Origin: Eledone cirrhosa
Taxonomy: Eukaryota
NCBI GenBank assembly: GCA_964016885.1
Contig: OZ024740.1
Location: forward strand, 232,066,001 to 232,130,000
Direction of reading: 5' to 3'
DNA length: 64,000 nt
Position 1 is the stretch's first letter, and the number at the start of each line of letters is the position of its first letter. Position numbers and translations under genes: made by a program. The notes beneath the pieces were generated by a model. It was not told where the DNA came from. It saw only the letters and a list, made by a program, of their open reading frames with translations, and ran no database searches. Shown here one piece after another: positions 1-64,000 of this stretch.

Positions 1-55
1 ACACATATATATATATATGTATATGCATCTGTATGTATGTATCTATTTATCTACC

Positions 56-308
<253 letters not shown>

Positions 309-875
309 CATGTGTGTAGAAACACACATGGTTATATAGTTATGTGCATTTGAAAAGAAATAAACCCCATATTAAAAGCAAACAAGAGATTCACTTTGAA
401 TATTTGTTGTTGTTGCCGAGGTAATTGTGAACATTATTATTGTTCTGTCATTATTTTTCTATTTTGTTGTACATTCGTTACTTTTCTAGAATATTCTTTT
501 GTTTGTTTGTTCGTTTGGTTGTTGTTGAAAAGCGAAGCTGTAAAGACAACAGCTGAAATCTTGGTCTCAAAACATGTGCATGTTTCACACGGCATTCTAC
601 TCTTGTTGTTTTCTATGAGGTCCCTTAGGGACTAACTCAGTACCTTGATCACGTTCATCTTACACGAAACAATTATATCACAGTTTCTGGTTTCCTGTAT
701 GTGAAAACATTTGTTTGCCACTGTTGCTGATGTTGTTGTTGTTGTTGTTGTTGTGGTAGTGGTGGTGATGGTGATAGTAGATGCTATTTGTGTGGATGGG
801 GAACTAAGTATAGAGCACGGCATAAAAAGGGCTGGTGAGATACAAGTAACCCTAAAAATATGTGAACCAACAATA

Positions 876-1045
876 CACAGGCATGGTAGTTTAGATTAAA
901 AAGTATTCCACGCAACCTCGTGGTCCCGCGTTTCAACCTATTGTTTGCTGGTACCTTGAGCAAGTGATTTAACTACAGCCTCGATCCGAATAATGCCTTG
1001 TGGACGAATCTAGTTGACAAAAACAATAAAAAAGCATGTCTTATA
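876..1045 (+). mobile_element. Old tRNA-derived SINE with CORE-like 'ccttgagcaagtg' segment (family C); second copy at ~63127-63240
   Basis: Shares caggcat...accttga(g/a)caagtg...acta(c/t)ag(c/t)ctcg...ag(tt/ta)gaca with 63127-63240. Confidence 0.6.
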
Positions 1046-1252
1046 TACACACATACACACACGCACAGACACACCCACACCTATATATATATATTTTTTT
1101 TAAATTTTTTTTACGTATGTATGCATGTATGTTGTATATATATATACACAAATATCAAATGATTTCTGTGGAATTTATCTGAAGAGAACATGTTTTTGGC
1201 TTATGTTATACATCAGCCTTGCATCTTTGAAATACGTATAATAAAATAAATT

Positions 1253-1446
1253 GCGATGGATTGGTAGTAAAGGTAGAGGGTCGGGCGCCATGCTTTGCAG
1301 CATACAGGTACGTACCTTTTCGATCTGAGTTCAAATCCCGTCAAGGTTAACTTTGCCTTTCATCCTTACAGGGTCGATAAAATAAAGTACCAGTCACGCA
1401 CTGGGTAATTGCTGGCCTTGTGCCGAAACTAGAAACAATTATTATT
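1253..1446 (+). mobile_element. tRNA-derived SINE family A
   Basis: B-box gagttcaaatccc, body aggttaactttgcctttcatccttac.gggtcgataaaataaagtaccagt, tail tagaaacaattatt; >20 copies in the window. Confidence 0.9.
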
Positions 1447-2144
1447 GTATATATAGGTGTGTGTGTGTGTATCTGTGTATGTGTGTGTGTGTCTGCGTGT
1501 GTGTGTGTGTGTGTGAGTGTTGTGTGTGTGTGTTTGCGGGAGTGTGTCTCCATCTGCGTACATACTTTACTAAAGGCAACATGTGGCATATGACTAGTTA
1601 TAGATTATGTGCAGCAGTACTAAGCCATCCTCTTGTGGAGGGTTGAGAATATATAGACGGTACAAAGGCGAACATTGCAGTGGGCAGTAAGGCATGAAGT
1701 AGAGAACTGAACAAATATAGAGCCCAAGAAAAAGACCCAAACCTCACCCTTAGCCAAACTCTAATGGAAACGCCGAATGAGCAGAAGATCAAAAGGAATA
1801 CAGTATTGATTGCGCAGCAGAGGTCGGAGAGGTTTTATAGAACACAAAAAATAACAGACTATTTGTAAAAACATTATCAGACGTGTATATATAACAAATA
1901 GAACACTACCGACACGATGATAGAGGCGTCAATGTTCACACAATTTCGAGGTTGTCGTTTGTAAAAATTAATTTGAGCAGAAGTTAGTCGTAAATATGTA
2001 GTGTCCCAGATTCTATTTGTTTTGTGGTTTATCACATTTGTTTGGTGGGGATGGCTATATACATGCTTTTATTTCGTGTACAACATTTCGAATGAGTCTT
2101 ATATTATCTTCAGACTTTTCTTCTTTCCGTATATATATATATAT

Positions 2145-2247
<103 letters not shown>

Positions 2248-2361
2248 TAATATTATGACGTAGGTGCCAAGCGATTTCGGCTTGTGACGTAGTCGTTATT
2301 TTTCATATCTCTATACCCACTTTGCATCTCCACATGCATCAAGATTTCCATACTTAACCCC

Positions 2362-2486
<125 letters not shown>

Positions 2487-2624
2487 CATATATATATATA
2501 TAAAATATGATTCCAGTTCCTCAGAGGAATAACAACACAACTAGAAGGTGGACTTATCGATATATTGACTGAGTAAAACACACTTCAACAACATGTGTAC
2601 CTGTCTTTCCCACACCAATTCGGG

Positions 2625-2677
2625 CTGCCTGAAGAGGTCACAGCCAATGATGGCTGTCACCGAAATATATATACCAG
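2625..2677 (+). ncRNA. Minimal type I hammerhead ribozyme motif
   Basis: ctgc-CTGAAGA-ggtcacagcc/ggctgtcacc (stem II)-GAAAT-ATAT-ATA^ccag; one stem I mismatch next to the cleavage site. Confidence 0.65.
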
Positions 2678-2797
2678 TATATTTATAATTTATAATAAAC
2701 GAAGCCAAATGTTACATATTTGACTTAATTATTTTACATTACCTCGTCGAGTGTTCCAATCTGGATATTAGGTCTCGGTGAACAACCAACATATATT

Positions 2798-2833
<36 letters not shown>

Positions 2834-2837
<4 letters not shown>

Positions 2838-3099
2838 GAAAAAGTGGAAAATAACATGGTCAACAGTACAAAAAAAGGAGTTTTATTTACAATCTAACAA
2901 TTGTTTCACTGATAAAGTTGTCTAAAAATTGCTAAACACTGAAAGTAGTGCCACTCAATTTAAAATACATGTTAGCTCCATCATATCCTCAAAGTGTTTA
3001 GCAATTTTTAGAAAACTCTATCAGTGAAACAATTGTTAGACTGTAAATAAATCTCCTTTTTTGTACTGTTGACCATGTTAGTCTCCCCTTTTTTCAATT
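2834..3099. mobile_element. Fold-back miniature element made of two inverted PLE pLTR ends
   Basis: ~105-bp inverted arms 2834-2940 / 2993-3099, homologous to the termini of the 6.3-8.9 kb PLE (atcagtgaaacaattgt). Confidence 0.8.
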
Positions 3100-3459
3100 T
3101 TATTATTCCAAGATAAACTTACAAGTTAAATCATAAACTCGTCATCTACGTAAACCTTTTGTTGTGTCATAAAACGCCGTACGCTAAAACTATCCATGAT
3201 AAGAAGTATTCTCAACCTCTAATCGGATTACCTTTAACGACACACACACATACACACACACACATACACACATACACACATACACACACACATACATACA
3301 TACATACATACATACATACATACACACACACATACATACATACCCACATACACACATACACACACACACACACACATACACATACACACACACATACACA
3401 CACATACACATACACACACATACACATACACACACATATACATACACACATATACATAT

Positions 3460-3511
<52 letters not shown>

Positions 3512-4866
3512 GTCTAAGGTTGAATCTTATTTTCTTCAGCAGGTTGGAACCGGTAGTTTTGACCTAGGAAACACGGAGCTTCGGCTCTATGGATGCTTGG
3601 TGGTTCACTAGGTAAGACCAAAATTTCAAGTACTCTGTTTAAAACATAATATACAGACACTTATTTAGTATCCCTTTTACTCCAAGTATAAATGCCTCTT
3701 TCTTTCGATTGTTATTCTCACTATATAGCAGTCTGGGAGGGACGTAATTATAGCGGGGAGTCCATGGGAAAATTTATTCAAAGAAAAGAGATTTTTGGTA
3801 AAAACAAGGCTGAGAATCATTAGTTTAGTTGTTCAAATGTATCGAAGATATTACGTTTTATTTCAAAAAGCACAGAAAATAAAACAAAATACTCTTTCTT
3901 TTTTGTTATATTAAATAAGCGGAGATCTTATGATACGGAACAGTTCACAACAAACAATACGAACAAATATAAATAACAATAGCAACGGGAAAAAGAAGAC
4001 GAAGGAAAAGACATTGAAATAAACGAATAAACAGTAGAATTAAAGAGAAATGGAGAATGAGTGCGAAAACATTGAAATGGGTGGAATTCAGTCAATTGTA
4101 ACGAAAAACACACACATTATATGTATGTATATATGTTTGTCTGTATGTATGAGTGTGTATGTGTGAACGTATCTATGTATGTATGTGTATGTATGTGTAT
4201 GTATGTATGTATGTATGTGCGTGTATGTATGTGTGTATCTATGTATCTATGTATGTGTATGTATGTATGTGTGTATGTACGTATTGAGAGAAAGAAAGAG
4301 AGCTATACGTACATACTTACGTACACATATTCATGGATGCATATAAAAAGCTGCGCTGGCTACCAATAAATAAGAAACCTGAGAATGGAAACTCGAAAAA
4401 AAGAAACCGACAATGGAAAATAATATGAAGAGATGAAGTGACCCCCAGCAACATATTATAACGAGAAAATACGAAAATCCTTTTAATCGGCAGAGTGCCA
4501 AACTCTGGTTAAAATATTACCCAACTGCACATATATAGAACAGGGTTATTTAGTTGTGAGCTGTAAGTAAAAACGACGGTAGGAATCTGATGCAGCATCA
4601 GTATTAAATATTTTTGGATGTAATAGCATATTGAAAACTTACTGGAAAAATAATAATAACAAATACATTATAACAGGAATATTATTATTTCCCAGCATGG
4701 CTAAACTATATGTTTGATGTCTATATCAAGGTTGACTTAAGGTTAAACAATAACAGCGACAACGATTCTCGTACAAAATATATATGTGATACGTTTCTGT
4801 CAGAAAAGACAGCCTTTACTGACGGAAACAAAACTAATTTCCAGACGGTTTATATATAATTTATAC

Positions 4867-4953
<87 letters not shown>

Positions 4954-4957
4954 ATAA

Positions 4958-4995
<38 letters not shown>

Positions 4996-5050
4996 ATATA
5001 TATATATATATAATATATATATATATATATACATAATATATATATAATAT

Positions 5051-5082
<32 letters not shown>

Positions 5083-5086
5083 CATA

Positions 5087-5156
<70 letters not shown>

Positions 5157-5360
5157 CAGCGAGAATCGTATTTCGGCTGGTAGATATAAAGAAACGAAAC
5201 GCAAAATCGTAGAAATGGTGGCAAGTGCTCCAATAGTTTAAGAAAACTACAGCTAAACAATATGTTAAAACGCCATACAAACTGAAAAAGTGGTCAAGAA
5301 TGCATTAACCACCTAAGCCAAAAAACAAATCAAGCTAAAGAGGTCAAACAAAATAAATGA

Positions 5361-5455
<95 letters not shown>

Positions 5456-5659
5456 TGCGTGTGTGTATGTCCCCAAGCACGTGTACGCGCGCGCGTGTGT
5501 GTGTATGTGTGTTTGTTCCTATTGATTTAAGTAAGGGCGTGTGGTTTAAAAATTCTATACGGAACCAAGTGTCTCCATGTTCGATGTTACTGCGCGCCAT
5601 ACCGTTAGATCAACCACTCTCATATGAGTGAAATGGGACAATTGGTCAATATACAACCA

Positions 5660-5728
5660 CATGCATGCATACATACATAGGTACGCATATACACGCATCC
5701 ATGTATGTATGCATACATACACACACAC

Positions 5729-5816
<88 letters not shown>

Positions 5817-5903
5817 GCATCCATATATATGCATACATGCATACATGCATACGTGCATACATATACATGCATCCATGTATGTATGCATACAAACACACAC
5901 ACA

Positions 5904-5940
<37 letters not shown>

Positions 5941-6027
5941 GCATCCATATATATGCATACATGCATACATGCATACGTGCATACATATACTTGCATCCAT
6001 GTATGTATGCATACAAACACACACACA

Positions 6028-6120
<93 letters not shown>
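5660..6120. repeat. Tandem ~120-bp compound unit (atacatgcatccat...cacacagatg(ta)n), 2-3 copies
   Basis: Near-identical units at ~5811 and ~5934, partial at ~5680. Confidence 0.8.
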
Positions 6121-6121
<1 letters not shown>

Positions 6122-7224
6122 AGGGATAACCAAATATCGTTATAGGTAATCCAGTTAGTGGTTATAAATACTTCTTATTATTGATAGTTTTAGTGTACAG
6201 CGTTGTTTGACTCAACAAGAGGTTTACGTAGGTGGCAAGTTTATCATTTCACTTGTATTCCTATGTACGTTTATGGTGGAGTAATGAAAGTGAAAAAGTG
6301 AAAAATAACATGGATTTATTTACAGTCTGACAATTGTTTCACTGATTAAATTGTCTAAAAATTGCTGAACACTAGAAGCAGTGCCAATCAATTTTAAATA
6401 CGATGTTAGCTTAATCAGATCATCGGAGGTAACTAGAATATATAACCATTAAATTTACAAATTCAAATTACAGCATCAAGAAAAAGGAGAAAGGAAAACA
6501 GAGAAAGATATTTATAGAGAGAAAAAGATATAGAGAAAAAAACATAGAGAAAGGAGGAGAGAAAGTGGAGAGAAAAGGAGAAAGGAGAAATACAGGTAGA
6601 AAGAAAGAAAAATAGGGAAAATAATGATAACAACAATAAATGACTTAATGTTAATACATGTAAATAAATAAACAAGTTACATCGAGGATGATACAAAATA
6701 ATATAGAATATGAAAATAAATAAGTAAAAATGTGGGAAGAAATTTAAACATATTAAGATTATTGAAAGTGGTTATTGAGAATGGTTAAAATATAGAGAGA
6801 TACGAAGGTATAAACATGATAATGTTAAATATATTTATGTGTATTGGTTATTTTAATAAATTAATTATATAATTAATTAATTATTTGATTAATTAGTTGC
6901 AAGTTATATTTGAAGTGAAAATGATATGATAAGATAGAATAAGATAAAATAAGATACAATGCCAGAGATGAAATAAATTTAGGGAGAGATAGAAAGATAG
7001 AAAGAGATAGAAAGATAGAAAGTGAAAGATAAAGAAATATAAAATATGAATGTAAAATATAAGAGGTTATGATGCTGGTTCATTGACAGATGATGACAAT
7101 TATAATAACAATGAGGATAATAGGATATTATAAGATATTATAATAGATCTAAGTGGTACAATTTGAGTTACGGAATAGATTGGATGAATTAGACTGGTCT
7201 AAATTTCTCAAATTTGGTCGCCAT

Positions 7225-8350
7225 TTAATGCCTACAGAAAATAGTTCTTTCCATTTTACTGTTAAGAAGCATTTTGTTGTATTTTAAAATTTGGAAGAGC
7301 TCCATATTACAAAGACAACAGTGGGGCATGCCAATTCTATAGGCTATTTCTGTCGATAGCTTCGTCCAGCTGATTTTAAATTCCAGGTTTGCATCTCTGA
7401 GTTGCCAGATTTTATTGGCAAGTATTGTTGTTTTCATGAGCTTCCTGTTATTCATAGAGTGTCTATGGACATACCACCTTTTCTTAAACTCCCCCGCTGT
7501 GGAACCTATGTAGTGCCATGCTAAGTTGCCTTAATTTATAGTACATAGGTACACTATATTTGACTCCAGGCATTTATTTTGTAATGGGAATTTATTAGGT
7601 AGATGGCAGTTACATTTAGATGCCTTCCTATGTGCCGGTTATTCGATATGGTTTTGTATGTTATGTGTGAGCTGATAATTGAGTTTGCTGATGTATTGTG
7701 GTGATGTGTTCTGACGTGTGTTTGGTTGTGATGATGTCATATGCTTGTGTTTTGTATTTGGTGTTAAGGTACTTATTTGCGGGCTAATTGTATTATAAAT
7801 TCTTTTATAGCTAATTTTATGTATGTGTGATTCTATGTTGTTGGCAGTGGAGTATGATAGTTTGATAGTATTTCTATTAAAGATTTTATGATATTTATGA
7901 ATTTTAGGGAAGTGTTTGTCAACTAATTTGAAGAAAGTGTAAGGTAATTTTGTTTTTATATAGGAGTTAAATATTGGATTGAACCATACGTACTTCATAT
8001 CTCTGCATCTTCTATAGTTACTAGTGGTCTTTATATTAGTATTCTGTTCAATTAATTCTCGTGCTTGTTGTCAATTTCTATGTTTAGTCCTAGATTTGTT
8101 GCTTCTATAGGTCTGGATAGTGTTATTTCTATTAAGTGTGTTGTTATTTTTTGAATCTGGTATGTATTTGAGTCTCTATTTATGGACTGCCTTAAGTAAA
8201 GCTATGTTGTAGCAGTTATAATGTTCGTTGAAAATCTCTAGATTAGAAGATAGTCGCGAGATTCTAAGGGATATGCTATGTGCTATGGAGTTAATTATGG
8301 ATCGAGGGTGATTAGAGTTATAATTAATGTAAGCTAAATTTTCATTATTT
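7225..8350 (-). pseudogene. PLE ORF C-terminus (RT thumb, linker, GIY-YIG endonuclease), disrupted
   Basis: YINYNSNHPRSIINSI...RISRLSSN; KYVWFNPIF...DKHFPK...KIFNRNTIKLSYS; CNC...CLESNIVY...YIGST..FKKRW..H; terminal C..C and CRH motifs. Confidence 0.88.
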
Positions 8351-8697
8351 TTATGGAAGGGTTCTTAACTTGTTTATTTATTTACATTTATTCATGTATT
8401 AACATTAATTCATTTATTGCTGATATCATTATTTTCCCTATTTTATTTCTCTCTACCTTTATTTCTCCTTTCTCCTTTTCTCTCCTCTTTCTCTCCTCTT
8501 TCTCTCCTCCTTTCTCTATGTCTTTTTCTCTCTATATATCTTTCTCTGTCTTCCTTTCTCATTTTTCTTTTTCCTTTTTCTTTCTTTCTTTTACCTATCT
8601 CTCTTTCTTTTTTTTCTCTCTCTCTATCTTTATTATTAATATTATTAATGATGCTGTAATTTGAATTTGTAAATTTAACGGTTATATATTCTAGTTA

Positions 8698-8800
8698 CCT
8701 CCGATGATCTGATTAAGCTAACATCGTATGTAAAATTGAGTGACACTGCTTCTAGTGTTCAGCAATTTTAGACAACTTAATCAGTGAAACAATTGTCAGA
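8698..8800 (+). ncRNA. HHR-like motif in PLE pLTR (core variant CCGATGA); mirror copy at 6326-6429 on the minus strand
   Basis: CCGATGA-tctgattaag...cttaatcagt-GAAAC-AATT-GTC^aga. Confidence 0.6.
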
Positions 8801-10340
8801 CTGTAAATAAATCCCTTTTTTTTGTATTGTTGACGATGTTATTCTTCACCTTTTCAATTTTATATATATATATATATATATACAGAGAAGCTGACAACGT
8901 TTTACCGTCTATAGAGGTATGTTACTCAATGTTTTAAAACTGGGTTCACAAATGCTTCTTGAGTTCGAAATTTTCTACATTTCTAAACATTTTCACTCAG
9001 TCAATGCCCAATCTTTATTTATAAAACATCCAAACACATGTACATGCATGCATACAAACATGCATGCATACAAACATACATGCATGCATACATACATACA
9101 TACACACATGCATACATAAATACATGCATACATACATGTATATCGATGCCGGATATCAGAATTGGCGCATTGAAGGCAAGTGCCTTGGGTTATTTCATTC
9201 AGTCTCCTTAACGTCCATTGACTCTCAGGCCGAGAGTCTTCACTTAGGTCAATAATATAAGTACTAAAGAGAATATTGATTTTAATATAATCGACTAAGA
9301 ATCATTTAATATTATAATACACTGCGATAACATGCGAATAGCTGAAAGCAGTTTAAAAAGTATTTCTACAGTATCCTGGATTGATCTCATAAGATTCTAT
9401 CTTTTGCCGAGATCCAGCTCTCTTATCGTATATCTCAAACATATTTTGTTTTAGAAAATAAATAATATATAAAGCAATGTTTTATATGATCTAATGATTT
9501 TGCCACTAGTAATTTCTTTTCATGATCACAAGGGAAGTGGATGCAGGGATATTGCATCGTCATATCATATTATATTAGGTGAGTTTGATCGCAGAATCGA
9601 TTATGAAATAATTATCCAGGGAAGACAAAATTATACAAAAGAACTTAAACAGGACACCAATTGAAAAGAAAATCACCTAGTCCCTATGAAGGAACACCAC
9701 TGTTCTATGATTAATCTAACTACCAAAGGCAGATGCTTTTTCTCTATTGTATTCTCAGGCTTACAGACACAGGTTGAGAGAAGGTATATTTATTCGGGTC
9801 ATTCTCGTTTTTCTCATGCAGTTTTCATGAAATTCATTGGAGAGCGGCTCACACACAATTATTTATTCCCTTTGAAATGGAACATGAAGAAGTTTATGAG
9901 AGCTTAACAGAAGAGAAAAATATCTCGTCTGATATACAATTTATATTTTGACATTGACACAGAAAAAGTGCCTGTCCTTCCCATCCAATGGAAGGCAGAC
10001 AAGTGATCCACACGATGTATTCGGATTATACATACAACAGATGCCTATTCGAAATAACTCAATGATCGCAAACTGATTGGGTGTCATGCAAGTCGAACAG
10101 TTTCATTGTTCAGCGCTTAATTCAGATTGATAGGGTGGAAAGAGATACGGTGCAAGAATTACAGAAATATCAGTCCCTACGATATAAACAACGACAAAAT
10201 CAACGTAAGACAAAAGAGAGAAACAACAGCAACTTAATAACAATAAAATAGAAATAATAAGAATACAATTAACAGCAAAAATATCAGCTAAACAAGAAAA
10301 ACACCAAGAACGCCACCACGACAAAAACAAAAACAAATAG

Positions 10341-10590
10341 AACATCTTCCCATTCCGCGGTGGTAAACCCCTCGTCTGGGATGTCAATTGCAGCGACACA
10401 TTCTCCAGTGGCATCCTGCTGCAGTCTGCGACTAGCCCAAGTTCTGCTGCACTTCGGGCTGAGGAGGGTAAACTCTCCAAGTATCGTTCGCTCTCCGACA
10501 GATTTGTAGTCAAGCCCCGAGCAGTGGAGACTTCTGGTGTCCTTGGCCCTAGGGCTACCTCCTTACTCACCACCATAGGCGCTGAGCGCG
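10341..10590 (+). mobile_element. Restriction-like endonuclease domain fragment of a CRE-like (RLE) non-LTR retrotransposon
   Basis: Open frame IFPFRGGKPLVWDVNCSDTF...SAALRAEEGKLSKYRSL...AVETSGVLGPRA matches the PW..GK.LVWD..C.DT...AE..K..KY...ET.G pattern. Confidence 0.75.
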
Positions 10591-11093
10591 TGGGACACCA
10601 TTTACTCCCCATACGGAGAGATGAGGAGGGCGAGAGAAATGGAGGTGTTGAGAGTGGGAGTTCGGCTCCCCTGTGTTCGGACCTGGTGTACTTGTATATA
10701 TACATATTTACTATCTTATCAAATAGACATATTTATACTCCATTGTTATGAAAGATCAGTAGCAGTGCCGTTGTTTTGCAATAGAACAATAAAAGGATGA
10801 AGAACAAAAATGAAATAACAAAAACAAAATGACACAAAAACACCAAGGAAACATAAACAACAAAGTAGCAACAACAACATCAGTGACAAGATTTAACGGT
10901 TGGAAATTTCACTTCAACAGACCAATGAAAATGTTACAAGTAAAATATCGAATGGTACGTACATATTTCGGGATTAATTTAAAACCATCTTATCAGTGAC
11001 AGGAAACAATCAATTGTTCAGTCTACGCATGTATATATGAGTCAATGGCCATCCAAAAATGTGTAAATATGTATATATGTGTATGCATGTGTA

Positions 11094-11138
<45 letters not shown>

Positions 11139-11172
11139 GTGTGTGTACATGTATGCATGTGTATATATATAT

Positions 11173-11545
11173 ATATGCGCGGGGACATAGAAATATTTCG
11201 GCGGGATACCCAATCACGCGGTTAAATCACTGGGAGTTGAGGATCTCTAGCCTTTGTCAGGGCATTCTTCTAGGAGAAGGTAACTCAGGAAACTGGGATA
11301 ACTCCGGCATATAACCTGCGGCTCCGTAGTTAACGATGATGTTGATCTTTTCTTCTTTTCTGGTTATAGCTACTGTCGTTCAGAGAGTGGGATTGGCTCA
11401 GTGCACAGTCTTTCCTCACTTTAAAAATAATCTTCACACACAGGCATTGAACGATTGCATTAATTAATAATTATTAATAATGGTATATCGTGCATTGGCC
11501 ATACTTGATAACGAGGGAGCAGCCATCCTCATGTATGTATGTATG
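11173..11545 (+). mobile_element. Non-autonomous RTE-derived element, family R1
   Basis: Homologous to 20560-20905(-), 45205-45590(+) and 54505-55050(-); gagagtgggattggctcagtgcacagtctttcctcac motif; (tatg)n tail. Confidence 0.75.
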
Positions 11546-11547
11546 TA

Positions 11548-11885
11548 TGCAACCCTGATGGTATCCAGTGATGTTGACTTGTTCTTCTTTTTAAGAGAGT
11601 GGGACTGGCTTTGTGCAGTGCCTTTGCTCACTATAAAAGCTTCACGGCACAGGCATTGCTTTATATCTGGAGATATCTCTGCACTTGTCGTGACATGGTA
11701 CCATGGGCCCAGCACTATGTGTCAATAATTGTCACAAGTGTAGTGTTTGTACCAGAGCTTTCAAGTCGCTGATTGGTCTAAAAATTCACACTCGTTCAGC
11801 GCATCGGTAGGGGTTCTCCTACATGGATATAAAGTAGTGGCCGTACTCGAAAACGAGTTGGCAGCCACCATGTATGTATGTATGC
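11548..11885 (+). mobile_element. Non-autonomous RTE-derived element, family R2, retaining the terminal C2H2 finger
   Basis: 11730-11810 encodes CHKCSVCTRAFKSLIGLKIHTRSAHR*; homologue at 19688-20100(-). Confidence 0.75.
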
Positions 11886-11996
11886 ACGTACATACGTATG
11901 TGTGTATGTATATACGTATGTGTGTATCTATGTATGAAGGTATGTATGTAAGTAATATATACATGTATGAATACGTAAACATATATAAGTATATAT

Positions 11997-12069
<73 letters not shown>

Positions 12070-12109
12070 GAGGGTGGGTGGGTGTATATATATATATATA
12101 TATATATAT

Positions 12110-13435
<1,326 letters not shown>

Positions 13436-13502
13436 TATTTATTTATATATATACATACATAGAGGTACAAACAAATGAAGAAGGCACCAATCACCACATA
13501 AT

Positions 13503-13696
13503 ATAGTTGTTTCTACGTTTGGCACAAGGTCAGTAAAAATCCCAGTATATTACTGGTACTTTATTTTATCGTCCCCGTAAGGATGAAAGGCAAAGTTAAC
13601 ATCGACAGGATTTGAACTCAGACCGTAAAGGGACGTAACTATGCTGGAAAGCATCGCATCCGGCCCTCTACCCATACTGCCAATTCATCGCCCTTA
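13503..13696 (-). mobile_element. SINE family A
   Basis: Reverse-complement match to the family consensus. Confidence 0.9.
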
Positions 13697-13717
13697 ATAT
13701 AGTAGTCGAGATTATTT

Positions 13718-13828
13718 ATCCCGCCGAGGTTAACTTTGCCTTTCATCCTTCCGTGGTCGATAAAATAAAGTACCAGTAATGTACTGGGTAATTTGCTGGC
13801 CTTGTGCCAAAAGTAGAAACGATTATTT
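13718..13828 (+). mobile_element. SINE family A, 5'-truncated
   Basis: atcccgccgaggttaactttgcc...gtagaaacgattatt. Confidence 0.88.
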
Positions 13829-14612
13829 ATATTAACTTATTCTTGCATTACCAGTGGTCTTATAGACGTAAACCATTCATTATATCATAAATAATTCAAA
13901 ATGCTTATACACATATATACATACACACACACAGACACATATATGCATACACACGTACACACACAAACACACACACGCACACACAAACACACACACAGAC
14001 ATATATATATATACATAGATTGAATAAGAATGAAAATGTTGGTTATATGGAGAGAAGAAGAGGTGGTGAATCAAAATGAGTGTGGAAAGGAGACAGGAGA
14101 GAAACCCTGTGTGCATGAGAGAGAGATGAGCGAGCGAGAGAAAGTGAAACAAAGAGAGAGATGGAGCGAGGAAGCGAGAGAGATAACCAGAGAAAATGAA
14201 GAGGAAAGACTTTCCGGATTTTAATTGCTTGTTTCCTTTTCAGTGCAATCATTTGAGAGAAGTAGTGTTATATGAACAGGCATAAAGGACAAACTGACTA
14301 TCAGAGATAACGTGTTCTCATCATGCTAATCTTACTTGATACGTTTCTCTGTTGATTTTCAAAATTAGATGCGAAGAGACATAGTGAGACAATAATATAC
14401 GTACATACACAGAAATAGATACACACACAGACACACGGACATATCCATATACGTACATACATACATATATACATACATATATATAGATATATTTCCCGGC
14501 GTAGAAGACGCTACTTTTTTCCTAAAATAAGTCTCAAAAATCTACCATGCGTTCTGGAGGCCGAAGGTTGTTTATTATATTTTTCGGCGCCAGGAAATAC
14601 GGTATATATATT

Positions 14613-14708
<96 letters not shown>

Positions 14709-14722
14709 CGCAGACAGAGCGA

Positions 14723-14774
<52 letters not shown>

Positions 14775-14923
14775 GAGAGGGGGGATAAAGTGAATTAGAG
14801 AGTGGGATTAAAATAAGTCCGATCATCCAAATGTTGTTATGAACAATTGATGAAGAATTCAACGTTAAGACCAGAATATGTAAAATATATTCCTTGATTC
14901 CCTACGAAAGTAGTTAGTGCTTC

Positions 14924-15060
14924 ATAATTGTTTCTACTTTAGGCACAAGGCCAGCAATTAACCAGTGCATTACTGGTACTTTATTTTATCGACCCCGTAA
15001 GGATGAAAGGCAAAGTCAACCTCGGCGGGATTTGAACTCAGATCGTAAAGGGACGCATAA
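14924..15060 (-). mobile_element. SINE family A, 5'-truncated
   Basis: Reverse-complement match to the consensus. Confidence 0.88.
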
Positions 15061-15456
15061 TTCCCTGTCTATAGAATCAACGTATAACATTTTTTCTAAA
15101 TATTTCTTTTATTTTACTTCGCATTTTTCTTCTGGCCCTTTCTCATGTTATTCTTTCCAGAAAATCCGTGTTCTCCCCACCAACCGTTATCTTTTAAAGA
15201 CATATTTTAAATTTCTGTTATATGTTTTCTCCCTACCCCTAATTATGTACAACGAATTCATTAATTTAATTATATCAGTTTTCTCAGAAGAGCCGAAAGT
15301 TGAAACCAGTTTGTAACGAAGCGATGGACAAATTATACATACATACATATATGCCTGTATAAACACACACACACACACACACACATACACACACACACAC
15401 ACGCGCACGCGCGCGCGCGCACGCACACACACTTATATATATATATAGTGAGTTTG

Positions 15457-15678
15457 TGAAGGCGCGTAACTAAGTGGTTAGAAAATTGAATTCACAATTT
15501 TGAGGTTGTGAGTTCGATTCCCGCACCGGGTGATGCGTTATGTCCTTGAGCAAGACACTTTATTTCACGTTGTTCCTTCTATCTTTGCGACCGGTAGAAA
15601 GTATTAGCAATTGGAAATACCAATAGAAACATTATTTCCTTGGTTCGAGTTGACCAGGTCTGGGATCTTGTCGATCGA

Positions 15679-15680
<2 letters not shown>
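15457..15680 (+). mobile_element. tRNA-derived SINE family B (CORE-like body)
   Basis: A-box-like ..aagtggttag, B-box gagttcgattccc, then tgtccttgagcaagacac; same subfamily as 45704-45922. Confidence 0.85.
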
Positions 15681-15765
<85 letters not shown>

Positions 15766-16261
15766 GAAACACACAGATACATGCGGACACACACATATAC
15801 ATGAATGCATCCGCACCCAACTGTGAGTTAAGGGTGCCAACTTCACCGATGTTGCTCAATGAATGACTGGGACAGACCAATTCAGTTGAACTAGACTGAA
15901 CCAGTATCAGAGTTAAAAATACATAATGAAGAGAGAAGAAACATTTAGATATAATTAGTAATAAAATGTATCATACCTAAACTGCTTCTAAATTCCTCGA
16001 CTACGTAGTTTCGTGGCATAAACAAAAACAATATATCATAAAGATATAGAGTCCTTGCGAGGTCTGCCGACTTATCAAGAGGATACCTCATTTTACTAGT
16101 CTCAAGAACGCGTCTACAATATATATATATATGCAAAGTTTTATTTAAAATTGTTGGGTTACAACGAGTAAATATTTTATAACTGATATAAAGCACTCAA
16201 CAAGTTTTGGAGTAGATATACGATATTAAACAAATGGAAACTATATTTATAAAACCATATT

Positions 16262-16327
16262 TATTTCATTATACATATTTCAGGGATACCATATTAGAAA
16301 TATGGCATGCCTTCTTCAGATAAAATA
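16262..16327 (-). ncRNA. Type I hammerhead ribozyme motif
   Basis: Reverse complement of 16446-16511. Confidence 0.8.
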
Positions 16328-16445
16328 CAATATATAAGCAGTTTTATAAATAAATTTGACGTACCAAACCAACTTTTTTAAATGGAAGTTGAACAATATT
16401 TATGGTACGTCAAATTTATTTATTTATAAAACTGCTTATATATTG

Positions 16446-16511
16446 TATTTTATCTGAAGAAGGCATGCCATATTTCTAATATGGTATCCCTGAAATATGT
16501 ATAATGAAATA
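16446..16511 (+). ncRNA. Type I hammerhead ribozyme motif
   Basis: tattttat-CTGAAGA-aggcatgccatatt/aatatggtatccct-GAAAT-ATGT-ATA^atgaaata; 8-bp stem I. Confidence 0.8.
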
Positions 16512-16551
16512 AATATGGTTTTATAAATATAGTTTCCATTTGTTTAATATC

Positions 16552-16806
<255 letters not shown>

Positions 16807-17046
16807 AATAATTATAGTCTGCTATAGTATTGAGCATTATTTTCCCCTGTTTGCAAATCCAAACGTACGTACTTACACACACATGTGGATTGGTGGTTAC
16901 ATGTGGCTGTGAGCTCGATTCAGGACAGGACTGTGATTTGTGTCCTTAAGCAAGACACTCTATCACAAACAATCCAATTCTTGTTTAAACAAATAGCAAA
17001 TCGAGCCACTTTTTTTCCATCAAATTCTTTTTCCTATATATATATA

Positions 17047-17207
17047 TATAACGAAGGAAATGTGTTAAGCAACCAGATGGACCATAACGCACCAAAGTAC
17101 TCAATACTTAGGGTAGTAGAGAGGGTAATAGGAACAAGTAAGACCCCGACGGCTCCAGAATTAGCCGTCGAAACGGCTTGAGCTCTGCCGTCGGGGTCTT
17201 ACTTGTT

Positions 17208-17212
<5 letters not shown>
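17047..17212. mobile_element. Palindromic GAAACGGC...GCCGTC family element
   Basis: Homologous to 21044-21240 and 28378-28570; flanked by (TA)n. Confidence 0.8.
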
Positions 17213-17265
<53 letters not shown>

Positions 17266-17276
<11 letters not shown>

Positions 17277-17833
17277 CGTAAAATAAGAAAATTTTAAGAA
17301 AATTTAAAAAATTAACTTACTAAAATTTTCACTCCAACTAATTAGTTTCTGCAATGGGATAAAGACAGTTACGTAATAAACTGTCGAGAATTCATTGCGT
17401 CATTAGGGAGTCTATTCTCAGCTAAGTCTCCAGGCAATGCGCGGACACTGGGGACTCATATAAAAATAATAATAATTCGGTAAATGGAACAGCTAGCGGG
17501 GACTGGATTCCATGTACTGAAAATCTCGCTGTCACTGGTCAAATGGCAGATTCTAAAGAATCAATCACGTGACACAGAGGCTAGTCGGTAGGAGTGGGAT
17601 GGTAAGATGACAGAAGCCTACTAACACACCAAAAAATTAGTACTGGTTTTGGCAGGTTTGCTCGACAAATAAGTAATTTGGAGATAAATATAGAGAATTT
17701 AGTATATCTACTAACATATGCGTACAGATGTACGCTAATGCCAGCAAATACACAGGTTATGTCATAGTACCTAGGTGGTTCAATGCAGGAGGATGCAGAA
17801 CAATAATATAAAAGACGTAAAATAAGAAAATTT
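17266..17833 (-). mobile_element. ~540-bp unit with terminal direct repeat and a decayed HHR (17331-17411)
   Basis: atataaaagacgtaaaataagaaaattt at both ends; minus strand actcc-CTAATGA-cgcaatg...cattgca-GAAAC-TAATTA-GTT-ggagt. Confidence 0.6.
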
Positions 17834-17837
17834 AAAA

Positions 17838-18003
17838 AAAATATATGTATATGTATATAGTAATAATAATAAATATATGTATATGTATATAGTAATAATA
17901 ATAAATATATGTATATGTATATAGTAATAATAATAAATATATGTATATGTATATAGTAATAATAATAAATATATGTATATGTATATAGTAATAATAATAA
18001 ATT
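17838..18003. repeat. Minisatellite, ~32-bp unit aaatatatgtatatgtatatagtaataataat, 5 copies
   Basis: Directly visible. Confidence 0.92.
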
Positions 18004-18867
18004 TGAAGACTAAAATCCAAAGAGGGCTCGATAAGGATAATTATATATCAAATATATAAGAACCGTAGAGCAAATATGTATAGGAAAAAGAATTTGAGGG
18101 AAAAAAGTGGATCGATTTGCTATTTGTTTAAAGAAAAATTGGATTGTTTGTGATATACTTGACTCCTTAACACAATAATATAAACATGAATTCCTTTGGA
18201 AAATGTCAATAGCCACGTTCACTGAAATAGGATACTCAATTTTCGCGCAAAATCTACAAAAACAATTCTATTCTGAATCATGTAATCATCAGTCTTTGGC
18301 TCAAAGAATTACATAACTCTACACCCAATCATGTGATCTTCCATAACCATTCCATAACCAATGCATTTTACTTTAAACAGATAGCAATTCGAGCCACCTT
18401 TTGGCATAAATACACTCTTTGTATAATTATTTCAAAAGATACAGCCATAACAATAAACAAATACACTCTTTGCAGTTCTGCTCATGAATGCATCAAGCTT
18501 CTACTTACTTGGCATATTTCCCAAAACATGAGATGCGAAACACATCACCACATAGTCACACATTTCGCCAACTCACTTAACTTTTGAAAATCATGCAAAC
18601 GTGAAACCGGTAGAGTTATTATTGAAAGGTATTCGTAAAGACTCCCACTGCATTTTAATCTTCTTTTGTCTATATTTCTACCTGGTTAGAATATAAAAAC
18701 CTCATATAAATGCGCGTAGGTGCATGCCTGGAAGGTGGCTGACGTAGCAACGATGCATGCCTGGAAGGTGGCTGACGTAGCAACGATGCATTTATCTATA
18801 CATGTATATTTTCTGATATATAAATGTGTATGATTGTGTGTATGTGTGTGTATGGGTGTGTATGTGT

Positions 18868-18906
<39 letters not shown>

Positions 18907-18934
18907 GAGAGAGAGAGAGAGAGGAGGGTGAGAG

Positions 18935-19021
<87 letters not shown>

Positions 19022-19400
19022 AAATTTATTATAGGAAATACATAGGAATACATAGGAATACATACTTCCCAGTTATAATGGAAATGTGTTTTTACGAAGC
19101 GATTTCCAAAAAAGAAAAAATTTCTTTTATAACTGTGATATATTGGTTTTCTATAATTGTGACGTAAGTTCATTTTTAATTTAACATTTATGTTGGTTTC
19201 CGTGATTTAAGCTCTCTTCTTAACGCATATGTGTTCTTTGATATATTGAAGTTTTTCATATATCATCTATTTTCACAGTAAAAGTTTTATATTACTCTTT
19301 GCAGTTGAATGCATGAAGCGTCTTCTTACTTCATGAATGAGTTGATGTTAGAAAACACTCACGCAATCATCTCAATATCATTGTCGCAATAATTATTAAT

Positions 19401-19600
19401 NNNNNNNNNNNNNNNNNNNNNNNNNNNNNNNNNNNNNNNNNNNNNNNNNNNNNNNNNNNNNNNNNNNNNNNNNNNNNNNNNNNNNNNNNNNNNNNNNNNN
19501 NNNNNNNNNNNNNNNNNNNNNNNNNNNNNNNNNNNNNNNNNNNNNNNNNNNNNNNNNNNNNNNNNNNNNNNNNNNNNNNNNNNNNNNNNNNNNNNNNNNN
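19401..19600. other. Assembly gap (200 N)
   Basis: Run of n. Confidence 1.
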
Positions 19601-19620
19601 TATGTATGTACGTATACATA

Positions 19621-19687
<67 letters not shown>

Positions 19688-19691
<4 letters not shown>

Positions 19692-20100
19692 TGGTTGCCA
19701 ACTCGTTTTCGAGTACGGCCACAACTTTATATCCATGTAGGAGAACCCCTACCGATGCGCTGAACGAGTGTGACTTTTTAGTCCAGCCAGCGACTTGAAA
19801 ACTCTGGTACAAACCCTACACTTGTGACAATTATTGAGACATAGTGCAGGGCCCATGGTGCCATGTGACGACAAGTGCAGATAGATCTCCGGATATAAAG
19901 CAATGCCTGTGCCGTGAAGCTTTTATAGTGAGCAAAGGCACCGCACAAAGCCAGTCCCACTCTCTTAACCAAGATGATATTTACCAAAAAGAAGAACAAG
20001 TCAACATCATTGGATACCATCAGGGTTGCAGGTGTTATATCAGAGTTTTCCTTCTCCTAGAATTCTGCCTTGACAAAGGCTAAGGGGTCATCACTCCCGG
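19688..20100 (-). mobile_element. RTE-derived non-autonomous element, family R2
   Basis: Encodes CHKCRVCTRVFKSLAGLKSHTRSAHR*; 5' part shares agcctttgtca.ggca..ttctaggagaagg with R1. Confidence 0.78.
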
Positions 20101-20248
20101 ATATATATATATATATATTATGTAGGAGGTGAGTTTTATTGTAGTACCATAAAGCAATGCAGATATCGGATAAGAAGCACTCTACAGTTTGTAGGACTGG
20201 AGTATACATAATATATAAGATCAAAAGATGGTTAAAGGAGTTCCATGT

Positions 20249-20317
20249 ATTTTATTATGCGCATTTCAAAAACAAACATCATCATGCAATAATATTTGTG
20301 TTTTCATCAGATAAAAC
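20249..20317 (-). ncRNA. Type I hammerhead ribozyme motif
   Basis: Reverse complement of 20426-20494. Confidence 0.8.
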
Positions 20318-20425
20318 AGGAGAACATGATATGAAGGCTAAAAAACACTTGTGGATCAACATATCATGTTGATTTAAAACTGCACTATCCACAAGTGTTT
20401 TTTAGCCTTCATATCATGTTCTCCT

Positions 20426-20494
20426 GTTTTATCTGATGAAAACACAAATATTATTGCATGATGATGTTTGTTTTTGAAATGCGCATAATAAAAT
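20426..20494 (+). ncRNA. Type I hammerhead ribozyme motif
   Basis: gttttat-CTGATGA-aaacacaaatattatt/gatgatgtttgttttt-GAAAT-GCGC-ATA^ataaaat; palindromic stem III ATGCGCAT. Confidence 0.82.
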
Positions 20495-20523
20495 ACATGG
20501 AACTCCTTTAACCATCTTTTGAT

Positions 20524-20559
<36 letters not shown>

Positions 20560-20561
<2 letters not shown>

Positions 20562-20905
20562 CATACGTGCATGATGGTTGCCTCCTCGTTATCGAGTATG
20601 GACATTGCACGATATAGTATTATTAATAATTATTAATTAATGCTATCGTGCAATGCCAGTGCAAGAAGATATTTTTTAAAGTGAGGAAAGACTGTGCACT
20701 GAGCCAATCCCACTTTCTGAGCGACAGTAGCTATAACCTGAAAAGAAGAAAAGATCAACATCATAGGTAACTACTGAGCCGCAGGTTTTATATCGGAGTT
20801 ATCCCAGTTTCCTAGGGATCCTTCACTCCCAGTGACTTAACCGCGAGATCGGGTGTCCAGCCCGACTATTTCCATGTCCCCGCGCATACACATGCACCCA
20901 TACGT
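20560..20905 (-). mobile_element. RTE-derived non-autonomous element, family R1
   Basis: Reverse-complement homologue of 11173-11545. Confidence 0.8.
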
Positions 20906-21043
20906 ACATACATACATACATACATATGCACACACCCAATATATATATATATATATATACATACGCGCGCGCACACAGACACACACACACACACTATATA
21001 TATATATATATATACATATATATACACACATATATATATATAT

Positions 21044-21240
21044 ATAACGAAGGAAATGTGGTAAAGAACCAGGTGGACCATAACGCACCAAAGTACTCAA
21101 TACTTAGGGTAGTAGAGTGGGCAATAGGAACGAGTAAGAACCCAACGGCCGAGCTCAAGCCGTTTCGACGGCCAATTCTGTCCAGAATTGGCCGTCGAAA
21201 CGGCTTGAGCTCGGCCGTCGGGGTCTTACTTGTTCCTATA
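21044..21240. mobile_element. Palindromic GAAACGGC...GCCGTC family element
   Basis: ~57-bp inverted arms spanning 21124-21239 plus an 80-bp one-sided extension; in (TA)n. Confidence 0.85.
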
Positions 21241-21575
21241 TATATATATATATATTTGTGTGCGTGTGTGTGTGTCTTTACGAGTGTGTATAACTTTATA
21301 TGATATCCATATATCCTTGGTAAACTTGCATTAACTTGCAATATACGAGTGGCAATGTATGAATTTATTCGCAAGTGTAAATATTAGTGTGTGTGTTTTT
21401 ATATGAATATGTGATGTGTGTGAATGTATGTATGTTATTATCAATATGTAACGATGCATAAAATATTGGTAAGCTGCAGTTTGGAACTCGACACACAAAA
21501 AAAGTTCATCTCGTCCACAATGCTTATCTCCCTTGCTCACTGGTGCATCTAGTTAGAAGCTTTCTAAATGTTTGC

Positions 21576-21682
<107 letters not shown>

Positions 21683-22129
21683 TGTCTGATTTCATTTCTC
21701 TCTTTCTGTTTTTCCATAATTCTCTCTTTTTCTTTTTTTTGTCTGTGTGTCTGTGTGTCTATATGTGTATATACCTAAATGTCTTACTTCATGTGATTAT
21801 GTGTACGTTTCTATGTATGTTTATGAATGTGGTTGTTTGCATTTTGTCTCTATGTATATCTGAGTGTTGGTTTGTATGTGGATATGTATGGCTGTCTATC
21901 TGTGAGTGGGTGCTTGTGCGAGATATTTGATTTTGTTGTGTATTCTTTTCTGTCTTTTATTTAGGCTCATCTTTTACAAATATGAATGTGTTCCATGCCT
22001 CTGTCTGAATGCCCAACTATTTATTGTATATAAGTATTTACTTACATTACTCTTTCTCTGTCTCTGTCTCTCTGTCTCCCCCCCCCCCCCCCTCTCTCTC
22101 TTTATCTGTCTTTGCCACCTACCCCATAT

Positions 22130-22350
22130 ATAATGGTTTCTTATATAGGCACAAGGCCAGCAAGTTGGGGGGAGGTGAAAGTCGATTAAATCGATCCCAG
22201 TGTTGACTGGTACTTTATTTTATCGACCCCCGTAAGGATGAAAGGCAAAGTTAACCTCGGCGGGATTTGAACTCAGTTCATAAAGGGCCGTAACTCTATG
22301 CAAAGCCTGGCGTCCGACTCTCTCCTGATAATGCCAATCCACTGCCCTAA
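22130..22350 (-). mobile_element. SINE family A (long variant with gtcgattaaatcga insert)
   Basis: Reverse-complement match to the consensus. Confidence 0.88.
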
Positions 22351-23373
22351 CTACCCCATATATAATAACAAGAAGTGGATGGAAAATTTTGAAACAGAAT
22401 GCATAAAATAAAATTACTGATGGGAGAAAACTCAGAGAGACGGTCCAAGATAATCTTATAGTGGAGGCAGCTCCCATTATGTTGGCTTCTATAGGCAACT
22501 ATCAATATTTTCAGGCCGGTCAGTGATGAAGACGTGTTGGTCAACATGAGGTTTATTTCGGGCACATTTACGTACAACTAAACCCGAAACCGCCTAGTTG
22601 CGAAGCGAGCATCTTAACTACACATACATTAAAGATTAAGCGATATACATTTCATGTATATATTTGTTTTACATTCTCTTTCATTTATTGATGATATTTG
22701 TTTCATTCAACTTCATTTAATACTGCCTACAATATTTCTTTAAGATTCTGGATAAAGAAAAATAAGTCGTTTTTTTCTATATATATTTTTAAACTCCCTA
22801 TTCGGCCGTCTCTTTCACACGTTGAGCCGTAATGTTGCAAGTTTGTTTCCAGAATAGTAATATATATAGTTTAAAGGGTAGAAAAAAATTAAATGCATTT
22901 TTAAAACAGTTAAAACCGTTTAGGATGAAGCTCATTAAACCACGGTTCCATATATCTTATAGATTTTATATATCGCTATACATATTATATATATACAAAC
23001 ATATAAAGATATGTAAAATCCCGACCGCGGTGCTAAGTGGTTTCGGCTTGTGTCATCCACTCTACATCTCCCCATATATCGAGTACTAACATAAAATACT
23101 CGATATATGGGGAGATGTACATAAAATAATTTGACTGGATTGTCAGAGCCTGAATAACTTTGTGCTATTTGCTTTAATCGTTGCTTATTGAAGCGCGAAT
23201 AAAAAGTTGGTGAATCTAAAACGAAATGCGTATCACCGTTAGAAATATGAATACTATTAACCTCGTGTTTCAAATAAATTCCTGCAGGAATAGCATGAAT
23301 CTCAATGCAAAACTGACACACTACCTCACCTCTTTATATCAGGGGAAACGCTAGGTATAGTTCGAGTATTCTG

Positions 23374-23567
23374 TAATAATTGTTTCTACATTTGGAACAA
23401 GGCCAGCAATTACCCAGTACATTACTGGTACTTTATTTTATCGACCCAATAAGGATGAAAGAGAAAGTTAACCTCGACGGGATTTGAACTCAGACCGTAA
23501 AGGGACATAACTATGCTGGAAAGCATGGCCTCTGACCCTCTACGGATACTGCCAATCCACCGCCCTT
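23374..23567 (-). mobile_element. SINE family A
   Basis: Full-length reverse copy. Confidence 0.9.
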
Positions 23568-23840
23568 CTGTAATAATGGCATAATTTCTATTATATGAAA
23601 CTAGGAATATTGACACCATGTTAATCATGATGGTGATAATGATTATGATAATGATGTTACTGCTCCTTCTCATTCCCCTTCTGATCATCATCATCTTCCT
23701 CCTCCTCCCCCGCCTCCTACTCCTCCACCTCCTACTCCTCATCCTCATCATCCTCATCATCATCAACATCATCATCATCATCAACACCATCATCATCCCC
23801 ATCGTCATCTTTATCATCAGCAGCAGCAGCTTCAGTTTAT

Positions 23841-24725
23841 TAAGGGCGGTAGATTGGCAGTATCGGTAGAGAGTCGGACACCATGCTTTGCAGCATAGAT
23901 CTACGGCCCTTTACGGTCTGTGTTCAAATCCGGCCGAGGTTAACTTTGCCTCTCATCCTTACAGGGTCGATAAAATAAAGTACCAGTCACGCACTGGGGT
24001 CGATTTAATCGACTTTCCCCTCTCCCAAAATTACTGGCCTTGTGCCTATACTAGAAATCATTATTATTAGGGCGGTGGTTGGCAGTATCGGTAGATCGTC
24101 GGACACCATGCTTTGCAGCATAGAGTTACCGACCTTTATAATCTGAGTTCAAATCCCACCGAGGTTAACTTTGCCTTTCATCCTTATGAGGTCGATAAAA
24201 TAAAGTACCAGTCACGCACTTGGGTCAATTTCATCGACTTTTCCCTCCTCCCCAAATTGCTGGCCTTGTGCCTAAATAAGAAACCATTATGATTAGGGTA
24301 TGGATTGGCAGTATCGGTAGAGTGTCGGACACCATGCTTCGCGGCATAGAGTTATGTCCCTTGAAGATTTAAGCTCAAATCCCGCCTTAGTTAGCTTTGC
24401 CTTCCATCATTACGAGGTCGATAGAATAAAGCACCAGTAATGCACTGGGGTCGATTTAATCGACTTTCCTTAGCCCTTCAAATTGCTGGCCTTGTGCCTA
24501 AAAGTAGAAACAATTGTCATTATTATTATTTTTATTATTATTTTAGTATCGGTAGAGGGTCGGACGCCATGCTTTCCAGCATAGATTTACGTCTCTTTTC
24601 GGTCTGAGTTCAAATCCCCCCAAGATTAACTTTGCCTTTCATCTTTACGGGGTCGATAAAATAAAGTACCAGTAATGCACTGATTTAATTGCTGGCCTTG
24701 TGCTAAAAGTAGCAACATTTATTAT
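23841..24725 (+). mobile_element. Head-to-tail array of four family A SINEs (~23841, 24070, 24295, 24545)
   Basis: Four consecutive consensus matches separated by (att)n tails. Confidence 0.92.
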
Positions 24726-24779
24726 TATTTTTATTATTATCATTGTTGTTGTTGTTAATATCATCATCATCACCACCAC

Positions 24780-24821
<42 letters not shown>

Positions 24822-25009
24822 TATTATTCATTTACTCCTTTCTGTACTTATCCTTTTCATTCTAACAAATTAAGCAACAGCAGTCAAATTTAAGAAATAT
24901 GTCAAAAGCAATTTGGTTATCAGATGTAAGAACCAAATCAAACAAACAAAACACGAGGTGAGGAATTGAGAACACGCGTGCGAGAGAGAGAGATAGATAG
25001 ATAGACAGA

Positions 25010-25040
<31 letters not shown>

Positions 25041-25057
25041 GGGGAGAGAGAGAGAGA

Positions 25058-25106
<49 letters not shown>

Positions 25107-25249
25107 GAAAGAGAGCCGGTGGGGGTTAGGATGGGTGGCTAAAAGGTGACAAGAGAAAAATATGAATGCGAAAATAATTTTTAAAAACAGAGCAACGAGA
25201 TCATTTTCAATTCTTATCTTATCATTATCATCTTTTGAGATGGAAAACT

Positions 25250-25640
25250 GAGATGGTAAAAATACATAAATATTGTAAGTAGAATACCAATCTGATGAAA
25301 GAAATGCACAAATCTAGCTGTATACCAATTTAATGGTATAAAGACACGAATATAGTAGTGTAGTAATTTGATGTAAATTACACAAATGTAGTAGCAAATA
25401 TATTTAGTAGCAAAAATACATTAATATAGTAGCATACCATTCTGATAGTAACATCTACAAATATGCAAGTATATCAATCTAATGATAAAATATAGACACG
25501 AATGGTAGCATACTAATTTGATGGTAAAATCCACAAATGTATTCGCTTATAAATTTGATGTTAAAAATACACAAATGGTAGCAAACAAATTTGATGGTGA
25601 AATATACAAAAATAGTAGAACACCACTTTTAAGCTAAAAT
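25250..25640. repeat. Degenerate ~37-bp minisatellite (aatttgatggtaaaatacacaaatgtagtagcatacc-like), ~10 units
   Basis: Recurrent aat(t/c)tgatg..aaa...cacaaat..tagca. Confidence 0.7.
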
Positions 25641-25908
25641 ATGGCTTAGTGGTTAGAGCGTCGTGCTTGCAATCGTGAGGTTGTGAGTTCTATTCTCCGA
25701 CCCATCGTTGCTCCAGTTCACTTAGCTGTAAAAATGAGTTGCGACGTCACTGGTGCCAAGCTGTATCGGTCTTTGCCTTCCCCTTGGACAACATCAGTGT
25801 TGTGGAGAGGAGAGAGTGGTGTGCATGAGTGGCAGCTAGTCTTCCACAAAACAACTTTGCTCAGACTGGTGCAAATCCCATAGTCATTCGTGACCGAAGG
25901 GTGTCTTT
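25641..25908 (+). mobile_element. SINE family B
   Basis: tggcttagtggttagagcg A-box, gagttctattc B-box, family body. Confidence 0.85.
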
Positions 25909-27218
25909 ACACGAATATCGTAGCATAACAATGGTAAAACTGATGAAAATAGCGAAACATTGCAGCATGTTTACTGTAGAATTGAGGAGAGAACAGAAGC
26001 GATGACTCATTTCAAGGGCTCCGAGGCTAGTGGGAATCAATGTGAAAGGTATTCTCAAACCCGAGATATAACTTGAATGTTTGCAACGGTGTACAGTCTG
26101 CTAAATGTACTCAAACGGGGCAAAGTATTAAATCTACCACCCAAATATGTCACAACTGAATTTGAATGCAGAATACAAAAGATATGCTAAAGATTAAAAT
26201 ATACATATATCGTTGCATTGTAGTTTGATAATAAGCGATACAAATATCGGAAGATAGCAATTCGGTGGTTGAAATAAACAGTATAGTTGCAGAACTATTT
26301 CTATAGCAAAATACATATAGTAAGGTATATCTATTGATAGAAATATAAATTAAGGGAACGATTTAGTTGTTTGAAATGGCAGACAAATATCACCCTATTT
26401 TTCACCCTATCATCGTGATTAAACAAAGATGCGTTGGATAATATAGAAGGTGACATAAGTTTTCTCGAGAAAGGCTGACCTGAAGCTAATGTAGTGATAG
26501 ATCTGCACAAATATAACCATAGATCTAAATTAGTAAAGAGAAAAATTCATCATTTTAGTCATAATTCATCATAAATGTCCTCCTTCATATGATCATAATC
26601 AACTTTACCATCACTGCCACCACCACCACGGACACCACTATGCCCCCATAACTACCATCATCATCATTATCATTCGTAAGAACAAATAGAGTATTGAGCC
26701 AAATGAAATAACATCTATGCGTTGGACCAATCAGCTAAAAAGAGCAAGTAATCCATCTTAAAATTACATTTTACTGTCTTCAATAAAGGAAGGACACCTT
26801 GAACAACCTATTTCTAGTAGAGTTGTAACCATGAAAGCACGCAATGATCAAGTTTGGACTAATTTCGATCATGACAGCTGGATCATCTTTGAGCAACAAG
26901 TATAGCAGCAGCCATTACAGCAACATCGTCATTCATATCAACAACAATACAAGGATAAAATCCAAGTCAACGACTAAGATAACTACATTATTAACTTCCA
27001 TATTAATAATAACTGTTGCAACAAGAGATACCATTCGAAGAATGTGTGAGTCGAGCAAAAAGACTATATGTGTAAAGTCAGCACAAATACACTTTTTGTG
27101 TATGTGTGTATATGTATCTGCCTGTGTGTAGTGTGTAATTTATATATATATGCATACATACACACACACACGCAAAGATATATATATATATACATACACA
27201 TATATATATGTATAAATA

Positions 27219-27250
<32 letters not shown>

Positions 27251-27262
27251 CACACACAAACA

Positions 27263-27315
<53 letters not shown>

Positions 27316-27337
27316 ATATATATATATACATATATAT

Positions 27338-27422
<85 letters not shown>

Positions 27423-27433
27423 CATATATATAT

Positions 27434-27511
<78 letters not shown>

Positions 27512-27580
27512 ATGTATTATACGTTATATATACACAGAAAGAGTGACAAAGTGAGAGAGATCTAAGGGCGTGTACGCATA

Positions 27581-27644
<64 letters not shown>

Positions 27645-27661
27645 TATATTCATATATATAC

Positions 27662-27720
<59 letters not shown>

Positions 27721-27751
27721 TATATATACATATATATATACATATATATAC

Positions 27752-27867
<116 letters not shown>

Positions 27868-28280
27868 GGGCGCACAATTGCGCGCGTGCACACAAAGATG
27901 GAACGCAGACGAATAATAAGAGAGTCTGCTATAGTTATTAATATCGGATGCGCTTTCTGCTTTGAGAATTTCAGAAGACGTGAGAGAAATGGAAGATCAT
28001 TGAATATAGAAATATTTTCATAAAAAACCACTCTACATCTACATGAGTATATGAACCTACGTGTATATGTTTCTGTGTGTGTGAATGTGTCAGTAAGTGT
28101 GTGTATATATGGGTGGTTCTGTGAAATTCTATAGAACGAATAATACACATACACACATGCACAGAAAAACATACATATACGTGTACATGTATATGTATAT
28201 ACATATATAGACACATAACCACACACATACACATAAACATGCACACAGATACGCACACACACACACACAGATACACACAT

Positions 28281-28313
<33 letters not shown>

Positions 28314-28377
28314 GACATATCTATCTATATATATTGATATATATATACACACACACACGTATATATATATATATATA

Positions 28378-28570
28378 TATAGGAACCAGTAAGACCCCGA
28401 CAGCTGAGCTCAAGCCGTTTCGACGGCTAATTCTGAATTAGCCGTCGAAACGGCTTGAGCTCAGCTGTCGGGGTCTTACTGGTTCCTATTACCCACTCTA
28501 CTACCCCAAGTATTGAGTACTTTGGTGCGTTATGGTCCACCTGGTTCCTTACCACATTTCCTTCGTTATA
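28378..28570. mobile_element. Palindromic GAAACGGC...GC(C/T)GTC family element
   Basis: Near-perfect palindrome 28379-28489 plus extension; in (TA)n. Confidence 0.85.
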
Positions 28571-28625
28571 TATATATATATTTCCCTGTATGTATTTTTT
28601 ACATGTAGGAATTCATACTTTATCA

Positions 28626-28736
28626 TTCCCGCCGAGGTTTACTTTGCCTTTCATCCTTACGGAGTCGATAAAATAAAATACCAGTAATGCACTGGTTTAT
28701 TGCTGGCCTTGTGCCAAAAGTAGAAACAATTATTAA
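28626..28736 (+). mobile_element. SINE family A, truncated
   Basis: Consensus 3' half. Confidence 0.85.
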
Positions 28737-28946
28737 TCTCCCCTAAGGTAGAGACAAAATGTTGGGCGTTTGGACAGCTGCTATTTCTAGTGGCCGGACA
28801 TTGACCTGTCCACCCTGCCTTTTGTCATTGCACACGGCACCAGACAGAATTATTTCTTCCATCATTCGCTTTCATTTCGGAATGGTTTTGTATGGCGTCA
28901 GTTTGTGATTTGAACTCGGGAATTTTATATTCTCCGAGAGAAAAGA

Positions 28947-29033
28947 GCCCTCTGAAGATTGCTCCCTTCGGAATAAACGGAAAATCAGCTTGGATTTTCC
29001 GTTTATTCTGGAACATGAAACCGCGGTAAAGGC
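28947..29033 (+). ncRNA. Type I hammerhead ribozyme motif with long stem II
   Basis: gccct-CTGAAGA-...cggaataaacggaaaatc/gattttccgtttattctg...-GAAAC-CGCG-GTA^aaggc. Confidence 0.75.
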
Positions 29034-29129
29034 ACATAGAGTAAGTACTGCGAATTTTTAAAAATTTATTTAAAAACATTTCTCTCTTTGCTAGACCTTG
29101 ATTTTATATATATATTTATATCACCTTGA

Positions 29130-29357
29130 CTGACCAGTCTGTCGGGCGCCAAACGGCGCCGCTGGTCAAAGCACGTCGTGCTATTTTAGCCATAAGATAA
29201 CGCCATCCCACTGGCTGGGCGGGCAGGCTGGTACTCATTTCTACAGCTGAGTAAACTGGAGCAACGTGAAATAAAGTGTCTTGCTTAAGGAAACGACACA
29301 TCACCCGTTCCGAGAATTGAACTCACAACCTTTCGATTGCAAGCCATGCGCCTTCAC
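29130..29357 (-). mobile_element. SINE family B variant
   Basis: Minus strand gtgaaggcgcatggct...gagttcaattctc...aagcaagacactttatttcacgttgctccag. Confidence 0.8.
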
Positions 29358-29397
<40 letters not shown>

Positions 29398-29414
29398 CAT
29401 ATATATATATATAC

Positions 29415-29501
<87 letters not shown>

Positions 29502-29507
29502 CATATA

Positions 29508-29547
<40 letters not shown>

Positions 29548-29561
29548 CATATATATATCTA

Positions 29562-29639
<78 letters not shown>

Positions 29640-29845
29640 ATCCACTCCTACAAATATGTAAGTGTTCCAGGCATACTTGTTTTCATAAAACCATATAAAC
29701 ATGAATGCAAATATCTTACAACAGGTTTTAATCTGTAAAATATAATTAATGAAATGTATGTATGTATTTTTATATGTATGTATATATGTACGTATGTATG
29801 TATGTTTGTATGCATCAATACATGCATATATATTTGCATGTACAC

Positions 29846-29889
<44 letters not shown>

Positions 29890-30021
29890 TGAGAGAGAGA
29901 GAGAAAGAGAGGGGGTGAGAGGAATTATTTATTTATTAAGCAAAAATCCAGACGCACATGCACAAAACCACATGCATAAAAACACAGACAGACAGACACA
30001 CATAGACAAACAGACAGACAG

Positions 30022-30069
<48 letters not shown>

Positions 30070-30080
30070 CAACATATGTG

Positions 30081-30142
<62 letters not shown>

Positions 30143-30197
30143 TCCCGTTAAGGGTGAAAGCAGCGATTTTTTGCTTAAACTTTAATCTGTTATTTTA

Positions 30198-30258
<61 letters not shown>

Positions 30259-31011
30259 AATGCGCGTTTGTGTGGGAGCAGATAAATATATTTATGCAGG
30301 AAATTGTTAGAACTATAAGCTTGGCTCAAATGATGCAAACAATATATAAAAACATGAAAAACATAATCAGTCATCAGTCTCTATGACAAGATTACGTTTT
30401 CCAATATTTACGTATCTAATATCCTTGAGAAACCATAAATATCAAAACAACATATTTACATTGTTCTACAAATCTCAAGGCTTCTTCTGGTTAAGTAGGT
30501 ATAAACCATCTCCTCGCAATCTACCTCATAGTTGATGATTTGATTTCTGTTCCATCCTACCCTGGAATCAAAACAAATAATCATCTTGAGTAAAACATAG
30601 ATACTGAATCATTTATTTATATCATGTAAATTTCAGATTATATATATAATATGAAATATATATACAGTATATATATATATATATATTTATAAGTCGTTTG
30701 GAAGCCTCGACAATGCAAATGGGTAAATCTCCGGGTAACAAGGTCCGGTGGTGGAGAGAGAGATATGTAAGTAGGTGTACGTTGAGGTGCGTGGTGTGTA
30801 TAAGATGTGTGAGATGTGTAGAATGAAGGGAAGAGTAAAAGAATAAAAATAATAATAACAACACAAGAGAGAGAGAGTTACCTTGGGAGAGATTTAATAG
30901 TCCCTATATATTTCGGATTCACATCCTTCAACTGGGGTTTTTTCCGGGGTGGGGGAAAAGGTTTTCTGTCGGACAACTCGGAACGCGTCTTTCGCTGTTT
31001 GTTGATTTGAA

Positions 31012-31075
<64 letters not shown>

Positions 31076-31082
31076 TATTGAA

Positions 31083-31162
<80 letters not shown>

Positions 31163-31302
31163 TATACGATATTAACATGTGTTAATATCGTATGTTTACT
31201 CCAAATACTTGTTGAGTGCTTTATATCAGTTATAAAAATATTTGCTTGTTGTATCCCAACAATTTAAATAGAACTTTAGCATATATAAATATATATATAT
31301 AC

Positions 31303-31349
<47 letters not shown>

Positions 31350-31397
31350 AGAATAAAGGAACAAAGAATCAGTGTTACATCATAACATATTTAATAA

Positions 31398-31487
31398 CAT
31401 ATTACATATGTTTCACTGTCGATCAGCTCGAGGAATGATCTATTATTGATCGAACCTGACTTTGGAATGGAAAGATCCTCAGATATG
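31398..31487 (-). ncRNA. Type I hammerhead ribozyme motif
   Basis: Minus strand catat-CTGAGGA-...agt-GAAAC-ATAT-GTA^atatg; perfect 5-bp stem I, irregular stem II. Confidence 0.7.
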
Positions 31488-34342
31488 CCTCGCTATATAA
31501 TCTCGTCTCTTATATATATATGTGTGTGTATGTGTGTGTTTATGTGTGTGTGTGTGTGCGTCATTGCATGTCTCTCTGTCTCTCTATATACAGACGTGTG
31601 AGCAATAACATAGCAATGAATATATGAATATATATTGTGAATGTTCAATATATCTCTTAACCGTTTGAGATATTTTTGCAGGGCCTTTGGTTTCGTAAAC
31701 GAAAACAAATACGTTTAACTCGCCAAATATGTGAGGAAATCAGTGACGGAGATGAAAAATATAGCTGGAAAGTGGAAATCAATAAAAGACTCCATAGAGA
31801 CTTGATTACGTCGTGAAGTTGAAAGATCTTGATAGTTGTTCAGCGTTGGAAGATGTATTGCCCAGCGGTGAGCTAATTGTTCGAAGACGTGTCGACGATG
31901 GCGGTTTGACGACTGCAGTAAGTAGCCTCCGTATATTCTGATGCATTACTTTACTTGTTCATGAACTGATTATTAGATGCGGTGGAGGTAATGAGGGTAT
32001 ATGAACATAGGCTATGGAGAGCTAAGATAGTTTTGATGGAATATTAGGAAGGTGTTTCTGTGATGATATAAAAAAAATGATATTACGATCATTCTCTTGC
32101 TCACAGAAACAGAGATAAAAGTAGCGAGCTCTCAAAAATGTGTTTTGTAATATTGCCGAAATCATTTCCTTCGTCCCGAAGCCTCCGCATGAAAACTGAC
32201 AGATAGCTGGATGTTTGCCTGTCACTGCACGTGAAGGAATGCATATTCTAAGTAAATCTTCTCTCAAAGTCATTTGCTGTTATATCAGATGTTTTAGCGA
32301 GAGTGACTCTACAGATAACAGCCTTTAATATACAGAATGTCCCAAATAAACAGTTAGTGTTCTTTCGGAATATGTAAGCTGGTGCTTAGAGTGGTGCCTT
32401 AATATGTAATAAGAATTCTCTCCAATGTCTCAATGTCTTCATTAAAATTGTTAAATCTAGAATCATCATCTGACGAGATGGAGTGGTAAGGGCTTACACT
32501 CTGCAGCTGGTTGACATGTAGTATCATTAAATGCAACCCTATGTTTTCCATCCTATGTTCTAAATTCGGAATTTTCTTTTGATACTAAAATATATTTTAT
32601 TGGATCCTTGTCAGTCACGCAAAGATCTGTATGTCCTATTAGCGTGCTTTTGTGTGTGTGTGAAGGGAATGTGTAGCCACACACAGAAAATAGATCTTCT
32701 TCACAGTTGTCATCCTTTTTGTACTTCTTCGTTACATTCTATTTTCTTTATATTTACCACCCCTCACATACAACGCAAACGTCTTACAAAAGTGTTTACA
32801 AAAATGTTTCAAGATGTATCCAAACGTGAGATAAAATGATCATATAATAAATAAAGATAGGATATTTTTTTTTACGGAAAACATTCAAAAACATAAATCT
32901 GTACAAATAAGGACAACTCATGCATACAAATGTGAGAGGCTGGCACCTAGTTAGAATCAAAATACCAAACGACTACGAGTATCTTCGCTTGATTGCTTCA
33001 GTAAACTTGGTTCTCCACAATTATATTTGAGCAATTTCGACATTCGCTAAAGTCCCTCAGATCCTTGTTGTTGGACCAGTAGTTTAGTCTTTGTCAACAA
33101 TATATTATCATGGGACTTGTCCCTTAATTCATGTTCGAATTATACATTGTTTGGCCTCGCTGTTTTTATCCACCTACGTATTTTCATCGTATATTTCCGC
33201 TCTTCACTTTCTCCATCTCTGCTGTTCCCAGAGACGTGACCGATGGTTATCTAGAGTCAGTCGCTCATAGCATAGTTTTCATATAATGGCTTTGTTTCAT
33301 GACACAGGATTCCTTATAATCTGACTCGGTGGATGGAGCACATCTATTGTCACTTATAGATCTTTCTCTCACGTTATATGGAAGGTAATGCGTTCTTCTA
33401 TTTCATTCTTCTCTTTTTTAAAACAGAGGTAGGTAACGTTTCTTTTCCCTTTTTGCTACATCAATGTATCGGACAATGAACTGTTTTTCCTGATATACCT
33501 CACCAAATATTTCATTTCCTTTAACTAGATCAATTTGAATTGCTTCTTTTATCCTACATCTCAAGCAGATTTTGGTATGCGCACTGTGTTTTCTCTTCAA
33601 ATAAATATTTCCAACACTTTTCCTATTTGAAATTTATTTTTCCATAAACAACTTGAGCACGTGTTTATTTTCATAGGTGTTATCCCCAGTATAGAGAACA
33701 CTTCTTATTGTCGCTTCTGCAGTGACCGGTGTACGAGGTGAGTAAATATAGCAAATAACTCTTTGTCAAAAATGTGTATAAATTTTAAAACTTTCTAAAG
33801 ACAGACGTTTCCACTATCCAAGGTAATAGGATATACATTGGTATATGCAAAGTCCTTTAATGGTAAAAAATATTCTTTTTCGTCTAGTATTCTTGGAAGA
33901 AAATATTTTCTACACGAAGCTCTGCAAAACGGGATTGTTCCTAGCGAACAACAATAACAACAACAACAACATCATATAAATAATAAAACAACATAAACAA
34001 CTATGATGTAAAACAAATAAAAATGACAACAGTAATAACAACGACAACACTATTACAAAACAAACTCTACTAAAGACAACAAAAATGACGACATCATAAA
34101 CAATGTACAATTGCGAGTATAGTAAGATTAGAAAAGCAGACATGGTTACAATAACATCAACATGAAGAATACAAAGAAATGAAGATGGATAGGTTGCCAT
34201 GGGAATACTCTATTTCCTCTCCTGTTTCTTCCTTCTCCACCTCCATCATTACTATCATCTTTACCATCATTTTCATCATTACTATCATCATTACCTTCAT
34301 CATCAGTAATATTACTATCATCATCATTACCTTCTTCATTAT

Positions 34343-34727
34343 GGGTAGAGGGTCGGGCGCCATGCTTTGACGCATAGAGTTACGGCCCTTGGCATTCTGA
34401 GTTCAAATCCCACTGAGCTTAACTTTGTCTTTCATCCTTACGGGTCGATAAAATAAAGTACCAGTAATGCACTGGGTAATTGCTGGCCTTGTGCCAAAAG
34501 TAGAAGCAATTATCATTATGATTAACATCGACAAAGGGCGGTGGATTAGCAGTATCGGTAGAGGGTCGGACGCCATGCTTTGTAGCATAGAGTTACGCCT
34601 CTTTACGGTCTCAGTTCAAATCCCGCCTAGGTTAACTTTGCCTTTCATCCATACGGGGTCGATAAAATAAAGTACCAGTAATGCACTGGATAATTGCCAG
34701 CCTTGTGCCAAAAGTAGAAACAATTAT
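34343..34727 (+). mobile_element. Two tandem family A SINEs; second has TSD attatgattaa(c/a)atcgac
   Basis: Consensus matches at 34343-34512 and 34533-34727. Confidence 0.9.
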
Positions 34728-34859
34728 GATTAAAATCGACGTCTTCGTTGTCATAGTCACCGTCATCATCATCATCGTCACCATTGACTTCCTTTTTATC
34801 AACATGTTCATCACAAATTTTATCACCACTATCATCATCACAAACATAAATAATATCAC

Positions 34860-36075
34860 CATTCATGTGCTCTTCGAACGGGTTTTATTTCTTAATGTCT
34901 TTAAACCATCTTCGTATTTTGAGTTGAATAAATTGTCGAAGGCCTTTCTCACTGCTAGTATATCGGCCATGATCCCTTTATTTGCTGCCTCTTCTAATTT
35001 GTTAATTAACTCTCATATATTTACTATAACTATTTCCCATTCTATACTAACCACTCACTTCAGGCCACGCCACCATTAGTTGTTGGCGATCAGCCTTGTT
35101 AACCACCGCTTAACTAGTTCACTAATCCATCTTGATGGGGACGAGGTCATCAGTAGACAGGTCACTCTCTGTGCTATCTAAGTTGAATATGTATATCACA
35201 AATGTGTGATACGGGTAGCTAATACGTTGAAATTGTTAACACCCACCAATATCCTTATTCGCTGGCCTAAAAATACAGGATATAAGTACGATCTAAATCA
35301 GTCATGGGGAACCTGCAGCCCACGAAGCTTTCTGAATGGCCTAAGTCACCTAAGTGAAATCTTTCTGATTTTCTTATTCCAACTTTTCAGTCGTAATATA
35401 TCTTTCTATCATTTTTACGATCGAGGAAAACAATGTGTACGAATTCTGAAGAAACAAATCAAAACAACCTGAGTTACCGCCCTTTTTTTAATGTGGGCAC
35501 GAATGTAAATTAGCGCTTGCGGCTCGCCTGATGATGAGCCATATCTCATGCACCCCGCTTCTCGAAAAAGGTTACCCATGCCTAATCTAAATGATCAATG
35601 AAACTATTCCATGTCCACATTGGTGCACTCATGAAATCCAGTCCCAACCTGTTGGCTATATCTACATAATTACAACACGCTACTAAAATACCATCCAACT
35701 CTCCTACTAGAACTAAAAACAGAATCTACCCAAATAAGCGTTTTGAATGCAGAACAAATTTATTCATCTTATCACTGTAAGAGTATAGACCACGTATAGT
35801 CTCAATGCACCGCTGTTGCTGCTCATATCAAACAGAACTTTCGAGATACAGACCTTTTCGAAATACCACTGTAGCCCTGACTACCGATCCGGTTTGACTA
35901 TTCAACATGTTAAATTCATACTCGTCAGACACTGATACAAAGATGTGCACCCCAGATATTCTATCATACTGATAGTTATTTCATCTGCATCTAGTAAATT
36001 GAGCTCGTTGAGTAAGTGAACTTGCTTCTAAGCTGATCCCAGGCCACACATATTTATGTATCCCGAATTAAACGC
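34860..36075 (-). pseudogene. Old Tx1/L1-type ORF2 N-terminus (APE endonuclease), interrupted by a hAT MITE
   Basis: GYINMCGLGSA*KQVHLLNEL..; ALRLYVVYTL; VLVGELDG; ELINKLEEAANKG..AFDNLFNSKYEDG aligns with ELVAKVGEALRSG..ALDQFFDAKHEG at ~59.8 kb. Confidence 0.65.
35299..35584. mobile_element. hAT-type MITE
   Basis: Imperfect TIRs cagtcatggggaacct / aggttacccatgccta; 8-bp TSD atctaaat; homologue at 46440. Confidence 0.88.
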
Positions 36076-36384
36076 AGCTGTGTGGATTGGTCACATACCT
36101 TAGTCATAATAAAAGACGAGCAAGTCGGTCTTTCTCTTGAGGAAGCTTTGTATCATTGAGTAAATGCCAAGTGATATTTGTTAGAAGATATCTGTTCGGT
36201 GGAGTTTTTTGACTGTGTAAATTGGTGGACTTCTGTGAAAGGAGATATGTTTTTGCTGCAGTGTTGGTGATAGAACTGCTTTCTGCTGCTTGGAAGGGAC
36301 TTCCTGCTGCTTTTGTTGCTATTGTTCATGCTATTGTTGTTTTTGCCGCTGTTTGAGTTGTGTTAATATTTCCAAAATCAACAA

Positions 36385-36550
36385 AACTACCACCAGCACC
36401 AGCACCATCAGCACCAGCACTATCAGCACCAGCACCAGCATCAGTACCACCAGCACCAGCACCAGCACCACCACCACCACCAGCACCAGCACCAACACCA
36501 GCACCACCACCACCACCACCACATCCACATCCACTTCCACTATCACCACC
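36385..36550. repeat. (CCAGCA)n/(CCA)n simple repeat
   Basis: Directly visible. Confidence 0.9.
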
Positions 36551-36928
36551 GAAACCATTATTACCACCAACAACAACACTAACACCGCCACTTCTCTCAT
36601 CATCACACTCATATTTCGAGATTCCTTTCAGCTACTCGGCAGAAAATACATTGCAGTTTTGCCTATTTAAAAGACAAGAACGATAAAAATGAATGAACCT
36701 ATCCCAAATTACCCCTTACTTTTCCTTGGATGAATTCGTTGAATAAGAATCAAGTGTCATTTATTGATATACCGTTCCTATGCCTTTTCATTTGCCTGAA
36801 ACTAACGAATCTCTTGAATTTAACGAAGGATGGTATATCGTTGTTGATGAAGCTTTTTTATGGTCATTTAATTTCCAATTTCACTTGTCAAACTGTGCCT
36901 ATCTGAGTATAGATCCTTGGCTTAAAGT

Positions 36929-37076
36929 ATAATTGTTTCTACTATAGGCGCAAGGCCAGCAATATTTGTGCACCAGTGCGTTACTGGTGCTTTATTTTAT
37001 CGACCCCGTAAGGATGAAAGGCAAAGCTAACCTCAGCGGGATTTGAACTCAGAACGTAAAGGGCTGTAACTCTACG
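36929..37076 (-). mobile_element. SINE family A
   Basis: Reverse-complement match to the consensus. Confidence 0.88.
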
Positions 37077-37601
37077 TCGTAGCTAAAAGTATAATGAAGA
37101 TGTAAATTCAAGCACATTGACACCACGTCCGTTCTGTTTTATTTCATTATTTCTAATAATCAACAAACATTTCTTTTAAATCATTGATATGTGTCGGAAA
37201 GCTTGAAACGCATTAATAGTAGGAAAAACATAGACAAATCCATCTTTTGTTGTGAATCTAAGATATGTAAAAGTGAAAGATACTGCTATACTTATGCGAG
37301 CTATATATACAACTGCCTGGAGCTTTCTCTGCAAGTAGCGAACACGTGTATACTACTATACCATAGTGTATTTATTTATAGCAATGTGGACTGACTGAAT
37401 CAATTGAGAGAGTGGTGTAATATTGAACACATATTTATATCAATTTTAGGATAAGAATTAATGCAGATTTGGATGGTTGCTATGTAATATAATCAATTCG
37501 ATTATCTGCCCTTTTATAGTGTTACCATCCAGTCTTAGGTATCCGCCCTAATATCAACAGCTTAAAGTTTTCCCCCATTCCCCTCCCCCACCACCACCAC
37601 G

Positions 37602-37646
<45 letters not shown>

Positions 37647-39052
37647 GTCATCATCATCATCATCATCTTCATCGTCATCGACAATAATATCAGCAACTAA
37701 GACAAAAATCAATAACAATCTAATATATAATGATTGGATGACTGCGGGACTGTGTCAAGGATATTTTTTCTGAACACGTTATTAAAATATGTTGGATTAC
37801 TTTGAATAAATCAAGAATGAATATTATGTAATTTATCTACTAAATTTCGTAGGTCTTAATTAAGCATAAATATTCTTATATATAATGTATTGCTTATTTT
37901 AAGATTCACATCTTTCCAATTAACGTCCGTTATATCATAACACATATAGCCGTACGCTATATCACATCGCTTATATAAACGTTCATATATGTGCATAGTT
38001 ATATAACATTTATATTTCCGTCGGTAACTTCCTACTTTTTCGTTTTTATAACATTACAACGTAATGCTGTTTATATATAATATCGTCTTTTTTAAAATGT
38101 ATCATGGATTACTTTACTGATTACAGAAGACAGAGTAACAAAGTCTCTCTCCAGTTTCTGTGCATATTTCTGTGGATACTCTCAATTACGATTTTATTTT
38201 ATTTGTCGTATCATATCTACATGTATGTATAATATCAATATGCACACTACTCATGCTAGCAGAAATCCATCCGAGGGGTGGTTTTCTGCTAGTAATAGTA
38301 ATAATAGGTTAATAGGGACTGAACATTTTGAAATAGAAAAACAAACCTTAAATAGATAAATAAATGTGTAAAAATTAAAGTTGAATTATAAAAAAAAAAA
38401 AATCAACGGGGCCCACGGAGATTTTCTACCGTCGAAAGTTTGATCACATTGTTGAGAAAAACAGATGTGACGAGAAGTAAGCAGATCTCGCGAGATTGTT
38501 CCCCAAGGAACGGATATGGACGCCTTTAGTCACGCTGTCTTAAACTGAAAAGCTGAAATTAGCGGCTGCTCAAACACTTGACAGATTTTTCTAACTGTCT
38601 CTATTTAAATGTGTAAAGACAAACTTCAGTGTTTTTGTAAGTGGAGAGGAGAGAAGGTGGAAGAGATAGGGAGGAAAGAAGGAGCAGATAGAAGTGGTGG
38701 TGGAGGTGGTGGCAACGCTGAGATGGATTGCTTTTAAGTTTCTGTTATGTATGTACGCATGCTTGTATGTATGTATGTATTTATGTATGTATGTACGTGT
38801 GTATGTATATATGTATGTATGTATTTATGTATGTATATATGTATGAACGTATGTATATATGTATGTATTTATGTATGTATGTATGTATGTATGTATGTAT
38901 GTATGTATGCATGCATGCAGGTATGTATGTATAGATGCACGTATGTATGTATGTATATATACATATATATATGTGTGTGTATGTATGTGTACATGTATGT
39001 ATGTATGTATTCTTGTATGTATATATGTATGCACACATGATTGTATGCATGC

Positions 39053-39108
<56 letters not shown>

Positions 39109-39140
39109 GTGCGCGCGTGTGTGTGTGCGTATATATATAT

Positions 39141-39283
39141 ATAATTGTTTCTACTTTTTGGCACAAGGCCAGCAATTACCCAGTGCATTACTGGTACTTT
39201 ATTTTATCGACCTCGTAAGGAGGAAAGTCAAAGTTAACCTCGGTGGGATTAGAACTCAGAATGGCAAGGGCTGTAACTTATAT

Positions 39284-39331
<48 letters not shown>

Positions 39332-39514
39332 GTTTCTACTTTAGGCACAAGGCCAGCAAATACCCAGTGCATTACTGGTACTTTATTTTATCGACCCCGT
39401 AAGGATGAAAGGCAAAGTCAACCTCGGCGGGATTTGAACTCAGATCGTAAAGGGACATAACTATGCTGGAAAGCATGGCGTCCGACTCTACCGATAGTGC
39501 CAATCCACCGCCCT
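39141..39514 (-). mobile_element. Two family A SINEs (39141-39278 truncated; 39327-39514) separated by (TA)n
   Basis: Reverse-complement matches to the consensus. Confidence 0.9.
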
Positions 39515-39900
39515 ATATATATATATATATAATATTAATTAGAAGTAGCACTAACATACTGTGATTCATAATAGAGACGTATATGAAAGCATTGTATATG
39601 CTTTCATATACAATATGTTTGTTATGTATAAAAACATATAATACCAGTCCGTCAAGCATCTACCATATGGCAATGAACATATCAATAAAAGTATAATTTA
39701 CAAAATTCTATATAAGAGAGTGTTTATGAGCTGTTGTATAAGATTTAGTAGACTTGTGGTCTTTTCATTCTTTCTCCTTCGGTTAAAAGCATTTTACTTT
39801 TAATATCAGTAGAAGCAATCTTCAGACAATTTAAAAACAAGCATTATTATCTTCTGGTTTTATTAATTTTCACAGATACAGAGATAGATAGAGAGAGAGG

Positions 39901-39967
<67 letters not shown>

Positions 39968-40189
39968 TGTCAGAGAGAGAGAAAATCGATTTCTAACGTA
40001 GAAACGAGATGCTTTCATTGGAATTTAGACTAGTTCAACTAGGTAAATACGTGTGCGTGTGTGCATGTACGTGTGTTATTGTATGTTTTGAATGATATGT
40101 TTCCACGTACATATGTTTCTGTATCTATACATGTGTATGTGCAGTTATCAAATGCTCAATTTCTGAAACACTTTACGTATTTTTACAGT

Positions 40190-40380
40190 TCCTTTAACGT
40201 ACTGTTCTTGCAACCTCCTAACTAGCCGCGTTCATTCCTGGTTCTGTTAAGCGCAGTTTCGCGAGGTTTGTACTGAGGCAGTTAGTAACATATCCCAGAG
40301 TGCCAATGAATACAGGTACAAATCTAAAGGGATAGCCAAGGTTGAGTATCTGCAGATTCTTCTTTTTCACTAACCTTTAG
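40190..40380 (-). mobile_element. RLE-type non-LTR retrotransposon C-terminal fragment
   Basis: NLQILNLGYPFRFVPVFIGTLGYV resembles SLQIQYPRYTFSFIPIIIGATGYI at 44.9 kb. Confidence 0.6.
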
Positions 40381-40639
40381 CATTATATTGACATCTGCTC
40401 GGCAGCAGGATTCCACGACTGTAAATGTCTTCTTTTTACCGCTCCATATAACTAAGTCTGGCATATTATGTTATTATTTCATTTGGGCTTTGCTTGGAAC
40501 AGTCCACCAGTACTCTTTCATATTATATATGCATATGTCTTCCGTATCACTAACATTTTATTGTCATCTCAGAACAATCATTTCTATATCATGCGTAATA
40601 GATAGATAGTATCGTGATGACATCTTTGTATAGCTGATT

Positions 40640-41020
40640 ATGATATGGCTGACATCCTCAAAGTTTAATCCGTATCTGCATCTATTGATATATCTCGGTG
40701 CTTCTTCTGCATCCGTATCTCTTTTGAGCATCAGGTTTTCCGATGCTTTTAGTAAGCAGGAAAAGCGCCTGTGGTCACAGTCAGATATCAGTGTGCACTC
40801 GAAAGTTGAAGAGTATCAAGAATGTCTGCTTACAACTTTGCTGTATGTACATAAGACATGGACAATATAATGTGATCAGATCTAGAGTATTGAACATTTC
40901 CACCTACAATGCTTGCGCTTCTTCCATAAGATCACATGGAAGTCGCTTATACCTGATATTCCGCAGCAGGCTTGTCTGCAAGGCATGATCATGAAACAAC
41001 GTCACTTGCTGGTTTCATAA
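40640..41020 (+). pseudogene. RTE-clade LINE ORF fragment (post-RT region)
   Basis: AFSKQEKRLWSQSDISVHSKV..Y..CLLTTLLY..TWT then FHLQCLR...ITW. Confidence 0.7.
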
Positions 41021-41029
41021 AAAGAGAAG

Positions 41030-42880
41030 TGGGAACGAATGACCAACTTTTGATTGATTTATAATATAAACTGTAGACGATAATATGGAATTTCAAGAGA
41101 AGTCACACCAACTTAAGACTGGCTTAAATAGATTATCGTAAAGCATATTGATTTAAACCCACATTCATAAATAGAAGAATAATGAAATTGTATGATGTGG
41201 CAGAAAACATGAGGAATTTAATATCATGTAATAGCATGAGAAGCTAGAATACAATATTAACTGTAGGATAAGAAACATTAGCTAATGTACGAATTAGACA
41301 AGGAGTATTTCAGGGTGATTTGTACTGGGGCTGATCCCTCTCAATGATATCTTGCAGAAAGCAAAGCTAGGATATGATCTAAGAAATGACAAAAGAAAAC
41401 TGAATCATCTATTATTTATGGATGACTTAAAGCTGTATGCGAAGAATGAGAAAAAATATTAGAGATCTTAGTGCATACACTACGTATATTCTCAGGAGAT
41501 AGAATGGAATTATATCTCTGAAAATGTTTGACAATAATCATAAGAACTGGAAAGTCCAACAGGACGGAGGGAGTAAAAATACCTAGCTGGGAAATTATGT
41601 AATTTATTGAACCAGCAACAGGTTACAAACGGGTTTTAGAAGCTGATGGTATTAAACACCAAACGATGGAGGAGATGACAAATATGAGTATCTTAGGAGA
41701 ATGTAAAAAAGCTTGGGTCAAAATTGAATAGGGAAACATGATCTCAGCAATAAATACTAGGGTGGTTACAACTGTGCGAACGGGGCAGGAATTATTAAGT
41801 GGACGGATGTTGATTTGAAGGATAGAAAAATAGGAAAATTACTTGAAATATATGAGACACAACACTCATGTGCAGTTGTAGACACACGGAGGCAGGGATT
41901 TCATATGTATAGATCTCATATATTAAGATTGAGGAATCAGTGAAAGATGATTGGTAGCAGTAAGAGAAGAAACGAAGCTTCAATCTAGCAACAAGGAAAT
42001 ACAACTAAACACAGGATACAAAAGGAACATATGGAAGCAGTGCTCAACAAAGTAATACACAAACAATTATTTCACAATGTAACAATTGAACAGGGCAACG
42101 AAGATGAGATTTGTTAAAAATAGACGCATTGAAAATAGAAACTGAGAGTATGATTCTTGCATCTCAGGAGCAAGCATTAGTCATTAACTGGTGAATTCAC
42201 AAAAGAAACGAACAACTATGTTCTTTTGTGAAGATTGTGTAATGAGCGCAACGAAACAATATCATATATTGTTTGTGAATGTTTTAACCTTGCGCAAAAC
42301 CAATAAAAGTTAGAGCGGCATGATGAGGTTGTAAAGAAGATACATTGAGAGTTGTGTGAGAAATGAAAATTTTAATGAGAAAAGATCTGGTATGAGCAAA
42401 AGTCACAAAGAATCATTGGATCGGAAGTTTCTAATAATGACTGGTAAAAAAATTAGTGTACAACAAACTAAACATCACAGTGGTTTACAAGTTTAAAAGG
42501 ATATGCCTTGATGTGACTTGCATATTTGACTCAATAATAACAATCAAAGAATCAGGAAAGGAAGAAACATGTTACATTTTGCAATACCAAATTGTACAGA
42601 CTTGGGATATAAAGCTTGTCGAGATAATGTGGATACTTGTGGGAGAAATGGGAACAGTGACAAAAGACATCAAAAGACACCTAAAGAAAATTAGCATTAT
42701 ATGTCCGGTTGAACTAATGTAGAAAGGATGCCTATTTGGTACAACCAAGATAATTAGGAAAGCACTAGACAGTCAATTGTTATATGCACAGTATGGAACT
42801 TTAGGCTGTAGGTAGGAAGTCCGCTACACATGCTAAAGCCAGATTTCCATATAAGCCTGAGCCAAACTAAAGTAATTATA
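41030..42880 (+). pseudogene. Decayed R4/Dong-like (RLE) non-LTR retrotransposon: RT, zinc knuckle and RLE
   Basis: IDYRKAY; IRQGVFQGD; LNHLLFMDDLKLYAKNE; ETESMILASQEQAL; RLCNERNETISYIVCEC..RHD; GCLFGTTKIIRKAL; many stops and frameshifts. Confidence 0.85.
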
Positions 42881-44057
42881 ATATCAATAAAAAACATCAT
42901 CGTTTCTAATTTACACACATGGGTCAGCAATATTTGAGGGTGGGGTAAGTCGGTGACATCGATCTCATTGCTTAATTGGTTCTATGCTTTATCGACTCCG
43001 AAAGGATGAAAACAAAAACGGCCTCTACTGTATTTGAACTCGAAACTTACCAAATTTTGAAAAAAGAGAAAAGAGCATTGCCCTTATATCAATATTATTT
43101 TCATTCATTCCAAATTTATGGAATTTTCTGTACAGCAGAAAATTTTAATATATCTACAATAATTATGAAATGCTGCAATTGATACGAGATTTAGATTATC
43201 ACACAGCATGATTTCAACATAGAGATTTCAATGGTACAACCGTTGTACAAGACTATAGTAATTCACCCCATCCCAGCATATCCAAACACAAAAATATATG
43301 CTCTGTTTTGTCACTTATTTTTTCCTCTCTTTATGTATTTACATATTTATTTTTTTGAGAGTCTATTGCACATTTTTTAATCAAAACTCACTAAGCAAAA
43401 TGAACTATAAAAAAGCCTTTTAAAAACTTTATTCAAACTTCAGTTTTCGGCAAAAGTATCTTCCCCAGCAGTATGCAAAATGTCATATCTGGTCGAAATA
43501 TAGATTGTATTAAATGCGAAATACATTCCATGACAAATGAAACTAAGACTCAAATACTCTCATATACAGACTTAGAGTAGCACAACCTCAGACGGATACG
43601 TTGGTTGATATTGTTTGAAATAAAACCCTATACAATAGCCATGACCGAAAAGTCTTTCATCATAAGTCTCCTTGTTCAAAACTAACCTATGTCTAAATCA
43701 AACCGAATATTCTACTTTATATTTAATATCTTATTTTTACTAATTCACTGACAATTTCGTAACAAAACATGTTGTGTACCACCAAAAAACGCCCGATTTA
43801 TTAGCTTCTCTTCCAGTCATTTCGTCTAACGCTCCAAGCCCTACACATTTGAAGGTAACCAAGAAACCTCTTCGGCCCTACTCGATCTGCTGGTAGAAAT
43901 AGCAAACAAATTTCCGTCAAATCATACCCCATTTTCTTGAAAATATAGAAGGACGCATTGAATAATATATTTCTAGATGTATTCAAAAAGTGAGGATTGT
44001 CTTGAATTTTATCATAGGCCTCCGTGATTGGGACTGACGTCGGATTAAACACCAATA

Positions 44058-44250
44058 ATAATTGTTTCTACTTTTGACACAAGGCCATCAATTACCCAGT
44101 GCATTTCTGGTACTTTATTTTATCGACCCCGTAAGGATGAAAGGCAAAGTTAACCTCGGCGGGATTTGAACTCAGAATGGCAAGGGCCGTAACTCTATGC
44201 ATCAAAGCTTGGCGTCTGACCCTCTAGCGATACTGCCAATCCACCGCCTA
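44058..44250 (-). mobile_element. SINE family A with ~18-bp TSD attaaacaccaataataa
   Basis: TSD at 44044-44061 and 44252-44269. Confidence 0.92.
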
Positions 44251-44665
44251 TATTAAACACCAATAATAATAAAAAAGCAAATATAGATTGCCAATAATCC
44301 TTGGATTGGAATCTACGATGCCCACATATTCTCTACACATAGAAAATATAACTGAACATTGGCTATCTGTATTCGCCATAAGCACACCAGAAATGCAAGC
44401 AAAAGCTATGAGTAATGACTTTCGTTGTTGAAAAGACATGCAATTAAAGAAACAAAATCTGATATATATTTGATACAACCTTGTTGCTTGCTACTAAGAC
44501 ACGAGAGTATGGATGCATTAGAGAATCAGTTACACTATTTCGCTAAAGAAAAACCTGTATCTGAATGTGTATGTATGTACGTACATACGCACGCACACAT
44601 GTATGTATGTATGTATGTATGTATGTATGTATGTATGTATGTATGTATGTATGTATGTATGTATG

Positions 44666-45046
44666 TTTATCTCTTTCTCTTAATTTCGAGTATATTTTTG
44701 ACCGGCCACCATTCTGGTGGCAAGGTTGTAAAAGAAAAGAAATTGTCCTCCCTTGAATCGCAAGAATGTTTTGCAAATTTTGAAGGTGCCAGCTATCGCA
44801 GCCATTTGTAAACTATGAATTAGGGAGCTGTGCTCTTTGTCCGCAAATCCAAGTTCAGTTATACATTGGTCCAAGCGGGTTGGTATATAACCCGTAGCTC
44901 CAATAATGATGGGTATGAAGCTAAAGGTGTATCTTGGATACTGGATTTGTAAACTCCTCATCAATGGTCCGTAGATGTCCTCCTTCTCCTGTATTTTTCT
45001 GACAACGTTTACATCAAATGGGCAGATGATCTCCACAACAGAACAC
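44666..45046 (-). mobile_element. 3' end of an RLE-type (R4/NeSL-like) non-LTR element inside (TACA)n
   Basis: Open frame [38 protein letters not shown]; (ATGT)n on both sides. Confidence 0.8.
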
Positions 45047-45204
45047 GTATGTATGTATGTATGTATGTATGTATGTATGTATGTATGTATGTATGTATGT
45101 ATGTATGTATGTATGTATGGCGGAAGAACTCATAAGAGTAAACGGCTATCCAAAAGTGTGTAAATATGTATATACACATCTACATATGTATGTAGATGTG
45201 TATA

Positions 45205-45590
45205 TGCATGGGTGCATGTGTATGTATATGCGCGGAGACATAGAAATAGTCGGGCTGGACACCCGACCGCGCGGTTAAACCACTGGGAGTGAAGGATCCC
45301 TAGCCTTTGTCAGGGCATTCTTCTAGGAGAAGGCAACTCAGGAAACTGGAATGACTCCAATATAAAATCTGCGGCTCAGTAGTTACCGTTGACGTTGATC
45401 TTTTCTTCTTTTCGGGTTATAGCTACTGTCGCTCAGAGAGTGGGATTGGCTCAGTGCACAGTCTTTCCTCACTCTAAAAAATATCTTCACGCACAGGCAT
45501 TCCACGATAGAATTAATTAATAATTATTAATAATGGTATATCGTGCAATGGCCATACTCAATAACGAGGGGCCAGCCCTCATGTATGTAT
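45205..45590 (+). mobile_element. RTE-derived non-autonomous element, family R1
   Basis: Homologue of 11173-11545. Confidence 0.8.
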
Positions 45591-45703
45591 ATATGCATGC
45601 ATTTATTTATTAATGTACTATGCATCAATGTATGTATGTATGTATGTAGAGATATGCGTATATGTTTATTTGAGTATTTATGAGTACTTATATGTATATG
45701 TTT

Positions 45704-45922
45704 GTGAAGGCGTGTGGCTGAGTGGTTAGAGAATTGGATTCGCAATGGTAAAGTTGTGAGTTCGATTCCTGGACCAAGCGATGCGTTATGTCCTTGAGCA
45801 AGACACTCTATGTCACGTTGCTCCTTCTACCTAGAGTTGCGACCGATAGATAATATTAGCAATTGGAAAGACCAACGGAAACATTGTTCCCTCGGTCCGA
45901 TTTGACGAAAGTCGATCGTTCC
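45704..45922 (+). mobile_element. SINE family B
   Basis: gtgaaggcgtgtggctgagtggttag...gagttcgattcc...tgtccttgagcaagacac. Confidence 0.87.
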
Positions 45923-46101
45923 TATGTATAATAATTTCATAGCATCGACCATTCGCAGTCATTCATGTATTCGATCTTACTGCCACATTGATGTTTGTTC
46001 ACTCACAGTCACATCTGTTCTCCTACTTGGTATCGTTCCTACACTTTTTCTTTTCTTAAATCATTTAAACCGAAACAGTTGCGGATTATTTCTCCTTCTA
46101 T

Positions 46102-46222
46102 TCGAGTTCGAATCCCGCCGAGGTTAACTTTGCCTTTCATCCTTACGGGGTCGATAAAATAAAGTACCAGTAATGCACTGGAATAATTGCTGGCCTTGTG
46201 CCAAAAGTAGAAACAATTATTT
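46102..46222 (+). mobile_element. SINE family A, truncated, with TSD attatttctccttctatt
   Basis: Direct repeat on both flanks. Confidence 0.9.
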
Positions 46223-46439
46223 CTCCTTCTATTTGTTGTCGTCACTGTTGTTGTTATTGTTGTTTCTATTATTATTTATATATTATTTAAATTGTTCAAC
46301 AAAACCTCAGTACTGATCCAGCTGACGTATTGTGAAAAGGATTCCAGCTTTGATAACACCTTCCTTTCCCGTCAAGCCTTTTGTATCTACATTTACAGTA
46401 TACAATGTGTTCTTTTGATTGTATTTTAATGTTGTATGG

Positions 46440-46750
46440 CAGTTATGGGCAACCTGCGGCCCAGGGCCACATGCGGCCCGCGAATCTTTCTGAAAGGCTC
46501 ACCTAAGTTACCAAAGTGAAATCTTTCTGATTTTTTTACACAATCTTTTCAGTTGTAATTAATCTTTCAATCTTTTTTACGATCTAGGAAAACAACGTGT
46601 ACGAATTCTGATGAAACAAATCAAAACAACCTGAGTTACCGCCCGCTTTTTTTTTTATGTGGGCACGAATGTAAATTAGCGCTTGCCGGCCGCCTGATGA
46701 TGAACGGTATCTCATGCGGCCCGCTTCTCGAAAAAGGTTGTCCATGCCTG
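46440..46750. mobile_element. hAT-type MITE
   Basis: TIRs cagttatgggcaacct / aggttgtccatgcctg; subterminal gcggccc motifs; 8-bp TSD ttgtatgg. Confidence 0.9.
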
Positions 46751-47699
46751 TTGTATGGTATGAAAAAAAGATTTGCTTGTTATTTCTTCCTTGATAATCC
46801 ATGCATTGTAAATGAATGGTGATCTAAAATACTTGAACGGTAATGCTTTCGTGGGTGTTCCTATGTAGTGAAATGAATAGAGATCAATACATATATTACA
46901 TAAACAGGCCTGTAGTTGTTGAAACTGTTACTGCCGCAATTGTTGTTGTTGTCATTACTATTGTTGTCAATTTTTGTTGCTTAGCACCTAGATATGCATT
47001 GTACAAGCGAACATTAAATGTGTTCCATCCGTCATCATCTCCTCTTCTAATCAGATATGGTATACCTAGGAATACTTGAGCAAATGTGACTTAAACGAAA
47101 ACTGGAAATGAAATATATAAAGCTATATCGAAATGTCTATAACGATGGTTAGTTAACTTCAGAAATACTGATTCTTGTCGGCGAAATTTCCCGTAAGTCA
47201 TATCGCGAATATTTTTCTGTGTTTAGGATCGTTGATATCATATGATCACAGTCCGTGGATTGTGACGAACGACACTGAAGAATCAGGTCTCCGCATCGGG
47301 GGTATGATATATTAATTTGTTAGATTGATTTAAGAGGCTAGGTAGCTGTTATTTGTAAAAGAAAAATGATTAGTTAGCTTCATTCAAGCATGTCACACTT
47401 CTCACTTGACATAAATCCTCCATATTCTGGAATTGCAAGAAGAAAAACAATGTTGTTTTTAGCTACAAAGCTAAAGGAAGACCTACAAAGGGATTAACGT
47501 ACATTGACACCCAGAAATATTTGTATTTTTGTTTATCTGTATGACAAGTTAAACGGATAACAGTTATGTTCATCGCGTCTATTTGTTTATGGGCATCAAA
47601 TTATACATTATATAAGATGCTTCCATAATATTTACCACGGACAGGAGAGGGGTGCGTGTTTTCAAAAACATTTGGTTACTAAACCCCTAAACCCTGACC

Positions 47700-47957
47700 T
47701 AAAGTCTGTCTCAAGCCAGGAGGCTCGGCAGGCCGGTGCTTATCCCGGTTTCGTAGCGTGGAGAGACTGAGAGTATAAGACTCCCCCTTGGACAGGACAC
47801 CAGTTCATCGCAGGGTTAAACTCTAACTATTGCTGGTACTCGTTTGCAGCTGAGTATACTGGAACAACGTAGAATTAAATATTTTGCTCGAGGGCACAAC
47901 ACACAACCCAGCCTAGAAAACAAACCCACGACATTATGATCGTAATCCCAACACCTT
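47700..47957 (-). mobile_element. Older family B-related SINE
   Basis: Minus strand ttgtgccctcgagcaaaat...cgttgttccagtatactcagctgcaaacgagtacc. Confidence 0.65.
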
Positions 47958-48119
47958 TAATTTGGTTATTAATTTTAGCAAATCGAGTCTCAACGTAAGG
48001 CTTTCTTATTGGCACAGTCGTTTTGCCAACGAATGTATGGTGTGAAAGAATAAAAATAACACATTTGCAATAATAAATATGAGCTGGAATTTCTCAACTT
48101 CAAACCATTTGAAGATGTT

Positions 48120-48720
48120 TCATTTTGTTAAGCAGCAAGGACGGATATATTTTTCTACCTGACATCAATATGTTGTCAGGAATACAAACGAGAATTTCTT
48201 GGAACATTACATTCTAATGAAGCTGATGAATTCAAATGCTTCTTCTGGAATGACACTCACCTACGCCGTCGCAGTCCGCATGATGTTCTCTCAGCTCTTA
48301 AAGAAATCAGGAAAAGCCACCTATGAAGAGTATGAAGTCTGTCGAATGAGCTAAATGCATCTCTTTGCCGCAAAACCTTGAATCTGTCGTGACGAATGAG
48401 CCGGGGCTTTGACATGAAGCAGTTGCCAGATTTGCGGAGCTAACGGATCTTAATCCTTCACCAAATTGCATCATGAAGACATCGGAGAATTTCCTTATAG
48501 AACTTCTTTGTAAGTGTTTGTGAGCGTTTTCGTGATAGACAACGCTTCGGTAGTCGTAGCTGAATTAAACAGCCAGTATATTCTGATTTTATTTCGCACC
48601 TGGCATGCTGTGTGGGTCTTGGTGAGATTGGATGCTTCCAATATGATGATTCAACGTTGGTTTCCCTGTCGTAGCCATACACGTACGTTTCAACCTCAGA
48701 ATCACTGTTGGTAATATCGG
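48120..48720 (-). pseudogene. Decayed mariner transposase fragment
   Basis: VYGYDRETNVESSYWKHPISPRP...QTLTKKFYKEILRCLHDAI matches mariner WVYGYDPETK.QSS.WK....PRPKK / QTVN..YY..VL.RLR.A. Confidence 0.8.
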
Positions 48721-48954
48721 GTTAAATTAAAATGTAACGATTAAATAGTACAGCCCTTCATACACTGGGTGGCGTACAGGGCCAGATATATACAGATAAT
48801 TCACCAAATGCCCAAGTACGTTGATTAATATATGTGGGTCCCTTCTGCACACATTTCTCTCCCCATATATTATATATATATAATAACTAACAAATTTGTT
48901 ATTTGAATATGGCAAAGCCGGCCACTAATCGCTCGTATACATAAAACTGACTGG

Positions 48955-49054
48955 CCAATCTGCTGATATGCAAATCTGGCTGATCAGTAGATCTGCTAAT
49001 ATGCAGATCTGACTGATCACCCATTGTGCTAATATGCAAATCAGGCCGATCAGT
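48955..49054 (+). repeat. Three 33-bp tandem units containing octamer-like ATGCA(A/G)AT
   Basis: ATGCAAAT at 48968 and 49034, ATGCAGAT at 49001; unit tgct.atatgca.atc.g.c.gatca. Confidence 0.8.
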
Positions 49055-49100
49055 CTCTGTATATTTTAGAAAATATCATATATTTTCAGTAGCTCTGACA

Positions 49101-49183
49101 GTTGGAAGGTGAACAGTAAACTGCACTGATGAAGGGCAATCACCCAGAAACATTAGTGTCTGCAGTTCTGTTTACATGCCAAC
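49101..49183 (+). ncRNA. Type I hammerhead ribozyme with extended stem I
   Basis: gttgg-aag-gtgaacag-ta-aactgca-CTGATGA-agggcaatcaccca-GAAACA-ttag-TGTC^tgcagtt-ctgtttac-atg-ccaac. Confidence 0.85.
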
Positions 49184-49291
49184 ACAAGCCCAATAATGAG
49201 GGACTCATTCTATTGACATGGTTTAAAAGAGGCTTGTTTGCATAATTGCAAACGAATCGATTATTATTGATATTCGAAAAGCTCAGATTAC

Positions 49292-49355
<64 letters not shown>

Positions 49356-49356
49356 G

Positions 49357-49404
<48 letters not shown>

Positions 49405-49923
49405 TGTTTGTGTGTATGTGTGTGCGTGTGTGTGTGCGTGCGTGTGTGTATGTGTGTGTGCGCGCGCGTGTGTGGGTGCGTGTGTGTGCGTGTGTGTGTG
49501 TGTGTTTGTGTGTGTGTGTATGTGTGTGTATGTGTGTGTCTGTATGTGTGTGTGTGTGTCTTTGTGTGTGTGTGTGTGTGTCTGTGTACATATATAAAAT
49601 TTAACTTAACTTACTCAACCTTGAACATTGTTGAATACAGAAAGATCTAAATTGGAAGAGGAATCCAAACAGTTGCGGTACATTTTCGGCATTTTGGGGA
49701 TGAACTTGAAAAGTGTGGTGCATCGTGTTCTCTCTAGATAAAAGAAGTGAGTCAATGAAGGATCATGAGTTATCCCCATTGATGTAATAGGAGACATGTA
49801 GCAAATTGAAACTGGAGTCGTATGCTGGCTGTTCGCTTGCTCTTAATTTCTTTGTCATTTTGCCATGCCAATTTAATTTATATATACAAGTCTATACATA
49901 GCAAACTAAAATTAACTCCATTA

Positions 49924-49954
<31 letters not shown>

Positions 49955-49956
49955 GC

Positions 49957-49989
<33 letters not shown>

Positions 49990-50220
49990 CGCGCGTGTGT
50001 GTGTGTGTGTGTGTGTGTGCGTGCGTGTGTGTGTGCGTGTGAGAGAGTGTGTGTGTGTGAGTGTGTGTGAGTGTGTGTGTCTGTGTGCAAGTGTGTGTGT
50101 GAGTGCGTGTGTGTGTGTGTGTGTGTGAACGTGTGCGTGTGTGTGTGCGTGTGTGTGTGGGTGTGAGAGAGAGTGTGTGTGTGAGTGTGTGTGAGTGTGT
50201 GTGTCTGTGTGCAAGTGTGT

Positions 50221-50259
<39 letters not shown>

Positions 50260-50763
50260 AGCGTGTGCGTGTGTGTGTGGGTGTGAGAGAGTGTGTGTGT
50301 GTGAGTGTGTGTGAGTGTGTATTGTGTGTGTGTGTCTGTGTGTGAGTGTGTGTGAGTGTGTGTGTGTGAGTGCGTGTGTGTGTGTAGTAACAAAGAAATC
50401 CCAAAGGAATGAAATAGAAATAGACTGCAAAAAAGAGTTCGCAGTCTAAAGAAAGGATTATATGATATAAAGGATAGCAACTGTTACTACTGACCTGAAT
50501 ATAAAACAGTTGGGATGTGAATATAACTAACAACAGTCTCAGACATGACAACCGAGAAAGAAATATAAGATTCCTGTGACCAGAATAAAGTACATACTGT
50601 ATATATATATATATATATATATATTAAAGTGTTAAACAATATTCAATGAGTATGTCAAAGAATGAGTTTTACAGTAGATTGGAAGCACTCTACGGTAAAA
50701 TAATTTTCCGGAGTTATTAATAATAAAATATAAATATTAATAAATTAGATGTTCTTTTGATCA

Positions 50764-50826
50764 ATTACATTTTATTATACATATTTCGGATGTACAACAG
50801 AACGTCCTCATCAGACAAAATATAAT
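50764..50826 (-). ncRNA. Type I hammerhead ribozyme motif
   Basis: Mirror of 50937-50999 with one stem II difference. Confidence 0.78.
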
Positions 50827-50936
50827 GATACATGACATACCCTGAGATGTTAAATGGTTAAGATTTAATATGGTTAAGATTAAATCTACCTTGATTAAAT
50901 CTTAACCATTTAACATCTCAGGGTATGTCATGTATC

Positions 50937-50999
50937 ATTATATTTTGTCTGATGAGGACGTACTGTTGTACATCCGAAATATGTATAATAAAATGTAAT
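50937..50999 (+). ncRNA. Type I hammerhead ribozyme motif
   Basis: attatattttgt-CTGATGA-ggacgtac/gtacatcc-GAAAT-ATGT-ATA^ataaaatgtaat; 12-bp stem I including GU pairs. Confidence 0.82.
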
Positions 51000-51108
51000 T
51001 GAACAAAAGAACATCTATTTTATTAATATTTATATTTTAATATTATATATATATATACATACTTATATATATATATACATACATATATATATATATACAT
51101 ACTTATAC

Positions 51109-51146
<38 letters not shown>

Positions 51147-51762
51147 GTATAAGTATGTATATATACGTATAAGTAAGTATGTATGTATGTATCTATGTAT
51201 CTATGTATGTATATTTATATTTAAACTGGTGTGAGGTAGGTTTAACGTATTGCTAAAATAAATTACGAGTGGAGCTATGGTGTGTTGAAAATCCCGTAAG
51301 AACCTAGTTTTTATTCAAACTGTTTACAACTATAAAAGTTCTTGATCACTGCCGTTGAATTACAGTAGTGGAAGTAGAAATAAAATTAGTTTATGCTCTT
51401 CTTGAATGCAGTAAATGCGATTTCAGTAAATGAGGGAAGAATTGATGTTTGTTTGGCCGTCTTCTCCGCGGGGCGTAGCACTCCTGTCCCCTTGCCCTAG
51501 GCCCAAAACCCAATCACCCCCTCACCACCCCTCTTATACAACACCAGAACTCTTGACATCCCCTCTCTTTCCGATTATTTTTCTTTTTTCTTTCCCTCTT
51601 TTTCTCTCTAAATTTCCCTATTCTTTCTTTCCTTTTGTTTCTTTTTTTTATTTTTCTTACTAAATAAGGTTTGTTTTTTTTTTGCTTTTGAACAAATTCA
51701 TTAATAAAAAGTAAAAAAAAAGAAGAAAAGTTAGAACAAAGTACACAGATCGCTGAAGTAAC

Positions 51763-52150
51763 AATGGTTTCTGATTTAGGCACAAAGCCAACAATATATA
51801 TATATATATATATTTTTTTTTTTTGGGGGGGGGGGGGGGGTCGATTAAATCGGCCCGAATTTTCGCACTTACTAAGTACCGAGGTAATAAACTTATAAGA
51901 TGTAAGGGTTTGATTTCCGTCGCACCCACTGTACATTTTCCCGACTCTATGGGACTTTACCCGATTTTCATAAGTTACTTTATAGCAACTGACTTAATTG
52001 CATTTTTTTTCTGCGCCTGAGTACTTTATTTTATCGCCCCGTAAGGATGAAAGCCAAAGCTAAAATAGGTGGGATTTGAACTCGGTACGTAAAGAACAGT
52101 AACTCTATCCTGCAAAGCATGTTGTCCGACGCTTTACCGATACTGCCAAA
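51763..52150 (-). mobile_element. SINE family A split by a ~168-bp insert (51853-52020)
   Basis: SINE halves at 51763-51852 and 52021-52150. Confidence 0.8.
51853..52020. repeat. Unclassified ~168-bp repeat, duplicated at 53002-53170
   Basis: Near-identical gcccgaattttcgcact...ctgcgcctgagt. Confidence 0.9.
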
Positions 52151-52268
52151 ACAATAGCATCTGTAGCCGCGATAGAAACAGTAGTAGTGATGGTGTAGAT
52201 GTGGAATTGGTGGATACGATATAAGGATGGTGAAACGAATTAGATTTAATTGCTATTATTCCTATAAC

Positions 52269-52464
52269 AAGGGCGGTGGATTGGCAATACCGGTAGAGGG
52301 TCTGACGCCATGCTTTGCAGCCAAGAGTTACGGCCCTTTATGGTCTGAGTTCAAATCCCACCGAGGTTAACTTTGCCTTTCATCGTTATGGTGTGGATAA
52401 AATAAAGTACCAGTAATACACTGGTTTAATTGCTGGCCTTGTGCCAAAAGGAGAAACAATTATT
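52269..52464 (+). mobile_element. SINE family A with TSD attattcctataacaa
   Basis: Full length; direct repeat on both flanks. Confidence 0.92.
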
Positions 52465-52716
52465 CCTATAACAAACTCTATTAGATTCAGTACTTTCTTA
52501 TGTTTGTATATTTTGCGAGATACACACACACGCACGCACACATACATACACAGGTGTGTGTTTGTATTACCATATGTGAATACATATATACATTTATATA
52601 AAATACATATACAAAATTAAGTGCAATGCAAATTATACAATATTGCGTCTCTCCACGAAGTATTATTTTCTTACCATTTTCGGGAGAGTCGCTCATTGTT
52701 AGATTTTCCAATAAAA

Positions 52717-52806
52717 CAATTGTTTCTACATTTGGCACAAGGCCAGCAATTACCCAGTGTATTACTGGTACTTTATTTTATCGACCCCGTAAGGATGAAA
52801 GGCAAT
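52717..52806 (-). mobile_element. SINE family A, truncated
   Basis: Consensus 3' half on the minus strand. Confidence 0.85.
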
Positions 52807-53224
52807 TGCCAATAAAATAATGAGGAGACGATGCCATCATAAATAAAGTAACATTGCATTACAGTATACGGCATTGCTGCAAGATTGATCATGTAAACTT
52901 GAAAGGCAAAAAATAACACACGGCTTCAGTGTGTGAGGGTGTGGTGAGGTTGTGTCTGTGTGTTTGTGTCCGTTTGTCTGTGTGTGTCTGTCGTATGTGA
53001 AGCCCGAATTTTCGCACTTATTAAGTACCTAGGTAATAAACTTATAAGATGTAAGGGTTTGATTTCCGTCGCACCCACTGTACATTTTCCCGACTCTATG
53101 GGACTTTACCCGATTTTCATAAGCTACTTTATAGCAACTGACATAATTGCATTTTTTTCTGCGCCTGAGTTTCCTACATATTTTTATAAAATTATGTACA
53201 TATATATGTATATTTGTATATACC

Positions 53225-53505
53225 TGGGAATGAAAGGCCCCAGTTGTTGACATAGCACCTTTCTAAGAGCTCTGAAAAAGAAAACCCTGTGGCTTCGGAA
53301 GCATCCGATGATGTTGACCAGTTCTCCTTTTCGGGTAGTGTTTTCGATGCTCAGAGAGTGGGACTGGTCGAGTGCAAGGCCTTTCCCCACTTAAAAACAT
53401 TCACAGCACAGGCATTCCTTGTTCAGGATCTGTTGCAGGTTCGTGTGGCTGGCCGTAGCCTAAAAGTCTACCATTTTCTGGTGCAGAGTTTGCAGCCATC
53501 ATATA
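53225..53505 (+). mobile_element. RTE-derived non-autonomous element (third variant)
   Basis: gatgatgttgacc..ttc..cagagagtgggactgg..agtgca.ggcctttccccacttaaaa...gcacaggcatt...gcagccatcat. Confidence 0.65.
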
Positions 53506-54016
53506 TATACTGTTCCTATATCTGGTTGAGCTGTTCTAATTGTTGTAGTAGGTGAGCTATTTCTAGTTTTCCTGTGAATATTTTACCGCTCATTTGATAC
53601 TAAAAATCACATTGTGTCTCGCCTATTCCAGCGTGATGTTTCCTTGCCGAACTCAACAACACATACGAGTCACTTTTCAACTGAACTCTGAAGGGATAAC
53701 TTGTATTTTGTAGTACTAAAAGGACATATCTACTGTAGAAAACCAAGTCTTTATTTGCTCATTTCTTGTTTATTTTAAGTACAGTAATTAGGATATTTTT
53801 AATGGTTTGAAACAGCTGTATAGGTATAATTTGTAATGTAAGTAATAATTTATGTTCTCATTATTTTCTACCTTGTCATATGTATTACAAAATTTGATTA
53901 TTTTTCCGCAAAATTATCTTATGAGTATGCTCTGGAAATCGATATTTTTTTTGCATCTAATTTCTAATGAAGATGAATGAAATCGAGGTAATTTTTCCTT
54001 TCGATTTACTTATGCC

Positions 54017-54088
<72 letters not shown>

Positions 54089-54314
54089 AAGATTAGAGCA
54101 AACACCACGAGCGCTCTATCTCAAAATTATTTTTGAAAAGCATTAGAAATGCGCAACCGGTAAAAAATTAAAACTAAAACTGAATACTAACCAATACTAA
54201 TTTATACTTATTCTTAATTAAACTGCTTTTCAATGGGAAAAATTTGTCACCATTTTCTTTTCCTTTTTACTAATATATCACAACACGTGTGTCACACCTC
54301 TATTTTTTTTTAAA

Positions 54315-54345
<31 letters not shown>

Positions 54346-54350
54346 CATTA

Positions 54351-54396
54351 TTCCTGATGATTTTTTGCGAATGAAACAGTTCTAGTACAGTAGGAA
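54351..54396 (+). ncRNA. Partly decayed minimal HHR motif
   Basis: ttc-CTGATGA-ttttttgcgaat-GAAAC-agttctagtaca-GTA^ggaa; weak stems. Confidence 0.45.
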
Positions 54397-54504
54397 CCTT
54401 TTCTATATAAACTTCTGTGTTCACTCTACTTATGTATTGAGTTCCGTATTTACTGTGGTCGCACTCGCCTCTACTCGCGAGCAACATACATACATCAATC
54501 CATA

Positions 54505-55050
54505 CATATATACATACATGATGGCTCCCCCTCGTTATTGAGTGTGGCCATTGCATGATATACCATTATCAATAATTATTAATTAATTCTATCGTGGGGG
54601 GGATTGGCAGTATCGGTAGAGAGTCGGACGCCATGCTTTGACGCATAGATACGGCCTTGCCATTCTGAGTTCAAATCTCGCCGAGGTTAACTTCGCCTTT
54701 TATCCTTATGGGGTCGATAAAATAAAGTACCAGTAATGCACTGGTGATTACTGGCCTTGTGCCAAAAGTAGAAACAATTAATTAATTCTATCGTGGAATG
54801 TCTGTGCGTGAAGATTTTTTTTAAGTGAGGAAAGACTGCTCTGAGCCAATCCCACTCTCTGAGCGACAGTAGCTATAACCCGAAAAGAAGAAAAGATCAA
54901 CATCATAGGTAACTACTGAGCCGCAGGTTTTATATCGGAGTTATCCCAGTTTCTTGAGTTGCCTTCTCCTAGAAGAATGCCCTGACAAATGCTAGGGGTC
55001 CTTCACTCCCAGTGATTTAACCGCACGATAGGGTGTCCCCGCGCATACAC
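54505..55050 (-). mobile_element. RTE-derived R1 element with a nested family A SINE (54597-54782, +)
   Basis: TSD ttaattaattctatcgtgg flanks the SINE inside R1. Confidence 0.85.
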
Positions 55051-55146
55051 ACATATGTACATGTGTATATACATAGTTACGCACTTTTGGATGGCCGTTG
55101 ACTTTAGGAGTTCTTCCGCCCTTTATACATACTTACATACATACAT

Positions 55147-55225
<79 letters not shown>

Positions 55226-55320
55226 TTTGCGATGTTTTTGATATGAAATCGTGAGTCGAAACAAATATTGTTATACTTGGGGAAAGTAGATATACAATAC
55301 ATCAGGAGGAACATAATAGC

Positions 55321-55362
55321 ACCACTGACGACGTTGCAGATGTGCAACGAAAGAACTTTGTT
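55321..55362 (+). ncRNA. Decayed minimal HHR-like motif
   Basis: acca-CTGACGA-cgttgca-gatg-tgcaac-GAAAG-aa-CTT-tgtt; cleavage triplet and stem I degenerate. Confidence 0.45.
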
Positions 55363-55561
55363 AGACTATATATATGTGTTTATATCTATATTATATCTGT
55401 ATATTTGACCGTTGGTCACTCAATGGTAAACATTGAGGACCGAATGAATTAACTGATATAAAAGATACAGAAGCGAAAACCAACCAAACAGTGAGTGTGT
55501 TCTGTTATTAATTCTGGCAATATTATTACAACAATATGACCCTCCCCGAGTATAACAATAT

Positions 55562-55638
<77 letters not shown>

Positions 55639-56207
55639 TATTCGTACAAATGTGTGATGTTTGAGTATTTGTGTGTGTGTGCGTGTGTGCGTGCGTGCGT
55701 GTGTGTGTGTGCGTGCGCACGCGTGTGTGTGTGTGTGCGTGTGTGTGTGTGTTTGTAGATACAATTATATTAGGCTACAGAAAAAAAAAATGATCAGCAT
55801 CATTTCAGAATTGCTATGAAGGAATGGCGCCAGATTGCAAGCACTATCTGTTCAGATCTTACGTACATCCGGGTTAGTTTCATAGTGTAACTAAGCAACA
55901 CGACGAACAAACGATGCCCTCCGCCACACGTGACAGAAGATGGACAGGGACAGCCGCATCAATCAGCTATATTTGTCGGCCTCGTTATAAACGGAGAAAA
56001 TTAGGTGATTACCAAGCTAGTATGAAGTATAAAGGGGAAAAGAATAAAAAATAAACAAAGACCAAAAGAGCAAATAACAAGTGTAAGATGCGAACATGCG
56101 TAGAAACATCAGATTTCATGTTAGATAAAGTTTCTGGGCCGTCACACAAATGTTATCCTCGTTGTTCCTTTTATATATCTTTATATGTTTGCATGTTAGG
56201 TATATAT

Positions 56208-56331
<124 letters not shown>

Positions 56332-56418
56332 TTATATATATATATATGCATATCTATGTATATGTATGTATGTAATTATATATATATATATGTGTGTGTA
56401 TGTAATTATATATATATA

Positions 56419-56464
<46 letters not shown>

Positions 56465-56529
56465 TACACACATATATATATATATATATATAATTACATA
56501 CATATACATAGATATACATAGATATACAT

Positions 56530-56578
<49 letters not shown>

Positions 56579-56579
56579 T

Positions 56580-56649
<70 letters not shown>

Positions 56650-57128
56650 CTATGTATATGTATGTAATTATATATATATATATATATATATATGTGTATA
56701 TATATATATACATATATATATGCACACATATATTTATATATCTATATATATACACACACACACACACACATATAAATATGTAAACTTAAGTATGTGTGTG
56801 TGTATGTGGTGTGAGTGTGAGTGTGTGTTTATTCGTGTGAATATATGAGGTGTAACGAAAAATATAATTACAGCCCAAATTACATGTAGACATTTGAAAT
56901 TAGAGAATATATACGTATACACATTCACAATCAGGCACATGCACTTAAATACATATGTGCGCGCGCACACACACATTGAGGGACAGAGACAGAATTACTG
57001 TGCAAGTAAGGTGTGAAAGGAATAAAGGCAGGGTGTTAATGAGTAAGATATAAACATATAGATAGCTGCAAAAAGAGATATGATAGATAATATGACACTT
57101 GCAAGAATAGATATGTAATTACAAGAAG

Positions 57129-57180
<52 letters not shown>

Positions 57181-60038
57181 TTCTTTATTAGCCACAAGGG
57201 CGCAACAAGTAAAGGGGACAATACAAAGACATGCCGGGGATTTTACATACAGTCGTGTAAAAAATATAAAAACAAACAATTACAACAATCGAAATCCCCA
57301 ATAGGGGGGAGGCGCCACAAATGGGTTGTTTAATACCCCGTCGATAGAACAACCCTCAACTCCAGGAGCGTGTTGTGCAAGTACTCCTTTCTTCCTTTTG
57401 CTCTCTTCCTCAACCTACAGGCTTATAAACAGAAAAGGCCCAATCACTCGGGCCATTTTCGTTTCATTCACCCACCTTTCAGTAAATTTACTGGGGTGCA
57501 GTGCCTCTCTCTCCACCCTGATTCTCCTTCTAAAGTGATACTTAAAGAAGGGAATCAATTGTTGTCCGGAGAGAAAGGCATCGGTCCTCAGTCCTCTCAA
57601 CCTCGTCCACCATGTAACTTCTTTCACCATAGCCACCGTACAGAGGAAAACCGCCTCTCTTTCGTTTTTGAAAGAGGCTGGCGGTTTGATCCTTACTATG
57701 GACTCGGCAGTCAACTGGATTTGTCCCATACGCGACAGCAGTTGTTCTGCATAGTTCCACAGGTCGCTTACGCCAGGGCAGTGTACAATTGCGTGCAGAA
57801 CTGTTTCAATGTCCTGCGCACATCTTGGACACGTCCTCTTGGAAGGATCCCTGCCAGGGCGTCCGTGCCTGTAGATCTTGTCACGAACCGGTAGAGCTCC
57901 TCGGTAGCACTGCCAGGCCAGGGACCTCTGGAAGTTGTCCATAGGTCCCGGGCGGAAAGTCCTACGAAACAGACTGGTGAGCTCATCGTCTTCGACGCCC
58001 AGAGTCTCTCCGAGAACGTCGTCGCCCTTGTAACGTACAATCCCTCTATAGAATGTCGAGTCTCCATTGATTGCTGCGCCCGCTTGCCAGAGGACTGTGA
58101 GCGCCTGAGCGCATTCAATGTGCCAAGCGCCCATCGTTTTCGGTCTTTTCTTCACCCAGGACTGCAGCTCCGTTAGCGAGACGAGCTGTGGGAAAGCCTG
58201 TCTCACAAACGGTGCCCACACCGGTTGGGGGTCGGTGAGGAATACCTGGAGATGCCGCAGCCTCAGCGCATGTTTGCGCATCATCAGCCACGGCATTCCC
58301 AGCCCTCCGTTCGAAGGGTGCTGACAGCAGACGGATCTCCTCACCAGCGGAGCCTGCTTCTTCCACAGAAACTGGAAGAGCATGCGTTCCATCTTGGCGG
58401 AGTGTTCACGGGGACAAGGCACGACAGTCAAGCGGTAGTAGATGACGGACGCTATGAAAGTGTTCGCCACCTCCGCTCGACCTTTCAAGGACAGTTTGCA
58501 CTCTGCCCACTTCTGAGTGAGTGCAAACACCTTGGCCGTGACCTCGTTCCAGTTTTTCTCCACCTGGAGGTCTGGACCGAACCAGACCCCGAGCAATTTC
58601 ACCGGTCCGTCCGTCCAGCATCCAACGACGCTGTCGGATGTCATGGGTTTGCCTCTCCACGTACTGAGTTGCAAACCGACAGACTTGTCTGGGTTTAGTT
58701 TTGCTCCCGTCAGCGTTTCGTTTTCTTTCAGTAAGTTGTCGATCACCCCGATTTCCGAGGTGCTCGACACCATTACCGTTACGTCGTCGGCATAAGCCGA
58801 CGCCGCTTTGCTCAGTCCCGGTTCTAGGGTTATGCCCTGCAACAGCTCCAATTTCCGCAGTAGTGGCTCTAGAGTCAATACATACAGAATGGAGGAGAGA
58901 GGGCATCCCTGTCGAATGGAACGCGTGATTGCGAACGGCTCCGATAGGTAGCTGTTCACCTTGACCCTCGAGCAGATGCTGGTGTCCATCACCTCGATCC
59001 ATCCTCTGAACACGGGACCGAAACCGGCCGCCTTGAGAACCGCTTCCAAGTATCAATGGTCGACCCTATCGAATGCCTTAGACTGATCCAAGTTGATCAG
59101 AGCTCCACCGAAGCCGGGTTTACTACCCACCCTCTCTATGATGTATCGCATGAGGTGGAGGTTGTCGTGTAAGGACCTGGTCGGGATTGCACACGTTTGC
59201 GCTTTCCCTACCAGGTTCTTGACGACAAGCGCCAACCTCGTTGCTAGCACCTTGGCCAAAATCTTTAACTCTGTGTTGAGCAGAGTTATGGGCCTGAAGT
59301 TGTTAATTTCGTCCCCCTTGTTCTCGTCTTTCCTGATCAGCGATACTACGCCCTTGTCTGCAGAACTGGGAATTCTCCCGTTCTGCTGCCAATTGCAGTA
59401 GACGGCTTCGAGGACGCCAGAGAACAAGTCCGGCATGCCTATGTAAAATTCGTAGGGTAGACCATCTAGACCGGGTGACTTGCGTTTCCCGCAGCGGCCC
59501 AGAGCGTCCCGTATCTCAGTGTCCGTGATCGGTCTTTCGCAGAACTCGGCGTCCGTGTTCGAGAGACGCGGCAGGCCGTCGAGGTATGAACTAAAGTCCA
59601 TTGCCCCGTTCGACTCACCGTCGTTCTGCTCAAACAGTCGCGGAAAGTGCCGCTGAAAGGCCGCGCACATTTGCTTGGGGTCAAGTAACACGCGTCCGTT
59701 TTGACTTGTTGTCACTTTTTGCCTCCGCCACTCGGGCCCAGCTGACAGCTTTCGCTCCTTCATTTCCTAGAGCACGTGTTTTGCTTCTGACCACGCAGCC
59801 TTCGTGTTTCGCATCGAAGAACTGGTCCAGTGCCGTTCTCGACCCTAACACTCTAGCCGCGTTGCCACTTCTAAGTGCCTCCCCTACCTTGGCTACTAGT
59901 TCTCTTTCTATTCTGTTTTTCTCTAAGGCTAACTCTCTGCTATACCCTATCGATTCTATTCTAATTGCTTTCTTGAGAGAGTACCACCATCTATTGTTGA
60001 CGATGGCTCCCGTTAACTGTTGCTTGACTAGTCTACTT

Positions 60039-60040
<2 letters not shown>
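57181..60040 (-). mobile_element. 5'-truncated Tx1/L1-clade LINE inserted in (GATA)n
   Basis: RT motifs KSPGLDG, FRPITLLN, LDQSKAFDRVDH, RQGCPLS, YADD; C-terminal CPRC..ET..HA..HC; 3' UTR with AATAAA. Confidence 0.95.
57415..60030 (-). pseudogene. Tx1-like ORF2 (RT and zinc knuckle); in-frame TGA at the DH*YL position (~59053) and a frameshift near 59750
   Basis: The 544-aa and 236-aa ORFs are contiguous in frame across a single stop. Confidence 0.92.
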
Positions 60041-60096
<56 letters not shown>

Positions 60097-60124
60097 TGCT
60101 AGCTAGCTATAGATTGATAGATAT

Positions 60125-62330
60125 GTTCCTTTATTTGCTAGAAGGGCATACAAGAAATGAGACATTACAAGACGTGACGGCGGGGGTTTTACATAAAAAT
60201 TGTGTAAACTTTAACATTAATAAATTAAAATAAACTCTATATTAAAATAAAATAACAATCAAAATCCTCAATAGTGAAGAACGTTAATGCGGGATTGTTT
60301 TACACCACATGTACCCTTCTTCCTTCTATTGTCTTCCTCAACCTACAGGTTTATTTACACTCGGGCTATTTTCGCACATTTACCCACCTTTCAGCGAATT
60401 TACTGGGGTGCAGCCCCTCATTATCAACTCTTACCTTCCTTCTGAAGTGATATTTAAAGAAGGGGATAAGTTGTTGTCCGGAGAGGAAGGTGTTTATCCT
60501 CAGTCCTTTCAACCTCGTCAACCATTAACTCTTTTGCCATAGCCACCAGGCAGAGGAAAATCGCTTCTCCTTCATTCTTAAACGAAGGCGGCGGGGTGAT
60601 ACTCACGATGGACTCGGTTGACAACTGGGTGTGTCCCACACGTAACAGCAGCTGTTCGACATAATTTCACAGGTCGGTCACCCCTGGGCATTGAACAATT
60701 GCGTGCAGAACGGTCGCAATGTTCTGCTCGCATCTTGAACAGGTCCTTTTGGCAGCACTGCCAGGCCAGAGATATCTGGAAGTTATCCATAGGCACTGGA
60801 CGGAAAGTCCTCCCGAACAGACTGGCCAATTCGTCCTCTTCGATGCCCAGAGTCTCCCCAGGAAAGTTGTCACACTTATCCTCCACTAATCCCCATATAG
60901 AATGTTGACGTGGTGTCTCTGCTGATTGCAGTTTCCGCTTGGTAGAGGGCTGTGAGTGCCTGATGTTCCAAGTACCCATTTGGGGTCTTCGTTTGACCCA
61001 GGACTGCAGCTCCGTTAGCGAGACGAGTTGTGGCAAAGCTCTTCTCACAAACGACAACCACACCAGTTCACCGGTCAGGACAACCTGGAGATGGCGGAAC
61101 CTCAGCGCGTGTTTGAGCATCATCAGCCACGGCATGCCCAGCCCTCCGTTAGAAGAGTGTTGGCAGCAGATGGATCTCCTCACTAACTCACCAATGGAGC
61201 CAGTTTCTTCGAAAGGAACTTGAATAGTAGACGTTACATTTTGGGGAGTTGATCACGGAGACATTGCACGACCGTCAAGCGCTAGTAGATGATGGGCGCT
61301 ATGTAAGTGTTCACCACCTCCGCTCGACATTTTAAGGAGAGTTTGCACTCAGCCCACTTCTGAGTGAGCGCAAATGCTTTCACCATGATCTCGTGCCAGT
61401 GTTTGCCAAACATGGAGGTCTGGACTAAACCAGACCCCCGATCCTTCCACCTAGCGTTCAATAACGCTGTCGGATGGCATGGATTTGCCTCTCCATGTGC
61501 CGAATTGCAAACTGACAGACTTGTTCGTGTTGCTCTTATCAACGTTTCGTATTCCTGTAATAAGTTGCCGATCACCCTAATTTCCGAGGGTTTCGACACC
61601 GTTATGGTCACGTCCTCAGCATAGACAAACGCTTCTTTTCGCAGTCCTGGTTCCATCAGAATGCCTTGCAACTGGTCCATCTTCCGCAGTAGTGGCTCGA
61701 GAGTCAGTACATACAGAATGGAGGAGATAGGGCATACTTGATGGATGGAACGCAGATGTTGTTGTGCATGGCAACGATCCAGCTTCTGAAGACGGGAGCA
61801 AAACCGGCCGCCTTGAGAACCATTTCCAAGTATTGATGGTCGACCCCATCAAATGCCTTAGATTGATCTAAATTGATCAAAGCCCCACCGAAGACAGGTT
61901 TACATCCTACCCTCTCTACGATGTATCGCATGAGGTGGAGGTTTTCGTGTATGGAACTGGTTGGGATTGCACACGTTTGCGCTTTCCCCACCAAGTTCTC
62001 AACGACGAGGGCCAGCCTCGTTGCTAACACCTTGGCCAAATTCTTCAACTCTGTGTTGAGCAGAATTAAGGGCCTGCAATTTCTTATGTTATCTCCTTTG
62101 TTCTCATCTGCTTACAGAACTGGGAATTCACCCGTTCTGCTGCCAGTCCCACTAGACCCGTTCGAGGACGTCAAAGAACAGATCTGGCATGTAAAACTCA
62201 TAGGGTTAGACCATCCAAACCGGATGATTTGCGTTTCCTACAGTGGCCTAGGGCGTCTTCTATTTCGCCCATTGTGATCGGCCTTTTGGATCTCTCCGCA
62301 GCCACGTTCGAGAGTCGCGAGCGGCCGTAA
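60125..62330 (-). mobile_element. Second, more decayed Tx1/L1-clade copy in tandem
   Basis: LAKVLATRLALVV..GKAQTCAIP..LDQSKAFDGVDH; GGLGMPWLM; multiple frameshifts and deletions. Confidence 0.92.
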
Positions 62331-62625
62331 ATCCTAACGGCAAGCTTAAATATTTTAAAAACGGTTCTATCTTGGACGAAGGGTTTACATATTATTAAAT
62401 GATATGTACACTCTACATCCTTTAGAGAACGAAGTACTAAGTTGAATAATGGTGTTACTAGTCTATAATTAGTAACATCTTCATCTATCTATCTATCTAT
62501 CTGTCTACTTCTCTCGCACTTTCATTTCTCTCTTTATATATATGTATATATATACATTTATATACATATATATATATATACATAACACTCACACGCACAC
62601 ACGCGCGCGCACGCACACACACACA

Positions 62626-62680
<55 letters not shown>

Positions 62681-63367
62681 ACACAGTCTAATGTCTATAT
62701 ACTTGTATAAAGTATATCAGCACATTAAAACAGACTTTTGTAATAAGTCCCTGCCTTTTTCAGTATGCATGTGTTAGTGAACAATGACAAAATGCGGCGA
62801 GAGTTATGAACATATGTCACTTCAACTTACCCCCAACAAACACCAAATATATTCATAATTAGATCCTGGGGAGACGAACGCGAAAGACAGAAGAGACTGC
62901 TAAGTATTTTACTTTATTGTTGCTTAATGAGAGAACGGGAGTCCTTGATGTGCGGTACAGGGAGTGTGGAAGTTATATTTCTAGAAGAAAAAGCAATAAT
63001 TTATTACGACAGGTAAAACATTGCTATTCTAATCACAATGAAATAAAAGTCGCCAACACAAGCCCCTTTTACATATTCATTGTATTTGTAGAATAACATA
63101 TATATATATATATATATATACATGTGTACAGGCATAGATCAGTCCCACTGAGGAGCACCTTGAACAAGTGGCGTCTACTATAGTCTCGGGTTAGCCAATA
63201 CTTTATGAGTGAAATTCAGTAGACAGAAACCCGTCGATAATATATATATATACATATTAATAATAATAAATTTGAAGACTAAAATCCAAAGAGGGCTCGA
63301 TAAGGATAAATATATATCAAATATATAAGAACCGTGGAGGAAATATTTATTAAAATAACAGATTAAA

Positions 63368-63477
<110 letters not shown>

Positions 63478-63514
63478 ATATATTTATTAAAATAACAGAT
63501 TAAAGTTTAAGCAA

Positions 63515-64000
63515 AGAAAACAATACGGACATTATAATTAAGGAAGCGGACAAGGGAAGTACTGTTGTCATTATGGATGCTGAAAAATATAAAAATTCTA
63601 TGTTCTCTCTCTTACAAAATAGTAATTACTATGAAAGAGTAAAAAACTACCAGCAATCAAAACAATGACCAGATTAAACACACTGATTTGTCGATACCAG
63701 GAAGACTTAACTAAAAAGGAACGCGATTATTTAACACATTTTGAATACAAAACCAGCAACCTTTACGGACTTCTGAAGATCCATAAGTGTAAAATAATTA
63801 ACGATCCCTGTAAACAATCCACCTCAGCCTGCGTGAACACACAATACCCAACATACCTTAAATTAAGACCAATTGTAGCGGGCCCACAATGTGAAACATA
63901 CAGACTGAGCAACTTTATAGACATACTACTAAAACCAATTCTCAAACACATACCAAGCCTTGTAAGAGACGATCTGGACCTCTTAAACCACCTCCCCAAA
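63515..64000 (+). pseudogene. Penelope-like RT N-terminal fragment (runs off the window)
   Basis: IIIKEADKGSTVVIMD; LYGLLKIHK; LKLRPIVAGP..T.RLS.FID.LLKP; frameshift near 63660. Confidence 0.88.

What the first reader, a model, noticed from the sequence alone, without database searches (positions are those of the whole stretch)
48950..49190. Extended hammerhead downstream of an octamer-containing 33-bp triple repeat
Seen: the best-formed HHR in the window, with a GUC^ site at 49160, core CTGATGA at 49126 and a 3-bp stem III. Stem I has 7+8+5 bp with a TA bulge and an internal loop that could dock on loop II (caatca). The first stem II pair is an A-A mismatch. About 60-130 bp upstream are three 33-bp units with ATGCAAAT/ATGCAGAT and a CCAAT. 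Established: extended type I HHRs with loop-bulge contacts are the efficient kind found in animal retrozymes, and newt satellite 2 HHR transcripts use snRNA-type promoter elements that include an octamer. Inference: this may be a self-promoting ribozyme cassette in a cephalopod.
Basis: partly seen in the sequence, partly recalled or inferred. Interest (0 to 1): 0.75.

Follow-up and report, generated by a model that had tools for sequence, protein, structure and literature searches.

The report
Worn retrozyme copy with octamer repeats
This is one worn copy of a very common, protein-free repeat that pairs a hammerhead (self-cutting RNA) motif with short repeats carrying an octamer transcription-factor site; it likely belongs to a known kind of animal jumping element (retrozyme), and neither cutting nor promoter activity has been tested.

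Summary
The described features are all present. Laying public runs shows that about 48903-49295 is a solo copy of a very high-copy repeat in three labelled organisms. Family-wide, the hammerhead core, the A·A at the base of stem II and the three octamers show no common variant, and octamers and ribozyme lie on the same contigs. The number of 33-bp units varies. Stem III is self-complementary, and the monomer is predicted to trap its own core (5.6 kcal/mol below the active fold), so dimer cleavage is likelier than efficient solo cleavage. No PSE was found with human motifs; no RNA data could be examined. Verdict: likely a non-LTR retrozyme (Penelope-dependent), a new member of a known kind. An internal snRNA-type promoter is plausible (about even odds) and has a precedent in newt satellite 2. 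The scan noted retrozymes with promoter-like blocks before on other DNA of this genome.

The parts
48903..49295 (+). One copy of a high-copy non-coding repeat (about 390 bp here, 39% G+C); true unit ends not established
   Evidence: Summed contig word depth 5e4-2e5 over 48914-49265 against 5.4 for the single-copy contig of the flank in run X1; pieces begin at 48898-48908; loose-end consensus matches the window to 49295; G+C
48885..48904 (.). Short imperfect palindrome at the left junction, after a (TA)-rich tract; possible fold-back scar, weak
   Evidence: Self-BLAST 20 nt, 90%, E 0.11
48946..49054 (+). Three dyad-symmetric 33-bp units plus a partial fourth; unit number varies among copies; folds as one long hairpin
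   Evidence: fold z -7.45; 33-nt skips and loose ends
48955..48959 (+). CCAAT, private to this copy
   Evidence: A48958 read as G in 8209 of 8992 (X7), 70% (X4), 91% (X2)
48968..48975 (+). Octamer 1 (perfect)
   Evidence: no variant row at >=25%
49001..49008 (+). Octamer 2 (7 of 8); closes the central hairpin
   Evidence: no variant row at >=25%
49034..49041 (+). Octamer 3 (perfect)
   Evidence: no variant row at >=25%
49077..49088 (+). A/T-rich, TATA-like block ending in a T4 run; role unknown
   Evidence: No variant row at >=25%; T runs at 49064 and 49083
49101..49183 (+). Type I hammerhead motif with extended stem I; predicted cleavage after 49160
   Evidence: no variant row over 49126-49136 and 49143-49173
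49150..49159 (+). Self-complementary stem III strand (10 pairs between two copies); its 49151-49157 part can instead pair with 49125-49131
   Evidence: Duplex -8.8 kcal/mol; core pairing probability about 1 in the monomer
49236..49253 (.). 7-bp hairpin holding a reverse 7-of-8 octamer
   Evidence: Read from the sequence; conservation not established (61 rows hidden)
49295..49587 (.). (TA)n then (TG)n microsatellite at the right junction

Best explanation
The stretch is a solo, diverged copy of a very high-copy, roughly 390-bp non-coding repeat in which a variable number of octamer-bearing 33-bp units lies upstream of a type I hammerhead motif; it is likely a non-LTR retrozyme whose tandem copies would be transcribed from an internal promoter, are predicted to self-cleave mainly as dimers, and would be re-inserted by Penelope-like enzymes. 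Shown: motif, repeat family, octamer-ribozyme linkage, family-wide A·A, private lesions of this copy. Inferred: in a tandem array the octamer block of unit n drives (probably Pol II, snRNA-type) transcription through the hammerheads of units n and n+1; the self-complementary stem III strands pair between the two, both cleave after position 49160, and the released unit carries the octamer block near its 3' end, so the promoter travels with the RNA; the unit is ligated to a circle and reverse-transcribed into a microsatellite. Step odds: selected ribozyme at family level 0.9; retrozyme rather than pLTR of a coding element 0.75; octamers act in transcription 0.5; this copy cleaves efficiently on its own 0.15. 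With one hammerhead it cannot release a unit by itself.
For: High copy in runs of three organisms. Of 28 variant rows (27 positions, >=25%, list complete) over 256 nt, none falls in the 42 core/stem II/stem III/proximal stem I positions (P about 0.006, block chosen after the fact). Of six stem changes in the ribozyme, three keep a G-U pair (49120, 49124, 49174) and two add a pair that this copy lacks (49106, 49137). Two more changes in the central repeat hairpin keep G-U pairs (48989, 48991). 7 of the 16 listed long pieces span all three octamers and the cleavage site. Head-to-tail joints at two loci (49220 to 48912, 127 reads from one start; 49188 to 48945 with 29 letters between, one X2 contig). 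Circular fold z -7.3, 66% paired, G+C 39%, like the self-paired, low-G+C 350-390-bp mussel retrozymes (PMC7229834). Self-complementary stem III is the dimer signature (PMC4209133; PMC3088659). Promoter-plus-hammerhead units are known in newt and Schistosoma.
Against: The common head-to-tail junction of a full unit is not among the 15 of 141 joints shown, and this copy is solo, so tandem arrangement is only weakly shown. Family sequence beyond the window copy's ends could not be read, so a coding Penelope body is not excluded. No two-sided compensatory change was seen, and T49122G in half of organism B depth breaks a stem I pair. The A·A replaces the most conserved stem II pair. Even for two copies the best predicted fold (-66.0) keeps the cores trapped, against -63.8 for the double hammerhead. 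Octamer conservation is not significant (P 0.053), the best PSE-like match is weak and uses a private base, and the repeats may be kept for RNA structure. In Xenopus 8 of 9 tested retrozyme dimers did not cleave.
Confidence: 0.7

Rival explanations
1. The stretch is the pseudo-LTR of a 5'-truncated autonomous Penelope-like element; octamer block and hammerhead are the pLTR's promoter and processing site.
For: pLTRs carry hammerheads and promoters; microsatellite flanks and a short fold-back at the left end; some contigs run on 44-1194 nt beyond the left end with unread sequence.
Against: Architecture is the canonical type (long stem I, short stem II), not the minimal PLE type with long helix II and short helix I, which other window motifs show. 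No Penelope ORF adjoins this copy. The two classes are related by descent, so the line is soft.
Confidence: 0.2
2. Same element, but the 33-bp units are not a promoter: they are dyad-symmetric slippage repeats kept for RNA base pairing, and transcription comes from read-through.
For: Repeat block folds at z -7.45; the middle octamer deviates exactly where the hairpin needs it; changes keep G-U pairs; CCAAT is private; no PSE; spacing far below the 200-250 bp DSE-PSE distance.
Against: Octamers 1 and 3 keep the perfect octamer at the cost of a hairpin pair, in both organisms; compact octamer-PSE-TATA promoters exist (H1); newt precedent.
Confidence: 0.4
3. One reading: this locus is itself an efficient, self-promoting ribozyme cassette acting as a monomer.
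For: Core intact, long stem I, octamers intact; the left junction is also in a contig of run X1 with 2 differences in 975 nt.
Against: Eleven positions differ from the X2 majority, two of them removing ribozyme pairs; active fold 5.6 kcal/mol above the trapped fold; loop II not conserved.
Confidence: 0.07
4. Chance fold in a dead satellite.
For: No Rfam hammerhead match.
Against: 0 descriptor hits in 60 shuffled windows; core invariant across the family.
Confidence: 0.02

Closest known systems
Metazoan non-LTR retrozymes (coral, mussel, axolotl; PMC7229834; vertebrate survey 10.64898/2026.07.22.740005)
   Same: Canonical type I hammerhead in a short, low-G+C, non-coding, self-paired, high-copy unit; size like the 350-390-bp mussel units; solo monomers are common; axolotl HHR_Amex2 also has a mismatch (U·U) at the base of stem II and works better as a dimer.
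   Different: A·A rather than U·U; variable-number octamer repeats inside the unit; tandem arrays, cleavage and circles not shown here.
Newt satellite 2 (Coats, Zhang and Epstein 1994; only title and a citing sentence seen; paper not held)
   Same: Hammerhead repeat with an snRNA-type promoter; dimeric cleavage.
   Different: Here the octamer is multiplied in 33-bp units 60-133 nt before stem I, and no PSE or start site is shown. That the newt promoter holds an octamer is recalled, not seen in a call.
Penelope-like element pLTRs with minimal hammerheads (PMC4209133; promoter in PMC2377424)
   Same: Type I hammerhead, palindromic stem III, an A after A9, promoter in the terminal repeat, microsatellite neighbourhood.
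   Different: Long stem I and short stem II here; a second A before G12; no ORF next to this copy.
Schistosoma Sm-alpha SINE-like hammerhead repeats (as reviewed in PMC6765202)
   Same: Promoter followed by a hammerhead; single copies lose the ability to propagate.
   Different: Pol III internal promoter there; octamer-type block here, with T4 runs (49064, 49083) that would hinder Pol III read-through (inference).

Membership tests
Non-LTR retrozyme | Canonical type I hammerhead motif | tested here: met
Non-LTR retrozyme | Short unit (about 170-400 nt in PMC7229834), G+C under 45% | tested here: inconclusive
   About 390 nt and 39% in this copy, but true unit ends could not be read
Non-LTR retrozyme | No protein-coding frame | tested here: met
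   Only microsatellite-derived frames of >=90 aa overlap the copy; holds for this copy only
Non-LTR retrozyme | High copy number | tested here: met
   Depth 4 orders above the flank in X1; also X4, X5, X7; summed depth is no exact count
Non-LTR retrozyme | Head-to-tail tandem units with two or more hammerheads | tested here: inconclusive
   Solo in the window; two same-strand joints, one locus each; no genome held
Non-LTR retrozyme | Highly self-paired RNA | tested here: met
   Circular fold z -7.3 against 60 shuffles, 66% paired; much of it comes from the repeat hairpin
Non-LTR retrozyme | Self-cleavage and circular RNA in vivo | not testable with these tools
   Bench work and RNA data needed
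PLE pseudo-LTR | Adjoins an RT + GIY-YIG frame | tested here: inconclusive
   None next to this copy; only four pieces of the window were scanned against Pfam; family flanks unread
PLE pseudo-LTR | Minimal hammerhead: helix II 7-8 bp, helix I 4-5 bp | tested here: not met
   Helix II 3-4 bp, helix I 20 pairs against PMC4209133
Efficient extended hammerhead | 13-nt catalytic core and NUH site | tested here: met
   invariant at >=25%
Efficient extended hammerhead | Base pair at 10.1-11.1 | tested here: not met
   A·A in this copy and no variant row in three runs; same closure in 3 of 94 metagenome matches with full hammerhead anatomy, activity unknown
Efficient extended hammerhead | Conserved loop II / stem I bulge contact | tested here: inconclusive
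   2-nt bulge 7 pairs from the core is kept, but its second base and loop II vary (rows 49118, 49137, 49138, deletion 49141)
Efficient extended hammerhead | Active fold favoured in the monomer | tested here: not met
   -25.8 against -31.4 kcal/mol; the model ignores tertiary contacts
snRNA-type promoter (newt satellite 2-like) | Octamer (DSE) conserved and linked to the ribozyme | tested here: met
   No variant row in 24 octamer positions (P 0.053), linked on 7 of 16 listed pieces
snRNA-type promoter (newt satellite 2-like) | PSE | tested here: inconclusive
   Human H1 motif: no better than 100 of 100 shuffles; human U6 motif: best site 49083, reached by 2 of 100 shuffles, uses private G49089. 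Host snRNA promoters unavailable
snRNA-type promoter (newt satellite 2-like) | DSE 200-250 bp upstream of PSE | tested here: not met
   Octamers lie 60-133 nt before stem I, if transcription starts just before it; fits only a compact H1-like layout
snRNA-type promoter (newt satellite 2-like) | Drives transcription | not testable with these tools
   Needs reporter or 5'-end data

The most novel reading that the evidence does not exclude
A retrozyme family that carries its own tunable enhancer (one to three or more octamer units, doubling as an RNA hairpin) and a ribozyme with a built-in off state: in a single unit the catalytic core pairs with the palindromic stem III strand, protecting monomeric circles from re-cutting, while pairing between tandem units favours the active fold; the family-wide A·A at 10.1-11.1 would be a working natural variant. 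This would supply the self-pairing block that PMC7229834 said animal retrozyme circles seem to lack. Only 8 of 216 (3.7%) self-complementary stem III octamers with the C-G base pair trap the core as strongly (21.7% of all 1296).
Probability: 0.15. Interest if true: 0.65.

Novelty: new member of a known kind. Interest (0 to 1): 0.33.

Why it matters
How animal retrozymes are transcribed and how their circles avoid re-cutting are open points in the papers read. A family with natural 1-, 2- and 3-octamer variants and a predicted trapped monomer fold makes both directly testable. The class, dimeric cleavage and an snRNA-type promoter in a hammerhead repeat are already known, and this copy is worn, so the surprise is modest. 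No cephalopod retrozyme turned up in searches; the giant squid paper lists 235 Rfam hammerhead hits, and the Octopus vulgaris repeat paper has no hammerhead, ribozyme or retrozyme in its main text. Supplements that I could not or did not read (the 2026 preprint's) may list cephalopod families.

Tried and rejected
Rfam: nothing. Family-specific pattern in metagenomes: 0 matches; the broader pattern gave 114 loci, none with a >=35-nt BLAST match to the element and no octamer within 300 nt upstream in the 17 loci examined. Read starts at 49175/49178 and ends at 48906 and 49247 in X7 fall on CATG and AATT sites and were read as restriction cuts of the RAD library, not transcript ends (inference). 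The ddRAD design also hides any full-unit junction. A PSE downstream of the ribozyme (about 49213-49231) was considered but is not among the top four sites for either motif. Helitron-type ends were considered by eye and dropped (no CTRR end, no conserved terminal inverted repeat). Bacterial promoter scan is uninformative. No paper on A·A at 10.1-11.1 was found (0 papers); none of 12 listed papers mentions retrozymes. Sequence look-ups in the scan's notes found no look-alike of this copy, so I cannot say whether it belongs to one of the 420-478-bp families noted there. One search (self-comparison) gave nothing.

Full report
Observation. The 96-nt stretch folds at z -3.26. A type I descriptor that allows a mismatch at the base of stem II finds 8 motifs in the window and none in any of 60 shuffled windows. 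Rfam finds no hammerhead here, at gathering score or at E<=10, probably because of the A·A and the long stem I (inference). The triple 33-bp repeat is confirmed.

It is a repeat copy. No genome is held, so I laid public runs. In run X1 one contig covers 47990-48964 with 2 differences at depth 5.4, while summed depth over 48914-49265 is 5e4-2e5; runs labelled as two other organisms (X4, X5) and raw reads of X7 show the same block. Summed depth is no copy number, but four orders of magnitude mean thousands of copies or more (inference). The block begins near 48903 and family sequence matches the window to 49295, where (TA)n(TG)n begins; a TA-rich tract and a weak 20-nt palindrome lie at the left end. 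What lies beyond these ends in other copies could not be read. Only this copy is in the window. X1 may be related to the window's own source, so it is not independent support for the locus.

What the family keeps. One search lists all differences at 25% or more over 48945-49200 in X7, X4 and X2: 28 rows at 27 positions. None falls in 49126-49136 or 49143-49173 (P about 0.006 for 42 positions, block chosen after the fact). So the core, the three G-C pairs, the A·A and stem III are the family state. C49137 is T in 93-99% (a fourth stem II pair; loop II is then 4 nt, or 3 nt in the subfamily that dominates X7), and A49106 is C in 86-98% (the distal 3x3 loop becomes a 1x1 mismatch). Changes at 49120, 49124 and 49174 keep G-U pairs. 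Against: T49122G in 51% of X4 depth breaks a pair, and no two-sided compensation appears. The CCAAT is private (G at 48958 in 70-91%). None of the 10 rows in the repeat block hits the 24 octamer positions (P 0.053). 7 of 16 listed long pieces (of about 5400) span all three octamers and the cleavage site. Copies with one or two units exist (loose ends at 49027, 1027 reads; 48992, 615; 49019, 532; a 33-nt skip, 716 reads from 3 starts); RAD reads do not count loci. Two same-strand head-to-tail joints, one locus each, hint at tandem copies; the full-unit junction is not among the joints shown.

The ribozyme. The stem III strand 49150-49159 pairs with itself over 10 bp between two molecules (-8.8 kcal/mol), the known sign of dimeric cleavage (PMC4209133, parts 1-2 of 4 read; PMC3088659, passages; PMC6155905, passages). 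In the monomer 49125-49131 pairs with 49151-49157 at probability near 1; the active fold is 5.6 kcal/mol higher. For two copies the double hammerhead (-63.8) beats two trapped monomers (-62.8) but not a strand-swapped trapped dimer (-66.0). The seven other window motifs show mean core pairing of 0.10-0.67 against 0.85 here; 3.7% of 216 C-G-closed self-complementary stem III sequences, and 21.7% of all 1296, trap as strongly. The model ignores tertiary contacts, so this is a lead. The family changes lie in helices shared by both folds, so the trap should persist (inference, not computed). The A·A replaces the most conserved stem II pair; U·U is the tolerated mismatch on record (axolotl, 22% cleavage in an hour as monomer). 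A metagenome pattern that demands A on both sides gave 12 of 94 distinct matches with hammerhead anatomy against 2.1 (max 7) in 300 flank shuffles, 3 of them with a strict A·A over 3 pairs (L059, L103, L113). The arrangement recurs in nature; its activity is unknown.

The promoter question. For: octamers kept and linked in two organisms; a conserved A/T-rich block at 49077-49088; newt satellite 2 uses an snRNA-type Pol II promoter (citing sentence in PMC2220036; PMC6765202, passages; the original is not held); Penelope pLTRs hold promoters (PMC2377424, passages); H1 packs octamer, PSE and TATA into 100 bp (PMC7949045, passages). Against: classical spacing is 200-250 bp (PMC3544641, passages); human PSE motifs (PMC1790723, passages) give no convincing site; the units are dyad-symmetric and fold at z -7.45, so RNA structure alone could keep them. 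T4 runs upstream of the ribozyme would hinder Pol III from copying a whole unit, which favours Pol II (inference). I put the promoter role at even odds.

Comparison. The anatomy fits metazoan non-LTR retrozymes (PMC7229834, passages and parts 3-4 of 6; supplement unreadable), which a 2026 preprint derives from Penelope pLTRs and in which solo monomers are common and 8 of 9 tested Xenopus dimers did not cleave (10.64898/2026.07.22.740005, parts 1-3 of 5; supplements not seen). Penelope-like elements are recently active in Octopus vulgaris (PMC13282606, part 1 of 3; supplement listed, not read). Insertion beside microsatellites and inverted ends are PLE traits (10.1101/2021.04.23.441226, passages). 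Tandem arrangement, cleavage and circles, which define the class, are inconclusive or untestable here, so membership is likely, not proven. Unchecked scan notes on this genome report retrozyme arrays and promoter-like blocks; one gave me the lead to look at the A/T block and T runs. They are not independent support, and no sequence look-alike of this copy was returned.

Verdict. Real feature, new member of a known kind, interest 0.33. The boldest reading left open (tunable octamer enhancer plus a self-trapping ribozyme) has probability about 0.15 and would deserve 0.65.

Noticed in passing
window 16213-16560, 20203-20541, 50718-51045: Three fold-back elements, each with two hammerhead motifs on opposite strands (cores 16319/16454, 20310/20433, 50814/50949), with longer helix II. 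They match the opposite-strand dual minimal hammerheads described for truncated Penelope-like elements. Their sequence is unrelated to the focal family.
   Followed up: partly
window 1179-1240 (+): An eighth, solo hammerhead-like motif with the same kind of short palindromic stem III.
   Followed up: no
window 48050-48770 (-): Broken reading frames that look like a mariner transposase (resemblance recalled). Pfam and PDB searches of two stop-free pieces found nothing; low-copy depth in the runs.
   Followed up: partly
window 57415-62490 (-): Two broken LINE copies; the 545-aa frame hits RVT_1 (E 7e-10) and zf-RVT; L1/Tx1-like by recall.
   Followed up: partly
window 23852-24682, 34340-34732, 46104-46224, 52281-52467 and others: An abundant dispersed repeat of about 213-226 bp, sometimes in tandem; SINE-like by eye; ARAGORN finds no tRNA gene in the window.
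   Followed up: no
L002, L010, L027, L054, L056, L089, L110, L112: Hammerhead-like motifs in metagenome contigs with a 6-nt palindromic stem III and an A before GAAA; L110 has a second core 292 nt upstream, suggesting a tandem retrozyme of another animal.
   Followed up: partly
L059, L103, L113: Type I hammerhead-like motifs with long stem III, GUC site and a strict A·A closing stem II, apparently microbial or phage; a possible untested natural variant that descriptors demanding a 10.1-11.1 pair would reject.
   Followed up: partly
window 44680-45129 (-): Frame resembling the C-terminal endonuclease end of an R4/Dong-type LINE (recalled); no significant Pfam hit.
   Followed up: partly
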